Below are positions 1-64,000 of a stretch of 64,000 bases of DNA, piece after piece (within the stretch, counting starts at the first letter, position 1; every line of letters begins with the position of its first letter). The translations under genes were made by a program, and so were the position numbers. The notes below the pieces were generated by a model that saw only the letters and a program-made list of their open reading frames with translations, did not search any database and had not been told where the DNA came from. Source of the DNA: Gracilimonas sp. (GTDB lineage Bacteria > Bacteroidota > Rhodothermia > Balneolales > Balneolaceae); the NCBI GenBank assembly GCA_965227215.1, contig OZ245729.1, forward strand, positions 1,328,419-1,392,418. Reading direction: 5' to 3'.

Positions 1-1086
1 GGCGGAATATAGCAACAAGTCCCGATGCACATTCCAGAGGAAGTCTCCGATCTTTCCCCCAGAGAAGACCAAAAACTTCAGCCGTTCAGCGGTGTTCTTA
101 ATCTTTTTCGCTTCGTCCAAAACCGGTCCTTCCAGCTTCTGCTGCGACTCATACTTAAAAGTCTTTGGATTGAGAACCAGATATTCCCCATCCCTTTTAG
201 TGTAAAATCCTTTCCCTGCTTTGTTTCCGATCATCCCTTCTTCCACCATTTTCTCAAATTCTTCCGGCAGGTTGAAGGTCTCCCGCATTTCATCATCCGG
301 GATGGATGGATACAGATTTTTAGCCACATGATTGGTTACATCCAGTCCTGCCATATCTGCCGTTCGGAAAGTAGCCGCCTTGGAATAACCGGAAATAGTT
401 CCAGTCAGCAGGTCAATTTCCTCGGCCCGGAAATCGCCATCAAAGAAGTAAGGCATAATGTTAGCGATGGAAAATATTCCAATCCGGTTGGCAATGAAAT
501 TCGGTGTGTCTTTACAAATAACCACTCCTTTACCGAGTGTCTTCTCACAAAAGCGATGCATGAACTCGGTTACATCTTCCGCTGTGGTTGAAGTGGGAAT
601 AACCTCCAGCAGCTTCATATATCGGGGCGGATTAAAGAAATGTGTCCCCAGGAAATGAGCTTTAAAATCATCGCTACAGTCTTCAGAAATCTCGCTTATA
701 GGAAGTCCGGACGTATTAGAGCTGACAATGGTTTCCGGTTTACGGATCTTTTCGATGCGAGACATCATTTCTTTTTTGATGTCCATTTTCTCGATGATGA
801 CCTCACAAATCCAATCAGCTTCTTTCAGCTTGTCAAAATCATCTTCAAAATTTCCTACCTCGATTCGTTGCCCAAAATCCGGTTTTCCGAATGGAGACGG
901 CTTCATCTTGGAAGCTTTTTGAAGACTTTCCTGCACGGTTTTATTTGGATGATTCGGATCATCACTTTTCAGGTCCAGTAAAATCACATCCAGTCCGGCA
1001 TTTACACAATGTGCGGCGATCTGGCTTCCCATCACCCCTGATCCTAATACAGCTACTTTCCTGATCGAATATTTCTTTCTACTCAT
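1..1086 (-). CDS. 3-hydroxyacyl-CoA dehydrogenase, N-terminal 362 codons (gene continues beyond window start)
   Basis: Absent from the ORF track because it runs off the edge. My own minus-strand translation from the ATG at 1084-1086 reads MSRKKYSIRKVAVLGSGVMGSQIAAHCVNAGLDVILLD (Rossmann GxGxxG), then FLGTHFFNPPRYMKLLEVIP, TPNFIANRIG and ADMAGLDV. The frame stays open to position 1. The + strand ORFs at 25-981 are antisense shadows. Confidence 0.85.
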   Translation of the reverse strand, partial: MSRKKYSIRKVAVLGSGVMGSQIAAHCVNAGLDVILLDLKSDDPNHPNKTVQESLQKASKMKPSPFGKPDFGQRIEVGNFEDDFDKLKEADWICEVIIEKMDIKKEMMSRIEKIRKPETIVSSNTSGLPISEISEDCSDDFKAHFLGTHFFNPPRYMKLLEVIPTSTTAEDVTEFMHRFCEKTLGKGVVICKDTPNFIANRIGIFSIANIMPYFFDGDFRAEEIDLLTGTISGYSKAATFRTADMAGLDVTNHVAKNLYPSIPDDEMRETFNLPEEFEKMVEEGMIGNKAGKGFYTKRDGEYLVLNPKTFKYESQQKLEGPVLDEAKKIKNTAERLKFLVFSGGKIGDFLWNVHRDLLLYSA

Positions 1087-1097
1087 AAACTTATATC

Positions 1098-2891
1098 CTA
1101 AGATTCTTCCTCTTCTTCTGCGTATATACTCTCGATTTGCTCTTTATATTTTTGGTTGATCACATTCCGTTTAATTTTATGTGTAGGTGTGATTTCACCG
1201 TCATCAATCGTAAACTGATCTTTCAACAGCTTGAATTTCTTCACTTGCTCCCACTTGGAAAGCTCTTTGTTTACTTTGTCAATTTCTTTCTGAATTCGTT
1301 TGATGACATATTCATTCTCAGTAGGATTCTCTTCCGGAAAATCATATCCCTTTGTCTTAAACCTCTTCTTCATGTTTTCCCAGTTTGGCACGATTAACGC
1401 ACCACAGAATTTATGCTCACTTCCTACAACCACAGCCTGTTCAATAAATCCACTGTTTACCAATGCATTTTCAATCGGTTGTGGAGCCACATATTTACCC
1501 GTCGAAAGTTTGAAGAGTGATTTCTTGCGGTCGGTTACAAACAACCAGCCATCCTCATCAATATGTCCGATATCACCGGTGTGAAACCAGCCGTCTTCGT
1601 CGATGGCTTCATCTGTTTTTTCCGGCATTTTGTAATACCCTTTCATAATATTCGGCCCCTTAGCCAGAATCTCCCCATCTTCAGCAATTTTGATTTCTAC
1701 GTCTACCAGAGGCTTACCTGAGGAACCAATTCTGAGTTCCCCCACGGGTGGACCTGTAAGTACCGGGGACGTTTCTGTTAATCCATAACCGAGCCCACAG
1801 TAAATCCCAATTCCATTCATAAAGCGGGCAATATTGGGTGATAGGGCTGCACCTCCCACATTCAGTCCTACCAGATTCCCTCCAAACATTTCGCGGATTT
1901 TAGCATATACCAGTTTGTCCGCAATCTTCCACTTCCAGGAAGCCGGCGGATCTTCCGGGTCATACTCTTCCGCTAAATTAACAGCCCAGTAATACAGATG
2001 TTTCTTCAACCCGCTGAACTCCTGCCCTTTAACCTTTATACCGGTTACAATTTTCTCCAACAGCCGTGGTACAGTAACCATGTAGATTGGCTTTATGGTT
2101 TGGAGATCATCCCTAATGTCTTCTACCTGATCGATATAATAAGGTGGCACACCTACGTAAGCATAAATATAGGATGCTGTCCGCTCAAACATGTGTGCCA
2201 GCGGAAGATATGAGAGCACTTTGGGGTCTTCATGTTCTGCAGGGTCGAATGGAAAGATCTCGTGTGAAGCCAGGGCATTTCCGGCAATATTATTGTGAGT
2301 CAGCATAACCCCTTTGGGCACTCCAGTGGTTCCTGATGTATAAATCAGCGTGGCCAGGTCGTCGGGTTGCACATTGCTGCGAAGCTTTTCAAACAAATTC
2401 GGATCTTCTTCCGCTTTTTTGTGCCCCATTTCCAGAATATCATCAAACGTTTTGAGTTTTTTATGGCTAGACCCAAGGATGGAAATAATCGCCTTTACAT
2501 TTTCGACGCCTTTAATCAGCGGTTTGGTTTCTGCAAACACTTCATCATCTGATACAAAATGAACTTTGGCTTCTGAGTTTTCCAGGATGTACTTGATCTG
2601 CTCTCCGGGCTGTGTAGTATAGATTGGCACAACCGCCGCCCCCAGTGAAAGAATAGCCTGATCTATAACCAGCCACTCGGTACTGTTCTCCGCATGCAGC
2701 GAAACCTTATCCCCTTTACGAACACCCAGCTCATACAAACCCATGGCCAGGTCGTGCACCATCTGGTTAAAGTCATCGATGGAGGTTTCAATCCATTCCC
2801 CATCCCGCTTTACAGCTGAATATATCCCTGTTTTATTTTTCTCAATTCCCTCAGAAACTACAGATAAGATGGTGGTAGGTTCGTATTTCAT
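1098..2891 (-). CDS. long-chain fatty-acid--CoA ligase (AMP-forming)
   Basis: 597-aa ORF with AMP-binding motifs YTSGTTGVPKGV and GYGLTETS, plus a C-terminal TPTHKIKR. Confidence 0.9.
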   Translation of the reverse strand: MKYEPTTILSVVSEGIEKNKTGIYSAVKRDGEWIETSIDDFNQMVHDLAMGLYELGVRKGDKVSLHAENSTEWLVIDQAILSLGAAVVPIYTTQPGEQIKYILENSEAKVHFVSDDEVFAETKPLIKGVENVKAIISILGSSHKKLKTFDDILEMGHKKAEEDPNLFEKLRSNVQPDDLATLIYTSGTTGVPKGVMLTHNNIAGNALASHEIFPFDPAEHEDPKVLSYLPLAHMFERTASYIYAYVGVPPYYIDQVEDIRDDLQTIKPIYMVTVPRLLEKIVTGIKVKGQEFSGLKKHLYYWAVNLAEEYDPEDPPASWKWKIADKLVYAKIREMFGGNLVGLNVGGAALSPNIARFMNGIGIYCGLGYGLTETSPVLTGPPVGELRIGSSGKPLVDVEIKIAEDGEILAKGPNIMKGYYKMPEKTDEAIDEDGWFHTGDIGHIDEDGWLFVTDRKKSLFKLSTGKYVAPQPIENALVNSGFIEQAVVVGSEHKFCGALIVPNWENMKKRFKTKGYDFPEENPTENEYVIKRIQKEIDKVNKELSKWEQVKKFKLLKDQFTIDDGEITPTHKIKRNVINQKYKEQIESIYAEEEEES

Positions 2892-3006
2892 ATTATTTTC
2901 CTATCATGTTTGCGTGTATTTTCTAATATACACTTTCACTATTCATTTGAAAGCGATTCCACTCTTTATTTTAATAACTTAACACTGTTAATCAAATTCA
3001 AATTTT

Positions 3007-3435
3007 ATGTTCATCGAAGAAGGCTTAAAAGAGAAAGCAGAGATCTACTTCAACTTTTCACACAAGCATATGGGAGATGCCTTGGGGATGGAATTCGAGC
3101 ATATCTCCAAAGAAAAGATAGTAGCCACTATGCCGGTGAACGAGAATTCCGTTCAGCCGTTTGGGCTGTTGCACGGCGGAGCCTCGGTAGCTCTGGCAGA
3201 AACTTTGTGTTCCCTCGGCGGCTGGTTTCAGCTTGATGACGTAAATAAAAGCGTGGTGGGAGTTGAAATTAACGCCAACCATATCCGCTCGGTGAAAATG
3301 GGAGGCAAAGTCACCGGAACCGCAAAGCCCGTAAAAACAGGACGAAAAATACAGGTCTGGGAATGTGAGCTTCGGGATGAACGGAATAAGCTGGTGTGTT
3401 CTTCGCGGTGTACTCTTGCGGTAATCAATAGGTAA
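3007..3435 (+). CDS. PaaI-family hotdog-fold acyl-CoA thioesterase
   Basis: 142 aa. The LHGGASVALAETL motif and the size are typical of PaaI/DHNA-CoA-type thioesterases. Confidence 0.8.
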   Translation: MFIEEGLKEKAEIYFNFSHKHMGDALGMEFEHISKEKIVATMPVNENSVQPFGLLHGGASVALAETLCSLGGWFQLDDVNKSVVGVEINANHIRSVKMGGKVTGTAKPVKTGRKIQVWECELRDERNKLVCSSRCTLAVINR

Positions 3436-3497
3436 TTTTAAATAATAAATATTGAATGTTAGATGGGCTACTCATTTAACATTCAACATTTAAAATT
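3434..3497. terminator. Long imperfect AT-rich hairpin (family A) between convergent genes
   Basis: The outer arms aattttaaat / atttaaaatt and inner arms attgaatgtta / taacattcaa(c) pair. The arms overlap the TAA stops of both flanking genes (3433-3435 on + and 3496-3498 on -). Confidence 0.6.
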
Positions 3498-5145
3498 ATC
3501 TACCCCTAAACTGCACCTCTTTCCACTCTTCAAACAGATGCGCCACTTTGAGTCGTTGATATTTTCCGGTAGAGGTCACCGGCAGTTCTTCGCCAAACAC
3601 GACTACCTTGGGGGCTTTAGAGAATGGAAGGTGCTGCTGGCAGTAATCTAAAATGGCTTGCTCATCTTTTTCGGCTCCATCTTTGAGTTGCACATACGCT
3701 CCGACTTCTTCTCCATACCAATCATTCTCAAAGCCTACCGCAATGCCGGCTTTTACGCCCGGAGCCTTGTTAATCACTTCATCAATCTCCAGCGGAGCCA
3801 GATTAATGCCCCCTCGAATAATCAACTCTTTAAGCCGACCGGTAATAAAAAAATACGGATTACCTTCTTCATCCTTTTTGATAAAGCCTTCATCGCCGCT
3901 GCGAAACCATCCGTTTTTGAAGGCTGATTCGTTTGCTTCCCGGTTGTTAAAATATCCCTTCATCACGTTTACCCCACGGATAACAATTTCACCGCGCTCA
4001 CCCTCCGGCATCGAGTTTCCGGCTTCATCCTGAATATCCATATCGTTGGCCGGAACGGGAATTCCGATACTTGGGTAGCCAAAATCACGCATCCATTTGT
4101 TATGCTCTTCTTGGGGTTGTTCGGCAGGAATAAAGCAGGAATAGCAGGTGGTTTCGGAAAGACCGTACCCATGTATGATCGGAATCCCGAATTTCTCCTC
4201 GAAGTTCTGAGCTACTTTCACCGTTAGCGGGCCTGCCCCGCAGATGATATGTCGAAACTGTTCAAACTCCGGTGCGTCCTTTCCTTCAAAATAATTAGTG
4301 AGGTACTGTAGTAAGGTCGGTACTACACTTACGATATGAACCTGTTCTTCCTTAATTGCTTTGAAAAAATGCCCCGCACTGAACTTCTGATTAAGCACGG
4401 TAGAACCACTCACAAAGAACGGGGTTATCATCGTTACAACAGTTCCATTTACGTGATGAATGGGCAATACACACATCATTTTTGTTTGACCATCAATGTT
4501 GTGCCATTGACTAATGGTTCGCGCATCTTCCAACAGGTTACGCTGAGTTAAAACAACACCCTTGGGATTTCCAGTGGTTCCTGAGGTAAATACGATGAGT
4601 GCTTCTGATTCGATGTTAATCTTCGCTTCCCTAAGGTCGCCATGCTGAATTGAGAAAGAATTAACGGAATCATCACAAACAACCATGTCTATGTCAGCAA
4701 GTCTGTCCGCTTCATTAATAACACGTTGAATACGGTCTGCATATTCATCCCTGACCAGCGCCAGCTTCACTTCGGCATTTTCCAGGATGTAGGCGATTCT
4801 GTTATCATCCTCACCTAGGTTTACCGGTACCACCACCAACCCACAGAACCAGGCCGCAAAATACTGAACAACCGTATGCCAATGGTTATGGGAAATGGTG
4901 GCGATTTTATCTCCGGGTTGCAGTCCTTTGGATTGATAGAACCGAGCTGTGTTTACTACATACTCATAGAATTTTCGATAAGATATTTCTGATCTATTCT
5001 GCTCTACGTCCCTGTAAGTAAGATAGGTTTTATCACTTCCTATTCCCCTTTTTAGCAGGCTAAAAAAATCATCCTGTAAACCCTCCGGTGGATTTTCGAG
5101 AGTTCGGGCATGGACAATCTTATCTTCTAAAGTATTGAATTCCAT
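3496..5145 (-). CDS. AMP-dependent acyl-CoA synthetase/ligase
   Basis: 549 aa with FTSGTTGNPKGV, GYGLSETT and a C-terminal TSTGKYQR. Confidence 0.85.
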   Translation of the reverse strand: MEFNTLEDKIVHARTLENPPEGLQDDFFSLLKRGIGSDKTYLTYRDVEQNRSEISYRKFYEYVVNTARFYQSKGLQPGDKIATISHNHWHTVVQYFAAWFCGLVVVPVNLGEDDNRIAYILENAEVKLALVRDEYADRIQRVINEADRLADIDMVVCDDSVNSFSIQHGDLREAKINIESEALIVFTSGTTGNPKGVVLTQRNLLEDARTISQWHNIDGQTKMMCVLPIHHVNGTVVTMITPFFVSGSTVLNQKFSAGHFFKAIKEEQVHIVSVVPTLLQYLTNYFEGKDAPEFEQFRHIICGAGPLTVKVAQNFEEKFGIPIIHGYGLSETTCYSCFIPAEQPQEEHNKWMRDFGYPSIGIPVPANDMDIQDEAGNSMPEGERGEIVIRGVNVMKGYFNNREANESAFKNGWFRSGDEGFIKKDEEGNPYFFITGRLKELIIRGGINLAPLEIDEVINKAPGVKAGIAVGFENDWYGEEVGAYVQLKDGAEKDEQAILDYCQQHLPFSKAPKVVVFGEELPVTSTGKYQRLKVAHLFEEWKEVQFRGR

Positions 5146-5204
5146 TATGCTTCAGCTTTTTTCAGATGGTAGCGGATGAGGTGCAAAAAGGCAAACTGGA
5201 ATAA

Positions 5205-5283
5205 GACTCAGAATACAGGATTCAGAATATAGAAGTCAGGGCAATCCTTTCCGGAATTCTGAGTCCTGTATTCTGCATTCTGA
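5205..5283. repeat. Intergenic word-like inverted repeat (family D: cagaatacagga / tcctgtattctg)
   Basis: gactcagaatacaggattcagaat ... gaattctgagtcctgtattctgcattctga. The 20-mer attctgagtcctgtattctg (5256-5275) recurs exactly at 41402-41421. Confidence 0.6.
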
Positions 5284-5284
5284 C

Positions 5285-6631
5285 CTACTGCTTTGCCGGA
5301 ACCCTTGGAATCATCATAATTTCCCGTTGACGCCCATCGATATACCACACGCCGGATTCATCAAAGAAGGCATCTTCTTCCAGCATAATGCGGATTTCTT
5401 TGCCCCATTCTTCGATATACGTTGCTGCATTCAATTCAATGGAATAAGCGGTATTCAGGTGTAGAGGATAGTCGCCGTCACCGGGCACACCACCCTGGGC
5501 ATCCCACATTCCGAGCGTGGTTCCCGCTGCGTGGCCATGATAGCCAATGGGATGCGTGTAGATACTCGGCTTGAGTCCTTCTTCGATTGCTTGCTCCCGC
5601 GACATTTTCAAAACTTCGTTACCTGTTCTACCTTTCTTAAAATTATTGGTGAAAATATCTTGCAGGCGGTTTCCATTCTCAAAAGCTTTCACCAGGTAAT
5701 CAGGCACTTTGGTCTCACCGGGACGAAGAACGTATGCATGCTGTTGGGTATCCGTGTTGAGCCTCAGATACTTGATTCCAAAATCCACATGTAGCAAGTC
5801 TCCCGGCATGATTACGTTTTCTCTGGGACGACTGTCAAAGGTTCTGAGATGATCAAACGACTTCGGATCAGCCCGCTGAATAGATACACTGGGGTGAAAC
5901 CAGGTGATCAGCTTCAAATCCCTGATTTTTTCTCTGTACCACCAAACCACATCCTCAGTTGTTGTGATGCCCGGCTGAATAACGGCGTCAGAGAAGCCTT
6001 CAGCTATAATTTCATGAGCTATTCTCACAATCTGCGGATACACCTGCATTTCTTTTTTGGTTCGGGTTTCCAGCCACCTGACCGCCAGCTTCTCTGCCGA
6101 CACCAATCGATCGCTGTATTTCTTACCAATTGCCTCTTTCATTTCCTGGTAATCGGTAACCACCATCCCGTCAGCATGCCCCCAGATTTCCGATATATTG
6201 ATTCCTATTCGTTCAGGGTCACGTTCTTCAATAATCTCTTTCAGTCGTTTCCATTGGTTGGGCTCCCTCTCTTTATCCCAAGCCTTCTTAAAAACCTCAC
6301 CCACGTCATACCGGGCCACAGCCAGTGTTTCTACACCTTTTCCGGGACCTAAATCATGCATCACTAAAATGGTGCGGCGCCGGGCAGCCAGCCAGGTTGC
6401 CGGGAGCATGGTTTCAATCACCGGGTCTTCATTATACTCCCTCGAAACCACAATCCACATATCGATATCGGTCTGCCTCATCATTTCCGGGAGATAATTC
6501 TCGACTTTATCCTTTAGCATGTCATTGATGACAGCGGCCCGTTCTTTCATTGGCAGAACATGCGGATAGTTTTGGGCTGAGAGCGGAAGGGAAAAAATAA
6601 TCAGCAGGGTGAAGGTCAGAAGTCTTTTCAT
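5285..6631 (-). CDS. secreted M24-family (Xaa-Pro aminopeptidase-like) metallopeptidase
   Basis: 448 aa. N-terminal signal peptide MKRLLTFTLLIIFSLPLSA. The C-terminal half resembles the pita-bread fold (HVDFG, HPIGYHGHAAG, LEED). Confidence 0.7.
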   Translation of the reverse strand: MKRLLTFTLLIIFSLPLSAQNYPHVLPMKERAAVINDMLKDKVENYLPEMMRQTDIDMWIVVSREYNEDPVIETMLPATWLAARRRTILVMHDLGPGKGVETLAVARYDVGEVFKKAWDKEREPNQWKRLKEIIEERDPERIGINISEIWGHADGMVVTDYQEMKEAIGKKYSDRLVSAEKLAVRWLETRTKKEMQVYPQIVRIAHEIIAEGFSDAVIQPGITTTEDVVWWYREKIRDLKLITWFHPSVSIQRADPKSFDHLRTFDSRPRENVIMPGDLLHVDFGIKYLRLNTDTQQHAYVLRPGETKVPDYLVKAFENGNRLQDIFTNNFKKGRTGNEVLKMSREQAIEEGLKPSIYTHPIGYHGHAAGTTLGMWDAQGGVPGDGDYPLHLNTAYSIELNAATYIEEWGKEIRIMLEEDAFFDESGVWYIDGRQREIMMIPRVPAKQ

Positions 6632-6856
6632 GGCTTGAATGATTTTTAAATTTGCTGAATATGGCGATGGATGGGCAGAGGTGCAACTTTGATGATCGGG
6701 GTTTGTTATTCGTGGTTCATTTTTTCTTTATCATCCCTGCGTAGGCAAGGAGCTGATTTTCTTTTAAAAGGAAATTGAACCTAAAAGCCATTTAGATTTC
6801 GGGTATACACCGCGAAATGACCTAGACCTATTAGTTAAACTTCAACCATAGATAAA

Positions 6857-6895
6857 ACAAAAAAACCCCGGATCAGCTTTCGCCAAACCGGGGTT
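6857..6895 (-). terminator. Rho-independent terminator of the 6920-8905 gene
   Basis: On the minus strand the stem ccccgg(ttt...)ccgggg (6866-6871 / 6888-6893) is followed by a run of T residues (the A-run at 6858-6865 on +). Confidence 0.75.
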
Positions 6896-6919
6896 TTGAA
6901 ATTGTGTTCCTTAATTTGC

Positions 6920-8905
6920 TTACATCGACGCTAAACCGCGAAGGGTTTCAGCCAGTTTTCCTGCTTTTGATGAAGCTGAACTGTCAATGCTGTCAGCCAA
7001 CTCAGCCAGGATAGCTGATTTATCTGAGCCGGAAGACTTCTCAGCTTTCGCTATACCTGATCGCAGCGCTGTTATTTCAGACGCACTCATTTCTCCATCA
7101 CGGTCAAGCTGATCTACATACGCTTTGGCTAACGCATAGGTAGTTGGCCACTCAAACATAGGCTGTCCCTGAGCATTCAGGTAATCGAGGGTTACGGTAT
7201 TAGCTGCATCAATTTCATTTTGAGTAAGCAACGGATTGGCTTCCAGTTCAAAAATATCCAGTCCACGAGCAATTTCAGAGTTAATGATCATGCCGTTGTA
7301 CCAATAAACGGACCAGCTTCCGCCGTTCGCCATTCGGGTAGAATCAACCGGGCCTCGGTCATGGAATGCAATCTCAACCGGATTGGCCGGGTCGGTCCAG
7401 TCAAATACAGAAATACCACCCTGATACCAGGATTGAACCATAATTTCACGTCCCGGCACCGGAATCAATGAGCCATTATGTGCTACACAGTTTTCTTCTG
7501 AGGTTTGTGGAGCCGGTAATTTATAGTAGCTCTGAAACTCCATCTTATTATTCTCATTGATGGTAAACAGAGCATTTGCTCCCCACTCATAAGGATCGGT
7601 TTCACGGCATTTTGGCTGGCCGCCACCACCCCACTCATCTGTGAATAATACTTTGCTTCCGTCGTTGCTGAAGGTAGCCGAGTGCCAGTAAGAGAAGTTA
7701 GAATCGGCAACTGCATCTACTCGCTTCGGGTTTACAGGATCAGAAATATCCAACAGAAGTCCATAGCCTTCACAAGCACCGCCGGCTAATCCAATCTCCG
7801 GGTATAGCGTGATATCGTGGCACTGGTTCGGACCGCGGTCGTCTTCCTCATCTCCGCCAACACCAAATTGCTGGTCAACCATCGCCTGTATATTCTCGCG
7901 AACATAGGCACTATCGGCGGCTGTAGGCTCCGCCCCTTCACCAGCTCTTTGCTGAGCAACATTTGTTAAAATCATTCTTACATACTGTCCTGGGATCACT
8001 CGTTCCTGTCCGAAAATTTCTGCTGTAAATGCACCTTCCGCTTTCGCTTTTTCGAGTGCTGCCTTGTCGGCCGGTGCCATCCCGTGTGTTGGAGCAGCAG
8101 TCAGGTTTTCGAAAATTCGGGGAGAGTTTACGATCGCTGCTTCTTCCGGATTATCAAGAGGAACTTTAATTACCTCAATCCTGAATAACGCGGAATTTGG
8201 GTCTTCATCAGGCATGGCTGCCGAACACCCCGGCAGTTCTTCATTCGGGCGAACCGGAGCCGAACCCGATACATAAATATATACGTTCTCATCATCTTCA
8301 GGATCTTTCAATACGGAATGAGTGTGAGAACCCCGGCATGTCTGAACATTGGACACATACTTTGGTTCCTTAACGTCCGTAATATCAAAAATCCGGATTC
8401 CACGAAGTCGTTCTTCACTTACCGTTTCCTGTACACCTTCGGTTCCGCAATCGAGTCGGCCACCCAATCCTTCACCCGATACAAACAGAAGATTTCCATA
8501 CACGGAAACATCACTTTGTGAAGCCGGGCAAAGGTAATCTACTACCAGTTCCGGAGATCGTGGGTTAGATACATCCCATACAATCACGCCATTATAATTT
8601 CCCTGAAAAGCATAATTGCCTTTAAAAGCAAGGTCAGAGTTGGTCACGCCCACAAAATCTTCGGGTGGAGGTGTTTGAGATAACATATTCAGATTCCAGC
8701 TTGCTTCTTCGGCATCAAACAAACCGGCTTTCAGGCCTACCCGTGGATCGGGGCTCGGCGGGTTTGCTTCCGTCACCGGCTTGGGTTCAATAGAGGGAGT
8801 CATAGCTGCTGAGCTTGAGTCGTCCATCATCGAAGAAGACGAACACCCATAGGCGCCAATCAGCACCGACACCAAAAGAGTCAAAAATAGGTTCGATTTT
8901 TTCAT
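6920..8905 (-). CDS. secreted/lipoprotein beta-propeller protein (LVIVD-repeat-like)
   Basis: 661 aa. Signal peptide ends in a Cys (LIGAYGCSS). Repeated segments such as VIVWDVSNPRSPELV, IRIFDITDVKEPKYV, LLLDISDPVNPKRV, ISVFDWTDPANPVEI and LDIFEL are typical of LVIVD-type propeller blades. Confidence 0.6.
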   Translation of the reverse strand: MKKSNLFLTLLVSVLIGAYGCSSSSMMDDSSSAAMTPSIEPKPVTEANPPSPDPRVGLKAGLFDAEEASWNLNMLSQTPPPEDFVGVTNSDLAFKGNYAFQGNYNGVIVWDVSNPRSPELVVDYLCPASQSDVSVYGNLLFVSGEGLGGRLDCGTEGVQETVSEERLRGIRIFDITDVKEPKYVSNVQTCRGSHTHSVLKDPEDDENVYIYVSGSAPVRPNEELPGCSAAMPDEDPNSALFRIEVIKVPLDNPEEAAIVNSPRIFENLTAAPTHGMAPADKAALEKAKAEGAFTAEIFGQERVIPGQYVRMILTNVAQQRAGEGAEPTAADSAYVRENIQAMVDQQFGVGGDEEDDRGPNQCHDITLYPEIGLAGGACEGYGLLLDISDPVNPKRVDAVADSNFSYWHSATFSNDGSKVLFTDEWGGGGQPKCRETDPYEWGANALFTINENNKMEFQSYYKLPAPQTSEENCVAHNGSLIPVPGREIMVQSWYQGGISVFDWTDPANPVEIAFHDRGPVDSTRMANGGSWSVYWYNGMIINSEIARGLDIFELEANPLLTQNEIDAANTVTLDYLNAQGQPMFEWPTTYALAKAYVDQLDRDGEMSASEITALRSGIAKAEKSSGSDKSAILAELADSIDSSASSKAGKLAETLRGLASM

Positions 8906-8941
8906 AGTTACTTTACTGTGTTTTTGTTGACGTGATTTTCT

Positions 8942-9703
8942 TTACTGATCATTGGATACGGTCATCCGGTCCAGCATCCGCTGCATTCGGTCAATCTCTG
9001 TGCGCTGGTCGACCTGAATTTCCGAAGCCAGTTTAAATGCTCCATCATCCAGAGCAGCTCCATCAGTATTAAATAATTTGGTCACCATAGTTACGGCTCC
9101 TTTATGATGATCGATCATATATTTCAGATACAATTGGTCGAATTCATCGCCTTTTGCTTCGCTGAGTTCTTTTAGCTGAGCCGGAGACAACATCCCTGCC
9201 ATATTGGTGTGATCCATTTTCATGTGGTCATCTCCCAGCCCGTGAATCATCAGCTTCAATCCTTCGATGTGTACCTCGGGAACCGGCTGGTCTCTATCGC
9301 GAAGCCAGGTTTGCATAGACCGGATTTCATCTTTTTGAGCATTGATGATGCGGGCAGCCAGCGTTTGAATTTGAGGACTTGCGTTATTTTCAGGTGCCAA
9401 TCGCGACATGATTAAAGCCTGAGCGTGATGGGCGATCATTCCGGTCATGAACTTTACATCGGCCTCGGTGAAATTCATTTTGGCACTGTCGCGGCGAGCC
9501 CAGTATAGTGCTTCCATTTCCGCTTTGTTCATTCCGGAGTTGTTATCCACACGTTGCTCAGTAGCTGAATCCTGGTCTGAATCAGAATTATTACTTACCG
9601 ATTCTGAACTTTTACACGCTGATAACCCAACTACCAGAACTACAATCAATAATGACTTAACCAATCTTACTAAAAAACTGCTCTTCATATACTCAATATC
9701 CAT
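8942..9703 (-). CDS. DUF305-family lipoprotein
   Basis: 253 aa with lipobox LSAC. It has duplicated four-helix motifs MIAHHAQALIMS and MIDHHKGAVTM, characteristic of DUF305. Confidence 0.75.
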   Translation of the reverse strand: MDIEYMKSSFLVRLVKSLLIVVLVVGLSACKSSESVSNNSDSDQDSATEQRVDNNSGMNKAEMEALYWARRDSAKMNFTEADVKFMTGMIAHHAQALIMSRLAPENNASPQIQTLAARIINAQKDEIRSMQTWLRDRDQPVPEVHIEGLKLMIHGLGDDHMKMDHTNMAGMLSPAQLKELSEAKGDEFDQLYLKYMIDHHKGAVTMVTKLFNTDGAALDDGAFKLASEIQVDQRTEIDRMQRMLDRMTVSNDQ

Positions 9704-9795
9704 AACATATTACTTGTAGAATCTCTCTCCTTATGAAAAGGAAGGGGTATTATAAGAGCATTCGCCTTCAAATACCATTTTATGATGTAATCGCT

Positions 9796-11586
9796 TTAAT
9801 CTTTAAGCCACCCGTTTCTGAGCTGCTTAATGGTTCTATTCGCCTTTTGATTCAGCTCTGATCTAAGCGTGGGATCCTCTGTCAAAGTTGCTGTTGTTGA
9901 TTTTTCTTCTCCCCAGCGGATAAACGTAATCTCAACTTCATCGCCGGGTTTGTATTCATTCAGTATCTCCTCTACCGATTCTACTTCATTAAGAGCTCTC
10001 CCGGCAATCGAAATGATTTCATCCTCCGACTCAATCCCTGCTTTGTAAAGGGGTGAACCGATTAGTGCATTGGATTCCAACTTCCCAACTCCATCTTCAA
10101 TTTCAATATCCGTTCCGAGTACCGCCTTACCGGGATTGGCTTTGGTGAGTGTGATCCCAAAATCAGCCAGCAGATTTTCATAATCCGGCAGCTGACTATC
10201 GAAAATGTATTTCTCAAAAAACTCGTCAGCAAAATCCTTGCCTGCATACTCGGCCAGCTTTTCCTGAATATCGCGATTGGTGTAAGGCACTTCCGTTCTC
10301 CCGAACTCTCTCCACATCAACTTCATGAAATCATCCAGATTTTTGTTGCCGTCCATTTTCCGGAGTGAAAGATCCAGCCCAAGTCCCAACACACTGCCAT
10401 AGGTGTAATATGAGATAAAAGTGTTGGTTTTATTTTGCGGATCAACTGAAGTAGCTGCATCCACAAAGGGTGCCTGGTAGCTCATTTCAACCGGGGAGAA
10501 AAACTGACGGCCGGGCCGGTTGATCACATAGTTCAACCCTCCATCCAGGGCTTCCGCATATTCTTTTGCAGAATTGATTCCCGCTCTGTGCAAAATCAGA
10601 TCATCGTAATAGCTGGTGAAGCCTTCAGCAAACCAAAGCTCTCCGCTCATGTTGGCTTCCTCAAAATTAAAAGGCTCCAGGCTGGCCGGACGAATACGCT
10701 CTACATTCCAAATATGAATAAACTCGTGCGAAACGGTTCCCAAACTGGTATTCCCGAGCGGCCGATCTAAAGGTTTAGAGCTGGTTACAATGGTGGAATT
10801 CCGGTGCTCCATTCCGTCTCCACTTGCATTAGGCATAAAGCAATTCAGAAATACATACTCCCCGTAATCAAAATCGGGTAATTCCCCAAACAGGTTGACT
10901 TGTGCATTCACAATCGCCATCACCTTCCCGAAGTATTCATCTACTTCTTCATCCGTAGCCGGGGTGTGAAGCGCCATTTTAATCAGCTGCCCATCAATGG
11001 CTTCCTGACGCTCGTGGAAATCAGCAATTTCTACCGGACTGTCGAGAAAATAATACAGATCCGGAGCATAATACGTGTTTCCATCCAGCGGTTTGAGCTG
11101 CGTAGCGATCTTCCAATTCAGGTCTTCACGGACATTAAAGGTGATTTCAATTGGGCGGTGCTCGTAATCTCTGGCCCAGGCAAAAGTCGCCGGCATATTG
11201 AGGTGCGCATGGGTTTCATCTACCTGCGAATAGGTTCCATCTCCCCGATTGGCAAACAGGGTGTATTCAAACTTCACGGTTCCATCGTGTCCGCTCACGT
11301 TCCACTGGTGAGGATTGGGACGGGTTACTTCAAGTTCATTTCCTTTACTATCGGTGGCTTTCACCCCATACACGTTCTTAGCAAACTCATGGAGAGCATA
11401 TCGCCCGGGTGAAGTCCGGCTCATTCGTACTTCCAGTACTTTATTCTCCAGATTGGTATAAATCACCGAAATCTCAGCTTCATGATGAACCGCATTTTCG
11501 AAGGAAATCTCGTATTTGGTAGTTGTTTGAGCGGAAAGTGTAAAAGAAATGAGTGAAAGAGTGAGCGTAAATAGAACTTGTCTCAT
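9796..11586 (-). CDS. M61 family glycyl aminopeptidase with C-terminal PDZ domain
   Basis: 596 aa with a signal peptide. Zinc motif HEFIHIWNVERIRP (HExxH), and a PDZ-like C-terminus (LGTDIEIEDGVGKLES...GDEIISIAG). Confidence 0.85.
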   Translation of the reverse strand: MRQVLFTLTLSLISFTLSAQTTTKYEISFENAVHHEAEISVIYTNLENKVLEVRMSRTSPGRYALHEFAKNVYGVKATDSKGNELEVTRPNPHQWNVSGHDGTVKFEYTLFANRGDGTYSQVDETHAHLNMPATFAWARDYEHRPIEITFNVREDLNWKIATQLKPLDGNTYYAPDLYYFLDSPVEIADFHERQEAIDGQLIKMALHTPATDEEVDEYFGKVMAIVNAQVNLFGELPDFDYGEYVFLNCFMPNASGDGMEHRNSTIVTSSKPLDRPLGNTSLGTVSHEFIHIWNVERIRPASLEPFNFEEANMSGELWFAEGFTSYYDDLILHRAGINSAKEYAEALDGGLNYVINRPGRQFFSPVEMSYQAPFVDAATSVDPQNKTNTFISYYTYGSVLGLGLDLSLRKMDGNKNLDDFMKLMWREFGRTEVPYTNRDIQEKLAEYAGKDFADEFFEKYIFDSQLPDYENLLADFGITLTKANPGKAVLGTDIEIEDGVGKLESNALIGSPLYKAGIESEDEIISIAGRALNEVESVEEILNEYKPGDEVEITFIRWGEEKSTTATLTEDPTLRSELNQKANRTIKQLRNGWLKD

Positions 11587-11651
11587 AGTAGAATTTTGAG
11601 TTTTTAAAAGAATAGATGGGTGGGAATATGAAGAGGATAGGTGTGAGTTAC

Positions 11652-11682
11652 AAGGTTTTAGGTTTTAGGTGTTAGGTGTTAG
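11652..11682. repeat. Half-copy of word-like repeat family C (ggttttaggtgttagg)
   Basis: aaggttttaggttttaggtgttaggtgttag. It uses the same words as the hairpin at 38424-38502, but I found no complementary arm nearby. Confidence 0.5.
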
Positions 11683-11877
11683 TGGTTCGAGTTTGGGTTT
11701 GATAATCCTGGCAATCCTTTAATCATTGAAATCATGGTACCCAGACTAATCTTGGACCTTGTTTTGTAGGATTTTTGGATTCCATTGATTTCAATTGCAC
11801 TCGCTCTGCCTCGTCACCATTAATATTCGCTCCGACGCAGAGCGATCGGAGCGAGGAAAATGTTCTACAACTAATAC

Positions 11878-13035
11878 CTACTTATCTTCCAACCACGAAT
11901 ATGGGTAGCTTGGATCATCCAGCCGCATGGCTTCTTCGGTAACATACATCGGGTGGAAGGTGTCGATCATAACGGCATATTCATCGGTCTCTTCTGCGCC
12001 GATGCTGGCCTCGGCCTTTCCGGGCTGCGGTCCGTGTGGAATACCTCCGGGATGCAGCGTGATATCCGCATAGCCGATTCCTTCACGGCTCATAAAGTCC
12101 CCTTCTACATAGTAGATCATTTCATCGGAATCTACGTTGGAGTGGTTATAAGGCGCCGGAATGGATTCCGGGTGATAGTCAAACTTGCGCGGACAGAAAC
12201 TGCACACCACATAATTGTGTCCTCGGAAAGTTTGATGAACCGGTGGTGGCTGATGGATGCGCCCGGTAATCGGCTCAAAATCTTTAATATTGAAAATCCA
12301 CGGATACAGGTATCCATCCCAGCCCACTACGTCGCACGGGTGATGGTCGAAGGTGTAGTGATGGAAACGCCCGCCTTTTTTAATCCGCACTTCAAACTCG
12401 CCTTCTTCCGGGAAGAATAGCTGCTCGGAAGGAAGCCGGAAATCCCGCTCACAGAACGGAGAGTTCTCCATAAACTGCCCCATATCAGACAGGTAACGCT
12501 TCGGAAATTCAATGGGGCCGGTAGATTCAGTAAATAAAAACCGGTTTTCATCCGTCTCAAAATTCATTTGATAGGTGGTTCCGCGGGGAAGGAAAATGTA
12601 ATCACCATAGCCAAAATCGAGTCGACCGAAAACGGACTGAATATGTCCTTCACCTTCGTGAATAAACAACAGTTCGTCATGTTCCCCATTGCGATAGAAA
12701 TAATCCATGTTGCCGGTTGGCCGGGCTGTTCCAATCTGAATGTCGTTATTGAACATCAGCACTTTACGACCGGTAATGGGATCTCCACCCGCCGGAACGT
12801 CTTTGGTTTTCAACAACCGGTGCCGGAGCGTTTTTTCATCCGCCTTTTTAACGACGATCTCTGCCCCTTCTTCAATCTTTACTACCCGTGTAGGCATATG
12901 GTGATGATACAGCAGCGAGCTGTTTCCATGAAATCCTTCCGCCCCGAATAGCTCTTCCGTGTATAACTCACCATCCGGCCGGTGAAAAATAGTATGTCGT
13001 TTATGCGGGATTTTCCCTAATGCGTGGTAATACAT
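11878..13035 (-). CDS. hmgA: homogentisate 1,2-dioxygenase
   Basis: 385 aa of the short bacterial HmgA type (MYYHALGKIPHKRHT..., ...NHSNVDSDEMIYYVEG..., HPGGIPHGPQPG). It lies directly downstream of hppD. Confidence 0.85.
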   Translation of the reverse strand: MYYHALGKIPHKRHTIFHRPDGELYTEELFGAEGFHGNSSLLYHHHMPTRVVKIEEGAEIVVKKADEKTLRHRLLKTKDVPAGGDPITGRKVLMFNNDIQIGTARPTGNMDYFYRNGEHDELLFIHEGEGHIQSVFGRLDFGYGDYIFLPRGTTYQMNFETDENRFLFTESTGPIEFPKRYLSDMGQFMENSPFCERDFRLPSEQLFFPEEGEFEVRIKKGGRFHHYTFDHHPCDVVGWDGYLYPWIFNIKDFEPITGRIHQPPPVHQTFRGHNYVVCSFCPRKFDYHPESIPAPYNHSNVDSDEMIYYVEGDFMSREGIGYADITLHPGGIPHGPQPGKAEASIGAEETDEYAVMIDTFHPMYVTEEAMRLDDPSYPYSWLEDK

Positions 13036-13044
13036 GATTTCTGA

Positions 13045-13112
13045 ATTAAAAATGAAAAGTTAAAAATTTAAAATTGGCTTACTCCCAATTTTAAATTTTT
13101 CATTTTGAATTT
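13045..13112. repeat. AT-rich hairpin (family B) between hppD stop and hmgA start
   Basis: aaaaatttaaaattgg (cttactc) ccaattttaaattttt, with further imperfect pairing outside. The right arm caattttaaatttttcattttgaattt matches 62031-62057 at 25 of 27 positions. Confidence 0.6.
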
Positions 13113-14249
13113 CTAAAGGTTGCCCCTGGCGTCTTGTTCGCGCTCGATGGCTTCGAAAAGGGCTTTGAAGTTTCCTTTTCCAAAACCACGGGCTCCTTTT
13201 CGCTGAATGATCTCAAAGAATAACGTTGGGCGATCTACAACGGGCTTGGTAAAAATCTGAAGCAGATATCCTTCGTCATCACGGTCCACTAAAATTCCCA
13301 AATCCTCCAGCTTGTCAATGGGTTCATCAATTTTACCCACCCGGTCTTCCAGCTCCTCGTAATAGGTAGTCGGCACTTTCAGGAACTCAACACCACGATC
13401 CCTCAGCTTTCCAACGGTATCGATGATATCACCGGTAAGCAGCGCCACATGCTGTACGCCCGGACCTTCAAAGAAATCCAGGTATTCTTCAATTTGAGAT
13501 TTCTTCTTTCCTTCGGCCGGTTCATTAATCGGGAATTTAATCATTCCTCGTCCACCGGCCATCACACGACTCATCAGTGCTGAGTATTCAGTGGAAATAT
13601 CTTTGTCATCAAAGCTGATGTATTGCGTGAAGCCGAGCACATCCCGGTAAAAATCTACCCAGTCTTCCATTCTGCCAAGCTCTACGTTCCCCACGCAGTG
13701 ATCTACAAACTCTACCCCAACGGGATCTGCTTTAATTAAACTTTCTCTGGGTTGAAATCCCGGCATGAAAATTCCTTCGTAGTTAGACCGATCTATGAAA
13801 GAGTGAATCACATCGCCATAGGTTTTAATGGCCGCCTTACGGATAGTACCGTGCTCGTCTTTCATATCATGAGGCTCCAGAACCGGCTCAGCTCCCCGCT
13901 TTACAGATTCGTTAAACGCCCGGTCCACATCTTCCACATGCATGGCAATATCTTTGATTCCATCTCCATGCTTTTGCACAAACTCCGCAATGGGCGAGTT
14001 GCTGTTCAGAGGAGCCGAAATCACAAACCGGATATTTCCCTGCTCAAGGTAATAGGATGCACGATCGCGGATGCCTGTTTCCAAGCCCGAATAGGCCTTC
14101 AGCTCAAATCCAAAGGTGGTAATATAGAAATGAGCGGCCTGCTTGGCGTTGTTTACATAATGCTCCACATAGTCCACATCCTGCAGTCCAAGGTGGTCAT
14201 CAAATTTCTCTTCAACGGGGCGTTCGAGCGTTTTTTCTTGTTCTGACAT
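13113..14249 (-). CDS. hppD: 4-hydroxyphenylpyruvate dioxygenase
   Basis: 378 aa. Two VOC/glyoxalase-like halves and the diagnostic C-terminus [30 protein letters not shown]. Confidence 0.9.
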
Positions 14250-14353
14250 ATCTACACTTATTTAATCTTCTATCTTGCTGAAGGATACAAAATAAAAAAG
14301 CGCTTCGATAGAGTAAAAATCTGGGCGACATGGCTTTTAATAAAACTATTCCG

Positions 14354-14433
14354 GGATTACCTACCCTTTACCGTTTTGTTTTCGAACTCGTTGCGAAGCT
14401 CCAGCTTCGTAATGCAATCCCGGAAGCTCCAGC
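14354..14433. repeat. REP-like palindromes, left flank of RAYT
   Basis: Blocks: ccctttacc (14354-14362); gttgcgaagctccagcttcgtaat (14390-14413, palindromic core cgaagct-cc-agcttcg); cccggaagctccagc (14419-14433). Confidence 0.7.
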
Positions 14434-14442
14434 CCCCCCCCC
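14433..14442. repeat. C10 homopolymer abutting RAYT stop codon
   Basis: Ten consecutive C residues (G10 on the coding strand) lie immediately 3' of the TGA stop at 14443-14445. Confidence 0.9.
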
Positions 14443-14976
14443 TCAAATAATTCTCTGGCTATCTATTAACCCGCTTCCTCCCAAATAATCCCTAGCTGAT
14501 GAATATCGCCAATCTCCCGGCTTATCCACATATCCTCGTTTAACCGGATTAAAGTGCACATAATTGATCTTCTGATGTAACACCTTCTCCATAGAAATTT
14601 GCTTGGGATGATACCCCTCCTGCCACACTTGGTATACGGACTCTTTCTTCCCTCTTTTTCGTGAAAATGCCAGCTGTTTCAAATAAAGTTGACTATTCTT
14701 TGATCTCAGAAAATCCAGGATTTGCTTGGCCGTATATGATTTGATGCTTTGCATACTTGTTTTTAAATCCTCGTGCTCAGCAATCAGATGAAAATGATTT
14801 TCCATGATGCACCAAGCATATATTTTGAGTCGATTTTGAGACTGATGATGCTTTATTGCTTCAATGAAATATCGTGCTATTTCCGGTTTTGAAAATAGCG
14901 GCAATCCATGAACAAAGCTACTGGTTAGCAGATAAGGATACCAGGGTTCGTGTTGTTTGTACCGGCTTCTTCCCAT
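14443..14976 (-). CDS. REP-associated tyrosine transposase (RAYT, IS200/IS605 Y1 transposase-like)
   Basis: 177 aa. HUH motif in MENHFHLIAE, catalytic-Tyr region INYVHFNPVKRGYV, and REP-type hairpins on both flanks. Confidence 0.8.
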   Translation of the reverse strand: MGRSRYKQHEPWYPYLLTSSFVHGLPLFSKPEIARYFIEAIKHHQSQNRLKIYAWCIMENHFHLIAEHEDLKTSMQSIKSYTAKQILDFLRSKNSQLYLKQLAFSRKRGKKESVYQVWQEGYHPKQISMEKVLHQKINYVHFNPVKRGYVDKPGDWRYSSARDYLGGSGLIDSQRII

Positions 14977-15075
14977 TGTCTTTTATCATAATAAGAGCGA
15001 TGACAATTGGATTCCTTACATATTTTTTTGGAAGAGCCATACTAATTATGCAGCTCCTGCGGCGTAATCCCCTCC

Positions 15076-15136
15076 GGGAAGCTGGAGCTTCCCTGACTGC
15101 GTTGCGAAGGTGGACCTTCGCAACGAGGGTAAAGGT
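15076..15136. repeat. REP-like palindromes, right flank of RAYT
   Basis: gggaagctggagcttccc (15076-15093, perfect 8+8 palindrome); gttgcgaaggtggaccttcgcaac (15101-15124, perfect 10-bp stem); ggtaaaggt (15128-15136), the inverted match of 14354-14362. Confidence 0.75.
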
Positions 15137-15151
15137 AAATTATGACTTATA

Positions 15152-16780
15152 TTATCTACGATTAAAAAGCCAAATCAACAGTATTGCTAAAACCACGATT
15201 GCTGCTGAAAACACAAATGAATACATAGGTACTAATAAAGAACTATCAGTAAGGAAAAGCTCTATATATGGTTTGATCAAAAATTCCGACAAACCTGTTA
15301 TTCCTACTAAACCAAATACGAGAGTCAGCCAGCGATCAACTGCCAACCTTCGCTTCTCAGTTTTATAGCGTATTTCATCCAGATACCAACGAGCTGTTTC
15401 TTTCGCAGATGGCACAAGATCCATTGTTCCAATATCTTTTAAGATACTCTTTAAAGCATCTGTTATTTCTCCGGCACTACCCGAATAATGCAAATCATCT
15501 TCTGCAGTACAAAGATTTCGATAAGAATCTATCAGATGCTCCTCTGAGGGAGGGTTTCTTATTAGTTTACATGCCCGTGCTAACCGCATGTTATAATACT
15601 CGATATGCTCTGCACGGCTTTGTTGACTCATAATAATTGACAATGTGTTAGGATCTTCCCACACATTTGATGGTACACCTTTGGGTTTTGTCCAAGTCCA
15701 TAAAAAAATTGCCCGAGTTCCATGAAAAGTAAAATCACCCATTGGGCGAAGGTCTTTTGGAAGCTCTGCATTGCTTTTGACATGAGTAGATCTCCACAAA
15801 ATTCTTAGAAGCGATTGTTTATATTTATCTAACAACTTCATTTTATTATCAGGTTGATCATCAAAACGCATTAGAGAAATTGAAGGACGACCCTGCCAAT
15901 GAAGTGGCTGGTTTGAAGCAAATTCTTTCTGACCATCTTCCGGGACAATTAAATTTGACAAGGCATTTCTGTAGACTTCTGTACAAAAATCAAAATTTGA
16001 CTCCCAATCATCTACTTGATTACCTCCCGCTGCTTTATGTAGCACTACCTTTTTTTTACCTATAAAAAAAGTAGTTCCCCCCTTTGATATAGATTCTTGA
16101 AATATTTTACGAGCATCCTTTCGCATTCTTTGGATGCTTCGTTTAATATTACGACCTTCGAGGGGTTTTCCGGCTAGCGTGATTTGATTCTTATAAGCAT
16201 GAGGGATAATTAAATCAGCTTCAAGTTTTTGGATTTTTGCATCAATCCAAACATCCACAAAATATCTATTGAAGAGATTCACTACTTCATTTATGAAGAA
16301 ATCTTCATCAGCTCTTTCCCATGCCCCCTCCAGTTGAAAGCTTAGAATTGCAATTCCATCATCAAAAAGCTTGACAGTTACATCTAACGGCAATTTTATT
16401 TCCTCATCCTCAAGAACTATGGGTGGAAGAAAAAGACGTACATATGGCGTTCTTTCTTCTTGTCCAATACGATTCTCATGAAATGATGCTTCTAAAGCAA
16501 AATTTAAATTTTCCCAGATGTGATCAGGTATTTCTTTCTCTAAAGAAACTCTGTGAGGTGAGTTCCATAATCTTCCTTTTGGCTGAATCCATTCGAACTG
16601 AACTTTTCCCTCTTTATCAGGATAGATGAATTTATTATCAGAGAAAAAGGCACTTGTTGAAATACCCAATTTTATAGCTTTCGTAGCAGTCTTAACTAAA
16701 TCAATCTCTGAAGCATAAAACCCGAGAGTATAGTTGTAAAAAACATTTGCTTGTTGAACTATCAAAGCTGAATGATTCAT
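15152..16780 (-). CDS. orphan 542-aa protein: large soluble N-terminal region plus C-terminal 2-TM hairpin
   Basis: Long uninterrupted ORF in a low-GC segment (18/60 G+C hand-counted for 15781-15840). The C-terminus has two hydrophobic helices, WLTLVFGLVGITGLSEFLI and LLVPMYSFVFSAAIVVLAILLIWLF. I recognise no family motif. Confidence 0.75.
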   Translation of the reverse strand: MNHSALIVQQANVFYNYTLGFYASEIDLVKTATKAIKLGISTSAFFSDNKFIYPDKEGKVQFEWIQPKGRLWNSPHRVSLEKEIPDHIWENLNFALEASFHENRIGQEERTPYVRLFLPPIVLEDEEIKLPLDVTVKLFDDGIAILSFQLEGAWERADEDFFINEVVNLFNRYFVDVWIDAKIQKLEADLIIPHAYKNQITLAGKPLEGRNIKRSIQRMRKDARKIFQESISKGGTTFFIGKKKVVLHKAAGGNQVDDWESNFDFCTEVYRNALSNLIVPEDGQKEFASNQPLHWQGRPSISLMRFDDQPDNKMKLLDKYKQSLLRILWRSTHVKSNAELPKDLRPMGDFTFHGTRAIFLWTWTKPKGVPSNVWEDPNTLSIIMSQQSRAEHIEYYNMRLARACKLIRNPPSEEHLIDSYRNLCTAEDDLHYSGSAGEITDALKSILKDIGTMDLVPSAKETARWYLDEIRYKTEKRRLAVDRWLTLVFGLVGITGLSEFLIKPYIELFLTDSSLLVPMYSFVFSAAIVVLAILLIWLFNRR

Positions 16781-17125
16781 ATTCTATAAATGGTTAACCA
16801 GTTGTTAAAAACCTTTCAATTTCAAAATCTCATCCGAAATCAACTTTAGAAATATTTCTTTCACCTCCCCCTCCACAATCTTCAAATCCTTTCAACTCAA
16901 CCTATACAACTCATAAGCAATCCTAGAATCGTTAATTCGGGTTATTGCTGGTTGAAGAATTCCATCCATTCGGCTTCATCAATCCCCGATAAATATTTAT
17001 TCAGTACCGCGTTTTGTAATAGTTACATATACGAAAACCCACTTCTTCAATTCTAAATCAATTTAATATCAACAAATTATAGCGAAAGCGATTGACAAAT
17101 TGAAAAGAGGATTTATACAAGTTTT

Positions 17126-17145
17126 GAAGCCGGAGCTTCCCTGAC
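17126..17145. repeat. Third copy of REP-like 20-mer
   Basis: gaagccggagcttccctgac matches 15078-15097 (gaagctggagcttccctgac) at 19 of 20 positions, in the same orientation. Confidence 0.7.
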
Positions 17146-17228
17146 AAAAAACTTCACTCTTCTTAATTCAGAACCGCTTATCTTTTCGCCTTCCATCCTA
17201 CAACACATTGACTTTTAGTTTATTTAAG

Positions 17229-20116
<2,888 letters not shown>

Positions 20117-20140
20117 CCTTCATTACTTAACAAAACTTAT

Positions 20141-20177
20141 AAAGGCAGCCTGATTTAGTTCAGGCTGCCTTTTTTTG
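20141..20177 (+). terminator. Rho-independent terminator of katG
   Basis: aaaggcagcctga-tttagt-tcaggctgccttt followed by a T-run. Confidence 0.85.
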
Positions 20178-20313
20178 TAGTATGATGAATTCACTAATAT
20201 CATTCATATACTTTCAGACTCCGGATCAAGTTCGGAATGATAACCTTTAAGTAATTTCTCGATCCAATCATCCGGCATTTGTGGATTGCTGCATGCTCAA
20301 TCTATCGAACGCT

Positions 20314-20345
20314 GCAAGGACCTGTGGACGCGTATAGGTCCTTGC
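20314..20345. terminator. GC-rich hairpin at creD 3' end
   Basis: gcaaggacc (20314-20322) pairs perfectly with ggtccttgc (20337-20345). No U-tract follows, so terminator function is uncertain. Confidence 0.4.
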
Positions 20346-21652
20346 TATGAGGTCGGTTCATCTTCGGTGCTCATAATTTCAAACCAGTTGATGTTTCGGG
20401 TCAGGTACATAACAACTGAGAGTACCACAAATAATCCGAGGCTTCCCAGTAAGAGTGCATAATCCTGCAGTTGCAGTAGAATGTAGAGGTAGCCATACAG
20501 GATGATTAGCACTCCGAATATGATTCCCGATTTCAGTTTATCAGAGAGTACACTGTAGGAATAGATGGTAATTAGTCCAATGATGGCGGCGGCCGCAATT
20601 ACATAGGCTAACTGAAACACCACATATTCTGAAATCGAAAGAAGCAGCGTGTAGAAAATCAGCAAAGCGAAGCCAATCAGTAAGTACTGTATGGGGTGAA
20701 TGATTTTCTTGCTAAGTAATTCTATCATAAAGAAGGTCAGGAAAGTCAGCGAAATGAACATAATCGCATACTTGGCTGTCCGCATGGTTTTTTGATATTC
20801 ATCTACAGCCAGAAGCAATTCAACCCCAAAGAGTGTATTTGTAACTTCCTGATTAGGTCCAACCCATTGCTGGGAAAAGTTTCGGTTCAGGTGTAAGACA
20901 TTCCATTCGGAATCAAAGCCGGCGTCTGTGACTTCCCGATCAGCAGGTAAAAAATTACCCGTGAAGCTCGGATTAGTCCAGTCAGATTTCAGGGCCACAT
21001 TTGTTTGCTTGCCTACCGGAGAGAAATGAAGCCCGCTACTTCCATTTAAATTCAAATTAAAGCTAAAGTCATACGCTTCACCGGTGCTAAGGTCGGGTGA
21101 AATGGAAATCCCTGAAGCCAGTACATCATTGGATTCAATGCCCGGGTTTGCCAGGTACTCACGTTCATTCCACTTAATGTTCACAAAGTCTTTAATTCCG
21201 GTCATATCTGAAATCCCGACCGAAACAAAAGCATCTTCAATCAGGAAATCTTCCACCGGCACCTTAAACCCACTCAAATCAATGGCCGGGAAATTTCCTG
21301 ATACAGACAAGTTGCTGTTATACACAATCACTTTATAGATCCCCCTGTAGCGGATTTCAGGAACTAAGGTGCCTTCCACACTCAAATTCTCCGGTAGAAA
21401 ATGGGCATAGCGGATCGTTTGCTCCACCTTCTCTTCCCCTTTAAAATAATACCTGTAAGGCACACTGATGATGGGCCCCACAACGACTTGTTCACTCCCC
21501 CACTTTTGGCTGATTTCATGAGCCACTGAATCCCTCCTGTGCTCCCGCTCCGAAATCAATCCTTGTATTAAAAGAGATGGGATTAGCAGTATTAGTGTTA
21601 AAAACGCGATGATAAATAAGCGGGTGCCAAGTGATTTTCTGAGGTTTTTCAT
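20345..21652 (-). CDS. creD: cell envelope integrity protein CreD
   Basis: 435 aa. One N-terminal TM, a large periplasmic region, then a C-terminal cluster of about 5 TM helices. The N-terminal GLISEREHRRDSVAHEISQKWGSEQVVVGPIISVPY resembles the CreD family. Confidence 0.75.
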   Translation of the reverse strand: MKNLRKSLGTRLFIIAFLTLILLIPSLLIQGLISEREHRRDSVAHEISQKWGSEQVVVGPIISVPYRYYFKGEEKVEQTIRYAHFLPENLSVEGTLVPEIRYRGIYKVIVYNSNLSVSGNFPAIDLSGFKVPVEDFLIEDAFVSVGISDMTGIKDFVNIKWNEREYLANPGIESNDVLASGISISPDLSTGEAYDFSFNLNLNGSSGLHFSPVGKQTNVALKSDWTNPSFTGNFLPADREVTDAGFDSEWNVLHLNRNFSQQWVGPNQEVTNTLFGVELLLAVDEYQKTMRTAKYAIMFISLTFLTFFMIELLSKKIIHPIQYLLIGFALLIFYTLLLSISEYVVFQLAYVIAAAAIIGLITIYSYSVLSDKLKSGIIFGVLIILYGYLYILLQLQDYALLLGSLGLFVVLSVVMYLTRNINWFEIMSTEDEPTS

Positions 21653-21700
21653 AGTCGTTGGTTTTGAATGTATGTGTGTGGAGTTGCTTCCGGTGTTTGC

Positions 21701-22273
21701 TTATTCAGTTAGCTGTTCTTCAGCCTCTTTCTGTGCAGCGTACCTGAACATCAAAGCAGACACGATCCATAATGTTACGAAGAAGCCATTCACACCTAGT
21801 ATTTCCATCACTGAGCTTGGCGGTGACTGGTAATACCCACCGAATATAGCAACGAATGCTATCAGTGCCTGAGCCATTGCTGCCACAAACAATGTAATGA
21901 CCATCCCATCTGCTTTAAAGCTTGAAAAGAACGCTCCGATTATGCCAATAGCAATCACCCCAAAATATGCCAGGTTGATGGGGTTGTCTTCCGAACCTAT
22001 GACCCCTACAGCCAGGTTTGACCAGATGAGAAAGAAACCGGTTCCAAGTGCCAATCCGACTGCAACCCGATAGGCATTAGTTCCGGATTTCCGGGTTATA
22101 AACAGGTAGGTACATCCTGTTCCAAGTATGAGTGCACCTGCAATAATAAAATCACTTAGTGTCCAGACTACTTCGGGAGTGAATTGCATCGCGATAAAAG
22201 GAATCAGGAGAATGGTGGCTGTACCGGCGGCAAGGTACAACAGGTTTTTTGATAAGGGTTGTTCTGTATTCAT
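21701..22273 (-). CDS. polytopic membrane protein, unknown function
   Basis: 190 aa with about 6 hydrophobic helices, in an apparent operon with creD. Confidence 0.6.
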   Translation of the reverse strand: MNTEQPLSKNLLYLAAGTATILLIPFIAMQFTPEVVWTLSDFIIAGALILGTGCTYLFITRKSGTNAYRVAVGLALGTGFFLIWSNLAVGVIGSEDNPINLAYFGVIAIGIIGAFFSSFKADGMVITLFVAAMAQALIAFVAIFGGYYQSPPSSVMEILGVNGFFVTLWIVSALMFRYAAQKEAEEQLTE

Positions 22274-22355
22274 AATTGAACCTCAGTTTTTTTGTTTAAT
22301 ACATGCACTTTGAAATACAAAGTAGGTGTGTAAATTTTTTTGTTTGATTTAAACT

Positions 22356-22655
22356 TCACTTCTGTGCTTTGATGATCTCCTCCATCACGTTCAGGTAGTT
22401 TCCAAATGCTTTCTTGCCTTCCTTTGTCATGGAGTATTTGGTGTTTGGTTTGTTATCAATAAAGGATTTCTCTACTTCGATAAAACCCTCCTTTTCCAGC
22501 TTTTTTATGTGTGTAGCCAGGTTTCCATCGGTCACATCCAGAAATTCTTTCAGCGCACTAAAATCGAGCGAATCGTTGACCGCCAGTGCCGACATAATAC
22601 CCAGCCTGACCCTGCTCTCAAACGCTTTATGTAAATCATCAAAGGATACATTCAC
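22356..22655 (-). CDS. winged-helix transcriptional regulator
   Basis: 99 aa. RVRLGIMSALAVNDSLDFSALKEFLDVTDGNLATHIKKLEKEGFIEVEK is a typical wHTH pattern (ArsR/MarR-like). Confidence 0.75.
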   Translation of the reverse strand: MNVSFDDLHKAFESRVRLGIMSALAVNDSLDFSALKEFLDVTDGNLATHIKKLEKEGFIEVEKSFIDNKPNTKYSMTKEGKKAFGNYLNVMEEIIKAQK

Positions 22656-22661
22656 TGCTAA

Positions 22662-23267
22662 TCACCGCTCGTAGCTGAAATACATGTAAATTCCATACAT
22701 CATATGAACTGCACCAAAGCCCACCGCCCACAACAGTAAGCCATACTCTATAAACCAGGCGCTTGCCAGCCCCAAAGTGATTTGTACCAGGCCCATGATT
22801 TTAACTTCAGGAATAGTAAACCGGCCTGCGTTTACCAAAGCAAGTCCGTAAAAAAGTAACATCAGCGGGGCAAGCAGACCAATAAGTCCTTTTACCAGCA
22901 GTATCACAATCAATACCCCGCCTGCTGCCAAAGGGATGGCCATACTGCTTAGAAGCCTTCGGGAGGTTGCATTCCAGATGTTTTCTCCATTTCCTTCGGC
23001 TTTTCGTTTAGAGAAGTAAATGGCCGTCACCAAAGCCAGCCCCAAAACACCGATGGCCAGCCAAATCATTTTTTCTAAATTCGGTGAAGTGTAGAACAGC
23101 TCATTCGGGTTAAAGCCCAATATGTTGTAAGCAATGTAAGCCCCGGCCAAGGCATACAAACCTGCCATAATTCCCGCCCATCCCGAAAGCGATAAAAATT
23201 TGGACGATCGCTCCATCATCGAGCGAATCTCAGCAATGTCTTTGATATAATCTTGTTCTTCTTTCAT
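22662..23267 (-). CDS. membrane protein, unknown function
   Basis: 201 aa with 5-6 TM helices. It is the first gene of the putative creD operon. Confidence 0.6.
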   Translation of the reverse strand: MKEEQDYIKDIAEIRSMMERSSKFLSLSGWAGIMAGLYALAGAYIAYNILGFNPNELFYTSPNLEKMIWLAIGVLGLALVTAIYFSKRKAEGNGENIWNATSRRLLSSMAIPLAAGGVLIVILLVKGLIGLLAPLMLLFYGLALVNAGRFTIPEVKIMGLVQITLGLASAWFIEYGLLLWAVGFGAVHMMYGIYMYFSYER

Positions 23268-23418
23268 GCAAAGTACTTTTAATTTAAAAGTAGATGAAAA
23301 AAATCAGTTCTGCAAGAGGGAGAGAATTTATTTTTGGGTATATGCTACAATTAGCGGTTCGGACCGAATTCAAGCATCCAGATTCCTGGCTGCACAGGAA
23401 TGACTTACGTCCTTACAG

Positions 23419-24681
23419 TTATTCCACTACATCCTTTTCATAACTCTTCATGGCTTGGAGGAAGCAGAAAGTTGCCAATACCCCACATACCGTAAATACC
23501 AACAGCAGTGCTTTCGAAGGTCCGTACACTCCGGTAAAAATATGATCGATCATCCAGCCGGTGACAGGCGGACCGATGCCGAACCCAACGATGCTCACCA
23601 CAAACAAGTAAACTGCGCCGGCCATGCCCCGCATATCCGATTTCACAAAATACTGGATGAGCGCAGCTGCCACTCCGTTGTAAGAAGAAGAAATAACGTT
23701 GGCAAACCCAACTAGCAAGAACGCCACCAATGCCGACTCTGCCATCAACCCGAAATAATAGAATGGAAGTCCACCCAGGGCTGCTACAATTCCCATAACA
23801 AAGCGTTTTTCGGCCCCCCACTTTTTTGCGAAGAAGTCGGCCAGCCAGCCGGAGACATTTACACTCAGTCCTGTTGCAAACATGAACCAGCCGTATTGAG
23901 AAATCAGCGAGGGCATTTCAAAAGTGTCATTCAACACCGTCCCGATAAAAGCGAGAATAGTATATCCGCTCAGAGCTAATAGAGAAAAACCGGCCAGGTG
24001 ATACCGCACCGTTTTCTTTTGAAGAATGAATTTCAGCACGCTGAAAAATTGCCTGGCCGAACGCTCACTTTTCCCGGATTTACGCTTCGGTTCCCGTATC
24101 AACAAAAACCCAATCACCACCAACACCAAACCCGGCCAGCCTACAGTTTTCATAGCTACCCGCCAGTCGTATAGCTGGGCAACCGATCCTCCGATCAAAA
24201 AAGACAATCCCACCCCTATAAATATCCCGGATGCGTAAAAAGAAAATACCCGTGCTCTTTTTTCGGGCGGGAAGTAATCGGCAAGCAACGAATATACAGC
24301 AGGGCTTAATGCCGACTGGCTCACCCCCACAAAAAAGCGGGCGGTTACCAAAAAGAGGAACGAGCTGGCAAAGCCACTGGCTACGGTCATCAGACTCCAA
24401 ATCAACAACCCGGTCAGGATAATTCGTTTTCGGGAAAACTGATCGGCAAACCACCCCATGAATATCCCACAGATGGCATAAATCAAAGAAAAAGCCGGGC
24501 CGTATAGCACCCCGATTTGCGTGTTGGTGAAGCCGAGGTCGTCACGGATGGCAGTGCCCAACACAGCTACAATCTGCCTGTCTACAAAGCTGGTTATGTA
24601 GATCAGAAATAATAAACCCAGTACCAGCCAGGCATAGAATTTGGGAGATTTAGCTTCGAGCGTTTCATATATAAATTTCAT
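23419..24681 (-). CDS. MFS transporter
   Basis: 420 aa with about 12 TM helices and an MFS loop motif (GWFADQFSRKRII). Confidence 0.85.
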   Translation of the reverse strand: MKFIYETLEAKSPKFYAWLVLGLLFLIYITSFVDRQIVAVLGTAIRDDLGFTNTQIGVLYGPAFSLIYAICGIFMGWFADQFSRKRIILTGLLIWSLMTVASGFASSFLFLVTARFFVGVSQSALSPAVYSLLADYFPPEKRARVFSFYASGIFIGVGLSFLIGGSVAQLYDWRVAMKTVGWPGLVLVVIGFLLIREPKRKSGKSERSARQFFSVLKFILQKKTVRYHLAGFSLLALSGYTILAFIGTVLNDTFEMPSLISQYGWFMFATGLSVNVSGWLADFFAKKWGAEKRFVMGIVAALGGLPFYYFGLMAESALVAFLLVGFANVISSSYNGVAAALIQYFVKSDMRGMAGAVYLFVVSIVGFGIGPPVTGWMIDHIFTGVYGPSKALLLVFTVCGVLATFCFLQAMKSYEKDVVE

Positions 24682-25048
24682 GGCTCCAAAGATAGAGCAC
24701 AGATTGGTGGGATGGAAGCAGGAAGAACATCGAACAAGGAACGTTGAATATGTCCATTCATCATGGTCATCCTAAACATCCTGTAAATCACGGTTCAATA
24801 ATTTTATGGAACTCGGATGACACTGATGCTGCGGATTGTCACTGTTTTTTTTAGTTGAATCAAAAATTCAATGATCTGTGAATACCCGTCAAATCCACCT
24901 CATCCGTTTTCCATTATATGTATAAACTTGGCGCAGTGTTTTCCTTGAATAATCATATCGATCTACAGAAAAAACGTTCACATAAAGGATGCAGAATGTT
25001 TATTTTTAGGGCTCACAAAATTTTGATAAAACTCTCTACTCAATCATA

Positions 25049-26101
25049 ATGATGAAAGTTGGAATTCTGGGCGCTACCGGCGCTGTTGGCCAAAAATTTA
25101 TACGATTGCTTCAGGGGCATCCCTGGTTTGAAATTGAAGCATTGGGAGCTTCAGAACGTTCGGCCGAAAAGAAATATAAAGACGCCGCCAACTGGATTGA
25201 GGATGTAGTTCTGCCAGAACACATCGAAGAGACTGTGGTCAAAAAATGTGCTCCCGGTGAGTTTGGAAAAGTAGATTTTGTGTTTTCCGGACTTGATTCC
25301 TCCGTAGCCGGAGATATCGAAAAAGCATTTGCGGAAGCCGGAATCCCCGTTATTTCCAATGCAAAGAATTATCGTCAGGACCCTACCGTCCCCCTATTGA
25401 TACCGGAGATTAACCCGGATCACACCGACCTCATTAAAACACAATCATTCAGTAAAGATGGCAAAGGCTGGATTGTGACAAACCCCAATTGCGTAGCTGT
25501 TCCGCTGTCACTGGCTTTGAAGCCATTATATGACGCCTTCGGAATTGAGTCGCTTATCCTTACCACCATGCAGGCTGTTTCCGGAGCCGGGTATCCCGGA
25601 GTGGCCAGTTTGGATATTCTTGGAAACGTGGTTCCTTTTATTTCCGGAGAAGAGCCTAAAGTTGGACCGGAAACCCGAAAGCTATTGAGTTCTCTAAAGG
25701 GTGATTCTCTGAATCTTCCCGAATTTAAAGTTCAGGCTACGGCCACTCGTGTTCCGTCCATCAACGGGCATATGATTTCTGCGACCGTGAAGCTGGGAAA
25801 TCCTCCGGAAGACCTGAATGAACTTAAAGAGGCGTACCAAAACTACCAGAACCCGGTGGCCGAATTGGATCTTCCATTTTCTCCATCTTCATTATATAAC
25901 CTGCACGATAATGAGTATTACCCACAACCCCGCCTCCATGCGGATTGGGAGAACGGAATGCAGCTACACTTGGGAAGATTGAGAAAAGCAGAGGTCTTTG
26001 ATGTCAGTTTTGTCGCAATGGCTCATAACACCATTCGTGGTGCGGCCGGTGGCGCCATTTTGAATGCGGAACTACTGACCAAAAAAGGGTTCCTGAAATA
26101 G
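25049..26101 (+). CDS. asd: aspartate-semialdehyde dehydrogenase
   Basis: MKVGILGATGAVGQ NAD(P) site and the active-site region VTNPNCVAVP; about 350 aa. Confidence 0.9.
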   Translation: MMKVGILGATGAVGQKFIRLLQGHPWFEIEALGASERSAEKKYKDAANWIEDVVLPEHIEETVVKKCAPGEFGKVDFVFSGLDSSVAGDIEKAFAEAGIPVISNAKNYRQDPTVPLLIPEINPDHTDLIKTQSFSKDGKGWIVTNPNCVAVPLSLALKPLYDAFGIESLILTTMQAVSGAGYPGVASLDILGNVVPFISGEEPKVGPETRKLLSSLKGDSLNLPEFKVQATATRVPSINGHMISATVKLGNPPEDLNELKEAYQNYQNPVAELDLPFSPSSLYNLHDNEYYPQPRLHADWENGMQLHLGRLRKAEVFDVSFVAMAHNTIRGAAGGAILNAELLTKKGFLK

Positions 26102-26128
26102 TAGAGACACAAGATTTTGTGTCTCTAC
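26101..26128. terminator. Perfect 12-bp hairpin (family E) starting at asd stop codon
   Basis: gtagagacacaa-gatt-ttgtgtctctac. The core agacacaagattttgtgtct is identical to 43002-43021. Confidence 0.7.
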
Positions 26129-26141
26129 GGTGGGGGCATAA

Positions 26142-26537
26142 TTATTCCTCCATATCCCCAAGGCGTTTCTGTGACATATACAGGTTTAATTTGGTGGAAA
26201 ACCGAATCGCCTCGTTTTTGTCGTTTCGTTTGATGTTTAATTTAATCTTGCCTTGATCACTGCCCGGCAACGGTTCAAAAAATGCCCATTGGTTGGCTTC
26301 GATAATCAATTTCCCACCGGTAAAAAACAACAGGCCTTTCTTATACTGTATCTTTTTGATGTGGTCGAGCTGGATAGAAAACTTACTCAGGTTGCTCAAG
26401 CCGTTTCCCATCATATCGTACACTTTGTACTCGAAAAGCAGTTCTCCATCCAGGAAGCTCAGAATTCCCTTAACCTCCTTTACCTCTACTTTTACATCTT
26501 CGGTTTCGTACATCGAATAATTGAAAGGAATACTCAT
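26142..26537 (-). CDS. small hypothetical protein, tandem paralog 2
   Basis: 131 aa. Resembles the upstream neighbour: (S[IL]PF..., ...KGIL...LLFEYKV..., ...YKKG...GKLII..., ...LNL..S..KL...E). Confidence 0.65.
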   Translation of the reverse strand: MSIPFNYSMYETEDVKVEVKEVKGILSFLDGELLFEYKVYDMMGNGLSNLSKFSIQLDHIKKIQYKKGLLFFTGGKLIIEANQWAFFEPLPGSDQGKIKLNIKRNDKNEAIRFSTKLNLYMSQKRLGDMEE

Positions 26538-26540
26538 GGT

Positions 26541-26918
26541 TTAATCTTCCAGCTCGTTAAGTTTTTGTTCAGACAGCTTCAGATTTAAATTGGATGAGAT
26601 GTTAGCGGCTACATTTCGGTGCTTTCGCTTCACTTTTAATACACGTTCTGTTAACTCTTTACCGGGTAGCTCTCCAAAAGACGAGGCCCTTTTGCCATGT
26701 AGAATCAGTTTTCCACTAAACCATCCCTTTTTGTATTCCAGCATATCCAGCTCTGATAACGGTATGGTTTCTGTCCGAAGTTCAGACTGATACGCTTCTA
26801 CCACTGCATCTTTTTTCTGGAACTCAAACACCAGATTTTCACTTTCCACGCGCAGAATTCCCTCCACTTTCATGAATCCGCCGTTTAAATTTTCGATAGA
26901 AAAAGGAAGACTTCGCAT
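26541..26918 (-). CDS. small hypothetical protein, tandem paralog 1
   Basis: 125 aa, with a 3-nt gap to the paralog downstream. Shared motifs SLPFS, EGILRV..LVFEF, YKKGWFSGKLILHG and NLNLKLSEQKLNELED. Confidence 0.65.
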   Translation of the reverse strand: MRSLPFSIENLNGGFMKVEGILRVESENLVFEFQKKDAVVEAYQSELRTETIPLSELDMLEYKKGWFSGKLILHGKRASSFGELPGKELTERVLKVKRKHRNVAANISSNLNLKLSEQKLNELED

Positions 26919-27083
26919 ATGCGTTACTGATTTTTAATGATTTAGATGCTTTCAAAAAAACTTCTAAAAAAGTACAAAAAATCTGTAAGGAGTGCGCGTT
27001 TCATCGCTCTAACTAAACAGCTAACAAAAGAGAAAACTAATCATTGCCTTGAGAATGACACAACATTCTCAATGTCCTTCCAG

Positions 27084-27120
27084 GGGTAAAAGGTGGAATA
27101 TCCTTTTGCCCTATTTTTTT
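27084..27120 (+). promoter_or_regulatory. Terminator-like hairpin + T-run in the leader of the LTD gene
   Basis: gggtaaaagg-tggaatat-ccttttgccc followed by tattttttt. It is preceded by a second hairpin ttgagaatg-acacaa-cattctcaa (27049-27072) and lies 66 nt upstream of the ATG at 27187. Confidence 0.5.
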
Positions 27121-27186
27121 ATCGGAGTATTTTTCCTGCAAGTCATTAAACAATTGTTTTAATTGACTGAATAATAATTCGGGAGC

Positions 27187-30100
27187 ATGAGGGTACTTTT
27201 ATTCATGATATTGTGGGGACTGCCCTGTATCATTTTCGGGCAGTCAGCAAACTTCGAGGATGACTTTTCGGATCAGGATATTTCTGATTGGTTTGGAGAT
27301 ACCGGCAATTTTATCTTCACAGAAGAAAACGGAAATATCCTGCTTCAACAAAATGCAGCCGGTGCCGGCGTTTCTTACCTGAGCATCTCTACCTCTAATA
27401 CCATTGGCTACTGGGAGTTCTTTATTCGTTTTGATGGATTCAGCCCATCAAATGGTAATAAAGCCGAGATCTATTTAATGAGCGATAGTCAGGATCTGAC
27501 TTCATCCCTGAACGGATACAAGCTAAGGGGTGGTGAGAATGGGAGCAATGATGTATTCAGGCTTTACAGGATTGACAACGGCAGCGAAGCAAATGAAGTG
27601 CTTTCCGGCACAACCGATATCAGCTCCGGTGGAGATTATCGTGTAAAAGTAACTCGCGATGCCTCCGGAGACTGGACGCTGGAAGTTGCTGAAGGTTATG
27701 CCGGTGTACTTTCCGTTGAAGATACCGGAGCCGACAACACCTATACCTCCACCCCTTACTTTGGGTTTAAGAATACGTATTCTTCTAGCCGTTCCGATTT
27801 GTTTTACTACGACTTCAAGATTGATATTCCACCTATTGAAGTTACTTCCGTTTCTTTGATTAATAATACAGAGATAGATGTAGCCTTTTCCCGAGCTATT
27901 GATTTTTCTACCGTTCAAAACTCCGATTTCATTTTGAATCCCGGAGGATTAGCCCCACAATCTGTGAGTCAGCAAAGTGGGGGTACCACGCGGATTACAT
28001 TTTCTTCGGCCATCACCAGCGGCCCAAACTCCCTCACCATTTCCGGTATTGAAGACAATGCAAATGAAACCACCTTAGCAGATACCACTTTCTCCTTTTT
28101 TATGTATGATGATTATCAAACCGGGGATGTAATCGTCAATGAATTCATGAAAGACCCACCTCCCGGCACGACCGAATATGTGGAACTTCGAAATACCTCT
28201 TCCCGATATTTGAATCTGAAGAACTGGCAACTTGGAGATAATAACTCTCTGAGCACCCTTTCCTTTTCTGATTTCACCCTGCTCCCCGACAGTTTTGTGG
28301 TGATCTCATCCGATACTTCTGCTTTGAATACATTCTATGGTGGTGCGGTCTATCTTCAGGCATCCCTCCCGGCTTATAACAATGGCGAAGATCAAATCCG
28401 GCTTTTTAATAAATCCGGTATTCTTATCGACTCCTTGCAATATAATGCAGACTGGGGTGGAGAAGATGTGGCCTTGGAGCGAAGGAGTTCAGCAGTCCCT
28501 TCTTTTTACCAGGAGAATTGGGGTGACAGTCCAAATCCTGAATTTGGTACACCGGGAATTTCCAATCAGGTTCAGCCCGACAATACTCCGCCCTTTATTG
28601 AATCTCTTAAAGTGGAAAACAGTCAGACGCTGTTATTGGTTATTTCTGAACGAGCAGAAGCTTCCTCTGCCCAAGACCTAAACAACTATTCTATAAGCCA
28701 GAATCCTGAGGAAGGCTCAATACCTCCGACCATTCCGGGAATATCCTCCGTTCAGCAAATAGCTCCGGATTCACTTCGCATTTCTCTGGATACCGGACTT
28801 CAGGAATACGATGGAAACTGGACCTTAACAGTCACCAATCTCACCGATATATTTGGGAATACCGCAAATCGGGAAGCTGACTTCAATTACTACGTGATTT
28901 TTACAGCCGAGCCCAATCAAGTGGTAATTAATGAGTTTATGTATGATCCCGGAGATGGGTTTTCGGAGTTTGTAGAACTTTACAATCATTCGGACAGCTC
29001 GTTCAACCTTCAATACTGGACTTTTAATGATAATACCGGTGACGATGAATTTATATCGTCTAACTCCTTTGTATTGCCCGCCGGTAAATTCGTGGTTTTG
29101 ACACCAGACAGCACCCTTGCCACCTCCTTTCCGGATATTTCCTACATTGACATGAGAAGTCGTTTTTCTTCCCTGAACAATAGCTCCGATGCCATCGTCA
29201 TCAAAAACCAAAACGGGCTAATTATTGATTCGCTGAGTTATCAAGACGATTGGGGCGGTGAGGAAATTTCACTGGAAAGAAGAACGGCGATCGTGACCGG
29301 AATTTACCGGGAAAACTGGGGGAATTCTCCTTCCGGGGACAGAGCCACACCCGGCCTTCCCAATGTAATACCGAAAGATGAAACCCCACCGAAGATCGAT
29401 GACTTATCGGTTATGAATGACAGCACCCTTCAGCTCATATTCAGCGAACGAGTACTGGAATCACCGGCCACCAACCCTGAAAATTACAGCTTCATCGAAC
29501 TTCCTGAAACTTCCGGTAATTCACTACTTCCTCAATCATTTAACTACCTTGCACCCGATACGGTACTGATCTCTTTCCCGGCTAAAATTCCCCGAGAAGA
29601 AAGCGGAACTTCGTATCAGCTTAGTGTGAACAATCAAAAGGATGTATTCGGTAATACCTCCGGTGATTTAGAGGCTGATTTTTTTCTTATTGATCTGGCT
29701 GAGGCCGGAAGAGATGATGTCATCATAAACGAATTTATGTATGAACCGGATGAAGATTATACCGAGTTCATTGAACTGTTTAATCCTACTGACAAAAATT
29801 ACGATTTGCGTAACTGGACGCTGAATGACAACACCGGAAACCGCAGAGAAATCACATCTTCCAGCTATGAACTTACTCTGAATTCCTACCTGATCCTCGC
29901 ACCTGACAGTTCCTTTCTGGAGCTTTTTCCAAACCGCCCTACCCTGATCCTCGGCAGTCGGTTTCCCTCCTTAAATAACAGTACCGATGCTATTGTCATC
30001 CGTAATGCAGTGGGAGAACTTATCGACTCTTTAACTTACACCTCCGATTGGGGTGGTGAAGGTGCATCCCTGGAGCGCAAAAGTCCTGACCACCCTTCAT

Positions 30101-32148
30101 TTTACCGGGAAAACTGGGGCGATTCTCCTGCCGAAATGAAATCCACACCGGGACTCCCCAACTTCATTGAGCAGGATAATGAGCCACCGGAATTGGAACA
30201 GGCTTTTATTGCTTCCGCTGATTCCATTCAACTCATTTTCAATGAACGGGTCGATTCTGTTTTAGCCACTGACATTTCCAACTATTCCATTACACCTTCT
30301 CGGTTGATTACCGAGGTAGCAAATTACAATGGAGATAGCTTGTCCTTAGTTCTGAGTACTCCATTGTCCAGCGGAGATTCATTCACTCTTACCGTCAACA
30401 ACCAACAGGATATCTTCGGTAATACCCTGACTTCAGCTTCGGTAGATCTGGAGTACACCGTTTTTTCTCCCGTCGCCCAAAGGGATGTCATCATCAATGA
30501 AATTTTGTACCACCGGGCAAGTGCTGAGTCGGCGGAATTTATTGAGCTCTACAACCGAACATCTGACAATTTTAATCTTTCCTACTGGACTCTTTCTGAT
30601 GCCACCGGTTCCACCTCTATTCCGGAAGGAACCGTTATCAAAAGTAATGAATATCTGGTACTCACCGATTCTGAAGAATTTGCCACCGGCAGTACCCTTA
30701 CCAAAGCCAAATCAAATGGAAGTGCAGTTTACCTGTCGGGATTTCCTTCCCTGAATGATGACGAAGATGCTGTGGTCATTAAGGATGAAAACGGGATGAT
30801 TGTTGACAGTTTGTTCTACAAGGAAACCTGGGGAGGAAACGAACCCGGCATTTCTCTGGAACGTAAAGACCCTGAATCTGCATCCAACGATGCCGGAAAC
30901 TGGGCTTCCAACACTTCTGAAAATGGGAATAGTGCAGGTTCACAAAGCTCCATCTTTGAACCGGATCAAAGCCCGCCCGAAATCATTTTTGCCAAGCTTA
31001 GAACAGATGGGAAGATTTATGTGGCCTTTTCTGAGTTTATACGTTCTTCCGGAACAGGACCTGTCACCGTGAATGAGAATCCGGCCTCTATTACAGAGTA
31101 CGATGAAGAAAACGCACATATCCTCATCATCGGAGATGGAAGTTTCCCAACCGGAGAACCACTGACGATTGCCTTTGGGCAGGCAACGGATTTCCGAGGG
31201 AATACATCAGGAGAGCTGGCAATTGAAGTCTCACAACCACTTTCCCGCGGCAACGTCGTCATTAATGAAATCCTGTTCGATCCGCTTGCCAATTCTGATG
31301 ACAACCTTCCCGATCAAACGGAGTACGTGGAGCTCTATAACAGAGCGGAATATGCGATTTCCCTGGAAGGATTTTTTATTCATGATGAACCGGACGAGAA
31401 TAACGAAATCCGATCGGTACATCCTTTCGGTTCAGAGTTCTGTTGGATTCCGGCCGGCGGATCGGTTGTGTTTTATGCGGAGGATCAAACCCCGGTTTTC
31501 AGTGAAAGTCGGCTGGCTGCATATTTTGAACTGCAAAATGAAAATGAACAATTCTTCATCCGTGCCGACCGCTCGAATTTGAGCCTGGCTTCCACCGGAG
31601 ATGCGGTTTACCTGGCGGATAGCACCGGAACCGTTATCGACTCTGTGTTCTACGATGAAAGCTGGCACAATCCAAACCTGTATGATGTTGACGGTATAGC
31701 TTTGGAGCGCATCGATCCTCACGGACCAAGCAATGATGAGACCAACTGGAGCTCCAGCACCGATGTAAGTGGCGGCACACCGGGACGGCAGAATTCCATT
31801 TTTCAGCAAGCCGGGGCCGGACCTGATGATGCCGGGATTACTTTTACGCCCAATCCTTTCTCTCCCGACGATGACGGTTTTGAAGACAATCTGTTCATCA
31901 ACTACAAACTGGAAGAACCGGACTATTTGTTGCGGGTCCGCATTTTTGATCGATATGGCCGGGAAGTCCGAAAGCTGGCCGATGGAAAACAAGCCGGGTT
32001 TGAAGGCTCCCTGATTTGGGATGGCTTTAAAGATGATGGGAGTAAAAACCGGGTTGGAATCTACATCGTGCTTTTTGAAGCCTATAACAGTGCTGAAGGA
32101 AAGAATAAGACCTTTAAGAAGACCGTTGTTTTGGCTAGGAAATTTTAA
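27187..32148 (+). CDS. giant secreted surface protein with five lamin-tail domains (LTD) and a C-terminal beta-sandwich sorting-like domain
   Basis: 1653 aa with a signal peptide. The LTD signature V[IV]INE[FI][ML]Y.P....EF[VI]ELYN...NL..W...D is repeated five times, starting at nt 28129, 28921, 29719, 30487 and 31255. Each unit closes with SLER...NW......TPG..N. The C-terminus reads FTPNPFSPDDDGFEDNLFINYKL.... Confidence 0.85.
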   Translation: MRVLLFMILWGLPCIIFGQSANFEDDFSDQDISDWFGDTGNFIFTEENGNILLQQNAAGAGVSYLSISTSNTIGYWEFFIRFDGFSPSNGNKAEIYLMSDSQDLTSSLNGYKLRGGENGSNDVFRLYRIDNGSEANEVLSGTTDISSGGDYRVKVTRDASGDWTLEVAEGYAGVLSVEDTGADNTYTSTPYFGFKNTYSSSRSDLFYYDFKIDIPPIEVTSVSLINNTEIDVAFSRAIDFSTVQNSDFILNPGGLAPQSVSQQSGGTTRITFSSAITSGPNSLTISGIEDNANETTLADTTFSFFMYDDYQTGDVIVNEFMKDPPPGTTEYVELRNTSSRYLNLKNWQLGDNNSLSTLSFSDFTLLPDSFVVISSDTSALNTFYGGAVYLQASLPAYNNGEDQIRLFNKSGILIDSLQYNADWGGEDVALERRSSAVPSFYQENWGDSPNPEFGTPGISNQVQPDNTPPFIESLKVENSQTLLLVISERAEASSAQDLNNYSISQNPEEGSIPPTIPGISSVQQIAPDSLRISLDTGLQEYDGNWTLTVTNLTDIFGNTANREADFNYYVIFTAEPNQVVINEFMYDPGDGFSEFVELYNHSDSSFNLQYWTFNDNTGDDEFISSNSFVLPAGKFVVLTPDSTLATSFPDISYIDMRSRFSSLNNSSDAIVIKNQNGLIIDSLSYQDDWGGEEISLERRTAIVTGIYRENWGNSPSGDRATPGLPNVIPKDETPPKIDDLSVMNDSTLQLIFSERVLESPATNPENYSFIELPETSGNSLLPQSFNYLAPDTVLISFPAKIPREESGTSYQLSVNNQKDVFGNTSGDLEADFFLIDLAEAGRDDVIINEFMYEPDEDYTEFIELFNPTDKNYDLRNWTLNDNTGNRREITSSSYELTLNSYLILAPDSSFLELFPNRPTLILGSRFPSLNNSTDAIVIRNAVGELIDSLTYTSDWGGEGASLERKSPDHPSFYRENWGDSPAEMKSTPGLPNFIEQDNEPPELEQAFIASADSIQLIFNERVDSVLATDISNYSITPSRLITEVANYNGDSLSLVLSTPLSSGDSFTLTVNNQQDIFGNTLTSASVDLEYTVFSPVAQRDVIINEILYHRASAESAEFIELYNRTSDNFNLSYWTLSDATGSTSIPEGTVIKSNEYLVLTDSEEFATGSTLTKAKSNGSAVYLSGFPSLNDDEDAVVIKDENGMIVDSLFYKETWGGNEPGISLERKDPESASNDAGNWASNTSENGNSAGSQSSIFEPDQSPPEIIFAKLRTDGKIYVAFSEFIRSSGTGPVTVNENPASITEYDEENAHILIIGDGSFPTGEPLTIAFGQATDFRGNTSGELAIEVSQPLSRGNVVINEILFDPLANSDDNLPDQTEYVELYNRAEYAISLEGFFIHDEPDENNEIRSVHPFGSEFCWIPAGGSVVFYAEDQTPVFSESRLAAYFELQNENEQFFIRADRSNLSLASTGDAVYLADSTGTVIDSVFYDESWHNPNLYDVDGIALERIDPHGPSNDETNWSSSTDVSGGTPGRQNSIFQQAGAGPDDAGITFTPNPFSPDDDGFEDNLFINYKLEEPDYLLRVRIFDRYGREVRKLADGKQAGFEGSLIWDGFKDDGSKNRVGIYIVLFEAYNSAEGKNKTFKKTVVLARKF

Positions 32149-32215
32149 ATGCTCAATGTTTGATGTTAAATGGCGTTTACTATATGCCCTCATTTAACAT
32201 TAAACATTTAAAATT
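32141..32215. terminator. Long imperfect AT-rich hairpin (family A) between convergent genes
   Basis: aattttaaatg(ctcaat)gtttgatgttaaatg ... catttaacattaaacatttaaaatt. The arms contain both stop codons (32146-32148 on + and 32208-32210 on -). The right arm is nearly identical to 3473-3497. Confidence 0.65.
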
Positions 32216-34295
32216 CCAGACTCACCTTCATTCCGCCAAACCAGTTTCGGGGAGCGGCTGGTTGGTAGTAGCGTTCACCAAAGGCATTCAAATCGTTACC
32301 AAGACTGTACTTCTCATCCAGCAGGTTGTCGATGCCCACAAAGAAATCGAAGGTCCAGTTTTCCATAAGTTCTTTTTTGAAACCTACTTTGGTTTGAACC
32401 AGATGATAAGGATTGGAATACACCGAATTGGCATCATTCAGTGGGATTTCATCGGTAAAGTTATAGGACAAGTTTCCATAAAAGCCGGGTTCGGTTCCCG
32501 CAGTTAACGTTGACACAACGGTATGAGGTGCAACGCCTGTCAGCTTATTTCCAGAGTAATCATTTCCGTCTTTCACATAGTTCACAAACTCAAAATCGTG
32601 ATAGGTGTAGGACAAGCTCCAGTCCAGTTGCTGAAGAAAATTTACCGGATTTCTGATTATCGCCCAGTTTGTAGCCAACTCTAAACCGTACTGATCGGTA
32701 GCACCCGCATTCCTGAAAATAACGGTAGAATTTCGGTCCGACTGTTGTTGTACAATGGTTTCTTCCAGCTTGAAGTAGAAAGCTGTTACATCGTAGGTAA
32801 AGCGTGCACTTGTGATGGTACCCCGTGCTCCAACTTCAAAGTTGGTCCCCTGCTCTGCTTCTAAATCCAAAGCGATGCTGCCTTCATTGGTTCTGAACTC
32901 TTCAATGGTTGGTGGTGAAAACCCATAACTGATACTTCCATGCAGCGAAAGCGCCGGGCTAAATTTCTTCAGCAACCCGATTCTTGGGATGATCTCCGGC
33001 TCAAAAGTTTTCCGGGCAAGGCCGGTAGTGTCATCAGAGATATTCGTAACCAATCGGTTCAGGCTGTATTCCAGTCGGTTGTAACTGAGTCCGGCCGTGA
33101 GATAGAAATCACCGGGCAGATCCATTTCCGTATTGAAGAACAGCAATGAAGACTGAATCTTGATTTCATCATCAAAATTTAAAGAACCAACCTTGCTGGT
33201 GTCATTTTCAAAGTTACGGGCTGCGTAGTTTGCGGACTGAAATTCACCCCCGACCGTAAACCTCGTTCTTACTTCCCCAATATCCGTATCAAAGTAGAAG
33301 CGGGTACGTCCACCGCCTGATTTACGGCTGTCTTTTTTGTAATCCAGGTTGAAGGGATTTTCAAAGGCACTGAAGGTTCCATATACATTCGTCAGATTGG
33401 AAATGTTGTCCGTAATCTGCACATCGTGGCTTACACCCGCTAAGAAAGATTGTTGGTCAATACTCGCATTCGATTCCACACTTCCCAACACAAAAGGATT
33501 TCCGGGCCGGGCCTGACTTGGATCATTCTGATATTGCTCCAGCGTCAATCCTCCCGGAATTCCATAGTTAAGATCCGAATACAAGAAGCTGGTCTTAATC
33601 ATCTGCTTCTCATTCAGCTGAAAGCGCCCCGATAATTCTGCAGTTTGCCGGTTGAAGAACGTCTGATCGCGGTATCCATCCGCATGTTGATTCGCATAGT
33701 TGAACCGGAGGCTTCCTTCATCAAACTGATTTTGGGCATACGCTGTGTATCGCTGCAATCCATAGGAACCTAACATCATACCCGTTCCAACCTCATTCCT
33801 GTTCGATTGACGACTTTCCAGCAGCAGGGCTCCTCCGTTTCCGGCTCCATAAATACTACCCGCCGGGCCGCGTATCACCTCCACTTCCTGCATATTAATC
33901 ACATCCAACAGATTCAGAAAGGTACTTCCGGAAGGCTCGGTAAAAGGAATACCATTCCAGTACACCTTCACGTTCCGAACCCCGAATGGAGCACGCAGTG
34001 AGCTCCCCCGAATCGCCACACGATAACTTCCGGGTGCACGCTGTTCAATTCTTACTCCGGGAACTTCATTCAGACCATATAGCAATGATCGCTCATCAAA
34101 TCCACTTATTTGCTCAGCTTTTACATTGGTGATGGCACCCGGTGATTCCATCACGCTTCGGTTTCCTTCATAGCCAACAACCACCACGTCCCCGAGATCG
34201 GCTTTGAGGGTGTCTATATCCTGACGTGCATAAAGGTGTCCTGAAAAAATTAGAATAAATGTTGCTAAAAGAACCGCAGATGATTTTATGTGCAT
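32208..34295 (-). CDS. TonB-dependent outer-membrane receptor
   Basis: 695 aa. Signal peptide, plug-domain motifs (VVVGYEG..., IEVIRGPAGSIYGAG), and a C-terminal terminal-Phe beta-barrel end (KVSLEF). Confidence 0.9.
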   Translation of the reverse strand: MHIKSSAVLLATFILIFSGHLYARQDIDTLKADLGDVVVVGYEGNRSVMESPGAITNVKAEQISGFDERSLLYGLNEVPGVRIEQRAPGSYRVAIRGSSLRAPFGVRNVKVYWNGIPFTEPSGSTFLNLLDVINMQEVEVIRGPAGSIYGAGNGGALLLESRQSNRNEVGTGMMLGSYGLQRYTAYAQNQFDEGSLRFNYANQHADGYRDQTFFNRQTAELSGRFQLNEKQMIKTSFLYSDLNYGIPGGLTLEQYQNDPSQARPGNPFVLGSVESNASIDQQSFLAGVSHDVQITDNISNLTNVYGTFSAFENPFNLDYKKDSRKSGGGRTRFYFDTDIGEVRTRFTVGGEFQSANYAARNFENDTSKVGSLNFDDEIKIQSSLLFFNTEMDLPGDFYLTAGLSYNRLEYSLNRLVTNISDDTTGLARKTFEPEIIPRIGLLKKFSPALSLHGSISYGFSPPTIEEFRTNEGSIALDLEAEQGTNFEVGARGTITSARFTYDVTAFYFKLEETIVQQQSDRNSTVIFRNAGATDQYGLELATNWAIIRNPVNFLQQLDWSLSYTYHDFEFVNYVKDGNDYSGNKLTGVAPHTVVSTLTAGTEPGFYGNLSYNFTDEIPLNDANSVYSNPYHLVQTKVGFKKELMENWTFDFFVGIDNLLDEKYSLGNDLNAFGERYYQPAAPRNWFGGMKVSLEF

Positions 34296-34377
34296 AGGAA
34301 CAAATTACAAAGCCTTGTATTAAGATTTAAGAATTGAATACCTTCTGGCAACAAATAATTCACCACCGGTTACTCAT

Positions 34378-35187
34378 TTGCAAGATTTAAAAAACGCACC
34401 CATTGGAATTTTCGACTCCGGCATCGGCGGGCTTACCGTAGCCAAGGCCGTCATTGATGCTTTACCCAACGAAGATATCATTTATTTCGGTGATACAGCC
34501 CGGGTTCCCTATGGCATCAAATCGGAAGAGACCGTGCGTTCCTACGCTCTTGAAATCACCAATTTTTTGTTGAAGCGTGGTGTGAAAATGATTCTGATTG
34601 CTTGCAATACCGTCTCCGCTTCAGCCAAAGAAGAAATTATTCAGTCCGCCGGAAACATCCCTGTTTTAGATGTGATTACCGCCGGAACAAAAAATGCGGT
34701 GCACCTTCCAAACCATAATCATGTAGGGGTGATTGGTACCTTAGCAACCGTAAACTCGAAAGCCTATACAAAGTCTATTCATGCTTACGACCCTACCATT
34801 ACCGTAACTCAGCAGGCATGCCCTATTTTGGTTCCCTTAGCAGAAGAAGGCTGGATTGATAACGATGTCGCCCTTCAGACTCTACATCATTACCTGGACC
34901 ATTTTGAAGGAAGCGGAATTGAGTCACTAATACTTGGATGCACGCATTACCCGCTTTTTAAAGATGTAATTCCCAAAGTACTCAAAGATCAAAAAGTCGA
35001 AATTATTGATTCAGCAGAATCCATAGCTCAATCCGCAAAGGGAAAACTTGATGAATTAGGTTTGCTGAATGAATCCGGCGGAGATTTCCGGTGCTACGTA
35101 AGCGACCGTCCCCAGCGCTTTCATGAACTGGCGGAACGTTTTTTAGGCCGCAATCTCAATGGTGTTGAGGTTGTAAGTTTGGGGTAA
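34378..35187 (+). CDS. murI: glutamate racemase
   Basis: IGIFDSGIGGLTV, IACNTVSA and LGCTHYP catalytic Cys motifs. Uses a TTG start. Confidence 0.9.
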   Translation: MQDLKNAPIGIFDSGIGGLTVAKAVIDALPNEDIIYFGDTARVPYGIKSEETVRSYALEITNFLLKRGVKMILIACNTVSASAKEEIIQSAGNIPVLDVITAGTKNAVHLPNHNHVGVIGTLATVNSKAYTKSIHAYDPTITVTQQACPILVPLAEEGWIDNDVALQTLHHYLDHFEGSGIESLILGCTHYPLFKDVIPKVLKDQKVEIIDSAESIAQSAKGKLDELGLLNESGGDFRCYVSDRPQRFHELAERFLGRNLNGVEVVSLG

Positions 35188-35316
35188 GCAGCACCTTTTC
35201 ATCTTTGATTCGTAATGCTTCGGGGAGTGTTAGATTTTTAGGATAAAAACAGTAATCTCCCCTTTTCTGTATCCTGTTTGTTATACAGGTAACCCAATCA
35301 TTACAAATAAACCGCT

Positions 35317-35802
35317 ATGAAAACACTCATTACACTTCTCGTACTACTCATTGGAAGCTTTTCGGTTTCTGAATCTTATGAAGTCGAGCCAACCGGGGAC
35401 GCTTCTAAAAACAAATTTGATATCGAAGATTTTAGCTGGCTGGTGGGCTCATGGACCGGAGATGGCTTTGGTGGAATCTCCCACGAAACCTGGGCTGCAC
35501 CCGTGAACGGCACCATGATGGGTATGTACCGACATATTAATGCTGAAGGTGAATTGAATTTCTATGAATTTCTGCTGCTTGATGAAAACGGACTCCGGCT
35601 CAAACACTTCAATCCGGATTTAACCGGCTGGGAAGAGAAGAACGATATGCTCACATTCGAAATGATCCGTTATACTAAAGACAAAATTGAGCTTAAAGGA
35701 CTCACCTTCGAAAGAAAATCAGATACAGAGATGACCATTTCCCTGAAAATGAAGCGCGGAGGAGAATTCCATACTGAGGTTTTTAATATGATTAGGCAGT
35801 AA
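35317..35802 (+). CDS. small secreted protein of unknown function (lipocalin/DUF6265-like)
   Basis: 161 aa with a signal peptide. The family assignment from FSWLVGSWTGDGFGG...W is tentative. Confidence 0.6.
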   Translation: MKTLITLLVLLIGSFSVSESYEVEPTGDASKNKFDIEDFSWLVGSWTGDGFGGISHETWAAPVNGTMMGMYRHINAEGELNFYEFLLLDENGLRLKHFNPDLTGWEEKNDMLTFEMIRYTKDKIELKGLTFERKSDTEMTISLKMKRGGEFHTEVFNMIRQ

Positions 35803-36223
35803 ACCCTTTGGAATCCTAGGACATTTATTAGAATATAAAAACATCTCCCCCCTTTTTTTAAAAGCTACTTCAGAATTTTCTTGCTAATCACTTTCCTGAG
35901 ACAGGAAATATTGTCAGACCACATAAAATCACCGACAGTCACTATGACATACATATATATAGAGTGCATTATCACTATAAATAAAAATTTATTAGCACTC
36001 TTAAATTATTTTAAAGGCGCTTTTTTGAAGGATGAATAAGGGTAATTTGATAAAATTTGAATAAATATTTATGCATTATTCAGTCTCGTATAATTTTATG
36101 AAATTTTATTATCCATAAGTTTAATTGATATTGGTTTTACAGAATTACACGTATCTGTCAGTATTCTTTTTTTTGGCATAAATATTGCCATTTACTTTAC
36201 AACCGTAAACTAACCTACTTATT

Positions 36224-36787
36224 ATGCCAGATGAAACGACTTTCAAAATATCATTCACAGATAAGTCCCTCGAAATTTCTGGGAGTGAAGAATTTGTAAA
36301 ACAACAGCTGGACGACTTCAAGTCATTGATAAATGCGTCAATTAGTAGACTTATAACAGAAGATGGTTCTACTTATGCTGATGAAGAGAATGATTTAATT
36401 ACTTATGACAACAATGAATTAGGGTCTGCACTTACAGGTCAATTTTCAAATTTCGCTGAAGACGTTATAGTTATAGACGATGATGAAGTGAATGTAATTG
36501 CAAATGTGGAAGGTAGCACTGTTGCTGCCAGAATGATCGATTTTGTTTTACTTTATATGTTGGGTAACAGACAAATCGGCAATGAAGAAATCGATTTTAA
36601 TGAACTCCGAGAAGCATGTGAAAGTTATGGTGAATTTGATGGGCCAAACTTTTCGCGACATATGAATAGCAAAAAAAACAAACCCTACTTCATTATTAAA
36701 GGCTCAGGAAGAAAACAAAGTGCAAAATTAACTAGACCTGGAATTAAAAAGGCTGAAGAATTAATCGAACAACTATCACATGATTAA
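36224..36787 (+). CDS. island gene A: hypothetical protein (N-terminal LEISG module, acidic linker, C-terminal wHTH-like region)
   Basis: 187 aa in a low-GC segment. Its stop overlaps the gene B start by 8 nt (ATGATTAA). The N-terminus FKISFTDKSLEISGSEEFVKQQLDDFKSLI is paralogous to gene C. Confidence 0.75.
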   Translation: MPDETTFKISFTDKSLEISGSEEFVKQQLDDFKSLINASISRLITEDGSTYADEENDLITYDNNELGSALTGQFSNFAEDVIVIDDDEVNVIANVEGSTVAARMIDFVLLYMLGNRQIGNEEIDFNELREACESYGEFDGPNFSRHMNSKKNKPYFIIKGSGRKQSAKLTRPGIKKAEELIEQLSHD

Positions 36788-37556
36788 CGAATTAATCGAA
36801 TCTGTTCTAAAAGATTCTTTCCCAATCGAAATTGCTGATAAATTACTTTCTACTTTTCTAGAAGTAGAAAGAAACTACTCGTTACAAAATTGGAAAGTTA
36901 GCGAATTAGAATCTGGACATTTTGTTGAAAGTACAAGAAGAGCACTAGACTTTAAGCTTTCTAATAGTTTCACTCCTTTCAACAAAAGTTTAGGGAGTTT
37001 CAATTCTAAAGCACTCTCTAAATACGAAAATAGTAAGGGCCATGAATCATACAGAATAATTATACCCAGAGTTCTATTCTCTATCTATTGTATAAGAAAT
37101 AAAAGGGGTGTAGGACATATTAATGAAGTATCACCTAACAAGATTGACGCGAGTTCAATACTTAGTTCAGTAAAATGGACAATGGCCGAAATACTTCGAC
37201 TTGAATCAGACTTAGACTTTAGTCAGACATCAGATTTAATTGATAAAGTAACAAGTCGAAATATTGAGTTACTCTGGAAAGAAGATGATTTCACAGTTAT
37301 ACTTAGCAATAGTTTGTCAGCCTCTGATGAAGTACTAGTACTGCTATTAGATGACAACCCTCAAGGAATTGACAAGCTGTTTGAGTTGGTAAACTACACC
37401 AATAAAACACACTTTAAAAACAGAATCTTAAAGCGTCTTGAAAATGAAAAGTTAATCAAGATCAAAGATAATCAATGCTTCATTTCTCCGCTTGGAATTA
37501 TGGTTGCAGAAAATTTAATACTAAAACATAAAGAAGGTAATTATGGAAAATTTTAG
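36780..37556 (+). CDS. island gene B: hypothetical protein with HEPN-like Rx6H motif and C-terminal wHTH-like region
   Basis: 258 aa. It overlaps A by 8 nt and C by 14 nt. Motif CIRNKRGVGHI (nt 37095-37118). The C-terminus KRLENEKLIKIKDNQCFISPLGIMVAENLI is wHTH-like. Confidence 0.75.
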   Translation: MINELIESVLKDSFPIEIADKLLSTFLEVERNYSLQNWKVSELESGHFVESTRRALDFKLSNSFTPFNKSLGSFNSKALSKYENSKGHESYRIIIPRVLFSIYCIRNKRGVGHINEVSPNKIDASSILSSVKWTMAEILRLESDLDFSQTSDLIDKVTSRNIELLWKEDDFTVILSNSLSASDEVLVLLLDDNPQGIDKLFELVNYTNKTHFKNRILKRLENEKLIKIKDNQCFISPLGIMVAENLILKHKEGNYGKF

Positions 37557-38025
37557 TTTCAGAATAAATCTCATAGAACAGGAATTAGAAATCTCTGGCG
37601 ACTCTCAATTATTTGAAAAATTTGAAAATGATTTTAAAAATTTAATTGAGAAACTAAAATCTTCAGCAAATACACCTATTGGGAAAACTGAAGTTAAAAA
37701 AGATAGCAATAATCAGAATCCTAGTAGTTTCAAGGAGCCGAAAACTGAGTCTTTTGGCGAATATTATTCAAAATTTCCACGAGACATAAAAGATGTAGAT
37801 AAAATATTAATTGCAGGATATTTCAGTCAACTTCAAAATGAGAATAATATTTTTTCAACAAACGACGCTTCGACTCTATTAGTTGATCAAGGAGTTAAAC
37901 TTTCTAACCCATCGGCTTTTTTAAATTCAAACTTGAAGGCAAAAAAGGTTTTCAAACATAATGGAAATTTTAGGATTTCGGAATTAGGGATAGAGTACCT
38001 TAAAGAAATCGCAGAACAAAATTAA
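37543..38025 (+). CDS. island gene C: hypothetical protein, paralog of gene A
   Basis: 160 aa. The N-terminus FSFRINLIEQELEISGDSQLFEKFENDFKNLI aligns ungapped with gene A (12 of 32 identical). A low-complexity linker follows, then the C-terminus FRISELGIEYLKEI. Confidence 0.75.
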   Translation: MENFSFRINLIEQELEISGDSQLFEKFENDFKNLIEKLKSSANTPIGKTEVKKDSNNQNPSSFKEPKTESFGEYYSKFPRDIKDVDKILIAGYFSQLQNENNIFSTNDASTLLVDQGVKLSNPSAFLNSNLKAKKVFKHNGNFRISELGIEYLKEIAEQN

Positions 38026-38174
38026 CTTTGGTCTACCTCTTCAACAAATCCCGGATCTGGATTGGCTATGTCTTTTCTGAGAAGTTTGTTGATATGAGGT
38101 TTCGTTAGCCTCTTACCCAAATCTGCGTTATTTTCAGGAAACGTTTACTTTGAAATAAAATCCCTTGTTCATTT

Positions 38175-38420
38175 ATGAAAACCATTGCCCAGCTTACGTA
38201 CATCCCCTTATCCGAAGAAGATCCCCGAGAAAAAGTACAAGAATTGCTGGAGCACCTGGCTCAATACGATGTAGAAATTGAGGTTGGCTACCTATCTACC
38301 ACCATCATCGGAGCTCCTAAAACGGTTTTTGAAGTAATCAAAGATCTTTACGACACCATGTCTCTGGAAAGCGAAAAGTTCCGTTTTCATGTAGAGTTGC
38401 TAAGCCCGGAGAAGGGATAA
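38175..38420 (+). CDS. MTH1187/YkoF-family (DUF77) thiamine-binding-like protein
   Basis: 81 aa. The ferredoxin-like pattern AQLTYIPL...EVGYLSTTIIG... is typical of the family. Confidence 0.65.
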   Translation: MKTIAQLTYIPLSEEDPREKVQELLEHLAQYDVEIEVGYLSTTIIGAPKTVFEVIKDLYDTMSLESEKFRFHVELLSPEKG

Positions 38421-38423
38421 ATA

Positions 38424-38502
38424 GGTTTTAGGGGCAAGGTGTTAGGTTTTAGGGGTCATTAAGACAACACTAAAACCTAACACCTAAAACCTCATCCCTA
38501 AC
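38424..38502. terminator. Word-like hairpin (family C) between convergent genes
   Basis: aaggtgttaggttttag pairs with ctaaaacctaacacc. It fills the whole gap between the stops at 38420 and 38505. Confidence 0.6.
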
Positions 38503-38504
38503 AT

Positions 38505-39836
38505 CTACAACAGTTTTGAAGCCAGATTAGCCAGCTCGGAGCGCTCTCCTTTTTCCAGGTTGATATGGGCATACATTTCATTGTTATTCATGCGGTCTAC
38601 CAGGTAACTGAGTCCGTTACTCTGAGCATCCAAGTATGGCGTATCTATCTGAAATATATCTCCGGTAAACACGATTTTGGTATTTACACCCGCCCGTGTA
38701 ATAATGGTCTTTACCTCGTGCGGAGTAAGATTCTGTGCCTCATCAATAATAAAAATAACATTAGACAAACTACGTCCACGAATATAAGCAAGCGGTACAA
38801 TGCGTAGTTTATCAGTCTGCAGCATTTCATCGATCTTCTTGAATTGCTTGCTTGTTTCTTTGTACTGATTCTTGATGAAGCTCAGGTTATCCCACAGCGG
38901 CTGCATGTAAGGATCGATTTTGGCGTTGGCATCGCCGGGAAGGAATCCAATGTCTTTATTACTTAGCGGAACAATAGGCCGGGCAAGATAAATTTGCTTG
39001 AAATTACTGCGCTGCTCCAGCGCACTCGCCAAAGCCAGCAATGTTTTTCCGGTTCCCGCTGCTCCCGTAATGGTGCAGCACATAATATTTGGGTTTTGAA
39101 GTGCATGCAGAGCAAAAGTTTGTTCTGCATTTTTTGGCTGAATGCCATAGGCATTATTTTTCTCAACCACTTCAACCTTCTTACTTTTGGCATTATACCA
39201 GCCCATTCCCGAAGAGCCGTGGCTTTTCATTATGTAATAGTGGTTGCAAATAGGGTCGGCTTCCATCAGTTCTTCCGGCTTAATCTTCCCTTTTTCATAA
39301 AACTTACTGACCACCGATGGATCTTCAATTTCCAGAGATGTTTTGCCTTTGTATAAATGCTCGATATCCTGAATCCGAATGGTCTCATAATCTTCTGATT
39401 CCAGATTCAGTGCCCGGGCTTTCAAACGCAGATTGATATCCTTTGAAACCAATATCACCCGCTGGTTTGGGTTTTCCTCTTTCAGGTGAAGCGCCGCATT
39501 AATAATACGGTGATCATTCTTGTCAGAGCCGTACACCTTAGTAGCATCCATTGAATTTTCGCCGTTCGTTACCACCCTGAGATTTCCATGCGACCTTCCG
39601 TTTAACGGAATCCAGTTTTGCAGCATGTTGGCATCCGAAATCCCATCGAGATACCGGATAAACTCCCTTGCATGCAGGTTAATGACGTTGTTCCCTTTCT
39701 TGAAGGTATCCAGTTCTTCAAGAACCGTGATGGGAATGGCTACATCGTTTTTTTCAAAATTTCGAACAGCTTCATAATCGTAAAGCAGAACAGAGGTGTC
39801 GAGGACGAAGATCTTCTTTGGTTTCTTCTTAGGCAT
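38505..39836 (-). CDS. PhoH-like ATPase with N-terminal PIN domain (YlaK-type)
   Basis: 443 aa. PIN start FVLDTSVLLYD, Walker A TGAAGTGKT, and the PhoH C-terminal block IVFTGDIFQIDTPYLD. Confidence 0.9.
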   Translation of the reverse strand: MPKKKPKKIFVLDTSVLLYDYEAVRNFEKNDVAIPITVLEELDTFKKGNNVINLHAREFIRYLDGISDANMLQNWIPLNGRSHGNLRVVTNGENSMDATKVYGSDKNDHRIINAALHLKEENPNQRVILVSKDINLRLKARALNLESEDYETIRIQDIEHLYKGKTSLEIEDPSVVSKFYEKGKIKPEELMEADPICNHYYIMKSHGSSGMGWYNAKSKKVEVVEKNNAYGIQPKNAEQTFALHALQNPNIMCCTITGAAGTGKTLLALASALEQRSNFKQIYLARPIVPLSNKDIGFLPGDANAKIDPYMQPLWDNLSFIKNQYKETSKQFKKIDEMLQTDKLRIVPLAYIRGRSLSNVIFIIDEAQNLTPHEVKTIITRAGVNTKIVFTGDIFQIDTPYLDAQSNGLSYLVDRMNNNEMYAHINLEKGERSELANLASKLL

Positions 39837-40086
39837 AGATGAGGGTGTTTGATTAGTCTTGCCATATGTACCAGCCGGTAGATGATTGTAAGAGCGGCTT
39901 TTATAATAAAGCTAAAGCCCACACCATTTGCAATAAGCCACTCTTATTTAATGGAATTTTAATGGAGAAATTGATAGTTGAAAGTTGATAGTGTGACAGG
40001 TTTTGCAAAATAATTTGTAAGGAATCCCCATGCACTGGCTCTAACTATAAAATCAAAATAACCTATACAGTTATAACATTTAGTGA

Positions 40087-40479
40087 ATGAGAGAAGACAC
40101 TACCAATAGAGATTAAGGAAGATATTGTTTGGAAAATGGAAGCTTACAGATTGAGTCTGTTTTTATCTGATGCTTGTTGGGAAGATACCAATCTAATTCT
40201 TGCAGAAAATAGATATTCACTTGCTGATCAACTATATGATCGGTAGGCTCAATCAGTGCAAATATAATCGAAGGATATTCCAGAATATCTAAAAAAGAAA
40301 AGGCCCGATTTTATGAAATATCATTAGGCTCGGCCAGAGAAGCAAAGGATTGGTATTTCAAATCCAGGCATCTGCTTACTCAGGAAAAATCTCATTCTAG
40401 GATTAAGTTTCTTACCTCAATAATCAAATTACTGCAAGCTATGATCTCTGATCAAAGATGGAAAAGCAGAAATACTTAG
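40087..40479 (+). pseudogene. frameshifted four-helix-bundle protein gene (23S rRNA intervening-sequence protein family)
   Basis: My own translation. Frame 1 (40091-40246) gives ..LPIEIKEDIVWKMEAYRLSLFLSDACWEDTNLILAENRYSLADQLYDR*. A shifted frame (40240-40479) gives SVGSISANIIEGYSRISKKEKARFYEISLGSAREAKDWYFKSRHLL...*. The only upstream ATG (40087) is in a third frame, so there are at least 2 frameshifts. Confidence 0.7.
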
Positions 40480-40494
40480 ATTACCATCACTCTT

Positions 40495-41262
40495 TCAACT
40501 CTCAACTTTCAACCTCCATAAAGCAATACTCACAGCAATGGCGGCATTCAGGCTCTCCACTTTATCCTGTCCCGGAGCCGACTCTATTCTTACTTTTTTT
40601 CTCTCGGAATTCAACAGGTTTTCACTGATTCCATTCCCTTCATTCCCAACAACAATTATGGTTTTTACTGTGGGTTGAACCGATCCGAGTTTCAAACTGT
40701 CCGCTCCGCCATCCAGTAGCAGAATTTCCCAACCTGATTTTTCCAATTCACTAAATATATCTTCTAATGCCCCATTCAGTACGGGGATGCTCCCCGTAGC
40801 TCCAGCCGTACTCCGTACCACTTTGGGGTGATATACATCCACACTTCCCTTTCCGGCAATCAATGCTTTAGCACCGAACCAGGCAGCTGTACGCAATATC
40901 GTCCCCATGTTTCCCGGATCCTGGATGGCATCAGTGGCTACAATAATTCCGGACTTATCAGCTAATGCATCCGGACTGATTTCCTCCGGCATCTTACAAA
41001 TCGCCAAAATTCCCTGCGGATTATCTGTATCTGCCACCTCAACCAACACGTTCTCTTCTATCAAAACACTGTTAGCTGACATCTGATTGCTGACAGCTTT
41101 CCCATCAACAACAAAAACAGTCTCCACTTCCACCAGTCCATTCTCCAAAACCTGCTCAACAGCACGCTCTCCTTCCACCACAAACCGTTGTTCTTTTTCG
41201 CGGTACTTCTTGCGGGCTAACTTTCGAAGTAATTTTATCTCATTATTTGATGCGTTTCTCAT
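40495..41262 (-). CDS. TrmH/SpoU-family RNA 2'-O-methyltransferase
   Basis: 255 aa. SpoU motifs IQDPGNMGTILRTA, VVGNEGNGIS and ESLNAAIAVSIALW. Confidence 0.85.
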   Translation of the reverse strand: MRNASNNEIKLLRKLARKKYREKEQRFVVEGERAVEQVLENGLVEVETVFVVDGKAVSNQMSANSVLIEENVLVEVADTDNPQGILAICKMPEEISPDALADKSGIIVATDAIQDPGNMGTILRTAAWFGAKALIAGKGSVDVYHPKVVRSTAGATGSIPVLNGALEDIFSELEKSGWEILLLDGGADSLKLGSVQPTVKTIIVVGNEGNGISENLLNSERKKVRIESAPGQDKVESLNAAIAVSIALWRLKVES

Positions 41263-41268
41263 GCTTTA

Positions 41269-41421
41269 AGAATACAGAACTCAGGAATCAGAATACAGCC
41301 TTTCTGGTCTAGCCTTTCCAGAGTTACTACTGTTTTCTTTAATCGAGGGCAGTTGGTTTAACTCTGAAAAGGTTAACTGATGAAGACTTTATTACTCCAG
41401 CATTCTGAGTCCTGTATTCTG
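41269..41421. repeat. Family D word-like inverted repeat in divergent promoter region
   Basis: gaatacagaactcaggaatcagaatacag (41269-41297) ... cattctgagtcctgtattctgagtcc (41401-41426). It shares an exact 20-mer with 5256-5275. Confidence 0.55.
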
Positions 41422-41470
41422 AGTCCTTACTTGCCTATCTTCAGCAAAAAATAAGAGCAAAATTATCATT

Positions 41471-42979
41471 ATGGAATTTCTGAAGACATTAGGTATTGAA
41501 GGTATTAATCCCGGAACCAGCACCGGCCGCAAGCATTACGAGAGTAAAGAAACCATTAGTAGCTTTACTCCTTCTGATGGCGAAAAAATAGCTACCGTTG
41601 GCGTAACTACCCGCGAGCAATACGATCAAATTGTGGAAGAAGCTCAAACAGCATATAAAGTTTGGAGCCAAATGCCGGCACCCCAACGGGGCGAAATTGT
41701 GCGCCAGATCGGCCAGAAGTTACGTGAGTACAAAGAGCCCCTCGGAAAACTGGTTACTTACGAAATGGGTAAAATTTACCAGGAAGGACTGGGTGAAGTT
41801 CAGGAAATGATTGACATCTGTGATTTTGCCGTGGGGCAGTCGCGCATGCTGTATGGTAAAACCATGCACAGTGAACGCCCTCAGCACCGCATGTATGAGC
41901 AGTGGCATCCGCTGGGGATTGTTGGGATTATCTCCGCGTTCAATTTTCCTGTTGCGGTGTGGAGCTGGAACGCTATGATCGCTGCCGTTTGCGGAAACGT
42001 GATGATCTGGAAAGGTTCTGAAAAAACTCCACTTTGTGGAGTGGCCGTTCAAAAGATTGTAGCCAAGGTGTTGAAAGAGAACGATCTCCCTGAAGGGATT
42101 TTTAACCTGGTTACCGGAGATCGGGAAGTTGGGAAATGGATGACCGAAGACGATCGAATTCCTTTAATTTCAGCAACCGGCTCTATCAGAATGGGTAAAG
42201 AAGTTGCCAAAACCGTGGGCGGCCGATTAGGAAAAACCATACTTGAGTTGGGTGGTAACAACGCCATCATTATTTCTGAAGACGCCGATATCGAAATGGC
42301 GATCCGTGCTACCGTTTTTGGAGCTGTGGGTACCTGCGGTCAGCGCTGTACCAGTACGCGCCGGCTTATCGTTCAGGAATCGGTTTACGATCAGGTAAAA
42401 GACCGCTTGCTCAGTATTTATGAAAATATCACTATTGGTGACCCGCTTGATGAGAATACCCTGGTTGGGCCGATGATCGATCAGGATGCCGTTGACCAAA
42501 TGCAGAAAGCCCTGAAGGAAGTTGAGAAGGAAGGTGGAAAAGTCATAACCGGTGGTGAGCCTCTGGACGAAGATGGTTTTTATGTGAAGCCGGCTATCGC
42601 CGAAGCTGAAAACCATTACAACATTGTACAGGAAGAAACCTTTGCCCCTATTCTTTACCTCATCAAATACAAAACGCTGGATGAAGCCATCGAGCTGCAC
42701 AATGGTGTGAAGCAGGGACTAAGTTCCGCTATGTTTACCCTGAACATGCGTGAAGCCGAAAACTTCCTGAGTGCACGCGGCTCGGATTGCGGAATCGCCA
42801 ACATCAACATTGGAACCAGCGGGGCTGAAATTGGCGGTGCTTTCGGTGGAGAGAAAGAAACCGGGGGCGGACGTGAATCCGGCTCCGATGCCTGGAAGGC
42901 CTACATGCGTCGCCAAACCAACACCATGAACTGGGGTGATTCGTTGCCGTTGGCACAGGGCATCGATTTTGATGTTTAA
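41471..42979 (+). CDS. aldehyde dehydrogenase, ALDH7/antiquitin-like (alpha-aminoadipic/piperideine-6-carboxylate semialdehyde dehydrogenase type)
   Basis: 502 aa. GEVQEMIDICDFAVGQSRMLYG (ALDH7 signature region), ELGGNNA and GTCGQRCTS catalytic Glu/Cys motifs. Confidence 0.8.
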   Translation: MEFLKTLGIEGINPGTSTGRKHYESKETISSFTPSDGEKIATVGVTTREQYDQIVEEAQTAYKVWSQMPAPQRGEIVRQIGQKLREYKEPLGKLVTYEMGKIYQEGLGEVQEMIDICDFAVGQSRMLYGKTMHSERPQHRMYEQWHPLGIVGIISAFNFPVAVWSWNAMIAAVCGNVMIWKGSEKTPLCGVAVQKIVAKVLKENDLPEGIFNLVTGDREVGKWMTEDDRIPLISATGSIRMGKEVAKTVGGRLGKTILELGGNNAIIISEDADIEMAIRATVFGAVGTCGQRCTSTRRLIVQESVYDQVKDRLLSIYENITIGDPLDENTLVGPMIDQDAVDQMQKALKEVEKEGGKVITGGEPLDEDGFYVKPAIAEAENHYNIVQEETFAPILYLIKYKTLDEAIELHNGVKQGLSSAMFTLNMREAENFLSARGSDCGIANINIGTSGAEIGGAFGGEKETGGGRESGSDAWKAYMRRQTNTMNWGDSLPLAQGIDFDV

Positions 42980-42996
42980 TTATTCCTATTGAAACA

Positions 42997-43026
42997 CGTA
43001 AAGACACAAGATTTTGTGTCTTTACG
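42997..43026 (+). terminator. Perfect 13-bp hairpin (family E) after the ALDH gene
   Basis: cgtaaagacacaa-gatt-ttgtgtctttacg, followed by a T-rich tail. The loop and 20-nt core are the same as 26101-26128. Confidence 0.7.
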
Positions 43027-43045
43027 TTATATCCTAAGAATAATT

Positions 43046-43549
43046 ATGAACACAACAGAAGAGTTAATCACCCATTTCGACCTTCGGGAACACCCTGAAG
43101 GCGGATATTTCAAAGAGACTTATCGAAGTGAAGGCAGCATTCCCGAAGCCGTTTTCCCGGAAACTTTTGAGGGAAGTCGTAACTACTGCACGGGTATTTA
43201 TTTTCTGTTGACTTCAGATACTTTTTCTGCTTTTCATAGAATCAGGCAGGATGAGATGTGGCATTTTTATCAGGGTTCGCCGCTTACCATTCATATGATC
43301 AGCCCGGATGGCAGCTACTCCAAACAAGTGGTTGGCTTGGATTTTGAAAATGGAGCACTTCCTCAATTCACTGTACCCAAAGAACATTGGTTTGCAGCTG
43401 AAGTCAACCAACCAAACAGTTATTCATTTGTAGGCTGCACCGTTTCTCCCGGCTTTGATTTCCGGGATTTTGAGTTGGCTACAGAAGAAAGTCTGATCAG
43501 CTTATTCCCCCAGCATAATGAGATAATTACCCGGTTAACCCGAGGCTAA
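43046..43549 (+). CDS. cupin-fold protein (DUF985-like)
   Basis: L.EHPEGGYFKETYRS...YFLL...FHR...DEMWHFYQG. I prefer the ATG at 43046, because the track's TTG at 42989 lies inside the upstream hairpin. Confidence 0.75.
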   Translation: MNTTEELITHFDLREHPEGGYFKETYRSEGSIPEAVFPETFEGSRNYCTGIYFLLTSDTFSAFHRIRQDEMWHFYQGSPLTIHMISPDGSYSKQVVGLDFENGALPQFTVPKEHWFAAEVNQPNSYSFVGCTVSPGFDFRDFELATEESLISLFPQHNEIITRLTRG

Positions 43550-43561
43550 TCCTGTTTTCAG

Positions 43562-46126
43562 CTATTTAACAAGCGTAAGCTTTCGTGTGAGGGTTTCATT
43601 ACCAACATCCAGTTTATACAAATAAACCCCGCTCGAAAATTTTCCGGGCGATGCATCCCAACTCAATGTATGCGTTCCCTGTGGCTTCACTCCATTTTCC
43701 AACACGGCTACTTCTCTTCCCATGATGTCATATACCGCAAGCTTAACCCTACCCGGTTTATCTAAGCGGTAGGAAATAGTGGTGGTCGGGTTAAATGGGT
43801 TTGGATAATTCTGATACAGCGCAAAGCCTTCGGCACCTTCTTCCGGCTCCTCTTTCTCAGTGGCTACCAACACTCCGCTGTTTTCTGCTCCCGGCGTTCC
43901 ATGGCCAACCGAAGCGGCCCAGTTTTCAGCCTTCGAATTATCCAACCTGGGATGGGTTAATGAAAGAGTAGCTCCTTGTCCATCCGCTTCTGCCGGCCAG
44001 GGCGGGTCATCGCTATAGGTTACCTGATCCACGATTTCACCATTATTACTAAATAGACGAAGAAGTTCTCCGCTTCCGGCAAAACCAAAATCAATATCTC
44101 CCACATAATTATTCACCTCAGGAAACAGGGAAGTAAAACTTACACTATCGCGGGTGAGCACCAAAAACCCATCGCTTTCCAATATGGTCCCCTCGGCAAA
44201 AGTAAATACATGCTCATCATCTGAATCTGAGAAATACCATCCGCCCAAATCAATATTGGTGTCAGTGTTATTATAAAACTCAACCCAGTCTTCGGTGTCA
44301 AAGTCTTCAGCTGAGTTATAGTTTATCTCATTAATCACGACCGGAGTATCTTCGGAAAGGTTATTTCGTTCGAAAACAGCCATTAACGAAGCTTCACTTT
44401 CAATGGTGATTTCTGTTTCGCTAAACGTACCTGAAGCTGCACCGCTCCAGCCTACAAAGGAGTAGCCGGGAGCCGGAATTGCTTTGATAGTGGCTGGTAT
44501 GGATTTATAGATCAAAATCCAATCGGTAGTATCCGACCGAACGGTTTCAACAGTTACAGCTCCGCCTTCTGCGGGACTGGAGGAGACTTCAAGTTTGCTT
44601 ACTCCCGAAAGGTCAAAGAAATCCTGAAGGTGTGTCCGCGCTTTGGTTTGCCGGTTCCGAACAAAGAACTTCATTTTCTCAATGTGTTTTTCCCAGTTCA
44701 TATCCGAACCCAGCCGAAGTGACTTTTCCCATCGGTCCATGTGCCGGGGAACTTCAGACTCTATGAGTGATGCCGTACTGTCTATAACCCCCAAAAGCCG
44801 CCCCGGTGAAAAAGAGGACTGTATGTGGATACTGTAACGCTGAATAAATTTATTCCTGAAAGTTTCATTGGTTAGCAAACTTCTAAATAAGAAGGTCGAC
44901 CACTCCGGGTTTGCATAATAAATAGTATTGGTTGTCGCTATTAAATCCAGACTGTTGGTATCGTCTTGTCCATAGGAGTGGCTGTTCATCGTCATATCCA
45001 TGTCGTACATAATCCACCGCCACTTACCATCCGCACTTTGAGGCCTCCAGTACCTGATATTGTTCGCCGGCCAGTCTCCATTCGCCATATAAATCTGAGC
45101 GAGCACATAGTCGATATACTGATCGATGTTCATTTGCCTGCTCACCCAGTCAAAATTTTCCTGAACGGACAGGTCGTTATTCTTCACGAAGTCTATCATA
45201 GCCTGATAGTGTGTATCTGATCCTTCTTTCACATCTGCATTACCGGTGAGGATGTCGAGTTCATTTTCATCATAGCCGTAATTCGACTCGATAAAATCCT
45301 CATTCTGTTTCTCACGCAGGATGTGTATCCCCCAATATTCCCCATTCAGAAAAACGGTAACCGGCTTAAAAGCCTGATACCCTAAATCCATCCGACCTTT
45401 CATCATTGCCTGTATGGATGCATTTCTAATCATGGCTCTGTACCAATCCTGACCACCGCTTCTTAAGGCTAATCGATCAAACTCTGTAAAGGGCTTGTCT
45501 TCAAAAAGCGGATAATTCAGTTTCTTGAGGTCATAATCTCCCCGAAAGTAAATATCCAGTGACTTTTGATCATACAAACGGGTACAACCTCCCCCAATTT
45601 TCACTCCGGCGTTTACGCTAAACCCTGATGTCCGGTCTTTTTCGAAAAACGTAAGATGGACAGGCCGTTCCCAGTCCTGGTTCCAGTTTTTGGGAGTACT
45701 TCTGCAGTTTCCGGGAATACCGTTGGTACCTTCCACATAAATACCAGCGCTGTCGGAGAAAAAGCCGCCAGGATTCGTTGTAATGGAAAGTATCGGCAGT
45801 TCGGTAGGTTCGTCTATAAAATAGGACCTGAAGTAGAACGAGGTGTCTGCATTGTTCTCGTTCAAAACCATTGCCCGTAAAACGGAAGTCCGTTTTATAA
45901 CCACTGAATCCTGAAAAAGCATACCTGAAGTATCTGGAAATGCCCCGTCAAGTGTGTAAAAAATAGATGAAGAATCGGACACATCCTCCATCTTTACAAC
46001 AATTGAATCAGAATAAAAACCGCTCTCCGTTATGTGTGAGGTAGTGGGGGATTGAGCCTGAATTTGTGTAAACGAACAGAAAGCGATTAGAAATATAACC
46101 GGGCAAAAATATTGTAGTCGGGACAT
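43562..46126 (-). CDS. CotH kinase-family protein fused to a lamin-tail domain and a T9SS type-A C-terminal sorting domain
   Basis: 854 aa with a signal peptide. CotH-like core (YFRGDYDLKKLNYPLF...LRSGGQDW...). LTD: VVINEINYNSAEDFDTEDWVEFYNNTDTNIDLGGWYFSD...TPGAEN. C-terminal YQNYPNPFNPTTTISYRL...GVYLYKL.... Confidence 0.8.
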   Translation of the reverse strand: MSRLQYFCPVIFLIAFCSFTQIQAQSPTTSHITESGFYSDSIVVKMEDVSDSSSIFYTLDGAFPDTSGMLFQDSVVIKRTSVLRAMVLNENNADTSFYFRSYFIDEPTELPILSITTNPGGFFSDSAGIYVEGTNGIPGNCRSTPKNWNQDWERPVHLTFFEKDRTSGFSVNAGVKIGGGCTRLYDQKSLDIYFRGDYDLKKLNYPLFEDKPFTEFDRLALRSGGQDWYRAMIRNASIQAMMKGRMDLGYQAFKPVTVFLNGEYWGIHILREKQNEDFIESNYGYDENELDILTGNADVKEGSDTHYQAMIDFVKNNDLSVQENFDWVSRQMNIDQYIDYVLAQIYMANGDWPANNIRYWRPQSADGKWRWIMYDMDMTMNSHSYGQDDTNSLDLIATTNTIYYANPEWSTFLFRSLLTNETFRNKFIQRYSIHIQSSFSPGRLLGVIDSTASLIESEVPRHMDRWEKSLRLGSDMNWEKHIEKMKFFVRNRQTKARTHLQDFFDLSGVSKLEVSSSPAEGGAVTVETVRSDTTDWILIYKSIPATIKAIPAPGYSFVGWSGAASGTFSETEITIESEASLMAVFERNNLSEDTPVVINEINYNSAEDFDTEDWVEFYNNTDTNIDLGGWYFSDSDDEHVFTFAEGTILESDGFLVLTRDSVSFTSLFPEVNNYVGDIDFGFAGSGELLRLFSNNGEIVDQVTYSDDPPWPAEADGQGATLSLTHPRLDNSKAENWAASVGHGTPGAENSGVLVATEKEEPEEGAEGFALYQNYPNPFNPTTTISYRLDKPGRVKLAVYDIMGREVAVLENGVKPQGTHTLSWDASPGKFSSGVYLYKLDVGNETLTRKLTLVK

Positions 46127-46226
46127 GATGATAAAGCTATTGGCATATTGAGGCCTGTAATTAAAGACCTTTTCAGAAGAAAGGTGTGAAATAAAATGTA
46201 ATATAATTTATGCCGGTCTGCACTTT

Positions 46227-47093
46227 CTACCCAAAAAACTTCAGCCAGCCTAAGGTTACAAACAATAAGATGAGTCGGTAAGACTGAATAAGGGGAACAA
46301 AGGCAGCATTCAATAAAATTACTTTTATCCCTTTCTTTAAAATACTTCCTGCAAAAAAATCTCTGTACAGAAAGAAGGCATACACATTTAAGATCAACAT
46401 CACAGTAACTGAAAGGCTCATCTCAGTCACTAATTCCATCATCCCACCAATCTCAAAATACGTTGCTATCAGTTTGTAAGATCCGGGAAGGACGGAGCAT
46501 AGAACGAATACCAAAAATCCACTCAGCACTAAACTATAATTGATGTGATCCAGCAAAGGCTTTTTTTCTCTTTCACTCAGATTAAGTACCCAGGTAGCTA
46601 CTGAAAAAAGCAGTGGAAGAATTACAAGCAGTGCCTTTGAAAGTATTTGGGTGAGCTCATTGTATTCCAAAGCAAACTCTGAATAACTTAACCCGGATGC
46701 AGCAATGAATGAGGTTATAAAGCCTTCTGTGTACTCGCTGTAAGGAAGCCTGTTTAGCTGCGTGTGCAATGTAGTTTTGAAAGTATCTACCGCAGGAAAT
46801 ATGAAGTAAAAGGCGTTGGCAAGAATGAAAAGCTTAATGGGAGACAAGTACTTTTTCCGAGCCCCCTTTATATACTCTGTAATATATATTTTTGGCCTGG
46901 CTAGAAAAGCCTTGAATGTATTCAGAAAACTGTTTTCAAAATTCAGCCAGCCATTTACAAACTCATTGAAAAGAACCGTAACCCTGTGATCTTTCTCCGA
47001 TAATTTTCGCTGACCACATTCCGGGCAATATGAGGTATTAAATGGCTTTTGGCCACAGTTTGGGCATTTTTGTGTATCAACCAATTCTGACAT
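46227..47093 (-). CDS. DUF3667-like membrane protein with N-terminal double zinc-ribbon
   Basis: 288 aa. CPNCGQ...YCPECGQ followed by about 5 TM helices. Confidence 0.65.
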   Translation of the reverse strand: MSELVDTQKCPNCGQKPFNTSYCPECGQRKLSEKDHRVTVLFNEFVNGWLNFENSFLNTFKAFLARPKIYITEYIKGARKKYLSPIKLFILANAFYFIFPAVDTFKTTLHTQLNRLPYSEYTEGFITSFIAASGLSYSEFALEYNELTQILSKALLVILPLLFSVATWVLNLSEREKKPLLDHINYSLVLSGFLVFVLCSVLPGSYKLIATYFEIGGMMELVTEMSLSVTVMLILNVYAFFLYRDFFAGSILKKGIKVILLNAAFVPLIQSYRLILLFVTLGWLKFFG

Positions 47094-47099
47094 GGTTGA

Positions 47100-48440
47100 C
47101 TATATAGCTTTTTCAATCCTTTGGAGCAACTCCTTTGCAAAAGCTTTTTGCTCCGGCTTCATAAACACGCTCCTTAGAATAGTCACCTGTTCCGAGTCCA
47201 CATTATACTCTGGGTGAAGTTGGGCAAAAGTATCGGCAGGTATTTTATACAGGGAAAGATAAAATGATTGCTCTCTCATGCCTGCATCGAACACGGCTTT
47301 TGATTTTGCAGAGATCTCCGATGTCGTCTCTGCTTCTGCCGGAAAGTACCCCAAAATATCCAGCTCCGGTTTTTTGAACGCCTTGAGTTTTTGTGATGAT
47401 TCGACCAAGTCATACATATTTCGTGCAGCCTGAAGACACTTTTTCAGGATGGGGCCGAAGCCCTCTTTTTCGTTCAGTGGAAACATCTGCAAGGTGGCCC
47501 AAAGTGCTACCGCAGCCGCCCCGGCCCGTGAACATTCCAGACTGATTTCGCCAAGGTGAAGATCTTCCGAAGTGAAATAGGTGTAGGGAGAATCATGTTT
47601 ATAGAATTTTCCTACAGCCGGATCTTTGAACAGCACGCATCCACACCCATAGGGTTGAAGCCCGTGTTTATGAGGATCCACCACGATACTGTCAGCCTCT
47701 TCCATCAGCTTCCAGCACGTTCCGTCTATGATCCCTGAATCTTTAAGCGTTCTGAAAAAACCGCCATAGGCAGCATCGATATGAATTCGGATTCCATGTT
47801 CTTTTGCCCAGGGCAGAATTTGATCCAATGGCTCTACCTCCCCGAGCCCGGTAGTTCCGAGAGTTACGACGATGGTGCCAATTTCTTCAGCATCCACTTC
47901 ATCAAGGCTAAAAGAACCCTCATTATTCACCGGCACTTTTACTCCATCCACCCTCAAAACCCCACACATTCGCTGATGGGTATAATGGGAATTTTCAGAG
48001 AAGGCAATCTTTTTATCGGGATGGGATTCCCGTGCAACCCACAGAGCTTCCAGGTTCGCAATGGTTCCGCTTGCTGTTAGGTGCCCTAAGAATTCATCAC
48101 CATAACCAAAAAAGCGAGCCAGATCAGCTACCGCTTCCTTTTCCATTTCAGATGAAGGGGGGCCACCGTCCAGTGCGTGGTTGTTTGGATTGATGGACAT
48201 TGCCATGGCGTAAGCTGCCCACGTAAGCGGATGGGGTGGCTTCAGCATTTGCCCCGCATATACCGGATGGTGAAACGGGAAATTACACTTCAGACGTTGA
48301 ACCAAACGGGTAAAAACTTCCTGCTCCTTTTCTTCAGAAACAGATAGAGTGGAATCCTGCTCCCACTCACCAAAAGCAGCCTTCCAATCTGTAAGCTGCT
48401 CCAGAGCCCGGTCTAAGGTTTTTTTTGATGCCTCATCCAT
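47100..48440 (-). CDS. pyridoxal-phosphate-dependent (group II) decarboxylase
   Basis: 446 aa. SGTIANLEALWVARE, DAAYGGF and the PLP-lysine region VVDPHKHGL. Confidence 0.8.
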   Translation of the reverse strand: MDEASKKTLDRALEQLTDWKAAFGEWEQDSTLSVSEEKEQEVFTRLVQRLKCNFPFHHPVYAGQMLKPPHPLTWAAYAMAMSINPNNHALDGGPPSSEMEKEAVADLARFFGYGDEFLGHLTASGTIANLEALWVARESHPDKKIAFSENSHYTHQRMCGVLRVDGVKVPVNNEGSFSLDEVDAEEIGTIVVTLGTTGLGEVEPLDQILPWAKEHGIRIHIDAAYGGFFRTLKDSGIIDGTCWKLMEEADSIVVDPHKHGLQPYGCGCVLFKDPAVGKFYKHDSPYTYFTSEDLHLGEISLECSRAGAAAVALWATLQMFPLNEKEGFGPILKKCLQAARNMYDLVESSQKLKAFKKPELDILGYFPAEAETTSEISAKSKAVFDAGMREQSFYLSLYKIPADTFAQLHPEYNVDSEQVTILRSVFMKPEQKAFAKELLQRIEKAI

Positions 48441-49315
48441 TAGTAAAGATTTACAGAAACACCGGCAGAAAGCACTTGTTTAAGCTGTACTTCGCTTGAG
48501 AAGTCGTTATCGTAGCGAAGCTCGAACTGAAAGGAAGCACTGACAATACTGTTGATTTGCCCCACCAGTTCATTTCCCCACATCACGTCTGTTTCACTAA
48601 TGGGTATCAGAAAATTGGTGAAGGTTTCGAGGCTGCTGCTGTACATAATATTTTCAGCCACTTGTTTTTCAAAGGTGATACCGGTTGTTAAACCACCTTC
48701 TGACCGGAAATTCTCTCCGGGTTCCAGGCCATAGACGGCGGATAAACTGTCATCATTTACAATGGTTTGTTTAAGTCCCAAACCCGCCTCAAATGTAAAA
48801 GCGTTGCCGGGCTCGTATGCTAAACCAATTCCTTCATTGATGTAAGCAGGGGCCATAAAGTCTGAGATCAGTACATCGGGAACTCCTTCTTCACTGCTAT
48901 ATTCGTACCCCTTATCAAACTGGGTTTGAAAGCCAACAACGCCATAAGCTGCCAGTGAGCCATCTTCTTCAAAAGTATACGTGAAGCGGTTTCTGATAGA
49001 AATAAGGTCATCTGTTTTGCGGACCCCTTCGTTTTTAATCCTGGACTGTCCATACTTCACATTGGTACGGAATCCATAGGCAAACTTGTCTTGCCGGTAC
49101 AGTAAATTTAGCACGGATGAACCTGTTCCACTCACTGAGCTGGCGCCACCCTGAGACCAGTTACTATAGGCGGCTTGTGAACCGTTGAAACTGGCCACCC
49201 ATTTTTGTTCCCATCCGTTTAAGGTATCCGGAACGGTAATAGTTTGTGCTGAAATTGAGATTGAGATAAAACTTAAAAATAGAAAGGCTGATAAAGCTTT
49301 AATTCTGATCGTCAT
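48440..49315 (-). CDS. DUF3078-like outer-membrane beta-barrel protein
   Basis: 291 aa with a signal peptide. SQAAYSNWSQGGASS motif, alternating beta-strand pattern, terminal aromatic residue. Its TAA overlaps the decarboxylase ATG (TAATG). Confidence 0.65.
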   Translation of the reverse strand: MTIRIKALSAFLFLSFISISISAQTITVPDTLNGWEQKWVASFNGSQAAYSNWSQGGASSVSGTGSSVLNLLYRQDKFAYGFRTNVKYGQSRIKNEGVRKTDDLISIRNRFTYTFEEDGSLAAYGVVGFQTQFDKGYEYSSEEGVPDVLISDFMAPAYINEGIGLAYEPGNAFTFEAGLGLKQTIVNDDSLSAVYGLEPGENFRSEGGLTTGITFEKQVAENIMYSSSLETFTNFLIPISETDVMWGNELVGQINSIVSASFQFELRYDNDFSSEVQLKQVLSAGVSVNLY

Positions 49316-49332
49316 TTTACAATAGTGGTTTA

Positions 49333-49836
49333 TTAATTATTCTTAAAAAGTACGGCTTGACTGAGGCTGCCATCTTTCAGCATCACCTCAATATGCTCTC
49401 CGGGCTTGGTAGGCACGGTTATACCCATCAAGTCGGTGCGCAAAGGGTATTTGCGGTGTCCGCGATCCAGTAAGGCAGCTATCTCAATACTTTCAGGCTC
49501 ATACACACTGCAAACTGCCGACAGCGCACCAAACATAGTTTTACCGGAGAAAATCACGTCATCAACAAGCAGCACAAACTTATCGTTGCAATCGGGGAGA
49601 TTGCTTTTTGATGCGTTCCCCTGTACATCATATCGATGAACGGGGACATCTGTTCCCATCAAATCTTCCAGGCTTTCTCCAAGAAGCCCGGCTGTTGCTT
49701 CTCCCCGTTCGTTCAAGCCAATCAAAATTAACTCACCCTCATTTTCTTTACTGATCCGTTCCCATACCTGAATCGCCATCCGCTTTAACGTGCGCTCCAT
49801 TCTGGGCCGGTCCATCAAAACAATCTGCTTTTTCAT
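49333..49836 (-). CDS. pyrR: bifunctional pyrimidine operon regulator / uracil phosphoribosyltransferase
   Basis: 167 aa. PRTase motif FVLLVDDVIFSGKT and a PyrR-like N-terminus (MDRPRMERTLKRMAIQVWE). Confidence 0.85.
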   Translation of the reverse strand: MKKQIVLMDRPRMERTLKRMAIQVWERISKENEGELILIGLNERGEATAGLLGESLEDLMGTDVPVHRYDVQGNASKSNLPDCNDKFVLLVDDVIFSGKTMFGALSAVCSVYEPESIEIAALLDRGHRKYPLRTDLMGITVPTKPGEHIEVMLKDGSLSQAVLFKNN

Positions 49837-49957
49837 AAACTGACTTTAAAATTTAGTCAAATGTACCGTTTTCTTTTCTTAGTGTTAAAAAATAACATAA
49901 AAACTTGGCACAATTTGTTATCTTAACAGTGTTAACCTCAACCTTAAAGAGAGAACT

Positions 49958-50269
49958 ATGAAACGAGTAATTGGAACATTATTAGTAAGTGCCACAGCCT
50001 TTGCCGGAGGTATGGTAACCGCTTTATTACTATCTCCAAAAAGTGGAGAGGTAAACCGGCGGTGGGTAAGCAAACAAGGGAAAAAAACCAAAGACATTCT
50101 GGAAGAGAAAAGCCGTAAATGGAGAGAGGACAATGAGAAAAGAATTGATCGCTTCTCAAAAGGCGTTAAGAAAACTCTGAAAGACTCTGTACCTAACCTG
50201 TATGAAGCCACTGAGGATCTTTATTTTTCCGAAGAAGAAGGAGTAGAAGAAATTACCCGGCATGGCTGA
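49958..50269 (+). CDS. YtxH-domain protein
   Basis: 103 aa. N-terminal TM followed by LLLSPKSGEVNRR, characteristic of YtxH. Confidence 0.7.
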   Translation: MKRVIGTLLVSATAFAGGMVTALLLSPKSGEVNRRWVSKQGKKTKDILEEKSRKWREDNEKRIDRFSKGVKKTLKDSVPNLYEATEDLYFSEEEGVEEITRHG

Positions 50270-51431
50270 ACCAGGCTTTGAACATTCAGAAGCCTTTTTG
50301 CAATGGATTTGGGAGAATCTGCTTTTTGATTTCACGGACTTACAAACAATATCCGGACAGGCGGTTACCATTCTGAATCCCGGGATGAAGAACGCCTCAG
50401 ATGGGCCTGATTTTAAGCAGGCCTCACTCGAAATTGACGGGCTTCGCTGGCATGGCGATATTGAGCTTCACACTAAAAGCTCAAACTGGAAATCACATGC
50501 CCACCATTCTGATCCCAATTTCAATACCGTTATTCTGCATGTTGTAGCTGATTCAAACCCGGAGTTGGTGCAAACCCGTAATGGCAGCCGGCCTTACACG
50601 CTCAATATTTTACCCTATCTCTCTGATAAATTGCATGTGTTCTTAAAAAATTTTGAAGAGCATTCCCCCGAGTTACCCTGTACCTCGGGCTTTCATTTTA
50701 TTTCCGAAGAAGCTTTCTACCATCAAATAGAACTCGCACACCGGGAGTATTTTGAAAAGAAGTCTGATGACTTTCTAACTTTTTTTGATCCTAACCTGCT
50801 TCCTTCCAAAGCCTGGAAACAGGCGCTTGTAACTTCTCTGTGGGATGGGCTCGGCATTCCACATAACCGGAAAGCCATGGCTGCAACTGCCTCAGAACTT
50901 TTAAAGAATTGGAATGGGCAAGATATAATCAACGGAATAGCATTGAGCCTGGAAATTGCCGGCTTCACTGACTCCAATTCAGACCTAAACTGGAATTATA
51001 AATCAGTCCGCCCCGCAAATCACCCTGAAAAACGAATAGAACAAGCCGTGGTATTAAGCTCAGCTATTCTTAAAGAACCTTTTGCTAGCTTTCTTTCTGG
51101 AGAAGCCATTGAATTATGGGGAAAATGGTTTCAAGAAACAGCATTCAATCAATCTGCTCGTTTCAAAATTTTGTTCGGCACCGTCTATCTTCCTGCACTC
51201 TATATGTTAGGCAATCTATTCGGCTCCGACACTCTGAAATCCACTTCACTCTCAGCCTGGAAAAATTTAAAGACTCCAATACCGGCCTCTTTGCTCAAAA
51301 AGTTCTATCCTTTCAATTTCCAAGATAAACGATATCGCAAAAAGCTGGGCTCAATCCACCAATTAAATTCATATTGCAAAGCTTCCCGATGCTCTGAATG
51401 TTTTGTACTAAAAAAAGCGATTCAGTCTTGA
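50262..51431 (+). CDS. DUF2851-family protein
   Basis: 389 aa. FLQWIWENLLF...GPDFKQASLEIDGLRWHGDIELHTKSSNWKSHAHHSDPNFNTVILHVV matches my recollection of the DUF2851 N-terminal block. It overlaps the ytxH-like stop by 8 nt. Confidence 0.7.
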   Translation: MAEPGFEHSEAFLQWIWENLLFDFTDLQTISGQAVTILNPGMKNASDGPDFKQASLEIDGLRWHGDIELHTKSSNWKSHAHHSDPNFNTVILHVVADSNPELVQTRNGSRPYTLNILPYLSDKLHVFLKNFEEHSPELPCTSGFHFISEEAFYHQIELAHREYFEKKSDDFLTFFDPNLLPSKAWKQALVTSLWDGLGIPHNRKAMAATASELLKNWNGQDIINGIALSLEIAGFTDSNSDLNWNYKSVRPANHPEKRIEQAVVLSSAILKEPFASFLSGEAIELWGKWFQETAFNQSARFKILFGTVYLPALYMLGNLFGSDTLKSTSLSAWKNLKTPIPASLLKKFYPFNFQDKRYRKKLGSIHQLNSYCKASRCSECFVLKKAIQS

Positions 51432-51479
51432 TTGCTTTTAAAGTGATTTCTATCTTTGGTGTCTGTCAATGACATGAAT

Positions 51480-51550
51480 TGCCCGGTCGTCTAATGGCAG
51501 GACAGCTGGTTTTGGTCCAGTCAGTGGGGGTTCGAATCCTCCCCGGGCAA
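51480..51550 (+). tRNA. tRNA-Gln (anticodon UUG)
   Basis: Hand-folded cloverleaf. Acceptor tgcccgg/ccgggca, D-arm gtct-aatggca-ggac, anticodon arm gctgg-ttTTGgt-ccagt, variable cagt, T-arm ggggg-ttcgaat-cctcc, discriminator A. CCA is not encoded. Confidence 0.9.
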
Positions 51551-51561
51551 CACATTAGCTA

Positions 51562-51589
51562 AAGGATGACTGTTAAGCCATCCTTTTTG
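51562..51589 (+). terminator. Terminator-like hairpin after tRNA-Gln
   Basis: aaggatgac-tgttaa-gccatcctt followed by tttt. Confidence 0.6.
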
Positions 51590-51655
51590 TTTATTTGATA
51601 CCGTTTACATGGCAGTAAACAACCAGTATTAACCTGAACTGAAAGCCCGCGCATA

Positions 51656-52588
51656 GTGGACACTCCCCTGGCGATTTTTTCCGGTACTAGTAACCCGGCT
51701 TTGGCAAGAGCAATTGCTGAAGAATATGGCACATCACTTGGCGATGTAACCATTAAGAAATTTTCAGATGGAGAGCAGTACGTTAAGTACGAGCAGAGCA
51801 TTCGGGGCGAAGATATTTTTGTTATACAATCTACGCCTCCTCCCGGTGATAACATTATTGAACTTCTGTTATTATTGGATGCCGCTAAACGAGCTTCAGT
51901 TAAACGGGTAACGGCCGTTATTCCTTATTTTGGATATGCCCGGCAGGATCGAAAAGATCAGCCCCGGGTTTCAATTGGTTCGAAATTAATGGCGAACCTA
52001 CTGGTTAAAGCCGGTGCCGATCGCATCTTAACGATGGATTTGCACGCAGCGCAGATACAAGGATTTTTTGATATCCCGCTTGATCATTTATATGCAAGCC
52101 GGGCTTTTATTGATCATTTTACTTCCAACCCTATCGATAATTTGGTAGTGGTAGCTCCTGATGTGGGCAGCCTGAAAATGGCTCGTGCCTATTCCAAGAA
52201 ATTGGGAGCAACACTGGCCTTTATTGATAAGAGAAGGCCTAAGGCTAACCAGTCTGAGATCATGAATCTGATTGGGGAAGTAGAAGGAAAGAATGTGTTA
52301 ATCGTCGACGATTTGATCGACACGGCCGGAACATTGACGAATGCTGCAGCAGCTTTAAAAGAACGAGGCGCGCTCAGTATTGTCGCAATTTGTACACACC
52401 CGATTTTGTCGGGCCCGGCATTTCAGCGAATCGAAGATTCGCCTATTGATGAGTTGTTGGTAACGGATACCGTTCAGCTTCGCCAGCCTTCGGACAAGAT
52501 CAAAGTGCTGAGCATTGCGAATATTTTTGCTGAAGCTATACAACGCATTCACACTAACGACACTATCAGTGCACTGTTTGATAATTAA
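51656..52588 (+). CDS. prs: ribose-phosphate pyrophosphokinase
   Basis: 310 aa. YFGYARQDRK, DLHAAQIQGFF and VLIVDDLIDTAGT. Uses a GTG start. Confidence 0.95.
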   Translation: MDTPLAIFSGTSNPALARAIAEEYGTSLGDVTIKKFSDGEQYVKYEQSIRGEDIFVIQSTPPPGDNIIELLLLLDAAKRASVKRVTAVIPYFGYARQDRKDQPRVSIGSKLMANLLVKAGADRILTMDLHAAQIQGFFDIPLDHLYASRAFIDHFTSNPIDNLVVVAPDVGSLKMARAYSKKLGATLAFIDKRRPKANQSEIMNLIGEVEGKNVLIVDDLIDTAGTLTNAAAALKERGALSIVAICTHPILSGPAFQRIEDSPIDELLVTDTVQLRQPSDKIKVLSIANIFAEAIQRIHTNDTISALFDN

Positions 52589-52607
52589 TGATTAAGGTAA
52601 ACGCATT

Positions 52608-53324
52608 ATGGCATACCCAGAATTAGTAAAACTTGAAGGAAAGGTCAGAGAGACCAGCAAAAAAGCGAACAAAGCGCTCAGGGAAGAATTAAGAGTCCCG
52701 GCTGTTCTCTATGGTCCCGACGTTGAGGAAAATGTTCATTTCTCTATTGACGAACTTGAACTGGAAAAGATTTTAAGAAAGCCTCAAACCAAGCTTCAGG
52801 AACTCACTGTTGACGGCAAGACCTACAAAACTCTGCTGAAAAGAACAGAATTTGACCCGGTTACTGACCGTCCGATCCACGCCGACTTTTATGTGCTGGC
52901 AGACGATCAAAAAGTTACACTTCGTGTTCCTATTAAGATTACAGGAAATGCGAAAGGGGTTGTTGAGAATGGTGGTCGTGTATTCAAACCAATGAATTTT
53001 GTACGAATTCGCGTACTTCCTGCTGACATTCCTGCTGAGTTTGAAATAGATATTTCTCCGCTTGAGATCGGCCAGTCATTCCATATTTCTGATTTGGATC
53101 TGGAAGGCATCATTCCTTTGGATGACCTCAGTAGAACTATTGTTACTATTCGTCCTCCGAAAGGTGCCGACTTCCTTGAAAATCTTGTGGCAGGTATTGC
53201 TGATGAGACTGAAGAAGAAGTTGTTGCTGAAGGCGAAGCTGCTGAAGGTGAAGTTGCTGAAGGCGAAGAGGCTCCTGAAGGTGAAGAAGGAGAAGATTCT
53301 TCTGAAGAAAAAACGGAAGAATAA
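52608..53324 (+). CDS. rplY: 50S ribosomal protein L25/general stress protein Ctc with acidic repeat tail
   Basis: 238 aa. L25/Ctc core (R..G..PAVLYG...) with an AEGE-repeat acidic C-terminus. Conserved prs-rplY-pth order. Confidence 0.9.
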   Translation: MAYPELVKLEGKVRETSKKANKALREELRVPAVLYGPDVEENVHFSIDELELEKILRKPQTKLQELTVDGKTYKTLLKRTEFDPVTDRPIHADFYVLADDQKVTLRVPIKITGNAKGVVENGGRVFKPMNFVRIRVLPADIPAEFEIDISPLEIGQSFHISDLDLEGIIPLDDLSRTIVTIRPPKGADFLENLVAGIADETEEEVVAEGEAAEGEVAEGEEAPEGEEGEDSSEEKTEE

Positions 53325-53368
53325 CATTTATTTGATATCCGAGAACGGTAACGTGATTCCCGCTTGAT

Positions 53369-53926
53369 ATGTCCCTTATTGTTGGATTAGGAAATATCGG
53401 GCAAGAATATGAAGGAACACGTCACAACATCGGTTTTGAAATTGTTGACGCGATAGCTGAAACTCTTTCTACCACATTTAGGCCTGGAAACGGGCCTTTT
53501 GTGGTTGCAGAAGGCAGGCATCGCGGGCGCAAGGTAGTGCTGATTAAACCAACTACTTATATGAATAAAAGTGGTGTGGCGGTACGAAAAGCACTTTCTG
53601 AGTACAAAACGGACAAGCAGGACTGCCTTATTGTTTATGACGACCTTAATCTTGACGTAGGAGACGTAAGGTTAAGGCCACAAGGCAGCGCCGGCGGTCA
53701 TAACGGGATTGCCAATATCATTGAGTTGCTGGGAACACGTGAGTTTCCGCGGCTTCGTTTCGGTATTGGTAATGACTTCCCAAAAGGCCGGCAGGTAGAT
53801 TTTGTACTTTCGCCTTTCAACAATCCAGACCAAAAATATTTGGAAGAGGGCATTCAAAAAGCCCACGATGCCTGCCTTCACTTTGCTCGGGAAGGCATCG
53901 CAAAAACAATGAACAACTTTAATTAA
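53369..53926 (+). CDS. pth: peptidyl-tRNA hydrolase
   Basis: LIVGLGNIGQEYEGTRHNIGF and GSAGGHNG motifs. Confidence 0.95.
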   Translation: MSLIVGLGNIGQEYEGTRHNIGFEIVDAIAETLSTTFRPGNGPFVVAEGRHRGRKVVLIKPTTYMNKSGVAVRKALSEYKTDKQDCLIVYDDLNLDVGDVRLRPQGSAGGHNGIANIIELLGTREFPRLRFGIGNDFPKGRQVDFVLSPFNNPDQKYLEEGIQKAHDACLHFAREGIAKTMNNFN

Positions 53927-53986
53927 TGAATGTTGACTGAAGCTACCCTTCAGCACATTGAACTTAAACTAACGTAACGGGAAACA

Positions 53987-56170
53987 ATGCATACTTTAGT
54001 CTACCTAATACCGGTGGCAGGGGTGCTCGCACTTTTGTACACTGCATTTAAATCTTCCTGGGTATCTAAACAAGATATCGGGACCGAAAAAATGGAACGC
54101 ATCAGCAAGCATATTGCCAGCGGAGCCATGGCCTTCCTTAAAGCTGAATACAAAGTTCTTTCTATCTTTGTAGCCGTTGTAGCTGTAATTCTTGCTTTCA
54201 GTGCCGACCCAACCACATCCAGCTGGATGGTTGCTATATCTTTTGTAATCGGTGCCCTTTGTTCCGGCCTGGCTGGTTTCATTGGAATGAAAGTGGCTAC
54301 CAAGGCAAACGTTCGTACAACGAATGCTGCCAGAACCGGACTTGCAAAAGGACTTGAAGTTGCTTTCGCCGGTGGTTCTGTTATGGGCCTTGGCGTAGTT
54401 GGACTTGGCGTTCTAGGACTTAGCGGCTTGTTTATCCTCTTCGGGAACTTATTTGGCCTGGAAGGAGCAAACGCCGTTAATAAGGTGCTCGCTGTTGTAA
54501 CCGGATTTTCATTCGGTGCCTCTTCTATCGCTCTTTTCGCGCGTGTTGGCGGTGGTATTTACACCAAAGCTGCCGACGTAGGTGCCGACCTTGTAGGGAA
54601 GGTTGAAGCCGGTATTCCTGAAGATCACCCGTTAAACCCTGCTACTATTGCCGACAACGTTGGTGATAACGTAGGTGATGTTGCCGGAATGGGTGCTGAC
54701 CTTTTTGAGTCTTATGTAGGATCTATTATTGGTTCTATGGTATTGGGTGCTGCTTTTATGACCATTCCCGAGTGGAGTGACAATTTTGACGGACTTTCAG
54801 CAGTACTGCTTCCTCTGGTTCTCGCCGGAACAGGAATCATTACTTCTATTTTAGGAACGTTCTTTGTACGCGTTAAGGAAGGTGGAAACCCACAAACAGC
54901 CTTAAACATAGGTGAGCTGCTTTCCGGTGTTGTTATGGTTATTGCATCCTATTTCATTATTACCTGGATGCTGCCTTCGGGATGGACCTTCAACGGTATT
55001 GAATACACCTCAATGGGCGTATTCCTGGCTACTCTGTTTGGTTTGGCTTCCGGCCTTTTGATCGGATTCGTTACCGAGCATTACACAGGTACAGGAACCA
55101 AGCCGGTTTGGTCTATTGTAAAACAATCGGTAACCGGTTCAGCCACTAACATCATCGCTGGTGTGGGTGTTGGTATGATTTCTACAGCCATTCCAATCCT
55201 GATTATAGCAGGTGCAATTATCGGAGCTTACCATTTTGCAGGATTGTATGGTATTGCGATTGCAGCCGTTGGTATGCTTGCCAACACGGGTATTCAGTTG
55301 GCAGTTGATGCTTACGGCCCTATTTCTGATAACGCCGGTGGTATTGCTGAAATGTCTGAACTGGAGCCTGAAGTACGTGAGCGTACCGATAAGCTTGATG
55401 CCGTAGGTAACACTACTGCTGCTATCGGTAAAGGATTTGCAATCGGTTCTGCAGCCTTAACTGCTCTGGCACTTTTCGCGGCTTTCATTACTGCATATAA
55501 CGCAACGCACGAAGTTCAGCTTACCGGAATTGATATAACCAATCCGTTTGTAATGGCTTCCCTTTTTGTGGGAGCTATGCTGCCATTCTTGTTCTCTGCC
55601 CTTTCAATGAACGCGGTAGGGCGTGCAGCTATGAGTATGATTGAAGAAGTTCGACGCCAGTTTGCTGACATTCCTGAACTTAAAGAAGCACTTGGAGCTA
55701 TGAACCGAAACGAAGGCAAGAAACTTGCTGACTGGTCTGATGAAGACCGCGCTATGTTTGAAGCGGCAGACGGTAAAGCTGAATATGAGAAATGTGTTGA
55801 GATTTCTACTTCGGCTTCTATCCGTGAGATGGTTGCTCCGGGTCTTCTGGCTGTAATTGTACCGGTACTGTTTGGCTTCATCGGTGGAGCTGAAATGCTG
55901 GGTGGGCTGCTTGCAGGTGTTACTTCTGCAGGTGTTCTTATGGCTCTGTTCCAGTCTAACGCCGGTGGCGCCTGGGATAACGCCAAAAAGATGATTGAAG
56001 AAGGTGTAACCATCGACGGCGTTGAGTACGGCAAAGGCTCTGAGCCTCACAAAGCCGGTGTTGTTGGTGATACGGTTGGAGATCCATTCAAGGATACTTC
56101 CGGTCCTTCACTGAACATTCTTCTTAAGCTGATGTCTGTAGTTGCCCTTGTTATTGCAACCATGATTTAA
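53987..56170 (+). CDS. hppA: membrane-bound proton/sodium-translocating pyrophosphatase
   Basis: 727 aa with about 16 TM helices. Motifs GGG(I/L)[37 protein letters not shown] and [10 protein letters not shown]. Confidence 0.95.
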
Positions 56171-56190
56171 GCTTAAAAAGCACGTATTTT

Positions 56191-56227
56191 AAAGCCCTGT
56201 ACATAAATCATGTGTGGGGCTTTTTTG
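56191..56227 (+). terminator. Rho-independent terminator of hppA
   Basis: aaagccc ... gggcttt stem followed by a T-run (56221-56226). Confidence 0.7.
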
Positions 56228-56383
56228 TTTGTGATAAGAACCATTAATTGAAAAGTCATCCTAATCCCGAGAAATCGGGGAAAGATCTTCAAATGCCCTT
56301 TTTCAATTTTGAGGCAGTATCATTCTCGTGGAGATTCTTCGGCAGTAGCCTCTGAATGACTCAATAGAAAAAATTTTCTCACT

Positions 56384-57055
56384 ATGCCAAGTACCGACAT
56401 CTTTAAACTCTTCTTTCATCACGACCAGCGGCTGGATAAACTTGCCGAACGAACGCCCAATAAAAAGTCAGGTGAAATGGAATCCACCCTCGAAGATTTC
56501 ATGAAGCCTGATCCCACCTACTCAAAGTTTTACTTAACGGGAACCGACCTGGCTCAAGAGCGTTTTGGGTTGAATATGATTTCCGGATACGAAAAAGTGA
56601 TAACGGCTCTTGAAAAAGCCTTCCCTAACAAAAATGTTTTTACGGCAAAAGGAAGAACTGATGCTATCTCGAAAGCAGTTTCCGCTCTTGAGTTAGGAGA
56701 AGTATTTGTGCTTTCAGATGAGGAGTCCATAAACCTTGATATCGAAAGCCTGCATATTGATATCAACTCTAACGTCGGACATCTAAAAGAAGAACTAAAG
56801 GAAGCTCTGGAAGACGAGCACATTGTAGTTTACAAAGAACAAGCTAAAGACGGTTTTGACCTGCACATATTTTCCAAGGAGAACGTGTACACCAACATGT
56901 TTCACCCGCTGCAGGAGTTAGTGCCTGATACCTTCCGCTTCTTCAGCATTAATGGTAAGAAATTCAGATCTGAACGTCACTTCTACTTCGAAACCTGGAC
57001 CTTGGACCGACCTCCCCACGGATTTGAAGAGGTGTTTAAAAAATCAGTACTATAA
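56384..57055 (+). CDS. hypothetical protein
   Basis: 223-aa ORF with no overlapping alternative and no motif I recognise. Confidence 0.55.
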   Translation: MPSTDIFKLFFHHDQRLDKLAERTPNKKSGEMESTLEDFMKPDPTYSKFYLTGTDLAQERFGLNMISGYEKVITALEKAFPNKNVFTAKGRTDAISKAVSALELGEVFVLSDEESINLDIESLHIDINSNVGHLKEELKEALEDEHIVVYKEQAKDGFDLHIFSKENVYTNMFHPLQELVPDTFRFFSINGKKFRSERHFYFETWTLDRPPHGFEEVFKKSVL

Positions 57056-57075
57056 TACTTTACGAATTGGATTAG

Positions 57076-57125
57076 TCGTTATTCGTTAATCGTTATTCGC
57101 TCACTTCACGAATAACGAATAAACC
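57076..57125. terminator. Word-like hairpin between convergent genes (cgttattcg / cgaataacg)
   Basis: The 9-bp stem cgttattcg (57091-57099) / cgaataacg (57109-57117) is flanked by repeats of the same words. Confidence 0.55.
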
Positions 57126-57126
57126 A

Positions 57127-60100
57127 TTAACGTTCAATTCCGGGTACGTTTATTGGTTCGTTATTTTGCCACCAGAAAGTCGGTAATTCTTTCTGATTTG
57201 GGAATATTTCATCCAGGGTTTCCGCTTCATACATATATCCATTTTTCATGATATGAGAAATGTCTGCTGTGTTACGGATATCATCCAGCGGATTACTGTT
57301 CAGGATCACCAGGTCAGCCAACTTCCCTTCTTCGATCGACCCTAAATCCTGATCCAGGCCGATCCCATCTGCCCCCTGAATAGTGGCTACTTTCAGAATG
57401 TCATGTTGGGAAATACCGCCGGCTGCCATCGCCCAAAGCTCCCAGTGATAGCCCAAACCCTGCAGCTGGCCGTGACTTCCAACGCCGGCTCGACCGCCCG
57501 CTTCAACCAAATCTTTAACAAAAACACCCATCTCTTCGAATACATGCTCTTCTTCCATAAACCAACCGGCATTTCGGCGACGGGTACGCTCATCCAGGTT
57601 TTGATGAGGCATGAACCGCTGTAGTTTCGGCTCATCATGTGGCCGCTCAACTGCATAGAAATAATTTTCCGCCCATGGGCCACCGTAAGCCACCAGCAAG
57701 GTAGGCGTATAAACAGTTCTGGAGAAAGCAACTAAATCGATTACATCATGATACAGTGGAAATACCGGGAAGGAATGCTCATGCCCGGGATAACCGTCAA
57801 TCACCTGAGTCAGGTTTTCCTTAAAGTCGAGTGACCCTTCCGTAGTTGGCATCAACTCCTGCTCTTTTGCGGCCTGAATGATCCATTGACGCTGCTCCCT
57901 GTTTCCGGCTCCATACATTTTAATGGTCTTGGTATCATAATATTTACTGTACCGCATCAACACATCGCGTGCATGGTCCAAATCTTTGATGTCTTCACTG
58001 CTGAAAACGCCCGGACCGGTAGAATAAACACGTGGACCTAACAATTTCCCGGCATGCACTAAATCCTGATAGGTGAGCACATCGGTAGTTGCCGTTTGCG
58101 GATCACGCGTGGTAATTACCCCATAAGCCAGGTTTGTCAGGTACGACCAAAATTCACCCCGATGCAAGTTCACAGGATGACGGAAATGAGCATGGGTATC
58201 TACAAATCCCGGAATGATGGTCTTGCCATTCATGTCCATGATTTCAGCACCTTCGGGAATATCAACTTCCCCCCGTTTACCTACAGCAACAATCCGGTTA
58301 TCCTGAATAACCAGATCAGCATTTTCAATAATCTCGTTGCCCTTCATGGTTATGAGTCTGGCGCCTCGAAGAACAAGAATACCCTCCGGGATATCACGAT
58401 CTGCCATTACAGAAATCTCTATTTCCGTGGGTTGATATCCCTTGTCTTCTTCTTTTTCCTCTTCCTCATCAGCTTCTTCTTCGGAGTCGGCCTCTTCATT
58501 TTCATCTTCCGCCTTCTCCTCTTCCATTTCTTTGGCGGCCTCTACGCTGTCTTCATAGGCCTGCTCATCATCGAAATCATAAATCACATGAGCGTTACCT
58601 ATCGACCAGTGTACGCGATTGGCGTCCCAGCTCCAGGCAGGAAACTGTCCACCTATTTCGGTAAGTTGTTTACTTGGGAATTGGCTGGAAGAACCTCCTA
58701 CCCTGATTTCAGGAGCTTCTCCCCCTACTTTTGGTACCGTTACTACAAACAAGTCGTTGCGTATCTGAGCCAGTGCCTGATCCCCTTCCGGAGCCATCCT
58801 GATCCAGGAAGCCGTACCGCCTCCACTTCTGCTTACCTCAAGATGTTCTTTTTCATCAGTGCCATCCCAGCGAATGGATGAAAGTCCACCCCAACTGGAA
58901 AGGTAGATCCGGTCAGATCCTTTAACAAAATGAGGATTGCCCCGGCCATTCGTGTAAGTAATAAAATTGTTTTCACTTCCGTCAGCATCGATCCAGATTA
59001 GATCGCTGGTTCCCTGAAAAGCCGTTCTTCGGGTTGCATTGCGGAAATCCTGAGGCTGCCCTTTGATTAATACAATCCGGCTGCCATCGTTATTCCATAC
59101 CGGATCCTGAAATACGCCCTCTTCTTTGTTAAGCTGCTGAAGCCGTCTGCCATTTGGACGAACTTTATACACCTTCCCGGTTTCAGGAGTCCAGGTAACA
59201 AAGGCAATCCATTCACCATCCGGAGACCACACGGGTTGAGCCTGCGTTTCGTCCAGATCCACCAATTTCTTTGGTTCTCCATCCGGAAGTACCATGGTAT
59301 AAATTTCATTCAATGCGGTGAAGGCGATTTTCCGGCCATCCGGGGAAGGTACCGCATCCCGAATCTGGGTAATTTCAAACTGCGGCGTATCTTCAATGGG
59401 GTAATCAAAATCCAGCTCTGGCCCAAGCTCAATAGTAGAACTTACTGAGAATGGAATCTCGATTGCATCTCCTCCATCAATAGGTAGCTTCCAGATTTTA
59501 CCTCCATAGGAAGCAACCATATGTTTGTTATCCGGAGTGAAGGACATTCCGGGTAGAACGTCCCGGGAAGCACGCGATTCCTGATCATCATGCTGTACCG
59601 GATAGGCCAGCCAGCTTTCGTCGCCGGTTTCTAAATCTCTTTTCACCAGTCCGGTATGTTCATCATGACGGGTACCGTATACCAACCACTTACCATCACT
59701 CGAAAGAGTGGGGCGAAATGAAGAGCCATACCTGTTGGATTGCACCGTAATATCACCGGTTTCCCGATCATAGGTAGCTATCTGATACTGTGGCATACTG
59801 GCGTTGTAGTTCCAGGTTCCAAACCGTCTTGAAAACCAGATGTATCTGTCATCGGCACCAAAGGCCCCTTCGAGCATACGCAGGTTACCGGGTTCGTCCG
59901 TCAAAGCCACACCTGAACCACCGTCAACATGGTACATCCAGATTTTATGGTTACCGGGATCATTTTTAGAGGCAATTACATACTTGCCATCCGGCATCCA
60001 CTCCGGAGACTGGTATTCATTGTCCTTGCCCTTTGTCAGCTGTTCTTTCTCTTCCGTTTCCAGGTCATAAATCCACACGCCTTCTCCACCGGAAGCATCG

Positions 60101-60459
60101 GATATAAAGGCGATCTTATTGCCATCCGGACTAAATCGAGGCTGGCTGTCGAACTGCATGCCTTCCGTTAATTGGGTAGCTTCTCCACCCTCCACCGGGA
60201 TGGTGTAAAGGTCGCCGAGGTAATCGAATACTATAGTTTTTCCATCGGGACTCACATCCAGAGCAATCCAGGACCCTTCATCCAGATCAAAAGAAAACTC
60301 GCGACCAGGCTCCAGAGGTAAATCATTCTTCTTTTCTTTTTTGGTGCTATCTGCTTCAGCTTCCCCATCCTGAGCAGCAGATAGCTGAGGCAATGAAATC
60401 ACAAGCAACCCCGCAAACAAGAACTTCATCCATGTATTAATAATCATATGTTTTTCCAT
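57127..60459 (-). CDS. periplasmic TolB-like beta-propeller protein fused to an amidohydrolase domain
   Basis: 1110 aa with a signal peptide. The N-terminal roughly 620 aa carry PD40/WD40-like blades (S.DG..IAF...). An acidic linker follows. The C-terminal region has amidohydrolase metal motifs (PGFVDTHAHF, ...GSHG...). Confidence 0.8.
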   Translation of the reverse strand: MEKHMIINTWMKFLFAGLLVISLPQLSAAQDGEAEADSTKKEKKNDLPLEPGREFSFDLDEGSWIALDVSPDGKTIVFDYLGDLYTIPVEGGEATQLTEGMQFDSQPRFSPDGNKIAFISDASGGEGVWIYDLETEEKEQLTKGKDNEYQSPEWMPDGKYVIASKNDPGNHKIWMYHVDGGSGVALTDEPGNLRMLEGAFGADDRYIWFSRRFGTWNYNASMPQYQIATYDRETGDITVQSNRYGSSFRPTLSSDGKWLVYGTRHDEHTGLVKRDLETGDESWLAYPVQHDDQESRASRDVLPGMSFTPDNKHMVASYGGKIWKLPIDGGDAIEIPFSVSSTIELGPELDFDYPIEDTPQFEITQIRDAVPSPDGRKIAFTALNEIYTMVLPDGEPKKLVDLDETQAQPVWSPDGEWIAFVTWTPETGKVYKVRPNGRRLQQLNKEEGVFQDPVWNNDGSRIVLIKGQPQDFRNATRRTAFQGTSDLIWIDADGSENNFITYTNGRGNPHFVKGSDRIYLSSWGGLSSIRWDGTDEKEHLEVSRSGGGTASWIRMAPEGDQALAQIRNDLFVVTVPKVGGEAPEIRVGGSSSQFPSKQLTEIGGQFPAWSWDANRVHWSIGNAHVIYDFDDEQAYEDSVEAAKEMEEEKAEDENEEADSEEEADEEEEKEEDKGYQPTEIEISVMADRDIPEGILVLRGARLITMKGNEIIENADLVIQDNRIVAVGKRGEVDIPEGAEIMDMNGKTIIPGFVDTHAHFRHPVNLHRGEFWSYLTNLAYGVITTRDPQTATTDVLTYQDLVHAGKLLGPRVYSTGPGVFSSEDIKDLDHARDVLMRYSKYYDTKTIKMYGAGNREQRQWIIQAAKEQELMPTTEGSLDFKENLTQVIDGYPGHEHSFPVFPLYHDVIDLVAFSRTVYTPTLLVAYGGPWAENYFYAVERPHDEPKLQRFMPHQNLDERTRRRNAGWFMEEEHVFEEMGVFVKDLVEAGGRAGVGSHGQLQGLGYHWELWAMAAGGISQHDILKVATIQGADGIGLDQDLGSIEEGKLADLVILNSNPLDDIRNTADISHIMKNGYMYEAETLDEIFPNQKELPTFWWQNNEPINVPGIER

Positions 60460-60720
60460 AGTATTCGGCTTTTTTAATTTGAGTGAAAGAAGCTAAAAAA
60501 TTTAGCGAACCAGCCCAATCGTTTTACAAGTATATACAAGTACCATTTCCCTTTCGCCACTAAAACACGAAAACACAGAAAGAAGTAATTTGAATACAGC
60601 TGGCGTATAATTTGGTCACATCCTTCTGTATTCATTTGATTCTTTACTGATCCCGACTGCTGTTATTTCCGGTAAAACATTGACTATCAGAAATGTTATC
60701 TTCAGCAAAAATTTTATGGC

Positions 60721-61560
60721 ATGACATTTACAGAAAAACTAGGAGCTTCAGTTCAAGAAGCCGGCTCTACCTTATGCGTGGGACTTGATCCCAACCTTGA
60801 CCTTCTTCCTCAACCTGTTAAGCAGCAGTTTGAGTCTTCTGAAGAGCAGGTAAGCTATTTCTGTAAACTGGTTATTGATTACACGGCGGAACATGCTGCC
60901 GCCTTCAAACCCAATCTGGCTTTTTTTGAGGCTCTGGGAAAGAACGGGCTATCTGTTTTTGAGGAAGTGATCAGTCACATTCCCGATCATAAGATCATAA
61001 TCGCCGATGCTAAACGGGGAGATATCAGCTCTACGGCCGATCATTACAAAAAAGCATACTTCGATGAGTTTAAGGTAGATGCTATCACCATCAACCCTTT
61101 AATGGGATTTGAAACGCTGGAGGCCTTTTCTAAGGAAGAAACGAAAGGGATGTATGTACTGTCCCTTACTTCAAATTCCGGGGCTTCGGATTTCTTCAAA
61201 CAGCCTTATAAAAACTTTAAATCCATGTCAGAGTACATTGCCGATCAGCTGGCTAAAAAATCCCGTTTCTCCGATACCCATTTAGGGATGGTGATTGGTG
61301 CTACCCAAGCTGAAGAAGCATCTTCTGTCTTAAAGTATCACCCCGAAGGCGCCTTACTTATTCCCGGGATTGGTGCTCAGGGCGGTTCAGTTTCTGAATT
61401 GGAAAAAGCATTGACTAATCATTCGGGAATTCCTCTTATCAACTCCAGCCGGGGTATTATTTACGCCGGAAAGGATGAGGGCAACTGGCCGGAGTACGTT
61501 GCTGAACAAGCCAAATCGATGAAACAAAAATTGAGTTCAATCACAAAAAAATATGTCTGA
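60721..61560 (+). CDS. pyrF: orotidine 5'-phosphate decarboxylase (long, type 2)
   Basis: 279 aa. [17 protein letters not shown] and PGIGAQGG motifs. Confidence 0.9.
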
Positions 61561-61996
61561 GAAGCCGGAAGTTATTGTATACACGGATGGAGCCTGTAGC
61601 GGAAATCCCGGTCCGGGAGGGTGGGGAGCCGTCCTAATCTGGAATGGAAAAGAGAAAGAGCTTTCGGGGGGAGATCCGCAAACTACCAACAACCGAATGG
61701 AAATGCAGGCGGTTATTGAGGCCTTGAATGCGCTAAATAAACCCTGTACGGTCATAATCCACAGCGACAGTGCCCTGATCATTAACGCATTTACTCAGGG
61801 ATGGATCGACAGCTGGCAGAAACGCGGATGGCGTAAAGCCGATAAAAAACCGGTGGAAAACAAAGAGCTCTGGCAGGATATGCTGGAAGCCATGAAGCCT
61901 CACGATGTAAAATGGGTGAAGGTAAAAGGCCACGCCGGAATCGAATTAAATGAGCGGGCAGATCAACTGGCTGTTGCCGAATCGAAGAAATTCTAA
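61553..61996 (+). CDS. rnhA: ribonuclease HI
   Basis: [17 protein letters not shown]...TNNRMEM...SDS...W..VKGHAG...NE.AD. It overlaps the pyrF stop by 8 nt. Confidence 0.95.
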
Positions 61997-62057
61997 ATGA
62001 AAAATTCAAAATTTAAAATTGGTTTGTACTCAATTTTAAATTTTTCACTTTGAATTC
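61996..62057. terminator. AT-rich hairpin (family B) between convergent rnhA and tsaD
   Basis: aaaatttaaaattg(gtttgtact)caattttaaatttt with imperfect outer pairing. Nearly identical to 13086-13112. Confidence 0.6.
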
Positions 62058-62064
62058 TTAATTC

Positions 62065-63048
62065 CTAAAGCGAAGCGTAGGGCACCATGTCCAGATCATC
62101 GAATTGGCCGGCTTCGGCTTTCATTTTTCCGGTGATGGCGATCATGGCTGCGTTATCGGTGCAATAACTTATTTTTGGGGAATAAAGCTGTACACCCATC
62201 TCTTTGGCCATCTTTTCTGATTTTTCTCTCAGCATTGAATTCGCCGAAACTCCACCGGCCAGCAGCACCGTTTTTACCCCGGTTTCTTTAATGGCCCGTT
62301 TCAGCTTTTTCACTAACACCTCAGCGATAGCAAAAGAAACGCTGGCGCATATATCATTCATATGTTCCTGAATCCAATCATCTTCTTTATCCTGAAGATA
62401 ATACAACACGCTGGTTTTTAATCCTGAAAAGCTAAAGTCCAATCCTTCCTGAAGCAAAGCCTGCGGAAATTTATGGAATTTGGGATCTCCTTCTTTAGCC
62501 AAACGATCCATATGTGGCCCTGCCGGATATGGCAGCCCTAGCAGCTTACCGATTTTATCGAAGGCTTCTCCGGCAGCATCATCCCGTGTCTGGCCTATAA
62601 TCTCGTGCTCAAAGGCTGATTGTACATGCACCAGCTGTGTGTGCCCACCCGACACTGTAAGCGCTACTAACGGAAACTCAGGACTGTGATCGATAAAATT
62701 GGCATAGATGTGAGCATCCATATGATTTATTCCAATCAACGGGATGTTTCGGGAAAGGGAAAGTCCTTTGGCAAAACAGGTTCCAACCAGCAATGAACCC
62801 AGCAATCCCGGTCCCTGGGTTACAGCGATAGCATCAATTTCATCCAGGGATATTCCGGCTTCTTCCAGCGCCTGATTTACGGTTTGCGTAATGGTTTTTT
62901 GATGAGCCCGTGATGCCAGCTCCGGTACCACTCCCCCAAATTTGAGGTGGATAGACTGCGAGGCAATCACATTAGATTTAATTCCTTCAGTCGTTAAAAC
63001 CGCTGCTGAAGTATCGTCACAAGAGGATTCAATTCCGAGAATATTCAT
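62065..63048 (-). CDS. tsaD: tRNA N6-adenosine threonylcarbamoyltransferase
   Basis: ILGIESSCDDTSAAV, HMDAHIYA, SGGHT and GGVSAN motifs. Confidence 0.95.
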   Translation of the reverse strand: MNILGIESSCDDTSAAVLTTEGIKSNVIASQSIHLKFGGVVPELASRAHQKTITQTVNQALEEAGISLDEIDAIAVTQGPGLLGSLLVGTCFAKGLSLSRNIPLIGINHMDAHIYANFIDHSPEFPLVALTVSGGHTQLVHVQSAFEHEIIGQTRDDAAGEAFDKIGKLLGLPYPAGPHMDRLAKEGDPKFHKFPQALLQEGLDFSFSGLKTSVLYYLQDKEDDWIQEHMNDICASVSFAIAEVLVKKLKRAIKETGVKTVLLAGGVSANSMLREKSEKMAKEMGVQLYSPKISYCTDNAAMIAITGKMKAEAGQFDDLDMVPYASL

Positions 63049-63163
63049 GTTCTAAAGATAGGAATGTTGGGCATGAATGACACCTTCTATGGAACACGGT
63101 TGTCGCGGATCACTTGACTTTATTTATGCCACTTCGGCCTTACCAAATCTGCTATTTATTAAG

Positions 63164-64000
63164 CTAATACCTTCTGATTGGCCTTACTCGGTGTTCATCC
63201 GTTTTATTATCAGTATCCTCATTTCCCCAAGGTATCATTTTCACTGCTCTCAATGTGTCGTCAGGATGTTCATTTGAACTCCAATAGTTTTCATTATCTA
63301 AACCACCCACTAAGCCACCGTTTTTATATTGATAGAGTTTTCTCAATTCTCTGATGGATGGTAAATACCAATCATCAAACCCATTTAATTCCAGCTCCAT
63401 GGCTAGTTTGTAAGCCGGTTTACCATTATTTGAATCATCGCACTCAGCATTATTTATTGCTTGAGTATTCCCCAAACCACTTTCTCCGGAATAAGTACCA
63501 ACTAAAACTGAATTACATCCCCATTCTGCCTTGGGATCAATCTCTCCATTGTACCAGTTTGGTGGTGCAGCAACTAAATACCTCCATCCATCCGAGTATT
63601 CTCCTTTATCATAGAATACAATACCGCCTTGTTCATAGAGCTCATCTTCTGTAGTGAATTTTTTTGATTCTGAAAACTTTTCAAACCTTTCACCATACTG
63701 CTTAAACAGAACTTTTATGCGGTAATAATATTCGGTTCCGGGGCTCAGTTCGTAGATTACATTACTAATGATACCTTCATTTTTTTCTTTACTGTAGTAA
63801 ACCAAACCCTCCATATCTGTTACATCAGCAAACTCGATATTATTTGTTTCATCCGGCAAACTGTCTAAAGAAATAAATATTTGGTATCCAACGCTTGAAT
63901 TAAATTTAGAATATTTTGAATAATAAGGTTCATTGATACTGAAGGTCGTAAATGGATTCACCGATCTGGTCTTTAAATACCTTACTTCGGTCGATAACAT
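63164..64000 (-). CDS. DUF1566 (Lcl C-terminal-like) domain protein, possibly 5'-truncated by window end
   Basis: C-terminal WYLPSIRELRKLY...YWSSNE is typical of DUF1566. The N-terminal part looks Fn3/Ig-like (YYYRIKV). The ATG at 63998-64000 may be internal. Confidence 0.65.
   Translation of the reverse strand: MLSTEVRYLKTRSVNPFTTFSINEPYYSKYSKFNSSVGYQIFISLDSLPDETNNIEFADVTDMEGLVYYSKEKNEGIISNVIYELSPGTEYYYRIKVLFKQYGERFEKFSESKKFTTEDELYEQGGIVFYDKGEYSDGWRYLVAAPPNWYNGEIDPKAEWGCNSVLVGTYSGESGLGNTQAINNAECDDSNNGKPAYKLAMELELNGFDDWYLPSIRELRKLYQYKNGGLVGGLDNENYWSSNEHPDDTLRAVKMIPWGNEDTDNKTDEHRVRPIRRY

Follow-up and report, generated by a model that had tools for sequence, protein, structure and literature searches.

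A predicted HEPN–winged-helix protein encoded with paralogous winged-helix partners in an AT-rich, horizontally acquired cassette of Gracilimonas sp.

HEPN RNases are the executioners in many immune systems, among them Cas13, Csm6, AbiJ/SadR, AbiV, and RnlA, and the way such an RNase is silenced and triggered is the key question for each new family. Proteins of the AbiJ/SadR kind have their HEPN domain at the C-terminus, behind an accessory domain at the N-terminus (PMC3710099, PMC13590631). SadR is a validated RNase in which the R, N, and H residues of the motif RNEYGDAH are essential, and its five-residue spacer (R-polar-x5-H) is also the commonest among Abi_C proteins (PMC13590631). AbiV is a HEPN RNase of a type III toxin–antitoxin (TA) system that serves in defence against phages, and the antitoxin that restrains it is encoded alongside (bioRxiv 10.1101/2024.05.05.592566). 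The cassette described here encodes a protein with a predicted HEPN domain (B) between two related winged-helix (wHTH) proteins (A and C). We give an even chance to the reading that it is an undescribed, self-contained, and horizontally mobile module of the abortive-infection type, in which a HEPN RNase toxin is regulated by proteins.

The window, a stretch of 64,000 nucleotides of the Gracilimonas sp. contig OZ245729.1, contained the three + strand ORFs exactly where a sequence-only reading of the same DNA had placed them (Table 1). The overlaps which that reading gave were likewise recovered, 8 nt between A and B (ATGATTAA) and 14 nt between B and C (ATGGAAAATTTTAG), and its hand-counted G+C values of 19/60 for 36241–36300 and 29/60 for murI (34381–34440) were identical on recomputation. 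The low-GC island that it described was clearly visible: the 36–38 kb bin had 31.3% GC, the minimum among the 32 bins of the window, and the other bins ranged from 38 to 49%. GC content was 34.6%, 31.8%, and 29.2% for A, B, and C, respectively, compared with 44.0% for the window, and the cassette was the strongest compositional outlier in it. The neighbouring genes (murI, the DUF6265 gene, the ThiBP-like gene, and PhoH/PIN) showed the host-like composition attributed to them, with 42.8–44.8% GC, and their identities agreed with Pfam (DUF6265, E = 4e-32; weak Thiamine_BP/YkoF matches for the 81-aa protein). Terminal repeats and att sites were sought at the island borders, and none was convincing.

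Table 1. Position of the cassette genes, their predicted domains, and the leader in the window.
Feature	Position	Strand	Description
Leader	35803..36223	+	AT-rich non-coding, presumed promoter/operator region
Gene A	36224..36787	+	187 aa, pI 4.45, upstream partner-family member
A, N-terminal domain of ~45 aa	36224-36358	+	motif ..lEIsGSEeFV..
A, acidic linker	36359-36493	+	net charge −14
A, C-terminal wHTH-like domain	about 36506-36778	+	
Gene B	36780..37556	+	258 aa, predicted effector
B, N-terminal all-alpha domain, predicted HEPN-type	36780-37253 (res 1-158)	+	AlphaFold model, Foldseek, Abi_C sub-threshold matches
B, predicted HEPN catalytic motif R106-N-K-R-G-V-G-H113 (R-N-x5-H)	codons 37095..37118	+	conservation
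B, C-terminal MarR-like winged helix	37257-37532 (res 160-251)	+	AlphaFold model, Foldseek
Gene C	37543..38025	+	160 aa, pI 5.3, downstream paralogue of A
C, N-terminal domain	37543-37677	+	
C, C-terminal wHTH-like domain	about 37768-38019	+	

The leader had been called very AT-rich, which its 27.6% GC over 421 nt confirmed. Its top sigma-70-like match lay at 36196–36225. Compared with the homologous locus L084, the leader was 84% identical and the genes 96%. An RNA antitoxin of a type III TA system, an idea that came from the likeness to AbiV, was rejected because the leader showed no Rfam match, no repeat array, and only ordinary RNA structure (folding z = −1.2).

Compared with a related contig, the cassette showed dS values of 0.12–0.15 and the flanking core genes 0.8–2.2, so that the cassette value was 6–15 times lower. 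This difference (about 0.13 versus 0.8–2.2) indicates that the cassette was recently transferred. Homologous modules were AT-shifted relative to their flanks in 68 of 70 loci (p = 4e-13), and the distribution of the B family was patchy. The composition, the dS values, and the AT shift of the homologues together bear out the horizontal acquisition proposed from the sequence. Values of dN/dS against the related contig ranged from 0.11 to 0.22 (A, 0.11; C, 0.22), which indicates that the cassette genes are functional and under purifying selection; together with hundreds of homologues, these values show that the ORFs are real genes.

The AlphaFold model of full-length B had a pLDDT of 91, but its Foldseek comparison with PDB matched the wHTH alone. 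The N-terminal domain was therefore modelled separately (pLDDT 93.8). In this all-alpha model the motif RNKRGVGH occupied the end of helix 89–106 and the loop preceding helix 119–142. Among 36 sequences from Bacteria and Archaea, with identity down to 27%, R106, K108, and H113 were invariant and N107, R109, G110, V111, and G112 were at least 90% conserved. R106 and H113 are separated by six residues, which lies within the Rx4-6H spacing of the HEPN superfamily. The invariance of R106, K108, and H113 and the conservation of N107 across both domains of life point to catalysis. The best PDB matches of the N-terminal domain were nearly all HEPN proteins (AbiV, AF_0298, TT1696, Csm6, 4nqf), with weak scores (E ≥ 0.46, TM 0.3–0.48). 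The C-terminal wHTH gave MarR-type structural matches with an rmsd of about 2 Å.

At the profile level, Abi_C (PF14355) was the sole recurrent Pfam match in the B family. It was found in 7 of 36 members, always below threshold (best E = 0.0033; best score 17.9 bits, gathering threshold 24), and always spanned the motif, with B-family residues 96–146 aligned to profile positions 37–77. The B of the window had no Pfam match, and no match of B to HEPN families was significant, either by Foldseek (E ≥ 0.46) or to Abi_C (at most 17.9 bits). On these grounds the N-terminal domain of B is predicted to be of HEPN type, at the level of motif and fold-likeness.

Scanned singly against Pfam, PADLOC, NCBIfam, and PHROGs, the sequences of A, B, and C gave nothing significant, in line with the earlier statement that the cassette matches no named system. 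In PADLOC-DB v2.0.0, the window proteins, 36 B-family members, and 73 partner-family members produced noise-level matches only (E ≥ 1e-4). PADLOC holds no usable Abi_C model (PMC13590631). Weak PADLOC matches to CARF and WH_III-A models, far below significance, were also seen. When PDB sequences were searched with the profiles of the two families, B and partner, there was either no match or one spurious match, and nothing was found in the BFVD viral fold library.

A and C were full-length paralogues (HHalign probability 98.7%, E = 1.9e-16), and the partner C-terminal domain aligned to the wHTH of B (HHalign E = 1.4e-5). The architecture read from the sequence, two paralogous wHTH-like proteins around a HEPN-like/wHTH protein, is thus upheld by the A/C alignment, by the Rx6H motif, HEPN-dominated fold matches, and sub-threshold Abi_C matches of B, and by its confidently modelled MarR-like wHTH. 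In the partner family the wHTH was constant and the N-terminal domain variable, being of the beta-hairpin type or, in a short subtype, of the coiled-coil type. Partners diverged far more than B, with a mean column identity of 22% versus 43–57%. No nucleotidyltransferase (NTase) or other significant domain was detected in A, C, or the 73 partner-family members. The partner family was not consistently acidic; its median pI was about 6.1, and the classic pattern of acidic antitoxin and basic toxin is therefore weak.

The B family spanned Bacteria and Archaea with 1,174 representative clusters (50% identity), none of which has a name, and had no Pfam and no defence-finder model. A literature search on the architecture and on DUF6429 found no description. 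An HMM-confirmed partner adjoined B in the same orientation in at least 68 of 79 loci, with 5 further weak cases; the partner was usually encoded first, and the two genes usually overlapped by 4–14 nt. These loci thus show the adjacent, co-oriented, and co-translated small gene pair by which type II TA systems are recognised. Of the 79 loci, 16 had a partner ORF on the downstream side of B, C-like by its position (17–18 such ORFs with redundant loci), and the complete A-B-C order, whose conservation the sequence-only reading had put up for checking, recurred in at least seven Bacteroidota genomes. A third conserved gene was sought, and none was found; the commonest neighbour family occurred in 4 loci.

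The suspected company of known defence genes held only in part. Among the 146 nearest neighbours, searched with Pfam and PADLOC, scattered matches to defence genes and mobile elements were present, but most neighbours were miscellaneous or housekeeping genes; enrichment in defence islands is therefore anecdotal and not demonstrated. The Pseudomonas aeruginosa locus was surrounded by HigBA, an IS, a retron-like PRTase/RT pair, and a Pf prophage, and other contexts included type I restriction–modification (R-M) and integrase/resolvase genes. The module was almost absent from the 72,556 plasmids searched, in contrast to many type II TA families, and searches of phages and viral contigs were essentially negative.

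Some loci departed from the common arrangement. The effector appeared to be replaced in a single locus: orthologous partners of the short subtype in L041 and L092 (39% identity, E = 2e-28) had different effectors, one a HEPN-wHTH protein and the other a wHTH-PLDc_2-like protein, whose PLDc_2 match was sub-threshold (E = 0.015). A few genomes kept the partner with a disrupted B, for example by an insertion in L063 and by an in-frame stop in L046. An apparent B pseudogene in L084 was rejected, as it came from an A4 to A5 homopolymer difference, which is probably a long-read error.

From these results the following mechanism can be proposed. B would be the effector, its HEPN domain cutting RNA by the predicted catalytic, Abi_C-like residues R106, N107, and H113, probably as a dimer like other HEPN enzymes, and its winged helix may contact either nucleic acid or the partners. 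Each partner, A and C alike, would consist of an N-terminal beta-hairpin/helix domain, a linker, and a wHTH related to that of B. Translational coupling could supply the three proteins in fixed stoichiometry, so that A and C would bind B and hold it inactive by protein–protein control of the type II TA kind; they would probably act on the AT-rich promoter as well, as autoregulators. The RNase would be freed when a phage infects or when the partners are lost, and growth would then be arrested, as in abortive infection or addiction. RNase activity, toxicity, neutralisation by A and C, the trigger, and the anti-phage role are all inferred here. A broader and more doubtful proposal is that the cassette is the first example of an undescribed pan-prokaryotic defence family, in which wHTH partners with variable N-terminal sensor domains may control interchangeable wHTH-tagged nucleases (HEPN RNase or PLD-like) and the shared winged helices may couple partner, effector, and invader nucleic acid.

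The conservation of the gene pair can also be read in a different way. A and C may be sensors or activators whose winged helices, together with that of B, sense a phage protein or the nucleic acid of an invader and then activate a latent HEPN RNase, which would give a sensor–effector defence system and not a TA module. The related wHTH in all three proteins, the variable N-terminal domain beside a constant wHTH in the partner, and an exchangeable effector, as in sensor–effector defence systems, are consistent with such a role, and SadR, like other Abi_C RNases that work as one protein, does without an antitoxin. However, genes so tightly coupled, in most cases with the partner leading, fit antitoxin–toxin pairs better, and the gene found disrupted was B and not the partner, so we consider sensors or activators unlikely. 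It is quite improbable that the genes form a purely selfish addiction (TA) module which stabilises host genomic islets and has no role in phage defence. Although the genes are compact, overlapping, AT-rich, and horizontally exchanged, the immediate neighbours are often ordinary rather than defence genes, and the P. aeruginosa copy adjoins another TA system (HigBA) and an IS, addiction modules thrive on plasmids and in phages, from which the present module is nearly absent. In addition, the Abi_C-type HEPN RNases tested so far act in defence, and some contexts contain R-M or retron-like genes.

The presence of a wHTH in A, B, and C would also suit three transcription regulators without any role in conflict, with the helical domain of B as a non-catalytic, HEPN-like sensor of a ligand or nucleotide. 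HEPN domains were originally described as nucleotide-binding, and the HEPN matches of B were not significant. Against this stand the invariant R106, K108, and H113 and the highly conserved N107, which point to catalysis, as well as the absence of a conserved target operon or neighbour. A patchy distribution driven by horizontal transfer, an AT shift, and a PLD-like nuclease domain in the place of HEPN are unlike a housekeeping regulator, and we regard this function as very improbable.

The preferred reading, a protein-regulated HEPN RNase module, would amount to a compact version built from two or three proteins, with regulators of a family not seen before and with some hint that effectors are swapped. 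Validation would bring the defence and TA catalogues a further family, allow thousands of gene pairs now called 'hypothetical' to be annotated better, and yield a small RNase switch under protein control. The homologous pair of P. aeruginosa, beside the retron-like locus and the Pf prophage, makes the module testable in a tractable host.

Several described systems share parts of this design. The CARF/wHTH-HEPN ancillary RNases of CRISPR systems (Csm6/Csx1) also join HEPN and wHTH in one polypeptide, and the Csm6 HEPN was among the fold matches of B, but B has no CARF domain, no CRISPR-cas neighbourhood, and another domain order. HEPN-MNT and other type II HEPN TA pairs are likewise horizontally mobile and pair a small HEPN RNase gene (predicted for B) with a second small gene that overlaps it in the same orientation. 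In contrast to HEPN-MNT, the partner of the cassette lacks an MNT (nucleotidyltransferase) domain and is duplicated as A and C in the window, and B carries its own wHTH. AbiV of Lactococcus (PDB 9bj5–9bj7) ranked first among the structural matches of the B N-terminal domain, at a weak level (E about 0.5, TM 0.3–0.4); its antitoxin is an RNA and it has no wHTH, whereas the partners here are proteins and B has one. The Abi_C/AbiJ proteins (PF14355; Lactococcus AbiJ, S. aureus SadR) share the R-N-x5-H motif (RNKRGVGH in B, RNEYGDAH in SadR), the R-polar-x5-H spacing, and a mobile, patchy distribution. B differs from AbiJ and SadR in having its predicted HEPN domain at the N-terminus, followed by the wHTH, and in staying below the Abi_C threshold. 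Both AbiJ and SadR work alone, whereas B nearly always adjoins a gene of a dedicated partner family. As Abi_C/AbiJ-type HEPN RNases are the nearest known kind, the cassette is not without precedent and varies a known theme.

Gene calling placed the three plus-strand ORFs of the cassette exactly where the sequence-only reading had put them, with an A/B overlap of 8 nt (ATGATTAA) and a B/C overlap of 14 nt (ATGGAAAATTTTAG). The 421-nt leader before A had a GC content of 27.6%, and A, B, and C had 34.6%, 31.8%, and 29.2%, respectively, whereas the flanking genes had 42.8–44.8% and the window as a whole 44.0%. The 36–38 kb bin was the GC minimum of the 64 kb (31.3%; remaining bins 38–49%). The hand counts of G+C made earlier (19/60 and 29/60) were reproduced exactly, and the accompanying account of the flanking genes agreed with Pfam (DUF6265, E = 4e-32; a weak Thiamine_BP/YkoF-like match for the 81-aa protein). 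A 52-aa ORF with a TTG start inside the AT-rich leader (35881–36039) is probably spurious. The segment 14001–18000, which showed the second-lowest GC of the window (38–40% vs. ~44–45%), may have been acquired as well. A stretch of ~650 nt (39837–40494) of 32–35% GC separates the PhoH/PIN gene from a SpoU-type methyltransferase-like gene; it had two short mechanical ORFs (40–44 aa) at its 5′ end only, no ORF of at least 40 aa in 40036–40457, and no Rfam match in the window-wide scan at the gathering threshold.

Genes of the cassette in the window
Feature	Position	Strand	Product
Gene A	36224–36787	+	187 aa ORF
Gene B	36780–37556	+	258 aa ORF
Gene C	37543–38025	+	160 aa ORF

Scanned as a single sequence, the window's B was not recognized by any library (Pfam, PADLOC, NCBIfam, PHROGs). 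The word-indexed search gave 286 homologues, all annotated as hypothetical and without Pfam domains. The exhaustive search gave 1,174 representatives (50%-identity clusters) at E ≤ 1e-3 and 804 at E ≤ 1e-10, and almost all were 250–265 aa long. Genomic matches were found in Bacteroidota, Pseudomonadota, Bacillota, Chloroflexota, Acidobacteriota, Verrucomicrobiota, and CPR bacteria, and among Archaea in Woesearchaeota and Methanoregula. The I-R-N-K-R-G-V-G-H block was essentially invariant in an alignment that included sequences of as little as 27% identity; R106, K108, and H113 were invariant, and N107, R109, G110, V111, and G112 were at least 90% conserved. This block is an Rx6H, the HEPN signature. 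Confident AlphaFold models (pLDDT 91 for the full length; 93.8 with pTM 0.89 for residues 1–161) had an all-alpha domain at the N-terminus and, after it, a winged helix that matched MarR-type regulators over ~75 residues at ~2 Å rmsd. The N-terminal domain alone gave weak fold matches (E ≥ 0.46), almost exclusively to HEPN proteins (the AbiV RNase, AF_0298, TT1696, Csm6, and 4nqf). When 36 diverse family members were scanned singly, Abi_C (PF14355, AbiJ-type HEPN) was the sole recurrent Pfam family (7/36, best E = 0.0033), and in five divergent members the match covered the helix–RNKRGVGH–helix segment in the same register. SadR, an experimentally characterized Abi_C RNase, has the motif RNEYGDAH, in which R, N, and H are essential, and R-N-x5-H is the commonest spacing among Abi_C proteins (PMC13590631). 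B has the spacing of SadR. The N-terminal domain is therefore very probably HEPN. Because of the Rx6H conservation, the models, the fold and Abi_C matches, and the SadR spacing, we assign B as a predicted fusion of a divergent Abi_C-like HEPN domain with a C-terminal wHTH; it falls outside Pfam's Abi_C itself.

A and C shared 36% identity across their first 45 residues, profiles of the upstream-type and downstream-type homologues aligned over their full length (HHalign probability 98.7%, E = 1.9e-16), and the two families merged under HMM iteration. By these profiles A and C are paralogues within one partner family, in keeping with the earlier view of the flanking proteins. Each partner has an N-terminal ~45-aa domain (..K.ris l..g.[FLI]E[IL][ES]G[ST]E.FV..q), a variable linker, which is strongly acidic in A (net charge −14), and a C-terminal ~90-aa domain (PG..K..ALL…E.R..C…G..D..NFS…K…G…KLT.PG…A..L). 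The latter aligned to the structurally supported wHTH of B (HHalign E = 1.4e-5, probability 80%) and had the N..F and [IL][ST]P.G…AE motifs in common with it; therefore a related winged helix forms the C-terminus of each of A, B, and C. The partner family had no significant relatives in Pfam, PDB, or PADLOC, and weak recurrent matches were confined to the last ~30 residues (DUF6429 8/73, PadR 2/73). The partner evidently evolves much faster than B, with a mean column identity of 22% vs. 43–57%.

Of 79 non-redundant genomic loci, at least 68 had an HMM-confirmed partner gene as the immediate same-strand neighbour of B, usually upstream with an overlap of 4–14 nt, and five further divergent loci had a same-sized upstream ORF with a weak partner match. 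The architecture was partner-B in 51 loci (53 with L039 and L046), B-partner in eight, and partner-B-partner in seven. The A-B-C order, for which conservation elsewhere had been in question, recurs in Flagellimonas, Allomuricauda, Ulvibacterium, Crocinitomicaceae, and other Flavobacteriales. Independently found partner relatives likewise preceded a B-type gene. No other neighbour family was common to more than four loci, so the module is self-contained. In a few genomes B was disrupted and the partner gene retained, by an in-frame stop (L046) or a ~1.3-kb insertion (L063). The latter, in a Gammaproteobacteria MAG (L063:6348–7678), has a 387-aa ORF, leaves the upstream partner intact, and is presumably an IS element. 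Pseudogenization of B by frameshift in L084, a related metagenomic contig, was rejected, since the difference is a homopolymer change (A4 to A5), probably a sequencing error. A 290-aa hypothetical protein of the archaeal megaplasmid PL131 of Natronomonas pharaonis (WP_011324391.1, L085:3782–4654), encoded beside an ISH6-like transposase, resembled B in the HEPN core only (33% identity over B residues 74–158) and could belong to a remoter branch of the family.

The L084 cassette occupies the same site as in the window, after the DUF6265 gene. DNA identity rose from ~84% to ~96% precisely at the A start codon and stayed high until the end of C. The dS values were 0.125, 0.145, and 0.118 for A, B, and C, and 2.19, 0.93, 0.79, and 1.62 for murI, DUF6265, ThiBP-like, and PhoH/PIN, respectively. 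As the cassette values are far below those of the flanks, the cassette was exchanged between lineages long after their divergence. This result, with the GC outlier, bears out the proposed horizontal acquisition. The dN/dS of 0.11–0.22 shows purifying selection on all three genes. L084 also has two genes that the window lacks: one for an OPT-family transporter, between murI and the DUF6265 gene (L084:1626–3674 vs. window 35188–35316), and one for MscL, which separates C from the ThiBP-like gene (L084:6555–6968 vs. window 38026–38174). This part of the chromosome is therefore a variable hotspot. Module GC was below that of the flanks in 68/70 loci (median difference −8.9 points, Wilcoxon p = 4e-13). 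Family matches numbered one, distant, in 72,556 plasmids, zero in 50,697 phage genomes, and one in 2.9 million viral contigs. The family is nearly absent from these three sets and is cargo of chromosomal islets.

In the best-supported reading, to which we give an even chance, B is a HEPN endoribonuclease effector which A and C, as protein regulators, keep inactive in a type II TA-like manner. B would act through its predicted RNase activity and toxicity. A and C would be its dedicated regulators, kept at a fixed ratio by translational coupling and restraining B by binding, and their wHTH domains would probably also autoregulate the AT-rich promoter. The RNase would be freed by infection stress or by loss of the partner, leading to growth arrest, with a possible anti-phage effect. 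An AbiV-like type III mechanism was rejected, since the leader had no Rfam match, no repeat array, and a folding z of −1.2. The partners might also be sensors or activators of B, not inhibitors, which we consider unlikely.

The effector itself may be exchangeable. L041 (1375–3080) is arranged partner-partner-B, and L092 (4402–6157, Logan SRR19971024 contig) partner-partner-X, where X replaces the HEPN-wHTH protein. Their short partners (coiled-coil N-terminus plus wHTH) are orthologous (39% identity, E = 2e-28, full length). X has 248 aa, an N-terminal wHTH, and a C-terminal domain; the best Pfam match of X was PLDc_2 (E = 0.015, motif FHDRLLIID…GPS). This putative HEPN vs. PLDc_2-like swap is a single sub-threshold example. 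Nuclease-domain exchange on a constant regulator is nevertheless characteristic of conflict systems; that the cassette is a wHTH regulator set with no part in conflict is very improbable. Enrichment beside known defence genes was not demonstrated: the immediate neighbours were heterogeneous and included housekeeping enzymes, Cro/C1 HTH regulators, resolvases, transposases, DUF3800, and a few AriA/PtuA-type matches. Single contexts are suggestive. In Pseudomonas aeruginosa (L086:6969–13230, L087) the order was HigB/HigA TA, IS transposase, partner-B, retron-like genes (PRTase-CE, PF24390; a 102-aa ORF; RVT_1), and a Pf-type filamentous prophage (Zot, coat B, DUF5447). The Marinobacter module lay near an integrase, RNase H, and a resolvase, and type I R-M genes lay near the module in L090 and adjoined the partner-partner-X locus in L092 (hsdS/hsdM/hsdR). 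A purely selfish addiction module is a reading we hold to be quite unlikely.

There are many candidate defence and TA systems, which counts against the weight of another predicted one such as this cassette. The B family is large, pan-prokaryotic, and unnamed, its predictions are testable, and with the homologue in P. aeruginosa a tractable host is available. No description of the family or architecture was found in the literature searched.

Among known systems, the Abi_C/AbiJ HEPN RNases come closest, with the same motif type. However, B is not a member of that family; its domains stand in the reverse order, it has an additional wHTH, and its partner is nearly obligate, whereas in AbiJ an accessory domain comes first and the HEPN domain is C-terminal (PMC3710099). 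The nearest structural match was AbiV, but its antitoxin is RNA. In HEPN-MNT pairs the partner is an NTase, which is absent from the cassette. Csm6/Csx1 combine wHTH and HEPN as B does, but differ by their CARF domains and CRISPR context. We classify the cassette with the HEPN-RNase toxin/abortive-infection modules, as a candidate with an undescribed regulator family.
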